From Nitrosopumilus sp. (GTDB lineage Archaea; Thermoproteota; Nitrososphaeria; Nitrososphaerales; Nitrosopumilaceae), in contig OZ250186.1 of assembly GCA_965238275.1 (NCBI GenBank), positions 1,440,001 to 1,504,000 on the forward strand: a stretch of DNA of 64,000 nt, written 5' to 3'. The position numbers and the translations under genes are program-made. A model generated the notes under the pieces. It searched no databases and was not told the origin of the DNA. It saw only the letters and a program-made list of their open reading frames with translations. This document shows, piece after piece, positions 1-64,000 of this stretch (the first letter of the stretch is position 1; each line of letters begins with the position of its first letter).

Positions 1-924
1 CAGAAAAAGTCAGTACAGAGACAGGAGACTGAAAACGACTTTGAGGATCTCGTGATGAAGGAGAAGCCTGACGTATCCTGGAAGCAGGTGATAGGGCTGG
101 AGGATGCAAAAAGTGCACTGCGCGAGTCCATCGTATACCCTACCAAGAGGCCCGATCTGTTCCCTCTTGGATGGCCCAAGGGCATGCTGCTTTACGGACC
201 TCCGGGGACGGGAAAGACCATGCTGGCAGCTGCGACTGCAAACGAGATGGACGGCTACTTTATCAACGTGGATGCCTCCTCTATGATGAGCAAGTGGCTG
301 GGCGAGGCAGAAAAGAACGTCTCAAAACTCTTTAACATGGCAAGGCACTATGCCGAAAAGAAGGGCAAGCCTGTCATCCTGTTTGTAGACGAGGTGGACT
401 CTTTGCTAGGATCAAGAAACAGCGAGGTTGGCGGGGAGGTAAGAACCAAGAACCAGTTCCTGACCGAGATGGACGGCGTCAACGGGAAGGGAAAGAATCT
501 GATGCTGTATGTGATTGGCGCCACAAACAAGCCATGGAGCCTCGACTGGCCGTTTTTGAGGAGATTCCAAAAGAGGATCTACGTGTCACTTCCCACACAC
601 GAGGCAAGAAAGATGCTCTTCGAGCAGTACACTGCCCCGCTGAAAAAGAACATAGATGTGCGTCCTGGCGATCTCTCAAAACTCTTTGACGGATACAGCG
701 CAAGCGACATCAAGGATGTCTGCCAGTCTGCGCAGATAAAGACGGTGCATGAGATATTCAACGCCCCTGACTACCACGAACCCACAGACGGGGAAGACCC
801 GGTTCAGCCTAGGGCTCTGACCACTGCCGACTTTAGGGAGATAATGGGAAGAAGAAAACCCAGCGTCTCAGTAGAGATGATTCGGGCATACCACAAGTGG
901 AGCGAAGAGTTCCAGGCGCTGTAG
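1..924 (+). CDS. cdvC: Vps4-like AAA+ ATPase (CdvC), 5'-truncated by window edge
   Basis: Frame open from base 1; Walker A GPPGTGKT, Walker [18 protein letters not shown] pore loop, ATNKPW, RRFQKR, Vps4-type C-terminus. Confidence 0.85.
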
Positions 925-1295
925 GCGCGCCTGCATGGGAATATACTGCATGCCTGGTTCAACGTCGAGATTTTCCCAGACACAAAGGTGGCAAACGGAG
1001 AATGACTTTAGAATTCCGCTTGGAGATACCATAGACAGGTATGTGGCATTTGGCGACTCCGTTCAAGGGGCCTGATTCTGCTCATGCCCCAAATTACACG
1101 ACAGGGAAACTTTGAATCTGTAACAGACGCATGGAAGATGTTTCTATACCTGAAAAAGTTTCTTTGAAACGTGTACCCGAGAGAAATAAATACTTCTTAA
1201 ATGGCAATCCAGAAACAAATTAGTTCAAATATTACTAGATATGATGCCAGTTTGGAAATAATGTTATATATGTTGGTGCGTACGCTACAACAGCA

Positions 1296-1661
1296 ATGCC
1301 GTCTCAGAGGACAGTTTTTTATTCAAAGATGTTCAATGAAGTCGTCTCTCTGAATGACCACATACGTACTGTTGCAGTAATCAATCTGTTCGGGGATCTG
1401 GTCTACCAGAATGCGCACAAATCCGTAGGGGCTACCAGTAGCAAAACTCGGGAGCAGTTCAGACGGCTGTCCTCATCCATCAGCATGCTAACCTTTGAGG
1501 GCATAAAATTCATTCTGATGGAGCAGAACGACATAAAGACCATCCTCATCAATGCCGCTGAGACCAGCATCCTGATAGGAATGGATGAAAAGACGGTCTG
1601 GAAGGACGTCCTGAATGTTCTGAGCTATTTCTCGGACTTGCATCTTCCTAATCATAGTTAA
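1296..1661 (+). CDS. Small roadblock/profilin-like thaumarchaeal protein (DUF6659-like)
   Basis: 121 aa; 'EVVSLNDHIRTVAVINLFGDLV' resembles the ORF at 41217-41594; TATA-like TTATATA about 30 nt upstream. Confidence 0.5.
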   Translation: MPSQRTVFYSKMFNEVVSLNDHIRTVAVINLFGDLVYQNAHKSVGATSSKTREQFRRLSSSISMLTFEGIKFILMEQNDIKTILINAAETSILIGMDEKTVWKDVLNVLSYFSDLHLPNHS

Positions 1662-1685
1662 ATAATATACATCAGTGTATGTGCT

Positions 1686-2567
1686 ATGATTACCGAAGAG
1701 GGGATAGCTGAACAGATTGATGTCCGAAGCATATGCTGCACACTACTGCCTGTCAGGACTGAGGGTTTGTCTTCAAAACAGAACCAGTCGATGCGGGAGC
1801 TTGTCCTGAGCATCAAGGAATACGGGCTTATTCAGCCGGTAACAGTCAGGCCGGTGAATTCCAGTTTTGAAGTTGTGGCCGGGCACAGAAGATTGCGGGC
1901 ATGCAAGATTCTTCGATGGAAAAAAATCCCATGTATAATACGAATACTGTCTGACAAGGTCGCGTTTGAGATTCAGTTGGTGGAGAACATACAGCGGGAG
2001 AGGCTAGATCCCATCGAAGAGGCAGAATCGTTTAAAAAATACATTCTGGATTACGGCTGGGGCGGAGTCAGCCACTTGGCCAAGGTCATCTCAAAAAGCG
2101 AACAGTACGTCTCCAGCAGAATTCAGATGCTCCGGCTGCCCAAAGAGATCATAGTCGAGATCTCGCAAAGGAACCTGAGCCTCTCTCATGCGATGGAACT
2201 AGTCAATCTGGACGAGGAAGATCAGAAGATTATGAAGGATGCGATCATCAGCGAGGGTCTGACTGTACGAGACGTCAGGGACATGGCCGGCTCTAAAAAA
2301 TACCGACAGAGCCAGGAACCGCCTGATTGTGCGACATCTCCTGCAAACAAGGCAATCGCAAAAAAGATAAAACTGTTCAAAAAATCCCTGATTGTTTTTA
2401 GAATGTCACTGGCAAATATAGATGGCCTTATTGACGAGGCAAACACTACCCTGAGCAATAAGGAAAGAGTCAATCTTGTAAGCGCCCTGATGACGTACAG
2501 GATTCAAATCCATTCCATGATTGACGAATGCCTCAAATCATCTAATGAGCTAAAAAGAAAACTGTAA
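1686..2567 (+). CDS. ParB/RepB/Spo0J family protein
   Basis: SIKEYGLIQPVTVR, VVAGHRRLRA, ENIQRERLDPIEEA, followed by HTH. Confidence 0.9.
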   Translation: MITEEGIAEQIDVRSICCTLLPVRTEGLSSKQNQSMRELVLSIKEYGLIQPVTVRPVNSSFEVVAGHRRLRACKILRWKKIPCIIRILSDKVAFEIQLVENIQRERLDPIEEAESFKKYILDYGWGGVSHLAKVISKSEQYVSSRIQMLRLPKEIIVEISQRNLSLSHAMELVNLDEEDQKIMKDAIISEGLTVRDVRDMAGSKKYRQSQEPPDCATSPANKAIAKKIKLFKKSLIVFRMSLANIDGLIDEANTTLSNKERVNLVSALMTYRIQIHSMIDECLKSSNELKRKL

Positions 2568-2861
2568 TTTTGGTAACCAGTACGTGCAAGTGGCAAGTCC
2601 AAATGCCTCATGGTGCTACCACTCTTTCCTGAAGGACTGGCGCGGTGACAACCACGCGTTGTATCCAGATGGTGCTGCATGGTGAGGGCTTGGCCAGAAC
2701 CGTGTCTTTTGGATATTTATGGATGTACGACCTGATGGAACCTCTCTTCGGACTGCGTAAGGATGTCCAAAATCATACGGGCATCTCAATTTTAAAATGT
2801 AGATAACCGCGCTTCTGAACTAACTATTTTTAAGGAAAAAGGTTCTCATGTATCGTTAATC

Positions 2862-4655
2862 ATGAAAGATTTTTTTTCAAATCTGCGTCATGCGAAAAGT
2901 CTGGATTTTTTTGGATTCTGCTATCTGCAAAAATGGATAATCATAGGGGTGCTGATAGGAATTGTCGCAGGCTTTGGCTCCGTGGCGTTTTTTCTCATGC
3001 TTCAAGTTTCGACATTGTTTTTTCTAGGCTTTGGGGCAGGTTATGTCCCTCCAAATTTTGAGGTAATTAGCACATCATACACTACTGTTGCTGAGAGGCC
3101 GTGGATGATTCCCCTGATTACCGGGGGCGGCGGTCTTGTAGTGGGACTGCTCACAAGCAGGTTTGCTCCAGAGTCTGCCGGACACGGAACTGAGGCTGTA
3201 ATAGATGCCTTTCACAACAAAAAGGGAACGATCCGTTCCAGAATCCCGTTGTTGAAGACAATTACTGCCTCGATAACCATAGGCAGCGGCGGGAGCGGGG
3301 GGCGCGAGGGACCGGCCGCCCAAATTGCAGCTGGCTTTGGCTCAATCCTTGGCAGGCTGTTCAAGCTGCGCACCGAGGATCGAAGAATTGCAGTGGCAGC
3401 CGGGCTTGGGGCCGGAGTCGGAAGCATGTTCAAGGCTCCGCTGGGTGCGGCCATCTTGAGCACGGAGATTTTTTACCGCCGGGATTTTGAAGTCAAGGCC
3501 CTGCTTCCGGCACTGATTGCATCTGTGACCGGGTTTGTAATATTTGGCTCCGTTTTTGGATGGTCCCCAATTTTTCAAATATCTGAATCTGCCCCCGAAT
3601 TTAACCAGCCCCTGCATTTTTTACTGTATGCAGTCCTTGGGGTCTGCTGTGCGGGAACAGGCAAGCTGTATGTTTTTACTTTTTATAAAATTCAGCACAC
3701 CTTCCAAAAATGGAGCATTCCAAATTTCATTAAACCTGCCATAGGGGGGCTGCTGGTGGGAATCATTGGCATGTTTCTTCCCCAGATTCTGGGTGGGGGA
3801 TACGGGTGGCTGCAGATAGGAGTGTTTGATGACATAAGACTTTTCCCAATCTGGATTCTGCTGGCCATTTTGTTTCTTAAGATTCTGGCCACCTCCTTGA
3901 CAGTAGGATCCGGTGGGAGTGCGGGTGTTTTTGGACCCAGCCTGATAATAGGAGGGTTTGTAGGCGCCGTAGTGGGAGAGGTATTCCATTCCCTTTCCCT
4001 GTTTACAGACCTCCAAGTTTCGGCGATAGCCATTGTCGGCATGGTTGCATTCTTTGGGGCTGTCTCCAAGGCCCCAATCTCGACTATAATAATGGGGAGC
4101 GAAATGACGGGGAGCTATGTACTGCTGCCGGCCATGATTCTTGCCTCCGTAATCTCTTACGGCCTGATTGGCCTGAAGACCACCATATACCAAAGCCAGG
4201 TAAAGGACAGAAATGAATCCCCGGCACATATGCATGAATACCGTGCCCTGCTGAAGAAACTCTCAGTCAGAGATGCCGTGAACCCCGACTTTAGCAAGAT
4301 ACATCATGACAGAACTGCATACGAGGCATCTGATATTCTAAAAAACTCCAAATCTGCAGGCATCGTAATCGTCGATGCTGACAGCAGATACATCGGTTTT
4401 ATAGACTCCGACAGCCTGAGGAAACTGGACATACACGATACAAGCCTGTCAGAGATAATCTCTGCAGCCGGGGCCGTGCCAACCGTTGGAATCGAGGCCT
4501 CGCTGTACGATGCAATTAAGAAAATATCGGACTTGGAAACAATGGAACTGCCTGTCACAGACAAGAAGAATATTGTATTGGGAACAGTATCCGTGTCGAA
4601 TATCATGAATGCGTATGATCGGGGGGTTGCCGATCTAGAGGACGAGCAGGATTGA
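2862..4655 (+). CDS. ClC-family anion channel/antiporter with C-terminal CBS domains
   Basis: GHGTE (GSGIP position), GREGP, GVFGP motifs; many TM helices; CBS pair. Confidence 0.92.
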   Translation: MKDFFSNLRHAKSLDFFGFCYLQKWIIIGVLIGIVAGFGSVAFFLMLQVSTLFFLGFGAGYVPPNFEVISTSYTTVAERPWMIPLITGGGGLVVGLLTSRFAPESAGHGTEAVIDAFHNKKGTIRSRIPLLKTITASITIGSGGSGGREGPAAQIAAGFGSILGRLFKLRTEDRRIAVAAGLGAGVGSMFKAPLGAAILSTEIFYRRDFEVKALLPALIASVTGFVIFGSVFGWSPIFQISESAPEFNQPLHFLLYAVLGVCCAGTGKLYVFTFYKIQHTFQKWSIPNFIKPAIGGLLVGIIGMFLPQILGGGYGWLQIGVFDDIRLFPIWILLAILFLKILATSLTVGSGGSAGVFGPSLIIGGFVGAVVGEVFHSLSLFTDLQVSAIAIVGMVAFFGAVSKAPISTIIMGSEMTGSYVLLPAMILASVISYGLIGLKTTIYQSQVKDRNESPAHMHEYRALLKKLSVRDAVNPDFSKIHHDRTAYEASDILKNSKSAGIVIVDADSRYIGFIDSDSLRKLDIHDTSLSEIISAAGAVPTVGIEASLYDAIKKISDLETMELPVTDKKNIVLGTVSVSNIMNAYDRGVADLEDEQD

Positions 4656-4761
4656 TTTTTAAAACCGGCCATGCGTGCCAGAAGGCTTGCAGATTTTTCT
4701 GCGTCCGGAATAAAATCACGTCAGTCTCTTGACTGGATGTAAAAATAAAAAAGAGTGGGTG

Positions 4762-5319
4762 CTACTCTACGAATGCCTTGAAATTAAGCCACTTCCCATC
4801 CATGATGATCGTGACTCTTTCATTGATCTGTGGAGTCGCCTCTTGGAGAGTAATTTCCGGTAGGGTGTTGCCTTCTGAGCGTCTCAAGACGTGGTAGCTA
4901 AAGTCTATCGCGCTCATGATCCCGTCTGTTCCACGTCCTGGCGCGTCGCCTGGCAATGAGAACGTCGAGAAGAGCTCGGCAATAATCTCCCTCACAGGGT
5001 CTGCATAGTTTGCAAGCACCTCTATTAGCCTATAGTTGAAGGGATCATTTGGCATTGTCGTGAATTTCCTTACTGGTGGACGATCATATTCCGCTTTTTG
5101 TTCTGGCGACAGGCCGAGGGCATCACAAAGTGTTTGCCTATCAGCTGCGCTTGGGTAGTGCGTCCCGTTGATAAATCCGGCAACGAATACCGGATTTTTG
5201 CCTATCAGCGCTGCCAATGACGTAGTCCCCGGAGCCGTTCCGGTGTACGAAAGTCCTTTTTCTCTCATGGCCAGTTTTGCGGCCATTATTGTTTCATCTG
5301 ATACTTTGAAGTCAGTCAT
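4762..5319 (-). CDS. cynS: Cyanase (cyanate hydratase), divergent with loop insertions; ATG 5319 preferred over GTG 5334
   Basis: PNDPFNYRLIE (catalytic R/E), DGIMSAIDF (catalytic S), ERVTIIMDGKWL; N-terminal HTH-like domain. Confidence 0.9.
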   Translation of the reverse strand: MTDFKVSDETIMAAKLAMREKGLSYTGTAPGTTSLAALIGKNPVFVAGFINGTHYPSAADRQTLCDALGLSPEQKAEYDRPPVRKFTTMPNDPFNYRLIEVLANYADPVREIIAELFSTFSLPGDAPGRGTDGIMSAIDFSYHVLRRSEGNTLPEITLQEATPQINERVTIIMDGKWLNFKAFVE

Positions 5320-5637
5320 TATACGGATCATCACAAACAGCTTTCATATCTTTTCAGCTACCATGAATCTTTAAATATTGTTTTTTGCAGTCGCCTGTCG
5401 TACCACTGTCCGCGTAACCCTTGGGGCCCTGTTGATTCAATAATCCCGTATACCCGGTAGTGTTTAGGGAAATTTGATTACCTGATACCAGAAACCACAT
5501 AAATGACTGCATACCTGGCGTTAATTACGAATCAAGTCTAAGGTACTGGCTTGCAGGTGGCCACGCACACGGTTTTGTTCATGACTGATTTGAGCATTCT
5601 GCAGAGACGACTCGGTATGACATTCTGGCTGGAAAAA

Positions 5638-5661
5638 AAATTACCCGATGTCGGGTAATTT
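5638..5661. promoter_or_regulatory. Perfect 11-bp inverted repeat AAATTACCCGA-TG-TCGGGTAATTT, possible regulator site
   Basis: Palindrome in the divergent intergenic region between cynS and the 5735 ORF. Confidence 0.35.
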
Positions 5662-5734
5662 CAAAGCATGATTCATGCTCTCCTGACCATGTTTCCGAAA
5701 AAGCAATTAACCAGCATGATGCATTCCAAAACAG

Positions 5735-6709
5735 TTGATTGCTAATCAGTTTCTGTTACTGGCATCAGTCTTGTTCCTAATGCCGCTAACAACAGCCGAG
5801 GTTCTTGGAGATATAATTGTCAATGAAATCGAACTTGAACCGGTTGAGGGGGAGTCCCAATGGTTTGAGCTGCATAATCCAACCGACTTTCCGGCGTCCC
5901 TAGAAAACCTTGAGCTGCAAATCCATGATGGTGATGCCGCCCGGATCATTCTGATACCCTTTTCAGATGGCGATGCGCTTGGTTCGGGGGACTATCACGT
6001 GGTGTCCTTGGAAGATTTTATACAGTATCCTAGCAACCTACAAAACACTACTATTACATTGTTTGATGGAGTGAAGAGTCTAGATGTCATTGAGGGATTA
6101 GGCGACGGGCTTGCAAGTGACAAAAACTGGCAGCGGTTTCCTGATGGAACGGATTCTGGGACATTCGGGGACTGGACGTTTAGAGCAGCCACAGAGGGAC
6201 GAAGCAACGGCAACCTGGGCCAGGTAGTGGCAGAGTGCACCCTTGACCCGTTCTGCTGGGGATCACTGGATGTATTTTATCATAATGAGCACCATATCAC
6301 AGTAGACGATCGCGTATTTTTGGTTGAAACCTTTTATGACTCGGAAAAGACGGAGGCGGATTTTGTCCTTGAAGAAAAAAAGATCGTTATATCGCTGGAT
6401 TCTTCGAATTTTCCACGGTTGGGCGCAAGCTCGCCATTCGTACATGTGACAATTCCTGACGAACTTCTGAGCGGCTCGTACACCGTTTTTGCAGACGGCA
6501 AGCAAAAACCGTTCCATCTGGTGGTATCCAATCAGACAAACACCCGCCTGATCATCAATGACCTGGCAGATGAGAAACTCGTAGAGATTGTGGGTACGGA
6601 GGTGATCCCTGAGTTTCCAATGGGATCTTTGGCCATTGTCACAGTTTCAGTTCTTTCTGTGCTGATCTTTTATCGCTGCTGCGGCTCGAGATGTTTTTTA
6701 AAAGCATAA
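5735..6709 (+). CDS. Secreted lamin-tail-domain protein with PEF-CTERM-type sorting signal
   Basis: Signal peptide, IIVNEIEL..QWFELHNP, WQRFPDG, C-terminal VIPEFP plus TM helix. Confidence 0.75.
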   Translation: MIANQFLLLASVLFLMPLTTAEVLGDIIVNEIELEPVEGESQWFELHNPTDFPASLENLELQIHDGDAARIILIPFSDGDALGSGDYHVVSLEDFIQYPSNLQNTTITLFDGVKSLDVIEGLGDGLASDKNWQRFPDGTDSGTFGDWTFRAATEGRSNGNLGQVVAECTLDPFCWGSLDVFYHNEHHITVDDRVFLVETFYDSEKTEADFVLEEKKIVISLDSSNFPRLGASSPFVHVTIPDELLSGSYTVFADGKQKPFHLVVSNQTNTRLIINDLADEKLVEIVGTEVIPEFPMGSLAIVTVSVLSVLIFYRCCGSRCFLKA

Positions 6710-7187
6710 TCCGGACCTGAGTGTCCTGAGCATGGTATCCGTTTTCCGGACATCATCATGTCTTCCCCTGTCTGTCTGATTGCAGCTATTTGCCTTAGGG
6801 AACACCCGTATGCCTTACGAGGCGCTCACTGGATACACGCGATATGTAAAATTAAATTTGGTCGTTGAAATTCCCTGTACCGGACTATCCAAGACAACAT
6901 CAAACTACGTCAGGCATGCAGCTAGCGTGCGTCATGCGCAACGTCCCATTTGTCCACGGTGTCAAATATCCTGGAATTTTTGTTCTACCCATTAGACAGG
7001 CATCCATACCGTAATTCCCCAAGACGGTTTCCGGATTAAGCAATTATGGGAAATTTTAGCATGAATTTTTCATCGCTGGCATAAATGAATGGGAATGCCA
7101 TGTATTCATTTTGTCCGACGTATGGGTTCTATTATAAGTTAATCCAATAATCCAATGCTTATTTACTATAGAACAGTTGCTAAAGGA

Positions 7188-8513
7188 ATGAACATAGCTG
7201 ACGATATCGCAGATACATATAGTTCTTTGCCTAATCCTGAACCGCAAAATGCTACAATGACGCCTCTGTCTTCGAGTATGGGAGCATCTCCGTCCTCGAG
7301 TCCGGGGGCATCTCCACCCACGAATACAATGGCACCATCATCTGTAACAAATTCTGCCGGCTCTAGTCCGCCGGGAGATTCCGCATCCGCCGCATCGGCC
7401 ATTTCTGAGGAAGTGCCCCCACCGCCACGTATTATGGCCGGGTTATTTGGTATCCCGGACACAATAAAGACGCTAAGTAATATCGGAGTTGCCAAGACCA
7501 AGGTAAATCCCGCACAGGGAATTCTCATGGGCTGGCAATCAATGAGTTATCTTGCCTTTGCGGCGTTTTTCGCATGGATGATAATGTCTACAGTCGCACC
7601 CGATCTTTCTCCCGGACTTGGAAAATTCCTGATGTTCGGAGTGTTCGGTTTTGCAGCCTTGGCCCTTGTGGTTATCTACGGGTCCAATCTTGTAACCGGA
7701 GATTACATGACCTCGGGAATATCACTGATGACTGGTCAAGCTCAATGGCGAGAAGTGTTGTGGCAATGGACAATTACCCACTCGGGGCATTGGATAGCCG
7801 GATTCACAATCTCGTGGATGATAATTATTGGCGCAGACCAAGCGGGAGCCTCAGGCTCCGCACTGATGGAAATGCTGGCAGGCATTGGCAATACCAAAGT
7901 CAACGTACTTGAATGGGACCAATTATTCTACAGAGGCATCTTTGCCAATTGGATGATTGGCATGGGAGTATGGGGCGCGTTTAGAACCCAAGAAGTCATC
8001 GCCAAGATTCTCCTGATCGGAATCCCTGTATCAATATTCTTTGCTACAGGATTTGAGCACAGCATAGTAAACCACTTTGCTCTGTCCGCCGGAATCTGGG
8101 CTGGTGCAGAATATACATGGGGAGAAGCATGGCTCAAAAACCTCGTTCCAGTAACATTGGGCAATATTATCGGCGCGATGTTATTGCAGGGCATGGTGTA
8201 CTGGTATGCAGGCGGAATGCAGTCGTGGCTTGGACCTGACAAATGGAAGAAGCCACACGGAACATACAAAGACTTGGTAAGAGCAATCCGAGACACATGG
8301 TCTCTTATGATCTTCTTTGTTGCAATGGCACCCCTGATGGCCGGCCTGATATTTGTCTACGCCGTTGAACCTGCCCTGGGAGTACTTCCCGGGACAAACG
8401 ATCAGGGCTGGACAGTACCCATCGGGATCACAGTCTACTTCGTTGCCACTGCGCTGATTGTAAAGTGGGGCCTGATGCCAAGAAAACCGTGGTACAAGAT
8501 TCCAGCAACCTAG
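7188..8513 (+). CDS. Formate/nitrite transporter (FNT) family channel with N- and C-terminal extensions; ORF open from 7155, start uncertain
   Basis: GSNLVTGD, RGIFANWMI, GFEHSIVN, NLVPVTLGNIIG motifs. Confidence 0.88.
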   Translation: MNIADDIADTYSSLPNPEPQNATMTPLSSSMGASPSSSPGASPPTNTMAPSSVTNSAGSSPPGDSASAASAISEEVPPPPRIMAGLFGIPDTIKTLSNIGVAKTKVNPAQGILMGWQSMSYLAFAAFFAWMIMSTVAPDLSPGLGKFLMFGVFGFAALALVVIYGSNLVTGDYMTSGISLMTGQAQWREVLWQWTITHSGHWIAGFTISWMIIIGADQAGASGSALMEMLAGIGNTKVNVLEWDQLFYRGIFANWMIGMGVWGAFRTQEVIAKILLIGIPVSIFFATGFEHSIVNHFALSAGIWAGAEYTWGEAWLKNLVPVTLGNIIGAMLLQGMVYWYAGGMQSWLGPDKWKKPHGTYKDLVRAIRDTWSLMIFFVAMAPLMAGLIFVYAVEPALGVLPGTNDQGWTVPIGITVYFVATALIVKWGLMPRKPWYKIPAT

Positions 8514-8518
8514 CCCAC

Positions 8519-8531
8519 CCTTCTTTTTTTT
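8519..8531 (+). terminator. T-rich archaeal terminator after FNT gene
   Basis: CTTCTTTTTTTT just downstream of stop. Confidence 0.45.
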
Positions 8532-8626
8532 AAAACACATATTTTTCTATTAAGACGCCGTTGCAGACTGGAAAAACTGCAGCCTGAATTATTTCATGCC
8601 ATGGTTGGAAATATTTTGGTCATCAT

Positions 8627-9496
8627 CTATACCCACCAATTGGTTGATGCCTGGCCTGCCTTGCTCTCCATTACTTTTCGAAGGTTTTCATATTCATAAA
8701 TCGTAATCTCCCCTTTGGCAAGCCTGGTGTTGAGGATTTTCAGCGGCTCGTCAAGCGCAGACGAATGCACCGACTGGTACTTCTCTGCCCTCAAGTTTTG
8801 TGTGAGGTCTGGGGGCTTGATCTCCTCTGTTTTGACCCCGTCGCTTCTACAAACAGTCCTCCTTTTGCCTTGGTTTGTATCCAGCCTTGCGATGAATGGC
8901 TTTTGGTCTGTTGCCACATAGAAAATAGTCACGGATTTTTGGGGATCCTTTGAGAAGGTAATGTTGGATCCTTGAGAACCCGAGGCAAGGGCAGCACAGC
9001 CTAATTTTTCTACAACCAAGGACGGTTTTGACTCTACTGAGTCAAATTGGATGGCTATCTGGTTGTCTGAGTTCCTGTTGTCAAACTGGAATACGGACAG
9101 GTATGCATGTTCTGGCACGCCCGCATGCGTTGATGGTTCCAAAAAGAATCCCTTGATCATTGTTTTTTTTCTTTTAACGGATTTTTGCATGAATCCTCCT
9201 CCTGCTTCAAGGTATTCTTGTCTCGTGAACACGGAGCATCTCATAAACTCCATGATCTTATTCCCCTTGAGAACTATCGCTATCTCGTTTGGAAAATTCT
9301 TGGATAATCCGGGATTGTCAAACTGGGCGTTGTCCTCTCTGCCAAACCTATGGTCAGAAATTGTATAAATTTTCAGATCGTCTTGTATGATTGGCTCAGA
9401 CATGCAGTCGACAAAGCTTTGGCTCATCTTTACCGTGCCACTCCATAAGACATCAACATCCTCCTGCCTCTTCAAAATGTCATATTCCAATCCCAA
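8627..9496 (-). CDS. Hypothetical protein with C-terminal SHOCT domain
   Basis: EPLKILNTRLAKGEITIYEYENLRKVM matches SHOCT pattern. Confidence 0.7.
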   Translation of the reverse strand: MGLEYDILKRQEDVDVLWSGTVKMSQSFVDCMSEPIIQDDLKIYTISDHRFGREDNAQFDNPGLSKNFPNEIAIVLKGNKIMEFMRCSVFTRQEYLEAGGGFMQKSVKRKKTMIKGFFLEPSTHAGVPEHAYLSVFQFDNRNSDNQIAIQFDSVESKPSLVVEKLGCAALASGSQGSNITFSKDPQKSVTIFYVATDQKPFIARLDTNQGKRRTVCRSDGVKTEEIKPPDLTQNLRAEKYQSVHSSALDEPLKILNTRLAKGEITIYEYENLRKVMESKAGQASTNWWV

Positions 9497-9807
9497 AGAG
9501 GATACCCACGTTTAGTATTTAAAAAATTATTTTGCCGGTAAAATCGGTTTTAGTTCTGTATAGTAACACCCGGACAGGCCCAAACCCCTGCTACCAGGAT
9601 TTCTCGTTGTTGTCAGACACGCGTAAAACGTGCCAGGGCAGGCCGTGTGCGGCATCTGCATCCAACTGTGGCATTTTGATCATGGGTGACGGACACATGA
9701 TTCGTACTCCATGTTGTATTCCACAACCAAGCCCCGTTGGGATCCTGCGGGCCGCCCATATCGGGCCATCTGATTTTACGAATCACTGCTATGCGTGTTC
9801 TTTCAAT

Positions 9808-10008
9808 TCACAGTACCCAACCCAGCAGGAAGAAAATTACAGCTCCTATGACAAAAACAGCCCCGTAAATCTTCCAAAACTTTCCCGACGCTTTTTTCTT
9901 TTTTGGAATCTCTTTATCTGGACTATCTTTATCTGGACTACCTTTGTTTGGAATCTCCTTTTTACGTTTCATCCTCTTGACTCTATTCGGGAATGCATAA
10001 TGTTTCAT
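9808..10008 (-). CDS. Small membrane protein, basic N-terminus with 15-bp internal repeat
   Basis: 66 aa, single C-terminal TM, SPDKD-SPDKE repeat. Confidence 0.5.
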   Translation of the reverse strand: MKHYAFPNRVKRMKRKKEIPNKGSPDKDSPDKEIPKKKKASGKFWKIYGAVFVIGAVIFFLLGWVL

Positions 10009-10304
10009 TTAACTCTTATTTGCCATCCAATCAGCCTTGCCGTTCTGCCTAAAGTCATGTGAAACGATTGCCATGCCCTTCTCATAACTGTCCAGACGTG
10101 CCAGTCATGTGCGTTTTCTGGACGCACCTGAGAAGTAGCAACCAGACACGCTATGCGTGGAGCAAAAGCCAATGGCAAAGACGGCATGCAGCGGCAGTTG
10201 GGATCAAAGGCAATGCCATCTATTATTGCCAGCATGCTGCAAAATATAACCCTGACCGCAGTTGTAAAAATAAGAAAATTTGAGTTTTTCTTAACTCGGA
10301 TGTG

Positions 10305-10496
10305 TTATTGGTGCCCCCATCGTATCTTCCTACCGGTTTCTCCAAAGAATTTTACGACGTCTAGGTCAAGCCCCATCTCACTTAATTCGGCAATCATTTC
10401 TGATTCAGGCGTGTTCTTCTCTTGGGTATTTTGCTTCATGAGCAAATAGATTATTGCATCCAATCTTTTAGTAACCGCCTCAGCATCTGTACTCAT
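10305..10496 (-). CDS. Small hypothetical protein, possibly truncated
   Basis: 63 aa with amphipathic helices (KRLDAIIYLL); TTTAA upstream. Confidence 0.45.
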   Translation of the reverse strand: MSTDAEAVTKRLDAIIYLLMKQNTQEKNTPESEMIAELSEMGLDLDVVKFFGETGRKIRWGHQ

Positions 10497-10939
10497 ATAG
10501 CTAATCGCTAGGAAATGAATGTTAAAGGTTTGTCCCTGTTCTGGTTTTTTTAAGATGTTGCGGGGGACATGGGGGATTTACAAGGGCTCTCCTTCATTGA
10601 ATACATTGTGCAGAACCCCGGAATTGCCTGTAGATGTGCCAAAGACAGTCACGGTCGTCAGGCACCATCAGACTGTACCGGCAAAGATGCGGCAGGAGAC
10701 ATGGCATGAACAAGATGGATCCGAATTACGCACCGACCCCGGCTCGTCCGCGTGTGAAGCTGCCATTTTGGCTGCTTTAAGGCGAACACTGACGGGCACT
10801 TTGACAGGCACGTCATCTTGGTTTTGTTCATGTTCAGATCAAATGATGTGGACAAAACGGTACTTCCAATCTGGCATTATGTATGGTGATGTTGGAACTA
10901 ATTTGTCCCCGGGTTGCTTTTTGAGACGTATTCATTTCC

Positions 10940-11512
10940 CTAAGGCATGCTTTTCAAAGAAATTTCTTCTTTTACGGCGGTAACCCCTACGCATTTTTCT
11001 ACAAATTCATAAAATTCCCCTATCGTGTAATTTGCGGCATGAACAAAATCAGGCCCCTTGATCGGAGTCATGTCAAATGCCACATATTTGTCTATGATGT
11101 CTCCAAACAGAGTTCTGAAAGAGTCGCTCTCCATGTTTGCCACCTTTGAATTTGGGAAAATCTTGACGTTGATCCAGTCATACTCCCCTCTGGTCCTGGC
11201 TGCAAAGGCAGCAAAGGGGGCACCATGAAGATAGTTTGTGAACATTGCCACGCGTTCCTCGAACAACTTAGATGTCTTGAAGGATATCAGTACGAATCGG
11301 ATGATCTTTCCCTCGTAGTTTTGGGGTTTGGTTTTTAGCGTATACCCTGAGATGACTCCCTCCTGTTCCAGTCTATGAATTCTTCCCAAAACAGCCCGTT
11401 CAGTGCGGGTTATGCCGTTACGCTTGAATTCAGTCACGATTTCCTTGGTAGGTATCTTTGCATTTCTAGAGAGGCATGACAGAATTATCTCGTCCATCTT
11501 GGAAATGGCCAA
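10940..11512 (-). CDS. Lrp/AsnC family transcriptional regulator
   Basis: MDEIILSCLSRNAK..RIHRLEQEGVISGY HTH; RTRGEYD ligand domain. Confidence 0.85.
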   Translation of the reverse strand: MAISKMDEIILSCLSRNAKIPTKEIVTEFKRNGITRTERAVLGRIHRLEQEGVISGYTLKTKPQNYEGKIIRFVLISFKTSKLFEERVAMFTNYLHGAPFAAFAARTRGEYDWINVKIFPNSKVANMESDSFRTLFGDIIDKYVAFDMTPIKGPDFVHAANYTIGEFYEFVEKCVGVTAVKEEISLKSMP

Positions 11513-11579
11513 CGAACACGTTACGTATTACTGGTATTAACGTTTTATTGTGTGTGTGAGGAGTTGTCGCGTAATCGAT

Positions 11580-12604
11580 CTATGCATAGATTATGATGTA
11601 TCTCAGTTCCTCGGCACACTCCATCCTGTTGAGAACCCCCAGGCTCCAACCGATTGCCTTGAACAGCCCGAACTTCCTCTGGTTTGCTTTCTTCCGGAAC
11701 CTGCAGTAAACTGGTGGTGTTCGGTCTCCTCTGCCCCATAGATCCCCTCTGTCATTCATGCCCCGCCTCTTGTAGATGCCGGGCTCGAAGATCTTTGCAG
11801 CCCTTGTCCTGAAATGTTTCCCCCGCCCTTTGCATACCTTCTCTGCTTGATGTTGGGCAGCAGCAGCAGCCTGCTGACGGCGTCTTTTCTCTGCTTGATG
11901 TTGGGCACCATGCCCATCCAGAACAGCTCCTCGACGTTGTAGTCGGCGTCATACCCGCGGTCTGCATCAAAGACGCTCCCCGAAAAGTCATACCCGCGGC
12001 GCCTGATCTCGGCCAGCATGACGGGCAGCATCGTGACGTCGTTGACGTTACCCGGCGTGGTAAACGTGGCCAGCACAATCTGTAGTCCCAGGATGGCCGT
12101 TATGTGGTATTTCCAGTAGGTTTTTTGACGCATCTCGACGAAGTCACGCTCCTTTTTGTAGGGTTTTTCGATGTTTTCGTACCTGGTAGTCTCCACCCCA
12201 CTGCTGTCTGCGCCCAGCGGGCCCGTCGCGCCGGCCGCCTCGGCGATGCAGCGGCGGGCAGTCTCGGCCAGTATCAGGTCCATCCAGTCCGGCGGAATGG
12301 TCTGGAGGTGCCTGACCATCGTGGTGTGGTCCGGAACCGGCTCGTCGTCCCAGGGAGTCCGCATGTCGCGCAGGTCTGATTCGATCCTGCGGAAGGTGTT
12401 GTTGTAGGCCATCATCAGCAGGCAGGCAAAATCCATCTTGTCCTTGGAGTGGATCCTGGGACGGCCCCTGTTGCCGTTTTCGGGGCGCGGGCAGGGGTTC
12501 TCTCGAATCATTTCAATCAGCGTCCTCCTCAGGTGGGATGCCTCGACTTCGTTTGCAAGTTCGTAGTACTGCCAGTATCTTTCCCGTCGGTTGTGTTTGA
12601 TCAT
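11580..12604 (-). pseudogene. IS5/IS4-like DDE transposase with frameshifted C-terminus
   Basis: VPDHTT, GADSSG, DADRGYD; duplicated CTCTGCTTGATGTTGGGCA near 11840/11890; C-terminal ..YKRRGM/EGIYGAEE/YCRFRKK..KAIGWSL spread over shifted frames. Confidence 0.8.
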
Positions 12605-12690
12605 TACCGCGTGCGGGCGATCATGGGATCATTGAATGTATCGGACGAGATTAGCAGCCAAAGGATTTACGCACCAACCTCCGCCCGGGC

Positions 12691-14137
12691 TAGTTTGTTG
12701 CACAACCTCGTCGAACCCATGGACGTGGGGAAGTACTGCCAGTACTGCCACCCTTCCTACGCCCTCATGATTGCCTCCCGTGCCACGTCCAGCAGTTCAT
12801 TGTATATCCTGACCTTGATTCCGATCTCGTTGATTATGTTCTTCATGGTTCTGGCCATCACAAAGTCGCCAAACCGCCTCTTGAACGCGGAGAATACTAT
12901 CTCTACAAGCCACCGGCGGCCATAGCCTACCTTCCGTTTCCATTCCTTTTGGTTCTTGGAGCGCTCGTCGGCGTCCAGTGCGGAAAGTTCCTTGGGCCCG
13001 TGCTTGCTGCCGCACAGCTGATCCTGCGCAGCCAAGGCGCGCGCCCGGCCCTTGCCATTTGATCTGGAATTGGAATTCTGGCGTACCTTGATCAGCGAGT
13101 AGATCCCGAGATTCTTGCACAGCGAGTGGATCTTCCGGGTGTCATATCCTCCGTCACCCAAGACGGCTATGACGGATTCTTCCAGATTCCCAGCCGTGCT
13201 TGCGGCATTGATTGCCTGTTCGATCACGTCTGACTCCCTCTGGGGTTGTCGATCCCCTTGGCCCTTCCTGTCAGATGACGGGGACTGTGCCGGGTCCTTT
13301 TTGTCAGCCGACCCTCCCCCCTGCCGGGCGTTCCTGCAGAGCCTGCCGGCGTCGATTCCGAGGCACTCCAGCGAGTCCTCCAGGAGGCCCTCAAACTGCG
13401 GAGAATCTCCCGTGCGTTCGTCAGTCACCTTGAATGCCACGATCTTTTGCGTGTCGTGCTCGATCATGACGCTCAGCCTGATCCAGCCCCGCTTTACCTT
13501 GTGCTTGTGGCGCATCCAGTCGCTGCGCGTGGAAGGCGTCAGTCCCGTGCCGTCAGGGATCAGCCGCATGATGCTCCCCTTGCTCCTTACCTCCACGCAT
13601 CCCTCCGCGCTTGTGACATTCATCTTGTTGATTCGCCTGCACAGCGTGGTGTGATCCGGGGCATCCCCCTCCCCCAGGGCACTTATCGCCAATCCTTCGC
13701 AGGGCCGGTACGCGAGCTTGAGCTTGTACCTCACCCCGGCGATTGCCATTATGGTCAACTCGGAGTAGTCAAAAGGGCGCCCGTTTTTCTTCTCCCGTGT
13801 TCATCCTGGCAAGATCCTTGGCAGAATCCGGATCGGGGGCCAGGAACAGCAACATTCCCTGTTCTATGTACCTCGCGTCGTTCTGGGAATGGGTTATGTG
13901 GAGCCTGGATTTCTTCCCGCCTGTTTCCTCTACATCTGCCACGTACATGTGGGGGTAGGGTGATCTTTGTGCCTTTTGGGCAAAAAAATTGACGGTTTTG
14001 GCGGATTTTTGTCAACCTGCAGTGGCCACATGCACATACACTATTCTTGTCTCCCGTATGCCCGGCAGATTCTGCCTGCAGGAATGCCCAAGGCCACAGG
14101 AGTGGGGTGATTCTAGGCAGGGTTGTGCAACAAACTA
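12691..14137 (-). mobile_element. IS5-family element with 17-bp perfect TIRs and 8-bp target duplication
   Basis: TAGTTTGTTGCACAACC at 12691 and its reverse complement ending 14137; GCCCGGGC at 12683-12690 and 14138-14145. Confidence 0.9.
12757..13948 (-). pseudogene. IS5-family transposase with +1 frameshift near 13790
   Basis: 59-aa N-terminal frame (ATG 13948, stop 13769) continues in shifted frame GRPFDYS..PDHTTLCRR..PDGTG..GDGGYD..YGRRWLVEIVFSAFK. Confidence 0.8.
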
Positions 14138-14189
14138 GCCCGGGCATAAAACTTAAATTCACATTATTGCGGATTCAACGAGGGTTAAA

Positions 14190-15353
14190 ATTACTATAAA
14201 ACGATCAAACCACGCACAAAAGTTTGGAAAGCTGGTTTTTGACGACGGAACCGTTCTTGACGGTAATGGGTTTGGCAGCTCCACGACAGGGTTTGGCGAG
14301 ATTGTATTCAATACCGGGATGGTCGGGTATACCGAGGCGCTGACTGATCCCTCGTATAACGGCCAGATCCTGACACTCACGTACCCCCTGATTGGAAACT
14401 ATGGCGTTCCGGATCCCGGCGCAGTTGATGCTGACGGAATCCCCAAATTCTTCGAGTCTGACAGGATACAGGTCCGGGGGCTGGTGGTCCACGAGCTGTC
14501 CCTTGTGGCAAGCCACTGGAACCTCTTCATGACGCTTGACCAATGGATGCACAAGGAGGGAATCCCGGGAATATCCGGAATAGACACGCGCCAGCTTACC
14601 AAGAAGCTCAGAACCGGCGGCGTGATGATGGCAGCGCTTGCAGTCTCTGACTCTGAGATAGACGTCAAGCAGGTGCAAGAGGGCCTTGCATCCGCTGCGC
14701 ACTACGACTCTGAGCAGTTCATGGATGCAGTATCCACAGGACAGGCAAAAACCTACGGGGATGAGTCCGAGTGCGTGGTGGTGATTGACACTGGCGCAAA
14801 GAATGCAATACTGAGAAACATCCGCAGCATAGGATACCGCGCAGTACTGCTCCCGTGGAACACCCCGTACGAGACGGTAATGTCGTACCGGCCGCGGGGC
14901 GTGGTGCTGAGCAGCGGCCCGGGGGATCCGCAGAGGTGTCCGGAGACCATCGACACCGTAAGGCAGCTGATGCGCAACGACGTTCCGACCCTTGGAATAT
15001 GCCTGGGTGCGCAGATAATGGGAATTGCAGGAAACGCCGATACGTACAAGCTAAAGTACGGGCACCGGGGACAGAACAAGCCGTGCCTCAACCTGGAGAA
15101 CAACCAGGTGTATGTCACAAGCCAGAACCATGGCTACGGCATAACGCCGGAATCCCTTGAGGGTTCCGAGTTTGACTTGTGGTTTACAAACGCAGACGAC
15201 AAGACAGTCGAGGGGATAAGACACAAGACGCGCAGCTGCATTGCTGTGCAGTTCCATCCCGAGGCCGCGCCAGGCCCGCACGACTGCAAATTCGTCTTTG
15301 AAGAGCTCAAAGGCCTTATGGAGAAGGAGGAGGGGTGTCCTGCCAAAGAATGA
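14190..15353 (+). CDS. carA: Carbamoyl-phosphate synthase small subunit; start non-canonical and uncertain
   Basis: GKLVFDDGTVLDG..GEIVFNTGMVGY, SSGPGDP, GICLGAQ, SQNHGY, QFHPEA; homology begins well upstream of ATG 14319. Confidence 0.92.
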   Translation: MTIKRSNHAQKFGKLVFDDGTVLDGNGFGSSTTGFGEIVFNTGMVGYTEALTDPSYNGQILTLTYPLIGNYGVPDPGAVDADGIPKFFESDRIQVRGLVVHELSLVASHWNLFMTLDQWMHKEGIPGISGIDTRQLTKKLRTGGVMMAALAVSDSEIDVKQVQEGLASAAHYDSEQFMDAVSTGQAKTYGDESECVVVIDTGAKNAILRNIRSIGYRAVLLPWNTPYETVMSYRPRGVVLSSGPGDPQRCPETIDTVRQLMRNDVPTLGICLGAQIMGIAGNADTYKLKYGHRGQNKPCLNLENNQVYVTSQNHGYGITPESLEGSEFDLWFTNADDKTVEGIRHKTRSCIAVQFHPEAAPGPHDCKFVFEELKGLMEKEEGCPAKE

Positions 15354-18300
15354 GTCGCTAAAGAAAATTCTTGTACTGGGCAGTGGGGCAATAAAAATCG
15401 GAGAAGCCGGCGAGAGTCGCTAAAACGACCGCCAGTTTGACTACTCCGGTAGCCAGTGCCTCAAGGCAATACGCGAGGACGGACTGAAGAGTGTGCTTAT
15501 CAACCCAAACATAGCCACCATTCAGACTGACACCAGGTTTGCAGACCAGGTGTACCTTCTTCCCGTGACGCCCGAGTACGTGGAATCGATCATAGAAAAG
15601 GAGAGGCCAGACGGCATAATGCTGGCATACGGTGGGCAGACTGCGCTGAACTGCGGCGTAAGGATCTCCGAATCCGGCATACTGCAAAAGTACGGCGTCG
15701 GCGTCCTTGGAACCCAGATAGAGGGGATTCAAAGGACCGAGGACCGGCAGCTCTTCAAGGATGCGATGACCGGGATAGGGGTGCCTGTGCTCAAGAGCAG
15801 GACGGTTACAAACTTTGCAGACGCCAAGAATGCCGCAGAGGAGCTGTCCTACCCCGTGATTATTCGGGTGGCCTACACCCTGGGTGGCAGGGGCGGGGGA
15901 GTGGCGCACAACGAGATCGAGCTGTACGAGATAGTCGAGCGCGGCATCAAGGCAAGCATGGTGGGCCAGGTGCTCATAGAGGAGTACATCGGGGACTGGA
16001 AGCAGATAGAGTACGAGGTGATGCAGGACTATGACGGAAACAACATAGTCGTCTGCAACATGGAAAACGTCCTCTCCATGAGGGTGCACACGGGGGACAA
16101 CATAGTGGTTGCCCCGTCCCAGACGATCGACAACCACGAGTACCACATGCTGCGCTCGGCTGCCCTGCGCGCCACAAAGCATGTCCGGATCGTGGGGGAG
16201 TGCAACATACAGTATGCCCTGGCGCCCGACTCGGACCGGTATGCGGCAATCGAGATAAACCCCCGCCTTTCGCGCTCCTCTGCCCTTGCAAGCAAGGCCA
16301 CAGGATACCCCCTTGCATACATGTCTGCCAAGATAGGCCTTGGCTACAACCTGTCCGAACTGGTCAACCGAATCACAAAGAGCACCACTGCCTGTTTTGA
16401 GCCGTCCCTTGACTACGTGGTGTGCAAGCATCCGCGGTGGGACTTTTCAAAGTTCGAGCTTGCCAACAGGAGGCTGGGCCCCTCCATGAAGTCCGTAGGC
16501 GAGGTGATGGCAGTCGGCCGAACATTTGAGGAGTCGCTGCAAAAGTCAATCCGCATGCTTGACATCGGGCGCGACGGGCTGGTCCTGAACCGGGAGAACG
16601 GCAGGACGTACGACGAGGAGGAGATAGAGGAGAAGCTCTCACACCATGACGACTGCATACTGTACCACGTGGCCGTTGCGCTGAGGATGGGCATACCGGT
16701 GGACAGAATCTACCACCTGTCTGCAATAGATCCGTGGTTCATTGAAAAGATAAGGAACATCGTGGCCGTGGAGGATGCCCTCAGGTCCCGGGAGCTTGAT
16801 GCGGGCCTTCTCTGGAATGCAAAGAGGATGGGGTTTGCCGACAAGCAGATTGCGCGTGCAAAGGACAACTGCACGCAGGATTCGGTGCGCGCCCTGCGCA
16901 AAAAGCTTGGCGTGCTGCCGTCAGTAAAGCAGATAGACACGCTTGCAGCAGAGTGGCCTGCCGTAACCAACTACCTGTACATGACGTACGGGGGGGACTC
17001 TTCTGACATCAGGGTGTCGCCTGACGAGAAGGGAATCGTCGTAGTCGGCGCCGGGCCGTACCGGATAGGAAGCAGCGTGGAGTTTGACTGGGGGACAGTC
17101 AACATGGTCTGGGGGCTCCAGGAGAACGGGGAGAAGAACGTCTCTGTGGTCAACTGCAATCCCGAGACGGTGTCGACTGACTATGACATATGCACCAGGC
17201 TGTACTTTGAGGAGCTGACCCAGGAGAGGATCCTGGACATTACCGAGTTTGAGAACCCAAAGGGGGTCATCACGTGCGTCGGGGGGCAGACTGCCAACAA
17301 CCTCACCCTCGGGCTCGCCGAACACGGCGTGCCAATCCTGGGAACAAGCGCGCGCGACGTGGACATGGCAGAGAACCGCTCAAGGTTCAGCGGGGAGCTT
17401 GACAAGCTTCACATACAGCAGCCGCGGTGGCAGGAGTTCCTGAGCCTGAAGGAGGCAAGATCCTTTGCGCAGGACGTGGGGTTCCCCGTGATAGTCCGTC
17501 CCTCGTACGTCCTGTCGGGGGCGGCCATGAAGGTGGTCTGGTCGCAGGGCGAGCTGAAGAGGTACGTCAAGGAGGCCACCGACGTCTCGCCGGATCACCC
17601 CGTGGTGATATCCAAGTTCATGCTCGACTCCCTCGAGGTGGACGTTGACGGGGTCTGCGACGGGAGCCGCGTGGTGATAGGCGCGCTAGTCGAGCACATC
17701 GACAGTGCCGGGGTGCACTCCGGCGATGCGATGATGTGCATCCCGCCGTGGCGCCTGAGCAACAAGATAATCGAGACGATAAACGAGTATGCAAAAAAGA
17801 TAGCCCTGACCTTCAACGTGCGCGGCCCGTTCAACCTGCAGTTTCTCATACACGACGACCACGTGTACGTGATCGAGCTTAACATCCGGGCCTCGCGCTC
17901 CATGCCGTTTGTCTCAAAGCTTGTCCGGACCAACCTGATATCCCTTGCATCCAAGGCGATCCTGGGCATGCCGCTGCCTGCGATACCTGAAAACAAGTGG
18001 CAGAGGATAAGCAACTTTGGAATCAAGGTCCCGCAGTTCTCCTTCATGCAGCTTGACGGGGCAGACATCGCGCTGGGAGTGGAGATGCAGTCGACGGGGG
18101 AGGCGGCATGCTTTGGAAACAGCTTTTATGACGCCCTCTCCAAGGGGCTCACCTCGGTGGGCTACAACCTGCCCAAAAGCGGCGCGGCCCTGGTGACTGT
18201 GGGCGGCGCGCAAAACAAGAAGGCCCTCGTCGCAACCGTTGCCAAGCTCAGGGATCTGGGGTTTAGAATACTGGCGACAGAGCACACTGCAGAGTTCCTC

Positions 18301-18606
18301 CAGGAGAGGATCGGAGACGTGGAGACTGTACACAAGATATCAGAGCCTGACAGGAAGCCCAACATCGCGGATCTTCTCTACGAGAGGACCATAGACTTTA
18401 TCATAAACATCCCTAGCACCTCCACGCTTGAAAAGTACGTCGGGATGCTTGAAGACGAGTACCAGATTAGGAGAAAGTCACTGGAGCTTGGCATTCCGGT
18501 GCTGACTACGATCGAGCTTGCAGAGTCGTTTGTAAACACGCTGGAGTGGCTCAAGACAAACCAGACCACAAGGGAGCCCATCGAGCCCTACGACAAGCTC
18601 GACTAG
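15340..18606 (+). CDS. carB: Carbamoyl-phosphate synthase large subunit, two exons (15340-15414, 15436-18606), about 1081 aa if spliced
   Basis: CTG start after GGAGGAGGGG; KKILVLGSGAIKIGEAGE | FDYSGSQCLKA; two ATP-grasp domains and MGS domain all intact. Confidence 0.92.
15415..15435 (+). other. Candidate bulge-helix-bulge/loop mRNA intron (21 nt, AGTCGCTAAAACGACCGCCAG)
   Basis: GGCG/CGCC 4-bp helix, AGA and AGT bulges, GTCG/CGAC hairpin with TAA in loop; cuts after 2nd bulge nt give GGC GAG TTT GAC. Confidence 0.75.
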
Positions 18607-18634
18607 AAAGAATCCGCGGCATTATCTCCTGCTG

Positions 18635-19396
18635 CTATAACACCTGGTTAATGGCCGACTCGTTTCCTATTATGGTCCCGTCAAGGGTCACTATCCTTGC
18701 CCTGACTGACCCCCCCTCGAGCCTGTCGATGATCGGCGAGATCGATCTTCTGTGCCCGCCGCCGCCCCTGTGCGTCGCATAAAAGTACCTGTTAAACGAG
18801 GGCAGGACGATTATCTCCATCGGGCCTGACCTGTCCGGGAATATGCACTCCTTTTGCGCCATTATGGACACCCAGACCCTCTGTCCGTTGACCACCGAGC
18901 CCTCCTCAAAGAACACCGGGTGCAGGTGGCCCATGATGATCCCGTCCACGTGCGAGAATTTCTCAGAAGGCATCGTGTGCCCGTGGGTCAGCAGGATGTT
19001 CTCCTGGACCATCCCCGTCTGGCTGATCATGGTGACGCCGTCGGGGACCAGCCTCTGGATGTTGGCATCGTGGTTTCCAGGAACCACCACCACGTCGCAC
19101 TTTGCCTTGATCTCGTCAAGAAACCTTGGAACCTCCTCCCACTCGCTCCTTGAGATGCCTCTGATGGTTGACTTTATGTCACCCAGCAGCACCACCGAAT
19201 CCGGCCTCTCCGCATCTATCATGTCTGATACCTCCTGTATCGTCTGGTTTATGGTGGAGTTTTTTCCCACAAAGATGTTGTTTGCAGCCATGCTGCCTTC
19301 AAACCCTATGTGGATGTCTGAGACTATCAGGGTCCTCTCCTGGCCCTCCAGAATCAGGGCCGGCTTGCCTGGAACGATCCTTGTCTGGGGCATCAA
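18635..19396 (-). CDS. Calcineurin-like metallophosphoesterase
   Basis: SDIHIG, LLGD, GNHD, THGH, GHLHP. Confidence 0.88.
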   Translation of the reverse strand: MMPQTRIVPGKPALILEGQERTLIVSDIHIGFEGSMAANNIFVGKNSTINQTIQEVSDMIDAERPDSVVLLGDIKSTIRGISRSEWEEVPRFLDEIKAKCDVVVVPGNHDANIQRLVPDGVTMISQTGMVQENILLTHGHTMPSEKFSHVDGIIMGHLHPVFFEEGSVVNGQRVWVSIMAQKECIFPDRSGPMEIIVLPSFNRYFYATHRGGGGHRRSISPIIDRLEGGSVRARIVTLDGTIIGNESAINQVL

Positions 19397-19427
19397 GGTT
19401 ATACCGTACGCATCCGATTAAACACTT

Positions 19428-19733
19428 GTGAGCAGGGATTCCAAAAAGGCTGAGTCCATCGTGTCTCAGAGGGGGGTAAAGATGCATGTCTTTGAGCCCA
19501 GCAACAGGCGGGTCTGGACTGTGGTGGGCAGGAAGGAGCGCTGGATAAACCCCGAGGTTGGTTACTGCTCGTGTCCGGGATTCTACTTTGCCAACATGCA
19601 CGGGAGGCCGGGCTGCTACCATCTGGATGCTGCAAGGCTTGCCATGATGGAGGGGGCAGGCGCCGTTGAGAGGATCACCTTTTCTGACGAGGAGTTTTAC
19701 GACTTTGTACTGGGACTGGTATCGGAGATGTAG
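19428..19733 (+). CDS. SWIM zinc-finger protein
   Basis: YCSCPGF...CYH. Confidence 0.75.
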   Translation: MSRDSKKAESIVSQRGVKMHVFEPSNRRVWTVVGRKERWINPEVGYCSCPGFYFANMHGRPGCYHLDAARLAMMEGAGAVERITFSDEEFYDFVLGLVSEM

Positions 19734-19791
19734 CCTGCCTGCCTGCCTGCCTGACGGAATCTGTTAATAACCCGGAATCCTGAGGACTGTC

Positions 19792-20043
19792 ATGAATGAT
19801 GATCTGCTGAATGCCGAGATAGAAAAGATTGCCAACCTCATGGTTCATGACCATGTCTCTGCAGACGAGCACGATGTCGCGGTGCTCGAAAAGTACCGAG
19901 ACCAGGTGAAAAGCGACTGCAGTCTTGATGACGAGGCTGCAATGAAGCTGGTCTATGAGACCCTGCTGTACAGAAAGCTCAGGAGCGCCGAATCAGGCAA
20001 CGTACTGGAAAAAGGAAACGAGTTTGGTGCGGGATTCAGCTAG
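19792..20043 (+). CDS. Hypothetical protein
   Basis: 83 aa with core-like codon usage; TATA-like TTAATAA upstream. Confidence 0.65.
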   Translation: MNDDLLNAEIEKIANLMVHDHVSADEHDVAVLEKYRDQVKSDCSLDDEAAMKLVYETLLYRKLRSAESGNVLEKGNEFGAGFS

Positions 20044-20046
20044 CTA

Positions 20047-20346
20047 CTAGCCCAAGGGAACCTGGTCTATGTCATCCTTTGAGACGCCCTTCCAGAGGCC
20101 GATCATGCCTTCTGGCTCCACGTCGATGACTCCTGTAATCTGCTGGATCTTGATATGATCCGGATTCGGCGGCATCCACAGCATTGCCATGTAGTCGCCC
20201 ACCTTCCCGACCTTGTCTGGCATTGCCATGACTATCTTGTCTGCGGCAAAGCCTTTTGTGGCAAGGGCGGTTGCTGCTTTTTCCCTGAGGTCCATCCTTC
20301 CGTGCAGGAAGAGGTAGACGTCCTTTTGGGCATCAATGTCAGTCAT
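20047..20346 (-). CDS. Hypothetical protein
   Basis: 99 aa, convergent and abutting the previous gene. Confidence 0.65.
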   Translation of the reverse strand: MTDIDAQKDVYLFLHGRMDLREKAATALATKGFAADKIVMAMPDKVGKVGDYMAMLWMPPNPDHIKIQQITGVIDVEPEGMIGLWKGVSKDDIDQVPLG

Positions 20347-20447
20347 GATGTTGCTGATCCCTCTGGTTAAATCAACCTTTCCTCATGCGGCGCATCCGGC
20401 GTGCGCATCCAAAAAGGGTTAAATTAGAACGCACAGGAGTGGGAGTC

Positions 20448-20741
20448 GTGAAGGTTATGACTGTAGGCAGCAAGTCGTTTGTAACCAGTTTTCAGCTGGC
20501 AGGAGTGCCTGGAATAATCACCGCGACTCCTGATGCTGCCCTCGGAGAGATCAGGAGGCTTACTGACGACCCGGATGTTGCGCTGGTATTGGTCAGCGAC
20601 GACATTACAGCGAGGATCAGCGACGAGCTGACGGCGCTCCGCACAGAAAAATCCGCCCTAGTCTTTGCACTGCCTGCGGCAGGTAGCGGAAAGACTGACG
20701 TGGACTATCGGGCCATGCTCAAGAAGATTCTTGGCGTATAA
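20448..20741 (+). CDS. atpF: A/V-type ATP synthase subunit F
   Basis: VKVMTVGSKSFVTSFQLAGV..DPDVALVLV..KKILGV; GTG 20448 start chosen. Confidence 0.85.
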   Translation: MKVMTVGSKSFVTSFQLAGVPGIITATPDAALGEIRRLTDDPDVALVLVSDDITARISDELTALRTEKSALVFALPAAGSGKTDVDYRAMLKKILGV

Positions 20742-20774
20742 TCTACTTATAATCATCCCCTGTAACATCCCGCG

Positions 20775-21803
20775 ATGAAGAGCGTGTCTGTCAAGGAACC
20801 GTCTGTGGTGTCTGTCGATGACGTCCAGGGATCCGTTCCCGGCCCAGGCGACATACTGGTTCGGATGCATGCGTGTGGAATATGCGGATCCGACCTGGAA
20901 AAGGTCTACGGACAGTACGGACAGCCGTCAATGCGGCTGGGCCACGAGCCTGCAGGCGTGATATCCAAAACAGGTTCCGGCGTCGAAGGGTTTGAGGTGG
21001 GGGACAGGGTGTTTACGCACCACCACGTGCCATGCTATGACTGCCACCTGTGCCGTCACGGAAGCGAGACGATGTGCCCCAGATACTACGAGACAAACCT
21101 CTCCCCGTGCGGCCTGTCAGAAGAGTATGTTGTGCCTGCATGGAACGTACTGCACGGGGGCGTACTGAAACTGTCTGACTCTACAAGCTTTGAGGAGGCT
21201 GCGATGATTGAGCCCCTTGCATGCTGCATCCGGGCCTGGAGAAAGTGCAGCCATCAGAAGGGCGACTCGATTGCAGTCTTTGGGGCAGGGCCGACCGGAA
21301 TGATGCACCTGCTGCTTGCCCGGGCAAAGGAGTTCTCAAGGATATTCTGTCTTGACGTGAATGACTTCCGGCTGGACTTTGCAAAAAAGTTTGGAGTCAC
21401 CGGGGCGATAAATGCTGCTGACAAAGACAGGCAGAAAATAATCATGGATAATACTGGTGGGGAGGGCGTGGATGTTGCAGTGGTTGCGACAAGCAGCCTT
21501 ACGGCCCTTGAGGACGCAATATGCGTGACAAGACGTGGCGGCACCGTCATGATGTTTGGCGTCCCGTCAAAGGGCGCCACGATAAACCTGGACATGGGCA
21601 GAATCTACTCCCGGGAGATTACGCTGGTTACAAGTTATGCAGCCTCGGACAGGGACACGGCAGAGGCGCTTGAGATGATCGAATCCTCACAGATTGATGT
21701 CGGGGGATTAATCACCCATACGTACGGGATTGCCGACTCACAGAAGGCGTTTGACCATGCCCGCAGCGGGGATCGTGCCATGAAGATAATCATTACCGGA
21801 TAA
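20775..21803 (+). CDS. Zinc-dependent alcohol/sugar dehydrogenase (MDR family)
   Basis: CGICGSD, GHE, CxxCxxC..C, GAGPTG. Confidence 0.9.
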   Translation: MKSVSVKEPSVVSVDDVQGSVPGPGDILVRMHACGICGSDLEKVYGQYGQPSMRLGHEPAGVISKTGSGVEGFEVGDRVFTHHHVPCYDCHLCRHGSETMCPRYYETNLSPCGLSEEYVVPAWNVLHGGVLKLSDSTSFEEAAMIEPLACCIRAWRKCSHQKGDSIAVFGAGPTGMMHLLLARAKEFSRIFCLDVNDFRLDFAKKFGVTGAINAADKDRQKIIMDNTGGEGVDVAVVATSSLTALEDAICVTRRGGTVMMFGVPSKGATINLDMGRIYSREITLVTSYAASDRDTAEALEMIESSQIDVGGLITHTYGIADSQKAFDHARSGDRAMKIIITG

Positions 21804-22154
21804 CATCCGAATTGGATGTCCGGTCATGGCATGAATTAAAAACAACATGATTTGATTGTGCCATTATTTCATGATTGTTTTAATCTCGTCGCTTGTCGAT
21901 CCGTTTAATTTTCTGGCCATATGATAAATGACGTTCACCGTTTTTCATATTCATTTTATAATGACGCGCAAGAATTCATGTATAGCATAGTATAGGCCAG
22001 AACAATCCGCTCACCTTTGGCTAAATTAACCATATAACCATGCACTTGTCAAACCTGACGTGGTTGAAACCACGGCCTGCACAGAAATCAGGCCACATGC
22101 AAACAAAGATCCGTATTATTTCACACGCAAGAATAAATTTTCACACTAATGTGG

Positions 22155-23273
22155 CTAATTTACCAGATAGCCCACAAGTCGGTTGCCCATCTCTTTTTCA
22201 AGGATTATCGTTATCGCCGCCTTTAGATCCTCTGGTGACTCAAAGTACCTGCCTGCCAGTCGTCTCTTGAGATCCCTCCAGACGTTTTCAATCTGGTTAA
22301 GCTGCGGCGTGCGGGGCGGGAGAAATTCCAGCTTTACGTCACCGCCGGTGCCGGCCACGTATTCTCTGACCTTGTGCGACTTGTGGTACGACGCGTTGTC
22401 CAGAACCATGTAGAATTTCGGGTGGTTCCTGCGGACATCCTCGAGGAACTCCTTGAACGTCTCAGAGTTTGCAGAATCTGCCATGCGGACGTAGAGGGTA
22501 TCTGTGCCCATGATGCCAAGCAGGCTGACGGCCTTTTTCGAGAACCCGGTCTGGATCTCGTCGCGTCCTCCCGTGGGCCTCCACCCGTAGCCCGGTTCCT
22601 GCGACATGCCGACTGCGGCCTCGTCTTCGACGAACACGGCGTACCCTTCATTGGCCAGATCCCTTGCCCTCTTGCCGGCCGCTGCCTTGAACTCTTCTTG
22701 CTCGCTTTTGGAGGCTGACTTGGGCGGAACCGGCCTTGCCTTTCGGTAGGAGAACCCGATCCTTTTGAGCATCCTTCGCAGCGTGCGCTCCTTGCAGTCC
22801 ATTCCAAACTTCCGCCGGATCATCTCCAGCACCAAGTTGAGCTGCCAGGAGCCGGACTCGAATCCGTACTTTTTTGGCTCGTTGTTCAGCCACGCTCGAA
22901 TTGTCTTGGAAAAAGACTTGGGCATCTTGCTTTTCCTGCCTCTGCGCATTCGGTTGAACCTGGCCCTCAATCCCCGCTCCTGCATCCGCACCAGCCAGTC
23001 GCGCACGGTGGAATACGGCATGACAAGCTTCCTGCAGATCTCCCTGATGCTGTGGCTCTGCTTTCTCATGATGCACGCAAGCATCCTGAGCTTGGCCAGA
23101 ACGTTCTTCTCTTTTGCGCACATCCGCACCAGCTTCTTTTCGCTCACGTTCGGCATGAACAGGGATCCGGCCTCGAGCCTCTTTTGTCCGGATGCCAGTC
23201 CGGTTGCGGGAACGGTCCTTGCGCGACGGCCGGGGTCGGCGACGCCTTGTTTTTCTTCGGCAACAGTCATCAT
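22155..23273 (-). mobile_element. IS630-family transposase, intact ORF; ends not resolved
   Basis: HTH plus winged HTH (GFSYRKARP), EDEA, VLDNASYH, LPPRTPQLNQIENVWRDLK. Confidence 0.9.
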
Positions 23274-23545
23274 AAGCGCATATGAACATACCTATGATCT
23301 GAATGTATGCCCCGAGGCATTCAGTCCAACCGGACACAGCACTGACGGGCAAATTATTTCATGAGGCTCGGTAGTTTTCGGAATTATTGACCGAGGGTGA
23401 TCGGATTGTTTTGGCCCCTACTAGGCATCATTAATTCAAAAATCTCATCAGCAGACACCATGCAGTGGCACTCAACATTTCTCATTTATTTTTTATTTAT
23501 TTGTATATTTCAAACATTGGCGCGATTTAACTCTGAATGGTTCTT

Positions 23546-24775
23546 TCACTTTTCAACCGATTTTGGCGGACTTTCCTTAAATGACCTTTTGACTAAAACG
23601 GGCGTAATTATGATCGTTGCCAAAATCACAAAAATGACCGTGGAGTAAATTTCTTCTGAAAGGATTTCAAACGCCAGCCCAATCCCGGCTACGATGAATG
23701 CCACTTCCCCCCTCGCCACCATGCCATACCCGATTCTGAACCCGCTCTTTCTGCTTTTCAGTAACAGGGATGCGGGAATGCCACATCCCAAAACCTTTGA
23801 GAATACTGCCACGCAAAGAATTACCCCGAACAAGACCCAGTTTATTGATGAGATTTGTGTTATGTCTACGTGGGTTCCGATTATGACAAAGAACAACGGC
23901 GCGACAATCACTTTGAGCTTGCCTATAAATTCGCGTATTTGGAGCACCATCTTTGATCCTGCCAGTCCCATTCCCGCTGCAAATGCCCCTACAATCGGAT
24001 TCAGGCCAAGGCCTGAGGCGATTGCGGCCAATCCGAATGCGGATCCCAGGGCAACCCCCTGCCTGATTCCTCTTCCCTCCAGTGTTGTCGGATGGGTCTG
24101 CCCCAATCCATGGACGATTTTTGGCAGAACATACACTGCGCCAAGCAGCATCAAAAACCAAAACCCTATCTGGACAATGGTTGTAATTGCTACCGACTCG
24201 ATTGTTGGAACTATTTCCAGCGTGACCAGCGAAATCACTGCCGAAAGAATTGCAAGACCTATGACGTCGTCTAGCACTGCGGCGTTTATCAAAATGTTTC
24301 CTTCTGTTGTTTTTTCCTTGCCCAATTCCTCCAGAATTATGACCGACACGGCTATGCTTGTGGCCCCGAATGTTGCCCCTATCAGTATCGCGGCAGTCCA
24401 ATCCAACCCCATCCAGACCATCACAAGATATATGGTTCCAAGTGGTACGATGACCCCGCACAGTCCGACTATTGCAGCCTTTGGACCCGCCTTGATGAGA
24501 TCACGGAATGTAAAATGCAGTCCTGCAGAAAATAAAATTATGATTCCGGAAATCTGCCATAACGCAAGCATTACCTCGTTTAGTTCCACTATGGGCTTTC
24601 CAAAAATTGGGACTATTCCTCCTATTGCGGATGGTCCCAGAGCAATTCCTGCAATCACGAATCCGATTATTTCTGGTATTTTAAAATGGGAGCAAACTCT
24701 TCCAAGCAGTAACGCGGGAATGACTAAAAATAAAACGCCTATGATTGTCGGAATTACGTCAAACTCGGTAACCAA
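23546..24775 (-). CDS. Cation:proton antiporter (CPA2/NapA-like)
   Basis: ATSIAV, AAVLDDVIGL, PLFF, MVARGEV; about 12 TMs. Confidence 0.9.
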   Translation of the reverse strand: MVTEFDVIPTIIGVLFLVIPALLLGRVCSHFKIPEIIGFVIAGIALGPSAIGGIVPIFGKPIVELNEVMLALWQISGIIILFSAGLHFTFRDLIKAGPKAAIVGLCGVIVPLGTIYLVMVWMGLDWTAAILIGATFGATSIAVSVIILEELGKEKTTEGNILINAAVLDDVIGLAILSAVISLVTLEIVPTIESVAITTIVQIGFWFLMLLGAVYVLPKIVHGLGQTHPTTLEGRGIRQGVALGSAFGLAAIASGLGLNPIVGAFAAGMGLAGSKMVLQIREFIGKLKVIVAPLFFVIIGTHVDITQISSINWVLFGVILCVAVFSKVLGCGIPASLLLKSRKSGFRIGYGMVARGEVAFIVAGIGLAFEILSEEIYSTVIFVILATIIITPVLVKRSFKESPPKSVEK

Positions 24776-24947
24776 TGAGGATACACCTCAAAGAAATTAA
24801 AAAAACCTTTAGATCGTTCAAAACAGGCATGCTGTATGAAAAGCGGTCCCTTCCCCGCTGAGGGGCAGGACTGCCGGGCGGCAGGACCGGCCTGACGCCG
24901 AATGAAAACAAGGGCGTGTGGCCAATGCCGGCGTGTTCCAGCAGGTG

Positions 24948-24980
24948 GCAGCAGCAGCAGCAGCAACAACAACAACAACA
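24948..24980. repeat. (CAG)n(CAA)n microsatellite
   Basis: GCAGCAGCAGCAGCAGCAACAACAACAACAACA. Confidence 0.85.
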
Positions 24981-25273
24981 TACGGGAATCCGGCAAGTAC
25001 GCCTGGTGGGGAAACCAAGCGAATCAAAGACAGGGCGGATACTTTCGGAAAAGGCCGAGAGATTCGCCAACGCATACGTCTCCCAAGCCACGGGGGCATC
25101 GCCGCAGCGGGTACGGTATCTGTGGTCTTGGCGCGGAACCAAGAACGCACCGGCGTAACCTGCCAGATGCGCGTGGGCAGGCCCGCAAGCGGTTCCTCCT
25201 TGCCGTCACCCTGATGTTCTTTAGATTCATCCTGTGAGAAAGAATTAAGAGAGGCGCCCCTGCTCCGTTAGAA

Positions 25274-26089
25274 ATGGACTGGGGACTGGAGAATCGGCTA
25301 TCATCCATCATAAGGCCGCCACACAACCGCGCCCTCATGCTGGCAGTGGATCACGGATACTTTCTTGGCCCCACCGAGAGGCTGGAGAACCCAAGGAAGG
25401 TAATCGCCCCGCTGCTCAAGTACTGCGACTCTTTGATGCTGACGCGAGGCGTTCAGCGGACATCGGTTCCGCCTGCCACCCGCACCCCCATGGTGCTCAG
25501 GGTATCTGGCGGCTCCAGCATAATAGGCGATGATCTGTCCCAGGAGGACATCACCGTATCCATCCAGGACGCCATCCGGCTCAATGCCAGCGCGCTTGCA
25601 ATGTCCATATTTGTGGGTTCAAAGTACGAGTATCAGACGATAGTAAACCTTGGAAAACTTGTGGGACAGGCACAGGAATATGGACTTCCCGTGCTTGCAG
25701 TTACGGCAGTGGGAAAAGAACTTGGAAAGGACGCCCGGTATCTCTCCCTTGCGTGCAGGATTGCAGCCGAGCAGGGCGCACACGTTGTCAAGACGTACTA
25801 TTGTGAAGACTTTGAAAAGGTAGTCAACTCGTGCCCGGTTCCAATCATAGTTGCAGGCGGAAAGAAGATTCCCGAACGCGACGCGTTGGAACTGACATAC
25901 AACTCTATCCAGGGCGGCGCAGTCGGGGTGGACATGGGCAGAAACATCTGGCAGTCAGATCACCCAGTCTCCATGATTCGTGCGGTAAGAAGCATCGTCC
26001 ACGGCAACTCCGATGTGGAACACGCCTACGAGCTGTACCAGAATCTGGTCACAGCAGAATCCGAAAAGGCAAAGGATTCCGGCAAATAG
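25274..26089 (+). CDS. lsrF: DhnA/LsrF-type class I aldolase/thiolase
   Basis: MDWGLENRL, AVDHGYFLGPT, GAHVVKTYY, IAGGKK-like, GVDMGRNIWQ. Confidence 0.8.
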   Translation: MDWGLENRLSSIIRPPHNRALMLAVDHGYFLGPTERLENPRKVIAPLLKYCDSLMLTRGVQRTSVPPATRTPMVLRVSGGSSIIGDDLSQEDITVSIQDAIRLNASALAMSIFVGSKYEYQTIVNLGKLVGQAQEYGLPVLAVTAVGKELGKDARYLSLACRIAAEQGAHVVKTYYCEDFEKVVNSCPVPIIVAGGKKIPERDALELTYNSIQGGAVGVDMGRNIWQSDHPVSMIRAVRSIVHGNSDVEHAYELYQNLVTAESEKAKDSGK

Positions 26090-26093
26090 ATTT

Positions 26094-26492
26094 CTATATC
26101 CTTGACAGGTGTATGTGTGCAATCTTCCACGTGGGCTGCCTCACCAGTACAAATGTGGCCCTGCCATTAATCACCACGTGCTCTCCCGTGTACGCCTTGT
26201 TGTCAACCAGCATCCCTTTCTGGACCAACTCAATTGCAACCACTGCAGCGTCCCCGAATATGCTGATCTTGGGTTTTTTGATCTCGTACTGGTAGTCTGA
26301 TATGCTCACAAACCTCAGCTCCTCAAGCTCTATGGTGGTCTGGTAGTCCTTGAGGTCGTACGGCGGCAGGTCGCTAAAGCTTGAAAACCTGGAATCATCA
26401 AGATGAATTTCCCTGAGCGGGGTGACGTCCTTTGTGATTCCAGCCTGAAACAGGGTCTCAATAACGTTGATGATATCCTCACTATCTGACAA
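26094..26492 (-). CDS. NTF2/SnoaL-like protein
   Basis: KISIFGDAAVV, GRATFVLVR..WKIAHIHLS; TTG 26492 start chosen. Confidence 0.75.
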   Translation of the reverse strand: MSDSEDIINVIETLFQAGITKDVTPLREIHLDDSRFSSFSDLPPYDLKDYQTTIELEELRFVSISDYQYEIKKPKISIFGDAAVVAIELVQKGMLVDNKAYTGEHVVINGRATFVLVRQPTWKIAHIHLSRI

Positions 26493-26714
26493 AACAGCCA
26501 ACTGTACTGATGCGGGCAACCAGTTAAGTCTTCTGCGGTGTGTCATCTCTGGTCTGGCCTCATCTCATCCAAGGAAAAACGGGATCAAACCATCATGATC
26601 AGTTAATCTTATAAACAATTATACAATTTGATATGTCATGACAGTTCCAGTACTACTTGACGTTCTTCTGCTGGATCTGCTGAACTGATTCCTCAGTCCT
26701 AACACATTAAAATT

Positions 26715-28427
26715 ATGGCGATTGGTTTGATGAATAAAATGGAAAAAATGATTGGTGCAAAGGCCCTGATGGTGGCAATGGAGCGCGAGGGAGTCAAGCA
26801 AGTCTTTGGACTCCCGGGCGGCGCAAACCTTCCAATGTATGACGAGTTTGCCCGATGCGACATAAGGCACATTCTGGTAAGACACGAGCAGTCTGCAGCC
26901 CACATGGCCGACGGCTTTGGGCGTGTCAGCAGAAAGCCCGGCGTGTGCTTTGCAACATCAGGCCCCGGGGCGACAAACATACTGACTGGCATCGCAACGG
27001 CACAGGCCGATTCTGCCCCGATGGTGGCAGTTACAGGGCAGGTGCCTGTGGCCATGATAGGAAGGGACGCATTCCAGGAGAGTGACATCATTGGCATGGC
27101 AAATCCCGTAATCAAGTACGCCTTCCAGCCAAGAACCGCAGCCGAGATTCCGGATGCCGTGGCAAAGGGCTTCTTTATTGCAGAGACGGGACGGCCCGGA
27201 CCCGTCCTGATTGACATTCCAAAGGACGTCCAGCAAGGCGAGGCCGAGATGGTGTTTCCAAACGAGTTTGGAATCCAGGGGTATCACCCGTGGACTGATC
27301 CTGACATCGTAAACGTGGAAAAGGCAATCGATGTAATACTCCACTCCGAAAAACCGGTAATCCTTGCCGGGGGAGGGACGGTCATATCGTCTGCATTTGC
27401 CGAACTGCAGGCAGTGGCAGAGGCCCTCATGCTGCCCGTGGTGACCACGTTCAAGGGCAAGGGCGCGTTTCCTGAAAACCACCCCCTCTCGCTGGGCCCG
27501 ATAGGAATGCACGGACATGCAGAGGCGAACCGAATAATGACCGAGGCTGACTGCGTGCTGGCGGTGGGAACCCGGTTCTCTGACCGCTCCGTTGGAACCT
27601 TTGCGGCCTTTGAGAAGCGGCTCAAGATTATCCACATCGACGTTGACCCCTCAGAGATCGGCAAGAACCAGACCGCCCATGTGGCCGTGGTGGGAGACGT
27701 TCGGGCCTCGCTTAGAATCATGGTAAAACTGCTGCTCCAAAGGGCAATCAGACAGACCGAGGAGTCCCCGTGGATAAAACATGTCAAGGAGACAAAGGCC
27801 TACTGGAAGGAGAACCTCAAGATTCATCCAGGCGAGATGGGGGCAGCCAAGATTCTGCGCAAGCTGCGCCAGCTCCTGCCGCCTGAGTCCATAATTACCA
27901 CCGAGGTGGGCCAGCACCAGATGTGGGCATCGCTGTTCTATGACGTGATCCAGCCTGGAACATTCTTCAGTTCCACCGGCCTTGGCACCATGGGCTGGGG
28001 ATTCCCTGCCGCAATCGGTGCCAAGGTGGCAAGGCCGGATGTCCCGGTGGTGGACATTGCAGGGGACGGAAGCTTTAGCATGACTGAAAACTCCCTTGCG
28101 ACTGCAGTCCTTGAGGACATTCCGGTGATAGTATTCATAATGAACAACTTTACGCTGGGGATGGTGGCCCAGTGGCAGAGGACGTTTTACAACCGGAGGA
28201 TGATAGGGGTGGACCAGGGCCGGTGCCCGGACTATGTCAAGCTTGCCGAATCCTACGGGGCCCAGGGAATCCGGGCACAGTCCATGGACGAACTGGACCG
28301 AGCAGTCCGAACCGCGCTGGGCAGCGACGTTGCAACCGTAATAGACATTCCAATTGATCCCGAAGAAGACGTCTTGCCGTTTGTGGCCCCGGGAACCCCG
28401 CTTACGGAGATGATACTCCCGTCATAG
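26715..28427 (+). CDS. ilvB: Acetolactate synthase large subunit
   Basis: RHEQSAAHMADG, TSGPGATN, GDGSF..NN ThDP motif. Confidence 0.95.
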   Translation: MAIGLMNKMEKMIGAKALMVAMEREGVKQVFGLPGGANLPMYDEFARCDIRHILVRHEQSAAHMADGFGRVSRKPGVCFATSGPGATNILTGIATAQADSAPMVAVTGQVPVAMIGRDAFQESDIIGMANPVIKYAFQPRTAAEIPDAVAKGFFIAETGRPGPVLIDIPKDVQQGEAEMVFPNEFGIQGYHPWTDPDIVNVEKAIDVILHSEKPVILAGGGTVISSAFAELQAVAEALMLPVVTTFKGKGAFPENHPLSLGPIGMHGHAEANRIMTEADCVLAVGTRFSDRSVGTFAAFEKRLKIIHIDVDPSEIGKNQTAHVAVVGDVRASLRIMVKLLLQRAIRQTEESPWIKHVKETKAYWKENLKIHPGEMGAAKILRKLRQLLPPESIITTEVGQHQMWASLFYDVIQPGTFFSSTGLGTMGWGFPAAIGAKVARPDVPVVDIAGDGSFSMTENSLATAVLEDIPVIVFIMNNFTLGMVAQWQRTFYNRRMIGVDQGRCPDYVKLAESYGAQGIRAQSMDELDRAVRTALGSDVATVIDIPIDPEEDVLPFVAPGTPLTEMILPS

Positions 28428-28436
28428 TGATTGATC

Positions 28437-28919
28437 ATGTGGGCAATTCTATCGATACTAGTTGAAAACAAGCCGGGAATCCTCTTCAAGGTGACCCACC
28501 TGTTCCGTTCCAGAAACTTCAACATCGACAGCATCTCTGTCGGGGTTACTGAGAATCCGGACTACTCCAGGATGACTATCACCACGGACGGTGATGCGCG
28601 CCGGATAGACCAGATAGTAAAGCAGCTTGACAAGATGATCGACACCGTAAAGGTGGTTCATCTCGACGAGCACAAGATCGTATACCGGGAGCTGTGCATC
28701 TTTAGGATAAAGCTTGCCAGTGCCGGCCAGAGCATGGAGGTAAACAAGATTGCAAACGCCTACGGCGGCAGGGTGCACGATGCAAGGGAGGACTCGATCA
28801 TGGTGGAACTTACCGCCACGCCCGCACAGATTCGTGCCTTTGAGGAGCTTGTAAAGCCCTTTGGCATAGCCGGCATTGCAAGGACCGGCGTTGCTGCCCT
28901 GGAGCGAAGCGGGGTATGA
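28437..28919 (+). CDS. ilvH: Acetolactate synthase small subunit
   Basis: LVENKPGIL..FNIDSISVG ACT domain, ARTG. Confidence 0.92.
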   Translation: MWAILSILVENKPGILFKVTHLFRSRNFNIDSISVGVTENPDYSRMTITTDGDARRIDQIVKQLDKMIDTVKVVHLDEHKIVYRELCIFRIKLASAGQSMEVNKIANAYGGRVHDAREDSIMVELTATPAQIRAFEELVKPFGIAGIARTGVAALERSGV

Positions 28920-30427
28920 GGGTCAGAATATTTGACACCACGCTGCGGGACGGGGAGCAGACACCCGGAATATCACTGACGCCAGAAAACAAGCTCGCCA
29001 TTGCAAGAAGGCTTGACGAACTGGGAGTGGATGCAATCGAGGCGGGTTTTCCGGTAATATCCGAAGGCGAGATGGCCGGGGTTCAACTGATTACGGGCGC
29101 CGGGCTGTCCTGTGAGATTGCAGGACTTGCGCGGACCCGCAGGGAGGACATTGATGCTGCAGTGGACGGCGGCCTGGAGTACATCCATGCCTTCATTGCG
29201 ACATCTGACATCCACCTCAAGTACAAGCTCAAGATGACTCGGGAGCAGGTCCTTGAAAAGGCAGTCGATGCAGTGGAGTATGGAAAGTCGCGCGGCCTTC
29301 AAGTGGAGTTTTCAGCAGAGGACGCCACAAGGACTGACAGGGAGTTTCTCAAAAAGGTGTTTGGCGATGTTGCAGGGGCGGGTGCTGACAGGATTGACAT
29401 TCCGGACACCGTGGGGTACTCTACGCCAGAATACATGGCCGCAATTACCCGGGATGCGATAGATGCCACCGGCCTTCCGGTAAGCGTCCACTGCCACAAT
29501 GATTTTGGGCTGGCAGTGGCAAACGCGCTGTCCGGGATTCGCGCAGGGGCCTCGTGCGCGCATGTCACCATAAACGGAATCGGCGAGCGTGCGGGGAATG
29601 CGTCCCTGGAGGAGTTCTCCATGGCGCTGCAGTGCCTGCCGTTTGATCAAAAGTACGAGACCGGCATAAAGTCCGAACTGATCTATGATACGTCACGGTA
29701 CGTCTCGAGGCTTGTGGGGATCCAGGTGCAGCCAAACAAGGCAATTGTGGGCGACAACGCCTTTGGGCACGAGTCCGGCATCCACACCCATGGAATACTC
29801 AACAACCCGCTGACATATGAGCCGATCAGCCCCGAACTGGTAGGACGGAAGCGATGGCTCCAGGTGGGAAAGCATGCAGGCATTCACGGGATGAATGCAA
29901 TACTTGAAGAATACGGGCTCAAACCGACTGGCAAGCAGTCACAGCAGATTCTGGAGAGGGTCAAGACGCTTGGCGACCAGGGAAAACAGGTCACAGACGT
30001 CGAGCTGCTCTCGATTGCAGGCGAGATTCTGGAAGGGGAAGGAATCAGGAGGATCGTGCAGCTGGCAGGATTCTCAGTATCCACGGGAATAGGCGCAATG
30101 CCGTACGCGTTTGTAAAACTCAACATCGACGGCAAGGAGTTTGTCAGTACCGACCACGGCGTGGGGCCGGTGGATGCTGCCCTCAAGGCGATCCAAAAGA
30201 TTACCGGAAAGGTATCTGAGATTAAAATCAAAAACTACAACCTGGCATCGATCTCCGGCGGCTCCTCTGCACTCTGCGAGGTAACCATAACAGTAGAGGA
30301 CGTGCACGGGAACACGGTCTCCTCAAAGTCCGTCGGCGAGGACATCGTCACTACCAGCGTGCAGGCAGTAGTTGACGGCATTAACCGCATCATGCTCAAA
30401 AAGATGATGATGCAGGAAAAAGACTAA
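28916..30427 (+). CDS. leuA: 2-isopropylmalate synthase (LeuA/CimA family)
   Basis: DTTLRDGEQ, HCHNDFG, GIGERAGN, HESGIH, C-terminal allosteric domain. Confidence 0.88.
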   Translation: MRVRIFDTTLRDGEQTPGISLTPENKLAIARRLDELGVDAIEAGFPVISEGEMAGVQLITGAGLSCEIAGLARTRREDIDAAVDGGLEYIHAFIATSDIHLKYKLKMTREQVLEKAVDAVEYGKSRGLQVEFSAEDATRTDREFLKKVFGDVAGAGADRIDIPDTVGYSTPEYMAAITRDAIDATGLPVSVHCHNDFGLAVANALSGIRAGASCAHVTINGIGERAGNASLEEFSMALQCLPFDQKYETGIKSELIYDTSRYVSRLVGIQVQPNKAIVGDNAFGHESGIHTHGILNNPLTYEPISPELVGRKRWLQVGKHAGIHGMNAILEEYGLKPTGKQSQQILERVKTLGDQGKQVTDVELLSIAGEILEGEGIRRIVQLAGFSVSTGIGAMPYAFVKLNIDGKEFVSTDHGVGPVDAALKAIQKITGKVSEIKIKNYNLASISGGSSALCEVTITVEDVHGNTVSSKSVGEDIVTTSVQAVVDGINRIMLKKMMMQEKD

Positions 30428-30459
30428 ATCCTAAAATCCCCCCGTTCCGGTGTGATACC

Positions 30460-31479
30460 ATGTATAGCCTCTCGCTGATTACAGGTGACGGTGTGGGCCC
30501 GGAGCTCTCCGAGTCCGCAGTGTCGGTGCTTGATGCGATTAGCAACAACGACGGGACGGGCCCAAAGTTTGAGATTACACCACTGCCTGCAGGCGATGGC
30601 GCGCTTGCCGATACCGGCAGGGCGCTTCCAGATGACACCGTATCCCACATAAAAAAATCCGACGCCTGCCTAAAGGCGCCCGTGGGGGAGAGTGCCGCAG
30701 ACGTGATAGTGGTGCTGAGGAGGATGCTTGACCTTTACGCCAACATCAGGCCCGCAAAGTCATACCCGGGCATGCCTGCACTGCGCGACGACATAGACAT
30801 GGTGATAGTCCGGGAGAACACCGAGGATCTCTACACCGGAAAGGAGTTTGATTTGGGGGGGTCTGCTGTGGCATTGAGAATAATATCCGAGAAGGCGTCT
30901 AAAAGGATTGCAAGGCATGCATTTGAGACTGCCAGGCAACGGAATGGCAAAAAAAAGGTGACATGCGTCCACAAGTCAAACGTGATGAGGGTCACTGACG
31001 GGCTGTTTGCAGGCGCGTGTGCCGATGTCTCCAAGGACTACCCTGACGTCTCCTTTGAGGAGATGTACGTTGATGCGTGCGCCATGAACCTGATCCGCCA
31101 ACCCCAGGAGTTTGACGTGATAGTCACCACGAATCTGTTCGGGGACATCCTGTCTGACGAGTCATCGCAGGTGGTGGGGGGGCTGGGAATGGCCCCTGCT
31201 GCCAACATAGGCGACTCCTTTGCGCTCTTTGAGCCGGTCCACGGGGCCGCATTTGACATTGCAGGCAGGAACATAGTGAATCCGTCCTCGTTTTTGCTCT
31301 CAATTAGGATGATGCTGGACTGGCTCGGCTCAAGGCACAGCGATCCGGCATGCATCAGTGCCGGCGCAAAACTGGAATCTGCAATATTTGACCTTGTAAA
31401 GTCGGGTGCGGCGACTAGGGACATCGGGGGGGACATGACCACCTCGGAATTTACAGAACAGGTTGTAAAATCCCTCTGA
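30460..31479 (+). CDS. leuB: 3-isopropylmalate/isocitrate dehydrogenase family
   Basis: GDGVGPE, RENTEDLY, NLFGDILSD, EPVHG; follows leuA. Confidence 0.85.
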   Translation: MYSLSLITGDGVGPELSESAVSVLDAISNNDGTGPKFEITPLPAGDGALADTGRALPDDTVSHIKKSDACLKAPVGESAADVIVVLRRMLDLYANIRPAKSYPGMPALRDDIDMVIVRENTEDLYTGKEFDLGGSAVALRIISEKASKRIARHAFETARQRNGKKKVTCVHKSNVMRVTDGLFAGACADVSKDYPDVSFEEMYVDACAMNLIRQPQEFDVIVTTNLFGDILSDESSQVVGGLGMAPAANIGDSFALFEPVHGAAFDIAGRNIVNPSSFLLSIRMMLDWLGSRHSDPACISAGAKLESAIFDLVKSGAATRDIGGDMTTSEFTEQVVKSL

Positions 31480-31785
31480 CGCTGTGTGTGTATGTATGGG
31501 CCAGCTCCGTGCATTTCGGGTATAGTCGTACCGTGAAGGTTCATGCCGGATCCGATCGTGAATGCGGTATCTGGCACTGCCATGTGCCCATGATTGCATC
31601 CCTGCATGATCCTGTCTGGGCCATGACTCCGCCGGTTCCGGCTCCGCTTTGTGGCCCAACTTGGTTTGCGGCCCTGCCATTTGACGCGGTTACATCACCA
31701 ATGTCCGTGTCCTAGGGCTGCGCTGCTGATTGGGACGCGCCTCTGGGTTCTGTTAACTTAGCGTTTGGTAATTCTTCGTGTTAAC

Positions 31786-31903
31786 GGCTCTGTTCAAATA
31801 TGGTGATCTCGTTTTAGAACAGTTAATTCTGCAAGCTCTCGATAAGATCAACAAATCTCACTTTTGAACGGCAAATCCCACAGCTCACCATATTTGAAGA
31901 GCC
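31786..31903 (+). mobile_element. MITE copy 1 (about 118 bp)
   Basis: GGCTCTGTTCAAATATGGTGA...TCACCATATTTGAAGAGCC ends; near-identical inverted copy at 34646. Confidence 0.8.
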
Positions 31904-32167
31904 CTCATGGAATGCTCTGCTTACCAGCAATGTAATTCGCTGAGAACAGTCAAATTTTTATGATCATATTTGGTGTAAGAAATATGTGGGGTTTCTGGAA
32001 CAAGTTTTAACGATACGAACTGAATCGGGAAACTATCAATGAAAATTTATATAATAGACATAATCCGTAATAGGCAGTTTTGGGTCATTTCGTGCCTAGC
32101 ATCTATTCCCACTTTGTGCCTAACGACTAATTACGGATTACGTCTAATGTGTCTGATACATGATGGT

Positions 32168-32311
32168 ATGGCATTACGGTATGTGAGAAGCTTGAACGCT
32201 AAGGACTGGAAAAATGTTGTAGAGACACTTGAGCGTGGACCGACTGAAGAACAAAAAAAGATTATGAGAATTGCTATAAAAGAAGCTAGCAAGATGAAAG
32301 TAACCAAATAG
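32168..32311 (+). CDS. Small putative antitoxin (47 aa) upstream of GNAT toxin
   Basis: LNAKDWKNVVETLERGP resembles the DUF1778/TacA-type C-terminus; ends 2 nt before GNAT start. Confidence 0.5.
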   Translation: MALRYVRSLNAKDWKNVVETLERGPTEEQKKIMRIAIKEASKMKVTK

Positions 32312-32419
32312 CCATGTTACGTCAACCCATTGATTTTCACGATGTCAAGATTAAAAGATTCAGAACCAACATAAGTGGCATACGTAATTTTGAATGTGCA
32401 AATGCAGAGATGACACACT

Positions 32420-34101
32420 AGATCTCATGCAGAATGTGCCTGATTTAAAAAACTGAATTAAATTGGGTTATTCCCACGTGCGGCACCACATGCGGCCGAA
32501 TATCCACAGAATCGTAAAGCATGCCAATCCAAGAAGGATAACCGAAACGTTAAGATCGGTGATTTTTACGCCACACCGTGATGGCAATGCTAGTTGATCC
32601 AACGGTGCAGAGATTACGGCAGGAAAACGAGGCGCTCAGGGAGTCGGATGAATCCTGCCGGCAGAGGATCAGGGCCCTCAGGGAAGCACGCAGGACAGAC
32701 CGACAGAAGTGCGAGGCGCTCAAGGAACGCCTGACTGATCACTGGACCGTCACGTCGAGGGTTCTCGACGACATCATAAAATATCCGGAATTCCTGCACG
32801 CCATGACGCTGCGCACCCCGGAAAAGTTTGGCCACACGCTGAACCGCCTCGAGGAGCTTTTGGAGCGGAACGGGGAGACTGCGCTCTTCCGGGAAATCGA
32901 GAACAGATCGAAAAACTCCGGGAGCAGGCGCATCCTGCCCCTGAGGCACGCGTACCTGCTGTGGCTGTTTCGGACAAGGCTGAGCATACCGCAGGAAGCC
33001 CTTGCCGCGATGTTTGGCGTCGACCAGGCCACCGTCTCCAGGTATCTCCCGTTGATGACCAGGCTGCTAGGCGAGACAGGCACGGCGCCGCGCAAAATCA
33101 GCGAGGCTGTACAAAAGGCCAAGACACTCGAGGAGAGCAAGAAGATAATACCCGGCAGGAGGGGAGGAGAACTGATGGTGGACGGCACGCACAACCGGGT
33201 CAGAAGGTCCGCGGACATGGAGAGACGCAAAAAGACGTACTCTGGCAAGAAGAAGGCGCACACGTACAATACCAACATCGTGATCAACAAGCGCCGCGTG
33301 ATAGTGGCGATAAGCAAGACCGTTCCGGGCAGCGTCCACGACAAGACCCTGCTCAACGAGGATCCGCCAAACCTTGGAATCATTACGGCAAGGATGGGCC
33401 AGAAGGACGTGCCCGAAAAAGAAAAGCCTGACGTCCTGATGGACAAGGGCTACCAAGGGACAAGAGAGGAATATCCCGGATGGCACATCAGGCACCCGCA
33501 CAAGAAAAAGCGTGGAGCCGACAAAAAGACCGGCGGCCTGACAAAGAAGCAGCGCGCCTACAACAAGAGGGTAAACAGCTCCCGTGTGGCCATAGAGCAC
33601 GTTATCGGAAGCCTGAAACAGTACAAGAGGCTGACTGACCCGTACGACGGCACCGAGGAGGAGTACAACGACGAGCTCAACGCGATTGCGGGAATGGTAA
33701 ACCAGGATCTGATGTGGGACGAAATAAAACTCAGGGACGCGGACCTTCTCAAAAGGCTGGCCGAAAAAAGGGCGCGCCTCTGAGACAGGGCGGCACGAGC
33801 CGCCTGACGGAGTGAAAGGCAGGTGGCATCAGGCAGTGCAGGAATGTCGCGCACGGCATCCAATATTTGTGCAAATTCCCCCACCATTCCCCATGAAACA
33901 ACCTGCCGCCCCGGGGACGGATGCCGCACATCCACAGGACGTGCCTTATTTTCCAATACTGGAAACTGGATTTTTCACATGGACGTGCAAGACAAATTTG
34001 TAAAATATACGGCAGACGAGATTTTCAAATATGGCCACGGCTAGCGCAGTTCTGACATGATTTTATGATTTGCCACGTCAGGCACATTCTGCATAGGATC
34101 T
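32420..34101 (+). mobile_element. IS5-family (ISL2-like) element, 24-bp imperfect TIRs, short TSD (ACT, or TA with ends moved in by 1 nt)
   Basis: AGATCTCATGCAGAATGTGCCTGA at 32420 vs TCAGGCACATTCTGCATAGGATCT ending 34101. Confidence 0.85.
32578..33783 (+). CDS. DDE transposase (DDE_Tnp_4/HTH_Tnp_4 type), intact
   Basis: LAAMFGVDQATVSR, VDGT, YSGKKKAHT, PGSVHD, DKGYQG, RVAIEHVIGSLK. Confidence 0.9.
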   Translation: MMAMLVDPTVQRLRQENEALRESDESCRQRIRALREARRTDRQKCEALKERLTDHWTVTSRVLDDIIKYPEFLHAMTLRTPEKFGHTLNRLEELLERNGETALFREIENRSKNSGSRRILPLRHAYLLWLFRTRLSIPQEALAAMFGVDQATVSRYLPLMTRLLGETGTAPRKISEAVQKAKTLEESKKIIPGRRGGELMVDGTHNRVRRSADMERRKKTYSGKKKAHTYNTNIVINKRRVIVAISKTVPGSVHDKTLLNEDPPNLGIITARMGQKDVPEKEKPDVLMDKGYQGTREEYPGWHIRHPHKKKRGADKKTGGLTKKQRAYNKRVNSSRVAIEHVIGSLKQYKRLTDPYDGTEEEYNDELNAIAGMVNQDLMWDEIKLRDADLLKRLAEKRARL

Positions 34102-34645
34102 ACTATCTAAGAGATGGTGCCGATGATGATCAAAGAGACCAAAAAGGCCGAACGTGGGTTTTTTAGTATAAGAGAGGGGTAATTGGGTATATTACGATTG
34201 CAATGTCACACATGGATCCTATTGATATTTCCGAATACTCTAGCACGTTTAAGATTCCCGCATTGTTGGTTGGCTATCTTGCAGTTCATGAAATGTGGGA
34301 AGGATTAGGAGTGGGAAGGCATATGATGTATTGGGCAATGAGGAAAGCAAGAGACTATTCAAGATCAATAGGCTGTAGAACGGTAGTGGTATATCCATTA
34401 CCTGATGCCATAGCGTTTTATGAAAAAATAGGATTTACTCATGCGGAGATGGATTATAGTATGTTTTTTGACATCGGTAGGGATGTTGATATTACGGATG
34501 AAATTACATTTGACAATTTATAGAAATATTACCACAAACATTTACCGATCATGTTTTTTTGTTATGGGCGTCTTGCCAAAATTCCAGACCACATGCTTGG
34601 ATGAAGGCAAAGGGATTGGCGGCCATCTCTATTATTCGCTTGGAA

Positions 34646-34765
34646 GGCTCTGTTCAAATATGATGATCTGAGGGATTTGCCGTTCAAAAGTGAGATTTGT
34701 TGATCCTACCCAGAGCTTGCAGAATTAACTGTTCTAAAACGAGATCACCATATTTGCACAGAGCC
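34646..34765 (-). mobile_element. MITE copy 2 (about 120 bp), inverted relative to copy 1
   Basis: Reverse complement of 31786-31903 with few differences. Confidence 0.8.
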
Positions 34766-34853
34766 TGTACCCCGATGCTTTCCAAGTAGAATCATACCCA
34801 GATAAGTTACCAGTGCACACCCATCGAAATTCATAAAAGATCTGAGCAGTCAT

Positions 34854-35591
34854 ATGGGATATGTTCGAGACCACCCGGATTGGAAAATTATAGGTACGAT
34901 GACGGACAATCGAGATCAAGGCGACGGACATGCAGGTGGCAGTAATTCAGGTCAGGCCACGGTGATATTTGATAGCAGTGCCCTTCTCTTCGTGGTATTG
35001 GACGGGATGGGACTCAGACAATGCTCCGGATTCGAAGTCACAAAGGTACGTGGATTCATGGAAGGAAAAAACTTGGCGGTAGTGGGCACTGTTCTCACAG
35101 AGATCACCAACGTCGTCCTCGCCAAGTGTAACACAGGTACGCTGGGTAAGGATTATCAGCTAAAATCACCAATCGAGATTATCAGAATGGTGAATGATGT
35201 TCTGCCGAAGGGATATGAAAAGATAGATGTCAGGAGAATGGATTACGAGAAACACTTGAAGGCAATGATATCTATGATGGACAGGATTGTGGAGATGCCG
35301 GATAGCAAGACGGCAAGGAGATGGCTAAGACTCAAAAGAACGATGCTGCGTGATAAATGTGCGAGAAAGGAAGGCGAGAAAGGAGACGTCTGGACACGAC
35401 GGAAACTTAGGTATCTGAGGAGAGAGGCAAAGAGAAACGACGCGAAGATGCTGGCCAAGGCGATGTGGTTATCTGATAAGAGGAAGGTTTACTTTGTATC
35501 GAATGACGGGGATCATCTCATATTCGATGAGTGGGCCGAAAACAGAACCGGGGGGAGGATTGAGATATGCAGGCCGTCTGTCCTTCCATGA
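34854..35591 (+). CDS. PIN-domain-like protein
   Basis: VIFDSSAL, VLTEI, NDAKML, FVSNDGDH acidic pattern. Confidence 0.6.
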   Translation: MGYVRDHPDWKIIGTMTDNRDQGDGHAGGSNSGQATVIFDSSALLFVVLDGMGLRQCSGFEVTKVRGFMEGKNLAVVGTVLTEITNVVLAKCNTGTLGKDYQLKSPIEIIRMVNDVLPKGYEKIDVRRMDYEKHLKAMISMMDRIVEMPDSKTARRWLRLKRTMLRDKCARKEGEKGDVWTRRKLRYLRREAKRNDAKMLAKAMWLSDKRKVYFVSNDGDHLIFDEWAENRTGGRIEICRPSVLP

Positions 35592-35711
35592 GAACATTCG
35601 GACGCGTGCTGCCTAACGGGTTCGGACCATACCAAACGGTAGTTAACACGGAGAATTACCAACGCTAAGTTAAGAGTGCGCCTCTGTATGTTTTATTAGT
35701 CACATCATTTC

Positions 35712-35855
35712 ATGTCCCCCATGGTAGTAGTGTGCTGTATCTGCAAGAAAAACCCCAGTACGCTGAAGATCCGCGATGGCAATCCCAAATACAGGGGAAA
35801 ACCGATATGCAAGGAGTGTCAGGGGTACCGAAAACTGTTGCGGGAAACAAAATAA
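35712..35855 (+). CDS. 47-aa zinc-finger microprotein (not in ORF track)
   Basis: MSPMVVVCCICKKNP..KPICKECQGYRKLLRETK; two CxxC motifs. Confidence 0.6.
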   Translation: MSPMVVVCCICKKNPSTLKIRDGNPKYRGKPICKECQGYRKLLRETK

Positions 35856-35858
35856 CAT

Positions 35859-36095
35859 TCAGGATTTGTTCTTTTTGACCCATTCCTCATACATGCCGAT
35901 AAGATCATCGACATCCTTGCCGTCCTCTGCATACGTGACGATCACGCCAAACGCACCCTTGCTGTCATGGCCTCTTGCAAAATACCCCCAGTAGGCATCG
36001 GGCAGCTTGGCAAAATTCTTTCCGTCATGGGACACGCCTATGAGGTTGTTGCCTATTACCTCCAGAACCTTCTTCGCGCTTTCTTTTTCAATCAT
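35859..36095 (-). CDS. Hypothetical protein
   Basis: MIEKESAKKVLEVIG.., convergent with previous ORF. Confidence 0.6.
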   Translation of the reverse strand: MIEKESAKKVLEVIGNNLIGVSHDGKNFAKLPDAYWGYFARGHDSKGAFGVIVTYAEDGKDVDDLIGMYEEWVKKNKS

Positions 36096-36611
36096 GGATT
36101 GGCATAATCCGGGTGGAATAAAAGTGAGTTGCATCTGCCAATCCACTGCCGGGTTATGACGCAAATCCCCGTGTTCGTATGCTGGTCATAATCCTGGCAC
36201 TATCAAACTAATTGTAAAACCCCACAATTATTTATCAACGCATGGCGTATCTGATTCAAAACGAACGTTGTATTGTCGCCGTGTCTGCGGTTTATGCCAT
36301 TGATTGGTTTTGGAATGACGGCTGCGTGTGAACAAAAAAAAAAAAAAAATCATAAATAACCACAATACAACATTTTTAGTAAATTCGAGATCTTTGACCA
36401 ACATGTTCTGGAATTCAAAATTGTGGCACGATGACGCCAGAATCCCCAGGGCATCTGCTGTTACAGTGCAAATGAGGATCATGTTTTGTAAATTATGGCT
36501 TGCCTGCGATTCGAGTGTCCGATGCAATCCGAATACCACCACTCCCGACATGAAAAATACCGGAAATAAACCACAAAGTTCAGATTTAAATATGGTTTTT
36601 GCATAATTCTT

Positions 36612-38585
36612 TTGTTGTATTATGTGTCTGGGCTGCTTGCGATGGCAGTCGGCGTACTTGCAATTTCTGCTGTTCTTCCGGTTGCCTTTGGACACGGAAT
36701 CGGAGGTGATCAGGCAGAACCCATCAGCTTTGAGGGCATGGAAGTAACGGTACGCACTGACATTACACCAGCTGATCTTACCATTGGAAGTATCGATGAT
36801 GTCAACCTGAAGATTAGGTTCTTTGATCTTTTGACGGACAATACGCTGGAGAAGGTGACGTACAGGGTGGAAATCTGGAAGAACGAACTGCTTGCGGGAA
36901 CTTCCTTTTATGATGATGACGGGATACTCTACGTGGAGGTTCGCCCAACTGCTGATTGCGATGATGTGGTTCTCTGGCGATGCACCATATACGGCGGCTC
37001 GGAGCACTCGCTATCCGTGGAAGCCCTGTACGTCCAGGGGCTGGAATGCAACGACGACAACCTAGATGCCTGTGCAAGGCCCACTATCACAGGACCGGTA
37101 TTTGACAGGGGCGGCCTGTACAACATCAAGATAGACATCACTGGTGCAACCAGTCCGAAGGCGCTGGTTGCAGAGAGATTAAGCTACGATACGTTTGTCA
37201 GCATCGCACAGGAACAGGACTTTTTAATCAGCACGGCACACGCACAGGAAGTTCCCGTAGTCGTCAAGACATACTATGACGATGTGAAAAACTTTGCATT
37301 TGATGCCTCTGACAACTCCATCACGTTTGACATGCCGTTTGACTGGAGTCCAGACTATGTGGATCTGGTTCCTGTGGTGCACGAGGAGATTCAGATCCCG
37401 TCAAGCTTTGCACCATATGCCAGCGGAACGCAGTTCACGGGATACGTCAACGGGATTGAGCTTGGCCAGAGGGCGCTGCTCAACGATCCATACACCACAG
37501 ACGACACAAACATCATTCATTTCCTGGTATCCCAGACCGAACTGCTAAAGATCAATGATGCCCTGGGTCCGGAACACCATGCCAACAAAAACATGAACTT
37601 TAGACTGGTTCCGTCAGACGGAGCCTCAAAGAACTTTGCAGAGTTTTATCTTGTGGATACGGTAAACTTCGAACCGACCCCGACTACCGTCCAACTTTCA
37701 TGGGACAGCACATACGGTGCAGGCCAGACGGTTCCGTTCGAGTTTGCGTTCTTTGATTCGGACAGGCAGCTTGTCCGGGATGTCTGGTACGCATATTCTG
37801 TATCTGATGAATCCGGGCAGGAACTCTCCTCGTCTGTTGCACGCGATCCTGACAACCCTGCAATCCTCTCCTCTGAGGGAATCGATGTACAGGATATTCA
37901 TGTCCCATCAGAGGGCCTGCTCAGGATTGACGTTTTGGTGGTGGGGGCCGGACTGGATTATGATGCCACCAACTCGGGAATCGGCTCTGCACGTGTAGAG
38001 GTGGGTTCAGGTCAGATATCTGCCCTTGCTGAGACCCCGCCCACGCCTCCGACTGATCTGCTGGAAACTCTGCCTCCGACTGATCTGCTGGAAACTCTGC
38101 CTCCGACTGATCTGCTGGAAACTCTGCCTCCGACTGATCTGCTGGAAACCACACCGCCGGATGATTCTACTGGAGAATCCAACGGAGGTGGCGGTGGCTG
38201 CCTGATTGCAACTGCCGCATACGGTTCGGAGATTGCACCGCAGGTACAGCAGTTGAGGGAGCTCAGGGACAATACGGTTCTGCCAACAGGGTCAGGCGCT
38301 GCATTCATGGCATTATTCAACCAGGTGTACTATTCGTTCTCTCCTGCAATAGCCGATCTGCAAAGAGAGCATCCAGTATTCAGGGAGGCAGTAAGGATAG
38401 CACTGACCCCGATGCTGGCATCCCTGTCCCTGCTGAATCATGCAGACATCGACTCTGAAGGGGAGATGCTAGGTTATGGAGTCTCCATAATACTGCTGAA
38501 TCTTGGAATGTATGTCGGATCTCCGGTGTTTGGGGCTGCTGCAATAATATGCAGAAATAGGCAAAAAAAGATCAAGAAATTCTAG
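36612..38585 (+). CDS. Secreted surface protein with CFI-box-CTERM domain
   Basis: Signal peptide; GGGCLIATAAYGSEIAPQVQQLRELRD and C-terminal TM. Confidence 0.85.
   Translation: MLYYVSGLLAMAVGVLAISAVLPVAFGHGIGGDQAEPISFEGMEVTVRTDITPADLTIGSIDDVNLKIRFFDLLTDNTLEKVTYRVEIWKNELLAGTSFYDDDGILYVEVRPTADCDDVVLWRCTIYGGSEHSLSVEALYVQGLECNDDNLDACARPTITGPVFDRGGLYNIKIDITGATSPKALVAERLSYDTFVSIAQEQDFLISTAHAQEVPVVVKTYYDDVKNFAFDASDNSITFDMPFDWSPDYVDLVPVVHEEIQIPSSFAPYASGTQFTGYVNGIELGQRALLNDPYTTDDTNIIHFLVSQTELLKINDALGPEHHANKNMNFRLVPSDGASKNFAEFYLVDTVNFEPTPTTVQLSWDSTYGAGQTVPFEFAFFDSDRQLVRDVWYAYSVSDESGQELSSSVARDPDNPAILSSEGIDVQDIHVPSEGLLRIDVLVVGAGLDYDATNSGIGSARVEVGSGQISALAETPPTPPTDLLETLPPTDLLETLPPTDLLETLPPTDLLETTPPDDSTGESNGGGGGCLIATAAYGSEIAPQVQQLRELRDNTVLPTGSGAAFMALFNQVYYSFSPAIADLQREHPVFREAVRIALTPMLASLSLLNHADIDSEGEMLGYGVSIILLNLGMYVGSPVFGAAAIICRNRQKKIKKF
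38046..38149 (+). repeat. 27-bp tandem repeat, about 3.9 copies (PPTDLLETL)
   Basis: CCTCCGACTGATCTGCTGGAAACTCTG perfect copies in linker. Confidence 0.95.
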
Positions 38586-38781
38586 TCACGGCAGCCGTTT
38601 CCTGTCTTGGATTTTTCCTGCTTTCTTGCCCATGTTGCGTCAGGGGATCGCGAGATCCATGATTTTCAGTCTGACTGGTTTAATTTTGCATGAATTTTTT
38701 TGCGTCACTCGGGATGTGGTGGTGATGATGGTGATGATGACTGTTGTGGACGATGCCTTGCCGGATACACACGACTGCACA

Positions 38782-40068
38782 TTACGGCCTGAGCCTGTCC
38801 GGATCCCTCGGATACAGCACGACCTCGCGGACGTTGTCCACCCCGATTATGGTGGCCATCAGCCTGTCCAGCCCCATCCCCCATCCGGAATGCGGCGGCA
38901 TCCCCCAGTCAAAGGCCTTGAGGTGGTCTGTAAACTGGGCCGGGTCAAGCCCCTGCTCCTTCAGCCTGCCCTTTAGCACCTCGGGATCGTGAAGCCTCGT
39001 GCCACCTGAGGACAGCTCCAGGTACCCGTACTGCAGGTCAAAGGAGCGGGAGACGGCGGCATCCTCGTCCTTCTCCATTATGTAAAACGGCTTGAGCCGT
39101 ATCGGCCAGTCCGTCAAAAAGAAGAACCCCGGATGGTTCTTTCCTATTATTCTCAGATGCGAATCCAGCAGGTCGTCTCCAAACTCCACCTTCTGATCCT
39201 CCCCGCGGAGCTCCTCGACGCACTGCCCGTACGTGATCCTCTCAAACGGGGATTTTGGGACGCTGATGGTATTCCCGATGGCCTCCTGCTCTGCCCTGCA
39301 GTTCTCTGATGCAGACTTGTACACTGCAGTCACCAGGCCCTCCAGCACGTCCATGACGTCGTCATAGTCCATGAATGCCGCCTCTATGTCTATGCTGGTA
39401 AACTCGCTCAGGTGCCTGCCCGTGTGGGAGTTTTCTGCACGGTAAAAGTTTGATATCTCAAATACCCTCTCCAGCCCTATGGTCATCTGCTCCTTGTACA
39501 GCTGCGGGCTTTGTGCCAGGTATGCCGTCTTTCCAAAGTATTCCAGCGAGAACAGGTTGGCGCCCCCCTCGCTTGCGCTGCCGATAATCTTGGGCGTCGT
39601 TATCTCTATGAATTTTTTTTGTGTCAGGATGCTGCGCAGGGACTGCAGCACGTGGTGTCTCATCTTGAATATTGACGCAGTCTTTTGGTTTCTCATGTCC
39701 AGGGCGCGATGGTTCAGCCTCGTGTCGATGTTGCTCTCCAGCCTGCCAATCGGGTCGACCGGAAGCGGATGGACGGCCCTTCCCAGCACCTCCACGGCAT
39801 CTGCATTAATCTCAAACGAATAGTCCCTGGCCCTTGTCTCCTGGACTGTTCCGCTTACCCTGACTGTGCTCTGCCTGCTGATCTCTCCCATGCCCTCGTT
39901 TGTCTCCCCCTTTACGATCACCTGGGATATTCCCGACACGTCCCGGAGCGTGATGAATGACATCTTGCCCATCCGTCTGAGATCCTCGACCCAGCCCCCG
40001 AGGACCACGCGCTCCCCGATCATCCCTGCGCCGATATCTGCTATGTCATGCGTCTTGACAAACGTCAT
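38782..40068 (-). CDS. aspS: Aspartate-tRNA(Asp/Asn) ligase, archaeal type
   Basis: OB fold, LAQSPQLYK, YRAENS, PPHSGWGMGLDR, YPRD. Confidence 0.95.
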   Translation of the reverse strand: MTFVKTHDIADIGAGMIGERVVLGGWVEDLRRMGKMSFITLRDVSGISQVIVKGETNEGMGEISRQSTVRVSGTVQETRARDYSFEINADAVEVLGRAVHPLPVDPIGRLESNIDTRLNHRALDMRNQKTASIFKMRHHVLQSLRSILTQKKFIEITTPKIIGSASEGGANLFSLEYFGKTAYLAQSPQLYKEQMTIGLERVFEISNFYRAENSHTGRHLSEFTSIDIEAAFMDYDDVMDVLEGLVTAVYKSASENCRAEQEAIGNTISVPKSPFERITYGQCVEELRGEDQKVEFGDDLLDSHLRIIGKNHPGFFFLTDWPIRLKPFYIMEKDEDAAVSRSFDLQYGYLELSSGGTRLHDPEVLKGRLKEQGLDPAQFTDHLKAFDWGMPPHSGWGMGLDRLMATIIGVDNVREVVLYPRDPDRLRP

Positions 40069-40186
40069 GGCCTGTCGTCCCCGAGGCGCCCCTGTACCGG
40101 GTACGCTGCAGACCATTCCGTGCACGCTAAATGTTCCAACCCAATCAGTCTCTGATGGTGCTGTTTATATCCCTTAATGAGGGCAA

Positions 40187-41161
40187 ATGTTACAACTTGG
40201 ATCTGAGGACATGGCGCTGCTAGATGCCCGCGGACTCTGTGTGACGTATGCCACGTCCGGAGGCTCAGTGTATGCAGTGGACGATGCAGACTTTGATCTG
40301 CGTGACGGGGAGTCGATGGGGATCGCAGGCGAGAGCGCATGCGGAAAGAGCACGCTGGGCCTGTCGGTAATCCGGATGCTCTCGGGCGGAACGGTGCAGG
40401 GCAGGATAACCCTTGACGGACACTCGCTTCTGGACATGGAGGAGTCCGAGTTTGATTCCGAGTACAGGTGGAAGAAGATCTCCATGATGTTCCAGGGCGC
40501 AATGAACTCCCTGGATCCGGTCTTTACAATCCGGGATCAGTTCATAGAGATCCTGCAGCGGCACAGGTTTGAAGGCGACTTTGATGGCGCGATATCTGAC
40601 GCAGTCCGGTCCGTCCGCCTCGATCTGGCAGTTCTCCGCAAGTATCCGCACGAGCTTAGCGGCGGAATGAAGCAGCGCGTAGTCATTGCAATGGCCCTGC
40701 TGCTCAAGCCAGGCATAGTGATTGCCGACGAGCCTACCACCGCCTTGGACGTCCTGATCCAGGCCCAGATAGTCAACCTGCTAAAATCCCTAAAAAAACA
40801 GGGCGTCTCGTTCATACTCATTACGCATGATCTGGCAGTACTCTCCGAGATTGCAGACAAGGTTGCAGTGATGTACGGCGGACACATTGTGGAGTTTGGC
40901 ACCTCAGAGGAGGTCTACAAGAATCCAAGGCACCCGTACACGCAGGGGCTGCTGCAGTCAATTCCGAGGCTGAGAGGCGACAGGCCAAAATCAATCCCCG
41001 GAATACCCCCGAGCCTGCTTGATGCCCCCACCATGTGCAGGTTCATTGACAGGTGCCCCCTGGCAGTTGAAAAATGCAGGGAGGTTCCGCCAAAGTTCAA
41101 GACCAGTACCGGATACGTGCGCTGCTGGCTTGAAGAGAAGGACCCCGCTGCTGCAAAATAA
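40187..41161 (+). CDS. Oligo/dipeptide ABC transporter ATP-binding subunit
   Basis: GESACGKS, YPHELSGGMKQR, DEPTTALD, HPYT, C-terminal Cys motif. Confidence 0.92.
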   Translation: MLQLGSEDMALLDARGLCVTYATSGGSVYAVDDADFDLRDGESMGIAGESACGKSTLGLSVIRMLSGGTVQGRITLDGHSLLDMEESEFDSEYRWKKISMMFQGAMNSLDPVFTIRDQFIEILQRHRFEGDFDGAISDAVRSVRLDLAVLRKYPHELSGGMKQRVVIAMALLLKPGIVIADEPTTALDVLIQAQIVNLLKSLKKQGVSFILITHDLAVLSEIADKVAVMYGGHIVEFGTSEEVYKNPRHPYTQGLLQSIPRLRGDRPKSIPGIPPSLLDAPTMCRFIDRCPLAVEKCREVPPKFKTSTGYVRCWLEEKDPAAAK

Positions 41162-41216
41162 ATCCGCAGCCACGATGCCTGGCGCATGATGCCCATGGGA
41201 TGATCCTGCAGCAGGA

Positions 41217-41594
41217 CTATTCTGAAAACTTTCTTACTATCGGCAGGCAGGAGTCGATGATCCTGAGCATCTCTGATCTGATCACCTTTTTGTCAATTGA
41301 CAGCCACACCCTCAAGGATCCTACCCCAAAGGAGATCGTCTGAACCCTTCTTCTCTCCTCCCAGACAAACTCCACCTCTCCAAGACTCGTGTCAAAGGAA
41401 TGTTCCATGCCCGTCTTTACGGCAATGTGTGCAAACTGGCGCGTGGTATTCTGCTGGTTTAGCAGCGGCACCATGTTCGACCTCCTCCTGTACGCCAAAA
41501 GATGGCCGTCCCCGTCTATGACGCCCACAAACCTGATGTACGGGCTGATTGTTGCAATCTCGCTGCAAATGTCATCAAAGGCTTGCTCCGTCAT
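41217..41594 (-). CDS. DUF6659-like roadblock/profilin-fold protein
   Basis: ICSEIATISPYIRFVGVIDGDG..LGEVEFV. Confidence 0.65.
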   Translation of the reverse strand: MTEQAFDDICSEIATISPYIRFVGVIDGDGHLLAYRRRSNMVPLLNQQNTTRQFAHIAVKTGMEHSFDTSLGEVEFVWEERRRVQTISFGVGSLRVWLSIDKKVIRSEMLRIIDSCLPIVRKFSE

Positions 41595-41844
41595 ACCATT
41601 CCCATCAGAGCATAATATTTTAATCCTTATCCAGAGACGGGCTTGCAGGATTGCCGGAAAGGCCTCAAAATCACACTTTGGCGTGATTCTGGCAATCTCC
41701 GGACTGCGCAAAAACTTGACATGGTTGCCGGTAGTGTGGACTGGAACGTGTCCATTCTTTTAATAACGCCCGGACTGAATTCGTACGGCGTAACGCACGA
41801 GGCGGCCGTGCATGACTCGTCCGGCCATCCATCCCAGACGGCGG

Positions 41845-42216
41845 CTATGCCCCTTTCCCTATCTCGTTTATCTTGCCTATTATCTGGTCTATGTCGGCAG
41901 GCTTTGTCAGAATTGAGTGGATGCCCTTTTTTTGCAGATCCCTTTCCAGATATCCTGTTCCGAGATAAGAGGCCGTAAACAGCACTATCCTTTGCCGGTC
42001 CATCAGGCCATGCTTGATCAAGGTATCCACCACGTCGGATCCCATAAAGTCCGGCATCGAGAGATCCAGGAACACCATGTCATACGTCTCATTACGGATC
42101 TTCTCAAAGCCCTCCCTGCCTCCGGATGCCGAGTCAAACTCGTGTCCGAGGGACTCGACGGTCATCTCAAGCATCTGTATGATGTCCGGATTGTCGTCCA
42201 CTGCAAGTATCCTCAT
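41845..42216 (-). CDS. Single-domain response regulator
   Basis: ILAVDD, FLDLSMP, FTAS, LTKP. Confidence 0.9.
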   Translation of the reverse strand: MRILAVDDNPDIIQMLEMTVESLGHEFDSASGGREGFEKIRNETYDMVFLDLSMPDFMGSDVVDTLIKHGLMDRQRIVLFTASYLGTGYLERDLQKKGIHSILTKPADIDQIIGKINEIGKGA

Positions 42217-42519
42217 GACTTTTTGGAAAAATAGTAAAGTAAAAAAATGCTTCCCTTGCACATGCCGTTCTGGAGGATGTGCCGGATCGCCCTTTGGCAG
42301 TGCATGCAGGCTAGAACCGCGCATGACGGCACAGTACTGCCCCCGATGCGTCACGGCCGCGTCCGGGACTGTCCGGCAGACGCCCTCTTGGGAGGGAGGG
42401 AGGGAGGGATCATGACGTCTGCACGCGGCGTCCGCCATGAGAGGCATTTGGATATCCACGGCTCTTGCAGAACAGCTGCACATAGAGTCTTTTAATTAAC
42501 GCATGAAAGATCCCTGATC

Positions 42520-43161
42520 GTGGACATTGTCGATCTGTTTCCGTTTGCCCCCGAGGTCGGCTATCTGAGCCTTGGACTTGTAAACTTTATCGGCTCGCTT
42601 GTCCCGTTTGTCCCGCTGCCCGGATTCCTGCTGCTTGCAACCATGTCGGTAGGCGACCAGTACGACCTGCACATCCTGGCGATACTCTCTGCTGTTACTG
42701 CCACTGCCGCAAAGCAGATAATATTCTATGCAAGCTACGGGGGGCGACGAATAATCAATGAAAAGACCAGGCGCCGGATGCGGCCGTTTGAGAGGCTGGT
42801 CAAGAGGTATGGTGCGGGGGCCGCGTTCTTTGCAGCAGCCACGCCGATCCCTGACGACCTGGTATACGTCCCGCTGGGCCTTGCCCGGTACAATCCTGCA
42901 CGCTTCTTTGTAGCCACCCTTACCGGAAAGATTGTCCTGAGTTATGTCATCGTGTTTGTATCCCACCACCTGGGCCAGTCTATTGCAGAGCCGTTCCTGG
43001 TGAACATCAACGATGCAACGCCGGTATACATCGGCATCATCATATTTGGCGCCTCGATGAGCGCAGTTGTAATCCTGCTCCTAAAGCTGGACTGGCACAG
43101 AATCCTTGGGAGGGTCGCCCCGTGGACCATTGTTGATGACGATGGTGACGATCGCGACTAG
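42520..43161 (+). CDS. VTT/DedA-like membrane protein
   Basis: Hydrophobic; ATPIPDD..PLGL..FFVATLTGK. Confidence 0.8.
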   Translation: MDIVDLFPFAPEVGYLSLGLVNFIGSLVPFVPLPGFLLLATMSVGDQYDLHILAILSAVTATAAKQIIFYASYGGRRIINEKTRRRMRPFERLVKRYGAGAAFFAAATPIPDDLVYVPLGLARYNPARFFVATLTGKIVLSYVIVFVSHHLGQSIAEPFLVNINDATPVYIGIIIFGASMSAVVILLLKLDWHRILGRVAPWTIVDDDGDDRD

Positions 43162-43733
43162 CAGTAGCCCATCTTAAAGTTCCAGAGCCTGTCTGTCGCC
43201 TTTCTGATTCCCACGCGCGGCGAGGCTGCAATCCTGTCTGCCCTGATGCCCTCTGCAATGAACAGGCGGGGATCTGCCGTCAGGTCGGTCCCGGAGTGTT
43301 CCCGCGTGATGCACAGCGCCTGCGTCAGCTTTGCAGGCCCGTCTGAAAGAATCCTTGCATCGCGGACCCTCCTGTTCTGGAGCATTATGTCCATGCCCCT
43401 CTCGGGCCTGATTGCGCGGATGAGGACCGCGCCTGCCTCGGCCGTCCCGTCCCTTGCCACCACGTTGAAGCAAAAGTGCATCCCATACGTAAAGTAGACG
43501 TATGCCGTGCCCACCTCCCCGAACATCACCCTGTTCCTCTTAGTAACGCCCCTGAATGCGTGGCTTGCAGGATCGTCTTCGTGCCCGTAGGCTTCAGTCT
43601 CCGTGATGATCCCCGAGATCTCGCCGCCGCCTGTCCTCCTGACCAGCCTCTTTCCCAGAAGGGCTCTTGCGGCAGGAACCGTGCCCTGCATGTAAAACTC
43701 CCTAGGAAGAGTATTCAATGTCCGCCCTGACAT
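43158..43733 (-). CDS. 3-methyladenine DNA glycosylase (MPG/AAG)
   Basis: ITETEAY, YVYFTYGMH, AVLIRA, GPAKL, RVGI. Confidence 0.92.
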   Translation of the reverse strand: MSGRTLNTLPREFYMQGTVPAARALLGKRLVRRTGGGEISGIITETEAYGHEDDPASHAFRGVTKRNRVMFGEVGTAYVYFTYGMHFCFNVVARDGTAEAGAVLIRAIRPERGMDIMLQNRRVRDARILSDGPAKLTQALCITREHSGTDLTADPRLFIAEGIRADRIAASPRVGIRKATDRLWNFKMGYC

Positions 43734-44292
43734 CCATGCCTCTCCTCAGCTCCCCCACTATCTCAAAGAGCCTTGCAATGTCCCCGTTCAGCACGCCGAC
43801 TAGCTCCTGCCTGTACAGGGTGGCTGCCGGGTGCACGGTGAGAAAGTACAGCTGGTTATCCATCCTGCATATCTTGCCCCTGACCTTGCCGATGCCGGTT
43901 CCGCCCAGTATGGAGCCAAACGCGGTATTGCCCATGATGCAGATTATCCTTGGCCTTACTACCTGCATCTCCTCGTCAAGGTGCCTCCTGCACGCCTCCC
44001 TCTCTGCGGCATCCGGGACCCTGTTGTCCGGCGGCCTGCACTTTACAACGTTTGTAATGTATACTGCATTCCTTGACGTTCCTGCAGCCTCCAGCGCCTG
44101 GGAGAGCCTCTGGCCTGCGGCGCCGACAAACGGCTGGCCCCTCATGTCCTCCGTCCTCCCGGGGGCCTCCCCGATGAACATGACGTCTGATGCAGGATTC
44201 CCGACTCCCGGGACTGCGCGGATCCTGGTCTTGCAAAGCTTGCATCCGGTACAGGATACGACCTCCTGCCTTAGAACCTCCAGCCTGTCCAT
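43702..44292 (-). CDS. Uracil-DNA glycosylase family 4
   Basis: CxxC, IGEAPG, PFVG, KCRPP, HPAA. Confidence 0.92.
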   Translation of the reverse strand: MDRLEVLRQEVVSCTGCKLCKTRIRAVPGVGNPASDVMFIGEAPGRTEDMRGQPFVGAAGQRLSQALEAAGTSRNAVYITNVVKCRPPDNRVPDAAEREACRRHLDEEMQVVRPRIICIMGNTAFGSILGGTGIGKVRGKICRMDNQLYFLTVHPAATLYRQELVGVLNGDIARLFEIVGELRRGMDVRADIEYSS

Positions 44293-45701
44293 TAGCCTGC
44301 GCTCCTGACTGTCGCCGTTCCCCGGATCGTGGGGCCGCCGTTTCCCATCACCATGGCCTGCATCGGATCGCCCTTGCCGCAGTTGGTGATCGGCCTTACG
44401 GCAAAGTCGTTCCCGCACGCATCAATTGACTGAAAGAACTCCGGGGCATTTCCCACCACTATCACGTCCCTGCACAGGTCCGTTATGGCGCCGTCCTCTA
44501 TCCTGTGCGCATACTGGCACGAGATGCTCCAGTTGTACCGCCTCATGTCGATTGATGGCACCTTCATGTTCGATATCAGGTATCCGCTTTTGACCCCTTT
44601 TATTATCTCCTCCGGGCTCTGGGTGCCGCCCCCGATGCAGGTGCAGGCCATGCGGATGAGCGGCATGTGCCTATAGTCTGCAGCCCTCATGTTTCCAGTC
44701 GGCTTAGTGCCAAAGACGCTCCCCGTCTCCCTGCTCTGCATGTGGCCTGTCAGGACCCCGTCCTGCACAAGGGGCGTCCTCTCCGTCCTGACCCCCTCGT
44801 CGTCAAACCGGTACCATCCCAGGCTTCTGCTGATGGTGGGATCGTCAAACACGTTGAGCTCCTCTGAGCCGATCCTCTGGCCCGTCATGCCCTTCCACCA
44901 TGCGCCGCCGGCCCATGCCATCTCCCTTCCAAGCACCCTGTCAGCCTCTGAGGGGTGGCCCAGTATCTCATGGGCAAGCAGCGCCACAAAGTCCGGATTC
45001 ATCACCACAGTCGTCGCGGCCTTGGACTCTGCTGCCGGCCCCGCCCTGGTCAGCTGTGATGCCTTTTGTGCAATGTCCTGTGCGGTATGGTATATCCTGT
45101 CATGGTCTGTTATCATCTCCATTCCCCCCCTTCCGCCCTCGGTGGCATCCACTGACTGCGTCAGCCCGGAATCGTGTGCGGTGGCGGCCATGTGTGCCGT
45201 CACGTCAGTAAAGTTTTGCAGAATCCCTGCACCCTCGCTGCTTGCAAAGTATTTTGAACACCTGGAGTACTGCGGGACCACAGTCGACTTTATGACCCCC
45301 GGGACATCGAGCATCGCCTTGCCGCACCGCACCCCAATCCGTACCATCTCCTCCATGTCCGGCCTCTTCAAAACCGGATAGTCCACATTGGCCTTTACGG
45401 CGGTACCCGGATACAGGCCTATCCCGGGGCCTGACGGCTTTTCCAGGATGCCGTCTATGCCGCACCTGACCTGCTCAAATGACTGCGGGCATGTAACTGA
45501 AAAGAACCCCCACGAGCCGGATCCTGCCAGCCTCACCCCGATGCCCATGTCCCTGGCAATGCTGGCATGGTCGGCCTGGCCGTCTTCAATCCGCACCGCA
45601 CCCCTCTCGTACTCTTCTGCCCTGGCGTCGCAGTACCTGGCACCAGAGTCTGCAGCATACCTTACTGCCCTGTCTGCCATCTCCTGCAGGTCCTGGTTCA
45701 T
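44292..45701 (-). CDS. tldD: TldD/PmbA family metalloprotease
   Basis: HEILGHPSEAD, DDEG, CGKG. Confidence 0.88.
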   Translation of the reverse strand: MNQDLQEMADRAVRYAADSGARYCDARAEEYERGAVRIEDGQADHASIARDMGIGVRLAGSGSWGFFSVTCPQSFEQVRCGIDGILEKPSGPGIGLYPGTAVKANVDYPVLKRPDMEEMVRIGVRCGKAMLDVPGVIKSTVVPQYSRCSKYFASSEGAGILQNFTDVTAHMAATAHDSGLTQSVDATEGGRGGMEMITDHDRIYHTAQDIAQKASQLTRAGPAAESKAATTVVMNPDFVALLAHEILGHPSEADRVLGREMAWAGGAWWKGMTGQRIGSEELNVFDDPTISRSLGWYRFDDEGVRTERTPLVQDGVLTGHMQSRETGSVFGTKPTGNMRAADYRHMPLIRMACTCIGGGTQSPEEIIKGVKSGYLISNMKVPSIDMRRYNWSISCQYAHRIEDGAITDLCRDVIVVGNAPEFFQSIDACGNDFAVRPITNCGKGDPMQAMVMGNGGPTIRGTATVRSAG

Positions 45702-45738
45702 ATCCTACGTGGGATGCATGCACTGGTAAGTCTTTTGC

Positions 45739-45873
45739 TCACCTGCTCGATATGGCAGGCATGGTAAAATAGTACTCGTCTTCAAAGCCGTAGTCGGTGG
45801 CGCATCTTTTCCGCAGGTACTCAAAGTATTCTGCGCAATCCCTGTAGAACCGGTGGTTTCTGTCTGGCTGCAT
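45739..45873 (-). CDS. 44-aa small protein (not in ORF track)
   Basis: MQPDRNHRFYRDCAEYFEYLRKRCATDYGFEDEYYFTMPAISSR, codon style like neighbours, upstream of tldD. Confidence 0.55.
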   Translation of the reverse strand: MQPDRNHRFYRDCAEYFEYLRKRCATDYGFEDEYYFTMPAISSR

Positions 45874-46056
45874 GGCATGTATTCTGGAATGAGGCTTTTT
45901 CTGACAGTGTAAGTAATTTTAGTCTGGCAGGTCTGTTTTCTTCAAGCATTCTGGAGTGGCCCGGCAGGCGCCTCTCCTGGGGCACGGCCCCCCGGCTCCC
46001 CGCAAGACTGCCTTAGAAAGGTAATTTAGGGCGCCTGCCGTGCCCATGAGCATACA

Positions 46057-47898
46057 ATGTCCAAAATAGTGACAGACACAAGCGTCATAATCAACGGCCA
46101 GCTTATTGCCCAGATAGAGTCCGGCTCCATACGCAACTCCGAGATCATCATACCGCAGGCAGTCGTTGACGAGCTGCAGTCCCAGGCATCCATGAACAGG
46201 GAGCAGGGGTTTGAAGGGCTCAAGAAGATGCAGAGGCTTGCAGACATATCGGGCAGCTACGGCCTGCAGGTTGCGACACGCGGGGATCACCCGTCAGGCG
46301 ATGACATCGTGCTTGCCGCCGGGGGGAGAATAGACGCCCTTGTCATCGACATGGCCAGGGACAGCGGGGCAACACTCTACACGTCAGACCGCGTCCAGCA
46401 TCTGGTGGCCCGGGCGCAGGGAATCCAGACCGTCCTTTTGAGGGATGATGCCGGCCACAGCACGACCCTGGAATTCCTAAAGTTCTTTGACCCTGAGACC
46501 ATGAGCGTGCACCTCAAGGAGAACCAGAAGCCCATGGCAAAGCGGGGACGGCCGGGCGCGTTTCTGCTGGATGTAATCGGCGACGAGGCGCTGTCTGCAG
46601 AATACCTGAATGTCATCTCCTCGCAGATGCTGGACATGGCTGCTGCCTCAGACGACGGCACAGTCGAGATCTCAAAGACCGGGGCGTCTGTCGTACAGTA
46701 TCTGGACTACCGCATAGTCATAACGCGCCCGCCGTTTTCAGAATCAATCGAGATAACAATAGTGCACCCGATAGCAAAACTCACCCTTGAGGACTATTCG
46801 GTATCTGACAAGCTGATGATGCGCCTTACTGACAGGGCGGAGGGAATCGTGATATCCGGCGCGCCCGGTTCCGGCAAGAGCACGTTTGCCTCGAGCATTG
46901 GAAACTTTTACCACCAGCAGGGCAAGATAGTCAAGACGTTCGAGTCTCCAAGGGATCTGCAGGTTGATTCGGGAGTCACCCAGTACGGCAAGCTTGACGG
47001 CAGCTTTGAGAATGCAGCCGACATCCTGCTGCTTGTGCGCCCGGACTATACCATATTTGACGAGGTAAGGCGGCGGGAGGACTTTGGAACGTTTGCAGAC
47101 ATGAGGATGTCCGGGGTCGGGCTGGTGGGGGTGATCCATGCAAACTCGCCCCTGGATGCAATCCAGCGATTCATAGGCAAGATTGAACTTGGAATAATCC
47201 CCAACGTTTTGGATACTGTAATCTTTGTGATGGACGGCAGGATCAAAAAGGTCTACGACCTGGAGCTGAAGGTAAAGGTCCCCTCGGGAATGACCGAGTC
47301 TGATCTGGCAAGGCCGGTGATAGAGGTACGGGACTTTGATGACAACACGCTTGAGCATGAGATCTATACGTTTGGAGAGGAGAACGTAATCGTGCCGGTC
47401 GCAGGCAAGTCCCAAAAGGCGGGCCTCCAAAAGCTTGCAGAAGAGAGGATCAAGGACACCTTCCGGATGTATGATCCGGGCGCGCAGGTGGAACTGGTAT
47501 CTGAGAACAGGGCAAGGGTGTCGGTGGACGAGCGGTCCATCAGGTCCATCATCGGCCGCGGCGGCTCCAACATCGAGTCGATTCAAAAGCTCCTCAACAT
47601 CCATGTTGACATCGTCAAGAAGGAGTCCGGGAATGATGGTGCTGCCGCCGCTGCCGCTGCTGCAGAGTCCGGCGATCTTCCGTTCACCTTCTCAGAGTCG
47701 CGGGGCGCGGTGTTTTTGACTGTCAGCAAGAGGTACGCCTCGATGCATGCAGACATCTATGCAGGCGGTGAGTGCCTGGGGCCCGTACGGATAGGCAGGC
47801 GGGGGCAGATAAAGATCCCGCGCCACTCTGAGACTGCCCGCGAGATCACCGGCCTGAAGTCGTCTGATGACATCCGGGTATGCCTTAGAGACTACTGA
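46057..47898 (+). CDS. PIN-domain ATPase with KH domain (PINA)
   Basis: IVTDTS PIN, GAPGSGKS, DEVR, IIGRGG KH. Confidence 0.88.
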   Translation: MSKIVTDTSVIINGQLIAQIESGSIRNSEIIIPQAVVDELQSQASMNREQGFEGLKKMQRLADISGSYGLQVATRGDHPSGDDIVLAAGGRIDALVIDMARDSGATLYTSDRVQHLVARAQGIQTVLLRDDAGHSTTLEFLKFFDPETMSVHLKENQKPMAKRGRPGAFLLDVIGDEALSAEYLNVISSQMLDMAAASDDGTVEISKTGASVVQYLDYRIVITRPPFSESIEITIVHPIAKLTLEDYSVSDKLMMRLTDRAEGIVISGAPGSGKSTFASSIGNFYHQQGKIVKTFESPRDLQVDSGVTQYGKLDGSFENAADILLLVRPDYTIFDEVRRREDFGTFADMRMSGVGLVGVIHANSPLDAIQRFIGKIELGIIPNVLDTVIFVMDGRIKKVYDLELKVKVPSGMTESDLARPVIEVRDFDDNTLEHEIYTFGEENVIVPVAGKSQKAGLQKLAEERIKDTFRMYDPGAQVELVSENRARVSVDERSIRSIIGRGGSNIESIQKLLNIHVDIVKKESGNDGAAAAAAAAESGDLPFTFSESRGAVFLTVSKRYASMHADIYAGGECLGPVRIGRRGQIKIPRHSETAREITGLKSSDDIRVCLRDY

Positions 47899-48349
47899 AT
47901 TCCTTGATGATCCCCGGGTTTGATTTCAGAAACGCGACAAACTTTCCCAGCTGCCTTGTCGTCTTTGGGTTGAGATGGTGCTCGATTCCCTCGGCATCCT
48001 GGCTTGCCGTCTCATACTCTATTCCCAGCATCTCAAAAAACTCCAGCAGCGTACTGTGCTTCTGCCTGATTCCCTCTGCCACCTGCGCCCCCTTGCGCGT
48101 CAGGTTGATGCCGTGATACTTTTCATACTCTAGAAACCCGTTCTCGTCAAGCCGCTTGAGCATCTTGGTCACGCTTGGCGCGCTGACGTTCATGTACATT
48201 GAGACATCCTGCATGGTCGCATACCCTTTCAACTCTACCAGCTCGGAGATTATCTCCAGATAGTCCTCCATCCTGGTGCTTGACTTGGTCCTCTCCAAGC
48301 GGTGGGCGGCCTTGATTGAGTCAAGCCTTCTTACGCTCTTGTCACTCAT
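47885..48349 (-). CDS. mntR: DtxR/MntR metal-dependent regulator
   Basis: MEDYLE, VSAPSVTKMLKRL, DAEGIEHHL. Confidence 0.88.
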   Translation of the reverse strand: MSDKSVRRLDSIKAAHRLERTKSSTRMEDYLEIISELVELKGYATMQDVSMYMNVSAPSVTKMLKRLDENGFLEYEKYHGINLTRKGAQVAEGIRQKHSTLLEFFEMLGIEYETASQDAEGIEHHLNPKTTRQLGKFVAFLKSNPGIIKEFSSL

Positions 48350-48643
48350 CTGATCTATTTGGACGATCCTAGTATAATTGGATGTCTCCTTCAGTCGTGC
48401 ATGCTCGGACAGCCCCAAAACCGGGCATGACTGCTTGCAGAATTAATCGTACCCGCCTTTGGCCCAACGAATGCCGCCACCCTGTCTCCTGCATGGTGCC
48501 TCCCCCTCCCCCGTGACTCCCTCCGGACCGGCATGCACGTGTTTCCTGGGCGGGCTGTACGGCATGACACCCTGGAAGTTTTGTTATCCTTTGTTGACCT
48601 TGTAGTGATCGTATTTGATCATTGAATCTTAACTATTCATTCC

Positions 48644-49009
48644 ATGATGGCATACTGTATGGATGATCCTCTAAAGGAACGACTGGACAAGCTTAGACGG
48701 CATTCTGCATCCGTGCACAGGATGGCAGACATGTACTCTGATGTTGCCCAGATGGACGACCGGCACGTGGCCGGCTCGCTTGGCGCACTTAACAAAGCCC
48801 CGGCACCTGGCAAAAAACTCCAAAAGATCGGACTGGCCATGATCTGGATTCCGGAGCCAACCTTTGTCAGCTGCGCAGTCGGCGGCGCCATGATTGCAAC
48901 AGGCAGGTATTTTGACAAAAAGTACAACGGCACAACCATTACCGATATAGGCCATGAGACAAAAAATACAATCGGCGCCATTCGCGGCTTCAAGGAATCC
49001 GTATTCTGA
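48644..49009 (+). CDS. Hypothetical membrane protein
   Basis: IWIPEPTFVSCAVGGAMIA hydrophobic hairpin. Confidence 0.65.
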   Translation: MMAYCMDDPLKERLDKLRRHSASVHRMADMYSDVAQMDDRHVAGSLGALNKAPAPGKKLQKIGLAMIWIPEPTFVSCAVGGAMIATGRYFDKKYNGTTITDIGHETKNTIGAIRGFKESVF

Positions 49010-49100
49010 CCTGTCTGACATACGCAGATCCCACACCCTGGCATGCCGACTGCACACCCTGGCAGCCTAGTTTTAAAAAGGGGACGCCCCAACCTAGTCT

Positions 49101-49592
49101 GTGACCACCAGGACACAGGCACTGGTGCCAATCACGATTGCCGCTGTGATAATTGGCATTGTAGGGCTGATATCCATCCCAAGCGAAAGCAAGCTCGAAT
49201 CAGTCGAGTTTCCCAGGGGAACAATCCTGATAGACGACATCCCCCTCGAGGTCCAGATTGCAGACACTGACCCGAGGCGGGTCCGGGGACTGATGTTCCA
49301 GGATCAGCTCCCGTATGATCAGGGCATGATATTTGTCTTTGACGACCCGGGCATCCATTCCATCTGGATGCTCAACATGCAGTTCCCCCTTGACATGATC
49401 TGGTTTGATCAGGACGGCACGGTGGTCCATATAGCAGAGGACGTTCCGCCGTGCAGGACCGCCCTTGAGATTACGACATGCACAAGTATCGTCCCTGACG
49501 GTGAGGCATTCTACGTCCTTGAAGTCACGGCCGGATTTGTCCAGCAGAACAACATCACCAAGGATTCGGTATTGAGCATCATCTCAATCTAG
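49101..49592 (+). CDS. DUF192 family protein
   Basis: RGLMF, GMIFVF, WMLNMQFPLD, YVLEV. Confidence 0.88.
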   Translation: MTTRTQALVPITIAAVIIGIVGLISIPSESKLESVEFPRGTILIDDIPLEVQIADTDPRRVRGLMFQDQLPYDQGMIFVFDDPGIHSIWMLNMQFPLDMIWFDQDGTVVHIAEDVPPCRTALEITTCTSIVPDGEAFYVLEVTAGFVQQNNITKDSVLSIISI

Positions 49593-49765
49593 AATCCGCA
49601 GACGCCCCGGCCTTGGAAACCGTACCCTGGTTCCCTACCCGAACCCGACTGGGGATGTGATGCAGACGCATCAAGCCATGCGTAAGTAATCCTGTAAATA
49701 CTGACGAATTCCAACCGCCCGCGGGATTCAGCGGCATTAATATATGATCACATGCGGACGACAAC

Positions 49766-52231
49766 ATGATGAAATGGCTGGTGGCAGTACCGATTATTCT
49801 TGGTGTGGCAGTGTTTGGCGAAGCGTTTGCCGAACAGGGCACGTACGTGGATTCCATCAAGTTCATCCAGTATCTGGATGAGAACATAGCGCTGGAGGAG
49901 GTCCGGAATGGAAACCTGGACATCTACTACTGGACAATTCCCTCAGACAGGCTGGAGGGCAAGGATGCCCAGCGGGGGCTGCACGTGTTTAACTCTACTG
50001 GCGGCTCGTTTAGCATGCTTGTAAATCCGGCCGAGACCGAGCAGTTCAACCCATTTGCCGACAGGGATGCCAGATTTGCACTGAACTATCTGGTGGACAG
50101 GAAGCTGTTTGTAAACGAGCTGATGGGAGGGTTTGGCGCGCCAACCGTGTCATACTATGATCCGTCACATCCGGAGTACCTGACAATCATCGAGCAGGTG
50201 GAGGGGTTTAACTTTGTATACAATCCGGCGCTTGCAGAAGAGATCATTTCAAAATCCATGATTGAGCGGGGGGCAGTCAAGGCCGACGGCATGTGGCTGG
50301 CAGACTCCGCGCCAGTCGAGATTACAATATTTATCCGAAGCGACGATCCAATCAGGAAATCAATAGGCGCGATTCTGGCATCAGAGCTGGAAAGGATAGG
50401 GTTCACAGTCTCCAGGGATTTTGGTGATCTCAACAAGGCGTTTGCCGTAGTTTATGGCTCGGATCCGGCAGGCCTGCAATGGCACCTGTACACGGAGGGA
50501 TGGGGCAGTTCTGCGTTTGTAAGGTATGACTCTGTCGGAATCGGACAGATGTATGCCCCGTGGTTCTCAAGCATGCCAGGATTCAACGATCCGACGTACT
50601 GGAACTATGAAAATGAGAAACTGGACTCCCTGACCCAGAAGATATACACCGGAAACTATTCGGACGCCGAAGAGAGGGCCTCCCTGATCCAGGACGGGGT
50701 CACCGAAGGCATTTCAGAGTCCGTGAGGATCTTTCTTGCAAGCAACACCGACCAGTATGTGGTGAATGAGGGCACCTCGGGCATAATCAACGACTTTGGC
50801 GCAGGAGTTCCAAGCAGGTTTACCCCGATTAACGCAAGAAGCGATGACGGAGACATCGCCATAGGAGTCAAGCACATCTACCAGGGATCGTGGAATCCGG
50901 TGGCCGGCCTGACAGACCTCTACAGCAATCACATATGGGGCATCCTGTCGGATCCTGCAACATTCAAGCATCCGTACACCGGGGAGACGTTTCCTGTAAG
51001 GGCAGACTACCAAATTGAGACTGCGGGGCCGGACGGCAAGCTGGATCTTCCGGACGGGGCAATAACATGGGATCCGCAGCTGCAGGAGTGGACCAGTGTG
51101 CCGCACAACGCGTCTGCGACAAGCAAGGCGACATTTGACTTCAAGTTCAGCAAATGGCACAACGGCGAATGGATGGACATGAACGATATCATGTACTCGC
51201 TTTATTTCGTGATGGAGTGGGGAAGCGAGGCCGGTGAAAACGACAAGACGTTTGATTCGTCATTTACGCCAAGGGCCTCCCAGTATACCCAGACCATAAT
51301 CGGCGTAAACCCCGTCGATGCTGACACCATCGAGGTCTACGTGGACTATTGGCACTTTGATGAAAACGAGATTGCAGACTGGGCCGCATTGTGGAGCTCC
51401 GTACCGTGGGAGATCACAGCGGCCATGGAAGACGTGGTGATTGACGGAAAGGCGTCATTTTCAAGATCAGCTGCCACAAGCAAGGGCATCAGCTGGCTTT
51501 CGCTGCTGATTCCAAACGATGCAGGCCTCGTAAGGGAGTCCCTGCTGGAGTTCAGCGATGAGGGACATGTGCCTGCTGCACTGGACGGCCTGGGTGCAAG
51601 ATACCTTCAGGACAGGTACGGCGCATCTGCGGCATGGATTGCAGAAAACGACCATGCGGTGATAAGCAACGGTCCGTTCTACCTGGATTCGTACAGTCCT
51701 GAGGCAAGGACAATCCGCGTCAGCGCGTTTGATGACGAGTCATACCCGTTCCCGGCAGGCCAGTGGTCAAAGTTTGAGGAGGTCAAGTTCCCCACCATCC
51801 GATATGCAGACGTAGCAGACATCGTTCAAAAGGGAGAGGCCCTTGAGATCGAGATAGGCACCGAAGGCGCAGACTCAGTCATCTACTTTCTGACAAGCAG
51901 CAGCGGGGAGGTAATATCCCAGACACAGGAGATAAGTGCAGACCGTACTGTAATCACAGTGTCTGCAGAGGACACGCAAAGCCTTGGAATCGGCGCAGGC
52001 AACATCAAGATATTTGCAGCATCCGAGTCGGTCCTAAAACCTGACTTTTACGAGTCAAGTTTTCTTGTAGTTGATGACAGCGCTATTCTGCCCACCCAAA
52101 TCACAACTGAAATTGAAGTTGTGGAGGCTGAACCCGAGTACGGGATATGGATTGCCCTCTTGGTCGCAATAACAATCGGAATCGGCGCATATCTCGGCGT
52201 CTACAAGAGACGGCAATCCGTGAAGGCATAA
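49766..52231 (+). CDS. ABC peptide/nickel substrate-binding protein (family 5), membrane anchored
   Basis: Signal peptide, RFALNYLVDR, KWHNG, NGPFYL, C-terminal TM. Confidence 0.85.
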   Translation: MMKWLVAVPIILGVAVFGEAFAEQGTYVDSIKFIQYLDENIALEEVRNGNLDIYYWTIPSDRLEGKDAQRGLHVFNSTGGSFSMLVNPAETEQFNPFADRDARFALNYLVDRKLFVNELMGGFGAPTVSYYDPSHPEYLTIIEQVEGFNFVYNPALAEEIISKSMIERGAVKADGMWLADSAPVEITIFIRSDDPIRKSIGAILASELERIGFTVSRDFGDLNKAFAVVYGSDPAGLQWHLYTEGWGSSAFVRYDSVGIGQMYAPWFSSMPGFNDPTYWNYENEKLDSLTQKIYTGNYSDAEERASLIQDGVTEGISESVRIFLASNTDQYVVNEGTSGIINDFGAGVPSRFTPINARSDDGDIAIGVKHIYQGSWNPVAGLTDLYSNHIWGILSDPATFKHPYTGETFPVRADYQIETAGPDGKLDLPDGAITWDPQLQEWTSVPHNASATSKATFDFKFSKWHNGEWMDMNDIMYSLYFVMEWGSEAGENDKTFDSSFTPRASQYTQTIIGVNPVDADTIEVYVDYWHFDENEIADWAALWSSVPWEITAAMEDVVIDGKASFSRSAATSKGISWLSLLIPNDAGLVRESLLEFSDEGHVPAALDGLGARYLQDRYGASAAWIAENDHAVISNGPFYLDSYSPEARTIRVSAFDDESYPFPAGQWSKFEEVKFPTIRYADVADIVQKGEALEIEIGTEGADSVIYFLTSSSGEVISQTQEISADRTVITVSAEDTQSLGIGAGNIKIFAASESVLKPDFYESSFLVVDDSAILPTQITTEIEVVEAEPEYGIWIALLVAITIGIGAYLGVYKRRQSVKA

Positions 52232-52466
52232 ATTTCCATTCTCTCACAACAGCAACTTTGCCGTGCAAGGTGGCGGAAGTAATGAATTTTGAGAGCGGCA
52301 GTCAGCTGAGACTGGACATGCTCTACCATGTCTCCGGCAGCAATGCAGATGTCAGCGTGGCCTGCATGGACGATGCTCAGGACGTGCAGACCTACGTTGG
52401 TGGGCTGCTCGCGGAGAGCCTTATCAGGAACACCGACTGCGTGGATGCATCTGGCGGTGTCTAAAT

Positions 52467-55400
52467 CTACACTGGTTTTCCTGTAGGTAGCCACCGAACC
52501 TTTCTTTGTTTAAGCGCCAGAATAACACCGACCGCCACTGCAACCGTAATCCCTGCGCCAATGGCAATCCCAATCAGATATGGTTCGGATGAATTCCAAT
52601 CAAATTCTGATTCAGAACCTGCATCACTTCCGGATGTCACTACGTCGCCTTCTGATGCCCCATCACCAGACTTGTCGCCAATGCCGGATGTGTCCGGCTC
52701 TACTGCTCCATCAGGCCTCTCCACCACATCAGGCTCCGTGACCACCTCTGGCTCTATTGTCAGCAGACCTGATTCCAGTTCCGGCATCCCGGGTTCTCCG
52801 GTTATGTCCTTGGATATTGTATCCGAATCATCAGATTCTCTCATCCCCCCGTCGTCATCCTGCCGGGCTGCAGTCTCATCGCCTATAGTCTCATCCGTGT
52901 CATCTTCAGAACCACTTCTGTCTTCTGTATTGTCTGGGGTATCCGTTGGAGTGTCCTCAGCCGTATCCTCAGCCGTATCCTCAGCCGTATCCTCAGCCGT
53001 ATCCTCAGCCGTATCCTCCGGAATCTCATTTTCAAAGATGCTTGTAAACAGGGCTGCAAGCGTGATGGGTTCGGTAACGGCATCCCCGCCAAACAGAGTC
53101 GAGTGTGTCAGCAGCGTGTATGTGCCGGTCTGGTTTATCGGCACATGCAGAACCGTTGATCGCTTGTTGTTGTTGTTGTCCACCGGGAAGAACCCGCCTC
53201 CCCCGCTGAACGGCGACGTGCCCAGCCAGTCAATTGAGGGCCAGTTGAGAAAGTGCCCGAATACCCCTGATGGGACGTTTGTGTGTATTATCTGGCCTGC
53301 CGGATTCGCTACAAACGCGGCGATGCTCGTATCCTCGCTCACCCACGATATCTTGATTGCCGCAGAGTTGATGGACTCGTCTTGCACGTCAAAATAGTAC
53401 TGCCGCCAGTCGCCTGCCATATAGCGGCCTGTCATGTCAAATGCGCCCTTTGTGTACCCATTCCCGTACATCGGATCGCCGCCTTTGACCCCCATGATCA
53501 GCAACGACGGGTCATCTTCTGACACGGGGCTCCGGACTGCAAATGAGACCGGCGCGTTCACTACATGCGTGTCCCCTTCAAACTGCACAAATCCCTGATA
53601 CACCCCTGTCTCCGTCCCGTCGGGGACCACCAGCGTCACGTCGACTGATGCAGACCCCCCGGGCGGAACATTCACCGTGTCCTGTCCGGGCCACACCATG
53701 GACCAGTCGTCCCTTTCGTAGTATCTTGCAGAGACGGTATACTCCATTGACGTTGCGTTCTGGTTTATGGCGCCGACCCAGTAAGAGTACTTTTCAGGAA
53801 CAGGATACACCCCCACCAGCGGAACCCCCTCGAACTTTTCTGTAGGATCCGACACCCTCAGTTCCTGTACCGTGCCCCAGGAGCCGCCCCTGTTCACAAG
53901 CGACAGCTCGCTGCTTGCCACCTTGGAGTCTGCGTCTGCATCCACCCAGTCATACACGTACAAAGACGAGATCCTCAGATCATCGGCATAGATGTCTGCC
54001 GTCTTGTTCATAAACTCGCCAAACGGAAAGTGCACGTTTAGCACCATCAGCGAGGCCTCTTCGGGAATAGGATCGCCCCTGTCAAAAAAGTCTGCAGTGC
54101 TTGTCTGGTTTTGTATGTCGGCAAGCCGGATGTAGTTTGGGGCATATCCGTCAGCCGCCTCCAGTACGGGGTCCAGCTTGCGTACTGCAGTGTCCCCCTT
54201 GTAGAACCCGCTCTCAATGAGTGACATTTCCTGGGGAATCACCCTGACTGACAGCTCCTCGTCTCCCGGGTTCCGTATGGTAAACGAGGCAGTCGTCCGA
54301 TCACCGGGCAGGAGGTGCCCTGCAAACCAGCTGGTCATGGTGGCAGGTAGCGTCGGAAATCCAAACTCCTCGATGTGCGCTGCTGTCGTATTGAACTGTG
54401 CCATTGCAGGATCAAGCACGTTTCGAATATTGTCATACGAGGCAGTATTGTCCACCACAAACACGCCCCGGTTCCCGTGGACGTAGTCAAGGGCCGTTCC
54501 CGCGTCTGCCAGGCCTGATCCCTGCACAAACGGATCATTGCCCAGATCAGTTGCAGTCGACATGAGTATGCTCTTTATCAGGGGCGGGTCGTAGTCCTGC
54601 GACTGCGCAGTCATCTCCCCCATCACGACTGCGGCAATTCCGGCAACCATCGGCGCTGCCATGCTGGTCCCGCCATACGTTGAAAACGGATCGGCAGTCG
54701 ATTCTAGGTCAACCTTGGTCACCGTCTTTGGGACGAATCCGTATGCCCCGACGCTTACAGTGTCGGGCTTGGGAAATCCCATGGCGCCCGGACCCCTGCT
54801 TGAAAAGTCTATTATGTGATTCAGGTGTTCGGTGGTGTTTCCAAACCGCGGCTGGTCCTTGAGCGAGTTATACCCCACTATGACGTTGTTGTTTGTGGCG
54901 CCCACAGTTACGGCCATCGGGGACGATGCAGACGGCCCCATGGTGCCGTATCCGTGTCCTGCGTTTCCTGCACTTGTGACCATCAGCACCCCCGGATAGT
55001 CGTCATCCAGCGAGTGCGGGGTTGCAAGCATTCCTAGCAGCAGGGACAACGAATCGTACCCCGGAAACACCCCGATTCGCGGGAATGCCGAAATCCCCCA
55101 GCTGTTTGAGAGTATGTCCGCCCTTGGCGCCCCTGAAAACTTCCACGTGCCGTCGTCCTCTTCAAATCCTGCCGCCCACAGCCAGCCGTACACCACGTCC
55201 CCAAACCACAGCGCCTTGACCGGCAGTATGCTTGCATCCGGCGCCACTCCGGGCAGCGAGTACTTCTGGGTATCGTTGTAAAGGTCATAGGACATCTGGC
55301 CGCTTGAGGCTATGACTGATGCGCTGGCTGTCCCGTGGCCTGCAAAGTCAGTCATCACTCCAAAGAACATCCCGTCAGGATCCAGCGCGGGCAGCAGTGT

Positions 55401-56594
55401 CCCGTTTACGGCCCCCAGGACGTCATCAATGTCAGTCATATTCATGTCCATCACATCGTATATGTCCAGGACCCGCGCCCCCACGGTGCCTGCGCTGTAG
55501 TCATCCGTGCCGTCCTCGTCCGAGTCATACACCAGAAACTCGTTTCCGCTCCCGAGCACTATTGGCTTTTCATCAGTAAAGTCAAAGTCGTACTCTGGCG
55601 TCTGGCCAAGCTCCAGGCTGTTCCGGGTATAGTCGCTCCATGACGTGCTCAGATCAGGGATTACCGTATCGTACACCCCGGGCACCACCGAATCCACCAC
55701 CAGCACCGGCACCACCTGCACCCCTGCAAGCGATCCGGACAGGTACCCCTGGTACATGGCGCCAAGATGGTACATCCCGCTCATCGATCTTATGTAGTCC
55801 CTGTTGCCATCGCCAATCTTCATGTCATTAATGATGGTGCCGTCAAGTACCGGTGATGGCCCTATGTCCGGATAAAACGAGTTATACACCTGGATTGTCG
55901 TGCCCTCGCCGCCCTGCAATAAATCCAAAAATACTCCGTCGTCATTGACATACACAGACGAGGTCACGTTTTCGGGAAGCTCCCTGTCATAGTTCCTGAT
56001 TATTCCATTGTCATCTATGTTCCCAAAGAACGTGGAATTGGTGATCACTATCCCCTGTCCGTCCGGGTCAAGCATTACCGGGTGGCCTATGCCGTCACGT
56101 GCAAGCGAGTGCCGTATGTCCGGATTTGAAAAGTCGACTCCGGTATCGATTATTGCAACTGTCGCCCCGGCTCCGGCCGCGTCGTACTCCGGCCTGTCAA
56201 GGCCGGCTATCTGGGCCGTCCTTGATCCGTCATGCAATACGTCCCCAGAGTGAAAGTCCAGCTTAAAGTCCTCAATCACATGGTACCCCTGTCCTGCCAG
56301 AAACAAGGCCTCCTCCTCGGACAGCACCGAGACGGAGAGGAACCCTGCATCATAACCTGTCCCGTACGGCAGCAGCGACGGCGGCGGCGGCGCGCCTGCC
56401 TGCCATCCTCCAAGCACTATGTATCTCTTTGTGGTATCGGGATTGAACTCGTACTCTATCTGGATGATCCGGCTGTCGGGAAGCACGATGTCCTGCTGGA
56501 GCGCGACGGGTATCTCGTCTATTGAGACGGCATACGCATCGGCAACAGCTACAAAAAACACAAGCGTAGCCAGCAGGAGAATGAACCGGTGCAC
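52467..56594 (-). CDS. Large S8 subtilisin-like protease, membrane anchored
   Basis: IIDTGVD, GHGT, SAGNAG, GTSMAAP; acidic stalk and C-terminal TM. Confidence 0.92.
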   Translation of the reverse strand: MHRFILLLATLVFFVAVADAYAVSIDEIPVALQQDIVLPDSRIIQIEYEFNPDTTKRYIVLGGWQAGAPPPPSLLPYGTGYDAGFLSVSVLSEEEALFLAGQGYHVIEDFKLDFHSGDVLHDGSRTAQIAGLDRPEYDAAGAGATVAIIDTGVDFSNPDIRHSLARDGIGHPVMLDPDGQGIVITNSTFFGNIDDNGIIRNYDRELPENVTSSVYVNDDGVFLDLLQGGEGTTIQVYNSFYPDIGPSPVLDGTIINDMKIGDGNRDYIRSMSGMYHLGAMYQGYLSGSLAGVQVVPVLVVDSVVPGVYDTVIPDLSTSWSDYTRNSLELGQTPEYDFDFTDEKPIVLGSGNEFLVYDSDEDGTDDYSAGTVGARVLDIYDVMDMNMTDIDDVLGAVNGTLLPALDPDGMFFGVMTDFAGHGTASASVIASSGQMSYDLYNDTQKYSLPGVAPDASILPVKALWFGDVVYGWLWAAGFEEDDGTWKFSGAPRADILSNSWGISAFPRIGVFPGYDSLSLLLGMLATPHSLDDDYPGVLMVTSAGNAGHGYGTMGPSASSPMAVTVGATNNNVIVGYNSLKDQPRFGNTTEHLNHIIDFSSRGPGAMGFPKPDTVSVGAYGFVPKTVTKVDLESTADPFSTYGGTSMAAPMVAGIAAVVMGEMTAQSQDYDPPLIKSILMSTATDLGNDPFVQGSGLADAGTALDYVHGNRGVFVVDNTASYDNIRNVLDPAMAQFNTTAAHIEEFGFPTLPATMTSWFAGHLLPGDRTTASFTIRNPGDEELSVRVIPQEMSLIESGFYKGDTAVRKLDPVLEAADGYAPNYIRLADIQNQTSTADFFDRGDPIPEEASLMVLNVHFPFGEFMNKTADIYADDLRISSLYVYDWVDADADSKVASSELSLVNRGGSWGTVQELRVSDPTEKFEGVPLVGVYPVPEKYSYWVGAINQNATSMEYTVSARYYERDDWSMVWPGQDTVNVPPGGSASVDVTLVVPDGTETGVYQGFVQFEGDTHVVNAPVSFAVRSPVSEDDPSLLIMGVKGGDPMYGNGYTKGAFDMTGRYMAGDWRQYYFDVQDESINSAAIKISWVSEDTSIAAFVANPAGQIIHTNVPSGVFGHFLNWPSIDWLGTSPFSGGGGFFPVDNNNNKRSTVLHVPINQTGTYTLLTHSTLFGGDAVTEPITLAALFTSIFENEIPEDTAEDTAEDTAEDTAEDTAEDTPTDTPDNTEDRSGSEDDTDETIGDETAARQDDDGGMRESDDSDTISKDITGEPGMPELESGLLTIEPEVVTEPDVVERPDGAVEPDTSGIGDKSGDGASEGDVVTSGSDAGSESEFDWNSSEPYLIGIAIGAGITVAVAVGVILALKQRKVRWLPTGKPV
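52954..53018 (-). repeat. 12-bp tandem repeat, about 5 copies (EDTA)n
   Basis: TCCTCAGCCGTA repeated. Confidence 0.95.
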
Positions 56595-56621
56595 GTCATC
56601 CTTTTGTAGGTATTGGTATAA

Positions 56622-57587
56622 CTATCTTCTTCTGGCAATGATGGCTATCTGCAGCGCCACTATGATTCCTATTGATGCAATGATTGGGAACAGCAGCGAG
56701 TTGAGCTGGGTTGAGGCCTCGCTGATAAAGTCCACAGAGTCCGTGATGGCCCCGGTGCCGTTGTTTATGGTGTCGCTTGCCTGGTCAAGGGTTACATCAA
56801 ATTCTGCAATCTGGGACTTTAGCACGTCAAGCTCGGCTGAGGTCTCGTCAAGTACCGAGTTGAGCCGGATTATCTGATCAGATATTCCGCCAAGATCCTG
56901 GCTGAGCACATTGGTGGCAGTAGAGCCGTGCGAGGTGGTTCCCTGGGTGAATGCCACAACATGAAAGACGTGCGTGCCCTCCTCTACCGGGGTATAATCC
57001 ACAAAGTGCAGTCCCCGGTGCAACGTCTCAAAGGAGTCTGAGAGTTTGACTGAGACGCCTGACGGCAGATGGACGTGCGTATCATCAAGCAGGTCTGCCG
57101 GACTGTTTCCAAGCAGCAGGCCGTCACTGGTAGTCTGTACAAACACCCTGATTGGCTGGTTGATTGCAGCAGTCTCGGGCGCAAATACCGATACTGTGAC
57201 GTGCCTTTCTACCGGCACATCGCGCAGCTCTGCCGTGGATGAAAACTTTACATCAACGCTTTCTGACAGGCCGTTTTGTGCCGTGCTGATTACCTCCACC
57301 GTGTACGTCCCGTAGGGGAATCCGACGGTGGGCTCGGGCCACTCCAGCAGGTTGTAGTTGAATCTGCCGTCGTGTTCTGTCGTTACCTGGTCAAACTTTG
57401 CAATCGAGCCGTCTGGGGCAAAGAGGCGTATTATCAGGTTCTCTTCTGGAAGCGCGGTTCCATAGATCTGCAGGTTGTGTATCGGAGAGTACACCGAGCT
57501 TGATGTAAACACCTCAAGACCCTCTGAAAACGCATTCGGGGTGTATAAGAGGAATGGTATCAGAACCAGGGCAAGTACATATCTCAT
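56622..57587 (-). CDS. Exported protein with coiled coil and C-terminal TM
   Basis: Signal peptide, beta-rich domains, heptad region, TM plus RRR. Confidence 0.75.
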   Translation of the reverse strand: MRYVLALVLIPFLLYTPNAFSEGLEVFTSSSVYSPIHNLQIYGTALPEENLIIRLFAPDGSIAKFDQVTTEHDGRFNYNLLEWPEPTVGFPYGTYTVEVISTAQNGLSESVDVKFSSTAELRDVPVERHVTVSVFAPETAAINQPIRVFVQTTSDGLLLGNSPADLLDDTHVHLPSGVSVKLSDSFETLHRGLHFVDYTPVEEGTHVFHVVAFTQGTTSHGSTATNVLSQDLGGISDQIIRLNSVLDETSAELDVLKSQIAEFDVTLDQASDTINNGTGAITDSVDFISEASTQLNSLLFPIIASIGIIVALQIAIIARRR

Positions 57588-57690
57588 CTGGAATAACTCC
57601 GTTCTTCCTCATAGATATTACTTATGACAATTTGGGACTGTCAAGTTGGTGACGCGGGGAAGGCGCGACATGGGTGTGGGGCAGTAACCA

Positions 57691-58188
57691 TCAAGTCTTC
57701 AAAAGGCGGTACTCCTTCAGGATGTCCTCTATCTGTGCCTGGTCTTCAAGCCCAGAGTACTCCTCAAGGAGGTGCCTGTTGAGATCAAGAAACGTGTGGC
57801 CCCATTTGAACTTGTCAAGCAGGCCAACGGCCTGCTCCTGAAATCCCATGATTGTCAGGGCCGCAGACAGTGCCTCGACAGTCGTCAGCTTGCCTAGTTT
57901 GGAATAGTTGACAGGATTTCCTGCAAGCAGTGGCGGAAGCCTTCTGCGGATGCGGCCAAACTGCCTTGAAAACTCTTGTTCTGCAAGGCTCCATGAGCAG
58001 TCAATCCCGATTATGGCGTTGGCCAGGAACCTGTCCCGGGGGAGCAGTACCTGGTCTGAGAACGGGTCCAGCACAAGCCCCCTCCTGCCAATCCTTTGGA
58101 TGCTTCTGGCAAGACCAAACCTTACCATCTTTGCAGCCGTGCACTTTCTTGGGTCGTCCTGATGGAACATCAGGACCTGAAGATTCAT
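57691..58188 (-). CDS. tsr3: rRNA aminocarboxypropyltransferase Tsr3 (DUF367)
   Basis: QDDPRKCT, IDCSW, LLAGNPVNY, FKWGHTF. Confidence 0.92.
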   Translation of the reverse strand: MNLQVLMFHQDDPRKCTAAKMVRFGLARSIQRIGRRGLVLDPFSDQVLLPRDRFLANAIIGIDCSWSLAEQEFSRQFGRIRRRLPPLLAGNPVNYSKLGKLTTVEALSAALTIMGFQEQAVGLLDKFKWGHTFLDLNRHLLEEYSGLEDQAQIEDILKEYRLLKT

Positions 58189-58222
58189 CTCACCAGAATA
58201 CGTGGCAGGCAGTATTTGGAAC

Positions 58223-60379
58223 TTACTGTGCCGCCGCCGTCCTGTATGTGACCTTGTAGTAGAACCGTGAGACCTGTTCGTCTGCCTTTACCACTTCAAT
58301 ATTCCAGCCGGCATCCGGCAGGGCGGCATCGTCGGATTCAGGCAGAATTGTAAACTTTTCCACCTGCACATCCGGACCGCTGTACCGCACGTTGAGCATC
58401 ATCCCGTCGACATCCACAGTGTCATATATCTGTCCTGGCCTTCGGGTGGACTCGGATACAAGACAGTCGTCTGCCGTGCCTATGATGCATGTTCCTGCAT
58501 CGCTTAGAACCCTGAGGTTTACATCAGACGTGCTGCTTCCAGCTGTAGTAACCACAGAACCAAAGACGACCCTGGGCTCAAATGTGGTGCCGTCTACTGC
58601 CCTCTCTCCTGTGGCGACGGTGATCATTCTTTCAGGTATCCTGTGGCCCTTTTCAAATATTACCATGGGATCAGGCGTCTCCCCGACTATCTGGAACTGG
58701 GCCGATGCGGCTTCAGCCCCGGCCTCCACGACGACTGTGTACTTTCCTATGGCGGCTTTGATATCCGGAATGACGAAGGTGTGTGTGAACTGTCCGGATC
58801 CACCCGGAGCGACAGATGCCGTCTGGCAGACATCAGGCTCACATGCGGTCCCTGATATCTGAACTATGCTCACCTCAAACTCTGTTATGTCCGTAGGCCC
58901 GTTCGTGCCGCCCGTGATTACAATGGCGTCTCCCGGATTGTACTTGGATTTGTCCGGGGATGCAAACACCACGATACGTTCCTCGGCATCAGGTTCAATC
59001 TCGCTGACTACCTCAAACGAGGTCTCTGCCTGCGAATCTCCATAAATTGCCCTTACAAAATACGTGCCTTCCTCAAATACTGTTATTGGTATGTTAAAGA
59101 CGCTTGAGAACTCGCCGTCCTGATCAGGATAGACCTGTGCCTCATCGATGTGCCTGAACGAGAATATCCCGTCATTTACCTGTATTGTGACCCTGTCTGG
59201 CACAAGCGCGCCGCCCTGGTCATCACCTACAATCACATTTCCGGTTACCCTAAACGTCTCCTCCACCAGGTACGCGGGTTTGTCGGTGCGGACAAGGATT
59301 GGGGTCTCTGTAAGTGAGTCGTTTTCAGGATCTTCTGATACCTTGAAGATGATCTCCCTGTCGGTGTTCTCCGAGGAGACGCCTATCGTGTAAAAGCCAA
59401 GAATATCCAGAGGGTCCAAGCCGCCCACGGGTTGGATGGCTGGAATGGTCCATGACCATGAGAATCCCTGGTCGCTGATGTCTGCCTGATGCTCCTCGAC
59501 TGTCCTGTCAGGGCGCGTCAGCGTGATGTCAAGCGAGGTGACTGCACTTGGTGAGATTGTGCCGTTTAGGTATACTGTCTGCCCATACCCGTACACGTCC
59601 CTGTCAGTGGCAATTGCAGCATCGTCCAGATTCAGGGGCTCTACAATCTGGAACGTGTCCGTGGCAGCGCCGTCAATATACGTGGCAGTGGCAACATAGA
59701 TTCCCGTGCCAAAGATGCTTGAGATTGCCTTGACCTGTGCTGAAAAACTGCCCGTGCTGTCAGGTAAAGATATGATGGTGTAATCAGACGTGCTGCCGGC
59801 CTGTCTGCTGATGCCTGCAGATGCTGCAGCGTTGTAGGATATGGTGATCTTGACTGGAGTGCTGGCGCTGTAGGAATCGATATCCTCGACTACCCCGCTA
59901 AAGAGCATGGTATCCCCCGTCGCGTAAACGTCCATGTCCGAGCCAACAGTCAGTGAGGCTGCCGTCTGGACGATGTCTGGAATCACGGGGCCTGTCACCT
60001 CAAAGGTTGCAGACGCATGCTGGTCCCCGTAGTCGGCTGTGATCACATAGGTTCCATGTACAAGATTGCCGGTGAGGGGTATGCGGTTGTCAAAATTGCC
60101 ATCAGCATTAACTACCTTTTCTCTGTGGATCACCTTACCGTTGGGATCACTGACGTAATACGACAGAGCCTCGCCTGGAATGGGCACTGACGTCTGGGCA
60201 GACATTATGACTGTGTCGCCATAGACGTACTCGGACATGTCCGTATCCATCCTCAGAGGCGACTGCGAGGCATCATCATCATCTGCAGGCGCCTCTCCCC
60301 CCGCTCCCCCGGTCTGGGCATATGCTACGGCCCCAAGCAGGATCAGAAAAGGTATTACATACAGACTCCGGGCCACCAT
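58223..60379 (-). CDS. Secreted surface protein with repeated Ig-like (TDKxxY) domains
   Basis: Signal peptide from ATG 60379; repeated TDMSEY/TDRDVY/TDKPAY/PDKSKY modules. Confidence 0.78.
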   Translation of the reverse strand: MVARSLYVIPFLILLGAVAYAQTGGAGGEAPADDDDASQSPLRMDTDMSEYVYGDTVIMSAQTSVPIPGEALSYYVSDPNGKVIHREKVVNADGNFDNRIPLTGNLVHGTYVITADYGDQHASATFEVTGPVIPDIVQTAASLTVGSDMDVYATGDTMLFSGVVEDIDSYSASTPVKITISYNAAASAGISRQAGSTSDYTIISLPDSTGSFSAQVKAISSIFGTGIYVATATYIDGAATDTFQIVEPLNLDDAAIATDRDVYGYGQTVYLNGTISPSAVTSLDITLTRPDRTVEEHQADISDQGFSWSWTIPAIQPVGGLDPLDILGFYTIGVSSENTDREIIFKVSEDPENDSLTETPILVRTDKPAYLVEETFRVTGNVIVGDDQGGALVPDRVTIQVNDGIFSFRHIDEAQVYPDQDGEFSSVFNIPITVFEEGTYFVRAIYGDSQAETSFEVVSEIEPDAEERIVVFASPDKSKYNPGDAIVITGGTNGPTDITEFEVSIVQISGTACEPDVCQTASVAPGGSGQFTHTFVIPDIKAAIGKYTVVVEAGAEAASAQFQIVGETPDPMVIFEKGHRIPERMITVATGERAVDGTTFEPRVVFGSVVTTAGSSTSDVNLRVLSDAGTCIIGTADDCLVSESTRRPGQIYDTVDVDGMMLNVRYSGPDVQVEKFTILPESDDAALPDAGWNIEVVKADEQVSRFYYKVTYRTAAAQ

Positions 60380-60506
60380 TGTTTTTTGTACCGTCCATAT
60401 CATTTTAAAATAGAAATAGTAAAAATTGAGCTTGTTGTTAAAGTTATACATCTTCCCTCCGCCAAACGGGCATAATTCGGATTGGCCGGCATGGCGCCCT
60501 GCAGGC

Positions 60507-60752
60507 TCATTGTTCTTCTGCGTCGCAGACGGGACACTCCTTGCCGGATACCTTGGAGCCGCACTCCATGCATATTCCCTCTCCCACGTCGCGCTGTACC
60601 GACCGTTTTCGCTGTACCACGTACGCCTTAATTCCAAAATACATGGCAATCACTATGAGGGCCGCATAAATCGGAGGCATGAACGGCGTCAGCCCAATCA
60701 TGAATAGCAAAAGCCCTACAATCAGGATTATGTCGCGTCTTTCAAAATTCAA
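60507..60752 (-). CDS. Small membrane protein with C-terminal zinc ribbon
   Basis: Two TMs; CMECG..CPVC. Confidence 0.75.
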   Translation of the reverse strand: MNFERRDIILIVGLLLFMIGLTPFMPPIYAALIVIAMYFGIKAYVVQRKRSVQRDVGEGICMECGSKVSGKECPVCDAEEQ

Positions 60753-60898
60753 CAGGAATAATGGACACTATAATTCATAAAAACATGCCGGAGCTCAGCG
60801 CCAATTGGTTTATTTCACTGCATAATCATCATCATCATCACTCTAACTCTTCTTCATTGCCCGGCACCCACACCACATCCTGACTCGGTTATAACATA

Positions 60899-60972
60899 TG
60901 GGATCGGCGAGATTTGAACGCGCGACCTCTGCGTCCCAAACGCAGAATCATACCAAGCTAGACCACGATCCC
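60899..60972 (-). tRNA. tRNA-Pro(TGG), intronless, CCA not encoded
   Basis: GGGATCG acceptor stem, CTGCG-TTTGGGA-CGCAG anticodon arm, GTTCAAAT T loop. Confidence 0.95.
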
Positions 60973-61045
60973 AACAAATCCTAAAAACAACCCAATTTAA
61001 GCCTCACAGGTAATCATTTTAATGGCATGCAGAGAACCCATGGTT

Positions 61046-61942
61046 ATGCAGACAGACGACTATCTCAAGGCCGGAAAGATTGCATCCCAGGTAAGGGAGA
61101 TGGTCAGGACAAAAGACTGGACTGGAATGACAGTTTACGAGATATGTGAGGAGGTGGAAGGCCAGATTAGAAGCAGGGGCGCAAAGTGCGCGTTTCCGGT
61201 AAACACCAGCATCAACGAGGTCGCAGCACACTATACGGCAGAACCAAACGATCCAATCACAATCAAGGACACCGATCTGGTAAAGGTTGACCTTGGGGCG
61301 CAGATAAACGGATACATTGCAGACACGGCAGTGACTGTGTGTTATGATGCCAGATATGACAGCCTCGTTGACGCATCCGAGAAGGCACTGAAGAACGCGA
61401 TGGCGATGATAAAGGCAGACGTAAAGGCAAGGGATATCGGACGGATCATCGAGTCGACGATAAAGCAGATGGGGGCCAAGCCCATCATAAACCTCAGCGG
61501 CCATTCGCTGGACCAGTACACCATACATGCAGGAAAGACCATCCCGAACACATGGTCGATTGGAGGATTTTCACTTTCAAGCGGCGCAGCCTACGCGTGC
61601 GAGCCGTTTGTCACAACCAAGAACGGGGGAGGATTCGTAAGGAACGGAAAGACAAAGAACATCTTTGCCTTGAACTCCCGCAAGAGGACAAAGGATACGG
61701 AGGCAGACAGAATGCTTGACTTTATCTGGGAGAGCTTTAACATGCTGCCCTTTGCGCTTAGGTGGCTGACAGGGGAGTTTGAGGAGGCCGAGGCAAGAAG
61801 GCTGCTGGAGTTTCTGGTTAAAAAGAAGGCAGTCAAGGCATATCCAATTCTCGTAGAGATACACGAACAGAGGGTGGCCCAGGCAGAGCACACGTTTATT
61901 CCAAACGAGAACGGCGTGACCATCACCACAGAGGCAGTCTAG
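61046..61942 (+). CDS. map: Type II methionine aminopeptidase
   Basis: AFPVN, AAHYT, DLGA..GYIADTA, NLSGH, EPF, QAEHT. Confidence 0.95.
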   Translation: MQTDDYLKAGKIASQVREMVRTKDWTGMTVYEICEEVEGQIRSRGAKCAFPVNTSINEVAAHYTAEPNDPITIKDTDLVKVDLGAQINGYIADTAVTVCYDARYDSLVDASEKALKNAMAMIKADVKARDIGRIIESTIKQMGAKPIINLSGHSLDQYTIHAGKTIPNTWSIGGFSLSSGAAYACEPFVTTKNGGGFVRNGKTKNIFALNSRKRTKDTEADRMLDFIWESFNMLPFALRWLTGEFEEAEARRLLEFLVKKKAVKAYPILVEIHEQRVAQAEHTFIPNENGVTITTEAV

Positions 61943-62124
61943 TAGAATACCGTCTCGCCAAAGATCTTCTCAATGCGCACCGTGCCCCCGCATGAGGCGG
62001 CGCATTTGCCAGACACGCTGAACACGATGTCGCCTGCAGAAAACTTTCTCTGCTCTGTGGCGCCGCACTTTGTGCACTTTTCAACGGTGTACTCCCTGGT
62101 GAGTTTCCTCTCCACGTGGATCAT
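61939..62124 (-). CDS. Small zinc-ribbon protein
   Basis: CTKC..CAASC; overlaps DUF1512 stop. Confidence 0.7.
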   Translation of the reverse strand: MIHVERKLTREYTVEKCTKCGATEQRKFSAGDIVFSVSGKCAASCGGTVRIEKIFGETVFY

Positions 62125-63242
62125 TGCAGAACCCCTGCCGTGTTGCCCACGCCAACCACCAGCACGGACTGGCCGGGCCGGGTATTTTCAAGAATCATCT
62201 CATACACCTGGGATCGCACGTTGTCTGCCTGATCGGATATGTCCCTGGTCATGAGGGTTATGGCCTCCCGGACTGACTGCTTTACCACAATCGAGAGTAC
62301 CGGGATGCCGTTGTCAGTCGCAACTGCCTCGATTTGAAACCTCTCCGTCCCGATCCCCCCGATTGCCGCGCCAAACCCGTGCGCCACGGATGCAGACTCC
62401 TCGCCTTCCATCTTTAGCGCCGCATCAACCATTATTATCATGTCCATCCTGTCCTTGGAGATGATGCCCTCCAGCGCGTCTGCAGGCCGTCCCACAGTAG
62501 AGTCGGGCCCCTTTGCCTTGAGGAGAAGCACCGTCCTGCCCTCAAACTCGGTCCTTGCCAGAACCGTCTGAAACGCCACCGCCTCCTTTTTGTTCTCCAG
62601 CATCATTCTCCCAACCACCATGGGCCCTATCCCGTCGCCTACGGGCTGTCCTGACTTGAATGCGGGGACTGCCTCCTTCATCGCCACTGCGTGCTCCATT
62701 ATGAATGGGAGAATCATCTGCAGGGGCAGGATCAGCGGATAGTTGTTTTGTCTTTTTGCCGTCAGGAACATGTGGTTGATGATCTTGTGAATCATCTGCA
62801 GCGAGGATGCAATCTCGATCAGGGTCTGAACCTTGCTCAGTTCCAGATCGCCGACTCCGGGAGAGAGTGACCGCGCATGCTCCCTGGTGTGGTCCTCCCT
62901 GGATCTGACTGTGTGCCTGACCTTTTCGACAATGCCTGCAGGATCCATGTCTACTGGCATGATTGTGAAATAGTCCAGAAAGCGGTCAATCTTCTTTGTC
63001 GGATCGTCTTTTGGCTCTAGGTTCTGATTCACATAGTTGATTAGTTCGGTTCTGGCCTCTGCCCTGAACCTGTCAAGCTTCTTGATGGCCTTGTTGATCT
63101 CCCCTGATGTCACATACAGCTGGATCCGCTGCCCGTAGAACACAAAAAGGATTATCGGCAGTATCCAGACCAGCATCAGCAGGGGATTGGCATCGCCGCC
63201 TGTTGAGAAGATTTGGTCAAAACCGATGTCTGTAAAATTCAC
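62121..63242 (-). CDS. DUF1512 family protein
   Basis: PVGDGIGP, VDAALKMEGE, VGVGNT. Confidence 0.85.
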   Translation of the reverse strand: MNFTDIGFDQIFSTGGDANPLLMLVWILPIILFVFYGQRIQLYVTSGEINKAIKKLDRFRAEARTELINYVNQNLEPKDDPTKKIDRFLDYFTIMPVDMDPAGIVEKVRHTVRSREDHTREHARSLSPGVGDLELSKVQTLIEIASSLQMIHKIINHMFLTAKRQNNYPLILPLQMILPFIMEHAVAMKEAVPAFKSGQPVGDGIGPMVVGRMMLENKKEAVAFQTVLARTEFEGRTVLLLKAKGPDSTVGRPADALEGIISKDRMDMIIMVDAALKMEGEESASVAHGFGAAIGGIGTERFQIEAVATDNGIPVLSIVVKQSVREAITLMTRDISDQADNVRSQVYEMILENTRPGQSVLVVGVGNTAGVLQ

Positions 63243-63518
63243 TAGATGCTACCTGCCGCGGTTCTAAATTAAATCATTCGTCACAGGACGGGCACGTGCC
63301 CAGACTGCCCCGAAGCCGCATTGGCAGGATTCATGCCCGGACAGATTCCGGGCCGGGATGCCGGAACGGTGCTATGGCATGGTGACTGACGGCGCAGGAT
63401 CCCTGCAGCCATGGCCAGGCGAGTCGGTTCCGGGCATCTGCGGTGCGCACCAGGGGAGTCTTGATGGCGCACGTGGTGGACTGTCAAGTCTTATTAGCGC
63501 TAAGGCGTCCTTAAAACA

Positions 63519-64000
63519 GTGAATAAAAAAATAATCATCACGACAGGCGCGTTTTCCGCGCTTTTGCTGGTTATGATTGTGGTGAATACGACAATCACGG
63601 AGCAGCAGGGTGTTGACTTTGAAGGATACGTGTGGATCAGCCTCATCGAACCGATGGACGGGGCCAATACTGTTGAAGCCTTGCAGAACAAGATTGCATA
63701 CGTGACGGCAATAGACGACGTTAACCGCAAGCTGGAGCAAGACGGGGCGGACTGGAGGATGGCGCCGAGGATAGAACACTACGACCACACCATAACGGAA
63801 TCATTGGCAAGCATCCGGGCCGACGGGAACGCGCTGCTGACTGACATTTACGGCAGTCCTGAAAACTCGCCTTACGGGTTCCAAGTGCTTGCCATAGTAC
63901 CCGGCGATTACGCAAAATCCGACGACGTAATCACGTACGTTGACTCCCATGAGGACGTCATCATAGCCATGGCAGGGAGCGTTGACGAACATGAGAGGAT
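63519..64000 (+). CDS. Exported protein, 3'-truncated by window edge; possibly solute-binding-like
   Basis: GTG start, MNKKIIITTGAFSALLLVMIVV signal/TM, frame open to end. Confidence 0.55.
   Translation, partial: MNKKIIITTGAFSALLLVMIVVNTTITEQQGVDFEGYVWISLIEPMDGANTVEALQNKIAYVTAIDDVNRKLEQDGADWRMAPRIEHYDHTITESLASIRADGNALLTDIYGSPENSPYGFQVLAIVPGDYAKSDDVITYVDSHEDVIIAMAGSVDEHER

Follow-up and report, generated by a model that had tools for sequence, protein, structure and literature searches.

A probable tRNA-type intron interrupts carB in Nitrosopumilus and many of its relatives

The window analyzed here, a 64,000-nt stretch of a Nitrosopumilus sp. genome (contig OZ250186.1, positions 1,440,001 to 1,504,000), carries carA and carB on its forward strand, the carA 3' end overlapping the first coding segment of carB by 14 nt. 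A block of 21 nt sits between the GGC GAG and TTT GAC codons of carB, and frame 1 across it reads ILVLGSGAIKIGEAGE SR*NDRQ FDYSGSQCLK. That is, the GEAGE-FDYSG motif is split at 15415-15435 by a segment with an in-frame TAA, just as an earlier note on this DNA had described. The genome (2.22 Mb, one contig, 99.9% complete) encodes a single carB, with no second copy elsewhere. The features discussed below, in positions of the window, are:

14190..15353, + strand: carA, glutamine amidotransferase small subunit; first ATG at 14319, with homology and open frame reaching further upstream
15340..15414, + strand: carB exon 1, 25 codons, (L/M)PKNESLKKILVLGSGAIKIGEAGE
15397..15403, + strand: 5' strand of the outer exon-exon helix, AUCGGAG (from the fold; synonymous sites fixed in intron-bearers)
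15409..15412, + strand: exonic 5' strand of the central 4-bp helix H, GGCG (95.7% of cells paired)
15413..15415, + strand: 3-nt 5' bulge AGA, with a predicted cut AG|A (15414|15415)
15415..15435, + strand: candidate intron, 21 nt, AGTCGCTAAAACGACCGCCAG, in-frame TAA at 15421-15423 (same-site inserts in relatives; block left out in one near-identical contig)
15416..15429, + strand: inner hairpin h', GUCG, loop CUAAAA, CGAC
15430..15433, + strand: intronic 3' strand of helix H, CGCC
15434..15436, + strand: 3' splice-site AGU in a relaxed loop or bulge, lacking a canonical flanking helix, with a predicted cut AG|U (15435|15436)
15436..18606, + strand: carB exon 2, FDYSG... through the stop codon, 1056 codons
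15444..15450, + strand: 3' strand of the outer exon-exon helix, CUCCGGU (from the fold, alignment and synonymous sites)

Downstream of the insert the carB frame stays open to 18606 and exon 2 matches the rest of the CarB profile TIGR01369, from position 25/26 on, with 1359.6 bits, which agrees with the earlier view that the remainder of the gene is intact. The parallel claim that all of carA is intact holds for its reading frame but not for the listed ORF, which starts at ATG 14319, equivalent to position 32 of 361 in the profile (TIGR01368, 381.5 bits, profile positions 32-360). Upstream of this ATG lie 50 open codons with no ATG, GTG or TTG, including a homologous N-terminal region of 30-odd codons without a canonical start. 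Judged from the sequence, the probable start of carA is a non-canonical ATT at 14190, preceded by a Shine-Dalgarno-like GAGGG at 14180-84, and the leader and ATT are conserved in same-genus loci. Exon 1 of carB similarly has CTG (15340-42) at the codon homologous to Met1.

Recomputing the fold of the junction returned the elements proposed previously, i.e., the GGCG/CGCC helix, the AGA bulge and the GUCG-CUAAAA-CGAC hairpin, with a minimum free energy of -31.5 kcal/mol (z = -3.9; 0 of 200 shuffled sequences were as stable). A strict hBHBh' motif would have two 3-nt bulges on opposite strands, with 4 bp of helix between them and a further helix beyond each; here H, h' and the 5' bulge conform to it, but the 3' site has no outer helix next to it. 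The site instead has the relaxed HBh'/BHL form, in which a central and an inner helix accompany a single canonical 3-nt bulge and the second predicted cut falls within a loop, 2 nt downstream of the other strand of H, in line with the relaxed (BHL-type) 3' side noted before. RNAalifold favors a shorter H of 3 bp and a wider 3' bulge of 5 nt; of the 69 distinct sequences compared below, 12 have a G-A mismatch at the outermost H pair. Since AG stands both before the insert and at its end, removing 15413-15433, 15414-34 or 15415-35 would yield the same product, and the predicted peptide across the spliced junction is IGEAGEFDYSGSQCLK.

Same-site inserts with covarying helices, a check proposed with the original observation, were indeed found in relatives: at least 88 genomes of the same order carry a carB insert exactly between GEAGE and FDYSG. 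A first set of 41 genomes gave 30 carB loci, 10 of them with a same-site insert. An order-wide carB search then had 82 interrupted genes among the 150 listed of 352 matches, and 78 loci newly fetched because they were interrupted all (78/78) had the insert at this boundary, making 88 genomes together with the first 10. The inserts measure 18 (2 genomes), 20 (13), 21 (50), 22 (18), 26 (1) or 30 nt (4); in 32 of the 88 the length is not a multiple of three, and the downstream frames are still open for about 1050-1080 codons. Helix H lies at positions -6 to -3 of the exon and -6 to -3 of the intron in every genome regardless of insert length, and cutting 2 nt 3' of each H strand, the rule (AG^A and AG^T) by which the note had obtained G-E-F-D in the window, restores GEAGE|FDYSG in 88/88 genomes and all six length classes. 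The 5' bulge is AAA (51/88) or AGA (37/88) and the 3' splice-site triplet AAU (72/88), AGU (15/88) or AUU (1/88). The closest relative has an intron identical to that of the window.

The structure is also maintained by compensatory change. Over the 69 distinct sequences, 92.0% of cells are paired, compared with 24-46% after sliding the partners, and the covariation score is 0.200 vs. 0.120 in shuffles (0 of 500 shuffles reach 0.200). Double compensatory changes occur in four of the five hairpin h' pairs and in one of the four H pairs; h' is paired in 88.4% of cells, and H has changed from GGCG/CGCC to GGUG/CACC or CACU in two lineages. Exon 1 of these sequences varies almost only at third codon positions, which points to coding constraint. 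Where the exons pair, by contrast, even synonymous sites are frozen: the 46 intron-bearers with a background GC3 below 0.40 have ATC (46/46), GGA (44/46), GGC (45/46), GAC (44/46), TAC (46/46) and TCC (43/46), whereas 20 intronless genomes use ATT, GGT, GAT, TAT and TCT instead.

A hairpin with the hallmarks of a tRNA-type intron, kept at the same codon boundary in so many relatives, means that carB almost certainly has to be spliced, and we consider it very probable that the 21 nt are an archaeal endonuclease-type intron (bulge-helix-bulge [BHB] family, relaxed BHL/HBh'-like) of the carB pre-mRNA, removed by EndA and RtcB. In the mechanism we propose, exon 1 and the intron would pair as the 4-bp helix GGCG/CGCC; on the 5' strand H would be followed by the 3-nt bulge and the intronic hairpin, and on the 3' strand by a loosely structured stretch closed by the distal exon-exon helix. 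A two-subunit, (alpha-beta)2-type EndA would then cut 2 nt 3' of each central-helix strand (AG|A and AG|U), and RtcB would join the exons into GGC GAG|UUU GAC, giving ...GEAGEFDYSG... and a full-length CarB. We infer both the identity of these enzymes and the exact cut sites. A point against this mechanism is that the 3' site lies outside a canonical 3-nt bulge, and its cleavage would have to rely on an enzyme of relaxed specificity.

The genome encodes what such a reaction would require. There is one copy of RtcB, and two genes with an EndA domain specify products of 191 aa and 200 aa. The 191-aa protein aligns end to end with the crenarchaeal EndA chains 3p1z_B, 2cv8 and 2zyz_B (E 1e-41 to 5e-36) and retains in the alignment the Y...H...K pattern, which we take to be the EndA catalytic residues; its paralogue is divergent, without a His at the matching position. 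By sequence, the former resembles the crenarchaeal alpha subunit and the enzyme of this genome would be a two-subunit EndA. Passages of PMC5829648 link (alpha-beta)2 or epsilon2 EndA to the cleavage of relaxed, non-canonical introns and place the type in Thaumarchaeota; broad specificity of the enzyme here is predicted from its type according to that source. ARAGORN flags 8 of the 45 tRNAs as intron-bearing.

Assembled reads of other runs bear on the junction as well. One run (X2) yielded a single 238-nt contig over 15218-15476 that is 99.6% identical to the window, differing in one letter and lacking 21 nt from 15413, i.e., the joined form; it has a depth of 2.64, and that the library is RNA is a guess ('RNA?'). 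In an RNA run from one study (X3), contigs end at 15414 and begin at 15436, and we regard these breaks at both insert borders as a weak hint. In a metatranscriptome (X1), a 980-nt contig of a relative about 94% identical keeps the intron, indicating that unspliced RNA, or DNA carry-over, also exists. All three runs (X1, X2 and X3) have stretches without RNA cover in the region.

Alternatively, it is possible that some or all cells lack the 21 nt in their genome, the insert being an error of sequencing or assembly or a DNA difference between strains, and the X2 contig the intronless allele. The uncertain library type of X2, coupled to its contig lacking the 21 nt, is what this explanation has in its favor. 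An artefact was checked against a separate set of reads: a DNA contig of run X6 (2979 nt, depth 25.7), which may derive from the source sample, covers the full stretch with 0 differences and includes the 21 nt. Further, 88 genomes assembled independently of one another carry the insert, the closest relative in identical form, and an intronless allele at 99.6% identity would require a very recent and precise deletion. Hence, we consider this explanation very improbable.

It is also conceivable that carB is a pseudogene, or encodes an N-terminally truncated protein from GTG 15493, with the insert as a mutational scar. The in-frame TAA, the mechanical ORF list that begins the long frame at this GTG, and an exon 1 without a canonical start codon are in favor of such a scenario. 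However, carB is the only copy in a 99.9%-complete genome, a start at GTG 15493 would lose the conserved FDYSG region, the insert and its structure recur in 88 genomes with an exon 1 under coding constraint, and a scar would neither covary nor freeze synonymous exon sites, leaving this reading, in our view, a shade less credible still than an artefact. Equally implausible is ribosomal bypassing of the insert (a hop like that of T4 gene 60, or frameshifting) without RNA splicing, which a stop-containing hairpin right after a conserved codon and a superficially bypass-like gap of 18-30 nt might suggest, but for which the take-off and landing codons do not match (GAR vs. a last insert triplet of CAG, CAA, TAA, AAA, AAG or AAT), and which is at odds with the EndA-substrate geometry (4-bp helix, each strand cut 2 nt beyond its 3' end) in 88/88 genomes and with a contig from which the 21 nt are physically absent (X2).

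The conserved and covarying inserts, the 32 frame-shifting lengths, the single carB, the EndA and RtcB genes and the X2 contig therefore all favor the original contention that carB is a spliced mRNA rather than a pseudogene. Without splicing, ribosomes would meet the TAA after 27 codons and stop, which would make CarB synthesis dependent on the tRNA-splicing machinery. The tie of arginine and pyrimidine synthesis to EndA/RtcB raised in the note would, on this evidence, consist of the plain need to remove the intron, and a regulatory tie beyond it would be hypothetical.

With respect to its history, the intron looks old and vertically inherited within the ammonia-oxidizer order, with loss in some lineages. 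A quick tree built from 132 columns of the CarB N-terminus in 108 sequences, biased since 78 of its rows were chosen because they were interrupted, leaves 55 of 103 inner branches open; its well-supported branches force only at least two gain or loss changes, and it is uninformative about their number. Three 'uncultured archaeon' genomes, of unknown completeness, have the same-site insert and gave no AmoA match. A bolder and rather unlikely view is that GEAGE|FDYSG is a recurrent, perhaps once mobile, mini-intron site across distant archaea, which the ammonia oxidizers would have retained over hundreds of millions of years as an EndA/RtcB checkpoint on arginine and pyrimidine precursors, and that the cut 5' exon with the carA 3' end may form a stable circle of about 150 nt. 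A 58-nt back-join contig in a metatranscriptome (depth 43.5), which connects 15413-16 to 15261-64, is a hint of such a circle; by eye, no conserved pairing or BHB motif would explain the carA back-join. A mobile mini-intron would be expected to have a homing-endonuclease gene adjacent to its host gene, and a Pfam search of 14 ORFs (8.6-24.8 kb of the window, about 6 kb around carAB) found no LAGLIDADG, HNH or GIY-YIG; the matches there were to DDE transposases, a metallophosphoesterase, an ATP-synthase F subunit, an alcohol dehydrogenase and a Na/H exchanger.

Other searches around and beyond the locus can be summarized briefly. An 11-nt direct repeat, GAGTCGCTAAA (15352 and 15414), was examined for what it might say about origin or a different pairing, but all 11 nt are shared in only 2 of the 88 genomes, most having 6 or fewer, and we treated it as a coincidence with the E-S-L-K codons. 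Rfam gave 0 matches on 14000-15700 at an E-value threshold of 1. A narrow, non-exhaustive genome-wide scan for BHL introns that restore an ORF reduced 235,510 raw motifs to 16,477 ORF-compatible ones, 430 with a coding score on both sides and 20 strict clusters, and recovered carB. Nine other candidates that we viewed have start codons a few codons from the 'junction' and are thus ordinary gene boundaries.

Among protein-coding genes, the closest precedent is cbf5 (pseudouridine synthase), in whose pre-mRNA BHB introns were reportedly found in Crenarchaeota by Watanabe in 2002 and Yoshinari in 2006. Passages of Yokobori 2009 (PMC2738675) likewise describe BHB introns in crenarchaeal cbf5 pre-mRNA and list no cbf5 intron in Cenarchaeum or Nitrosopumilus. 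The carB case differs in its host gene (a core metabolic enzyme as opposed to an RNA-modification enzyme), in its host lineage (mesophilic ammonia oxidizers as opposed to Crenarchaeota), in its relaxed 3' site, and in that its splicing is so far a prediction from sequence. It is closer in form to the relaxed HBh'/hBH/BHL tRNA introns of TACK archaea as presented in passages of PMC5829648, with which it shares the central helix, one good 3-nt bulge, the intronic hairpin, the other site in a loop, the mini-intron size, and an enzyme type occurring in Thaumarchaeota, although here it is an mRNA, with no tRNA body, that would be cut. Further, codons themselves form the outer helix and the exonic side of H in carB, and synonymous sites are constrained as a result. 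Our full-text literature search found cbf5 as the only protein gene with such an intron, consistent with the earlier statement that no description of an intron in carB was known.

If our reading is true, carB would be the second host gene after cbf5, the sole known protein-coding BHB host in the literature searched, and mRNA splicing by the tRNA machinery would not be a one-gene curiosity of hyperthermophiles. The host in this case is a core metabolic enzyme, and the intron is conserved across globally abundant ammonia-oxidizing archaea, a clade with cultured strains that make splicing directly testable. Gene callers will give carB here as truncated, split or pseudogenized, and such miscalls may lead to false arginine or pyrimidine auxotrophy in the metabolic reconstructions of many genomes. 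Finally, the frozen synonymous sites would represent a clean natural case of RNA structure limiting codon choice.

The carB reading frame runs ...KKILVLGSGAIKIGEAGE-SR*NDRQ-FDYSGSQCLK..., that is, a motif found unbroken in intronless relatives by locus comparison is broken here by 21 nt. Because AG both precedes the insert and ends it, the insert borders are ambiguous by two positions, with the same product either way. The features are as follows, the last four belonging to the predicted fold of the 81 nt around the insert:

carA, + strand, upstream of carB: NCBIfam TIGR01368, 381.5 bits
carB, + strand, exon 1 at 15340-15414 and exon 2 at 15436-18606: NCBIfam TIGR01369, 1359.6 bits, profile positions 25-1051 of 1052, from 15436 onward
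15415-15435, + strand: 21-nt insert, AGTCGCTAAAACGACCGCCAG
15409-15412 with 15430-15433: central helix H, GGCG/CGCC
5' bulge: AGA, 3 nt
15416-15429: inner hairpin, GUCG-CUAAAA-CGAC
Distal exon-exon helix: AUCGGAG/CUCCGGU

This fold has a minimum free energy of -31.5 kcal/mol (z = -3.9; none of 200 shuffles equally stable) and agrees exactly, including the outer exon-exon helix, with the one drawn in the earlier note, which had proposed an mRNA intron spliced in the manner of tRNA introns. The genome, a single contig of 2,216,668 bases with 99.92% completeness, carries carB in single copy, leaving no other intact carB, and encodes archaeal AmoA; the organism is therefore an ammonia-oxidising archaeon.

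Among the 30 loci returned by a first draw of 41 genomes, 10 (the window's own counted) are interrupted at this very codon boundary, and the other 20 lack an insert. An order-wide search, with the N-terminus of an intronless relative as query, found a match in 349 of 401 genomes, and at least 82 rows were interrupted among the 150 of 352 listed (i.e., with a stop inside the match or a match beginning only at residue 19-25); these tallies include one genome flagged as unpublished (G279), on which no claim is built. In all 78 interrupted rows beyond those of the first draw, the insert lies exactly between GEAGE and FDYSG. The resulting 88 inserts measure 18 nt (2), 20 nt (13), 21 nt (50), 22 nt (18), 26 nt (1) and 30 nt (4). 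Insert length would shift the frame in 32 of the 88 genomes, some inserts lack a stop codon altogether, and the frame downstream stays open for more than 1000 codons among the rows listed, a combination that, judged from sequence, means that the carB inserts must be removed, not read through. Further, variation in exon 1 (69 distinct sequences) is almost confined to third codon positions; exon 1 is thus read in a frame that becomes continuous with exon 2 only once the insert is gone.

The earlier note had proposed comparing relatives for same-site inserts with covarying helices, and the 88 genomes provide them. We placed H at positions -6 to -3 of both exon 1 and the insert, the register required if each cut falls two nucleotides 3' of an H strand. 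H then reads GGCG/CGUC in 32 genomes, GGCG/CGCC in 23, GGCG/CGCU in 19, GGCG/CGCA in 12, and GGUG/CACC and GGUG/CACU in one each; the 5' bulge is AAA (51) or AGA (37), and on the 3' side H is followed by AAU (72), AGU (15) or AUU (1). In an alignment of the 69 distinct sequences, pairing of this structure reached 92.0%, vs. 24-46% when the 3' partners were slid by 1-3 columns, and the covariation score was 0.200 vs. 0.120 in shuffles that were uncorrected for relatedness (0 of 500 reaching 0.200). Changes on both sides of a pair were seen for four of five hairpin pairs and for one pair of H, and the hairpin occurs as GUCG/CGAC, GCCG/CGGC, GUCA/UGAC, GUCUC/GAGAC, GCUGU/ACAGC, GCCAG/CUGGC, GUUAG/CUAAC and GCUA/UAGC. 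Given the slid controls and this hairpin variety, structural constraint on the insert is the only reasonable reading. RNAalifold independently recovered the hairpin, three H pairs and the outer helix, and matched the leading G of H to the third position of the Phe codon, so that the 3' site has a 5-nt bulge. Under either pairing the modelled 3' splice site is relaxed, with no canonical bulge, as the earlier note had drawn it.

The exon sides of the helices appear constrained as well. In the 46 intron-bearers with GC3 below 0.40 in the neighbouring carB codons, codon use is ATC (46/46), GGA (44/46), GGC (45/46), GAC (44/46), TAC (46/46) and TCC (43/46), vs. mostly ATT, GGT, GAT, TAT and TCT in 20 intronless genomes, a contrast of which relatedness could be a partial source. 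On this comparative evidence, synonymous sites are frozen where the exons pair, and selection for G-C pairing in H and the outer helix would be expected to give such codons ending in C in genomes rich in AT.

Four public runs were compared with window positions 15000-16200. In X6, a run of unrecorded kind that is possibly the source sample, one contig spans the whole interval with zero differences and all 21 nt present, which counts against an assembly artefact in the window. That the insert is artefactual or a DNA polymorphism is very unlikely in general, given 88 independent assemblies with an insert and an identical insert in the closest relative. Run X2, whose library type is off record and whose RNA nature is a guess, gave one 238-nt contig (15218-15476, depth 2.64, one other letter) that leaves out the 21 nt at 15413 and is exactly the predicted joined form; thus, the joined form is present in at least one data set of uncertain RNA nature. 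In the metatranscriptome X3, one contig stops at 15414 and the next starts at 15436, a weak hint, from a single study, of two alternative paths between these positions. In the metatranscriptome X1, a 980-nt contig from a relative with ~94% identity keeps the insert, and hence unspliced molecules or DNA carry-over also exist.

X1 also holds a 58-nt contig (depth 43.5; neighbour contig 11.1) in which window 15385-15416 is joined to ~15261-15289, i.e., carB exon 1 as far as the 5' splice site (+/-2 nt) followed by 26 nt encoding the carA motif AAPGPYDCK. These 26 nt match window 15264-15289 at 22 positions, with the differences at third codon positions, and the contig represents a ~153-nt back-join in a relative, for which candidate explanations are a circular RNA, tandem duplication in some uncultured strain and a chimera formed in the library; no conserved pairing accounting for it was found.

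That carB is a pseudogene, or that CarB is made as a truncated protein, is extremely improbable against its single copy, the structure maintained in 88 genomes and the coding constraint on exon 1, in line with the earlier note's view that carB is not a pseudogene. Ribosomal bypass of the insert is just as hard to credit, since the last insert triplet (CAG, CAA, TAA, AAA, AAG or AAT) provides no matching take-off and landing codon, and bypass leaves both the EndA-type geometry and the contig without the 21 nt unexplained.

For the proposed removal by the splicing endonuclease EndA, the genome has two candidate genes whose products contain the EndA catalytic-type domain. One product, of 191 aa, aligns along its full length with the crenarchaeal EndA chains 3p1z_B, 2cv8_A, 3ajv_B and 2zyz_B (E 1e-41 to 5e-36; 3p1z and 3ajv are presumably Aeropyrum EndA) and keeps the Tyr...His...Lys pattern, which we take to be the catalytic triad. 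The 200-aa protein is a divergent paralogue with no His at the corresponding place; the arrangement is the two-subunit one. There is one gene for the ligase RtcB, and ARAGORN predicts introns in 8 of 45 tRNA genes.

The start codons of both genes appear unusual. In carB, the position that corresponds to Met1 in intronless relatives (TTG in 10, ATG in 8) is CTG at 15340-15342, with an SD-like GGAGG ~9 nt upstream; among the 88 intron-bearers it is CTG in 49, ATG in 14, CTA in 8, TTG in 5 and others in 12. Exon 1 has no ATG, GTG or TTG and overlaps the carA stop (TGA, 15351-15353), which suggests CUG initiation or coupled re-initiation. Similarly, the 50 open codons upstream of carA FNTGM (14157-14318) lack ATG, GTG and TTG in most same-genus loci examined, with incidental ones in a few. 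The carA leader is strongly conserved (TATA-like AAAACTTAAATT, then ACGAGGGTCACA-ATT...; no Rfam match in this region), with an SD-like GAGGG before the conserved ATT at 14190, and in one locus from another family an ATG lies three codons beyond the ATT position. The carA start is probably this non-canonical ATT.

Within the order, the rows listed (150 of 352) show inserts in family f1 (across many genera), in f2, f3 and f4, and in part of f15, and no interrupted row for f5, f7, f9, f10, f14, f16, f18 and f19. A phylum-wide draw (301 genomes, 206 with a match; 150 of 211 rows listed) showed no interruption in any of the 106 listed rows that fall outside f1. The 132-column tree does not resolve the number of intron gains and losses. 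A domain scan around carAB found no homing-endonuclease gene. Three DDE-type transposase ORFs (PF01609 twice, PF13358 once; minus strand, 11759-13758 and 22158-23273) flank carAB, with no evident tie to the intron. An exact 11-nt direct repeat, GAGTCGCTAAA, at 15352-15362 (carB codons 5-8) and 15414-15424 (5' splice site/intron) is common only to the window and its closest relative (2 of 88).

A degenerate-pattern scan of 185,579 species genomes, built to miss the common GGC type, gave 17 matches: 11 by chance outside carB and six carB loci with same-site inserts of 17-39 nt, three in genomes labelled Nitrososphaerales or Nitrosopumilales and three in genomes labelled only "uncultured archaeon". 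In the latter loci (L124, L128 and L131) the inserts measure 17, 39 and 20 nt; the L124 and L128 genomes are 0.9 and 1.3 Mb in size, with a single EndA-domain match each. No AmoA match was found in the three genomes, which may be incomplete, so that this family of introns may extend past the ammonia oxidisers.

The earlier note knew of no carB intron, and searchable full texts likewise yielded nothing linking carB or carbamoyl-phosphate synthase to a bulge-helix-bulge intron or to splicing in ammonia oxidisers. In the parts consulted, Yokobori 2009 (PMC2738675) presents cbf5 as the protein-coding gene with such an intron and gives zero cbf5 introns for Cenarchaeum and Nitrosopumilus, and a 2025 structural paper (PMC12397907) cites only cbf5 papers for protein-coding introns. 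The carB intron differs in its host gene and, unlike the cbf5 introns listed in Yokobori 2009, is found in an ammonia oxidiser. The splicing mechanism proposed is a known one; new are the gene that hosts the intron, the lineage and how widely the intron is conserved.
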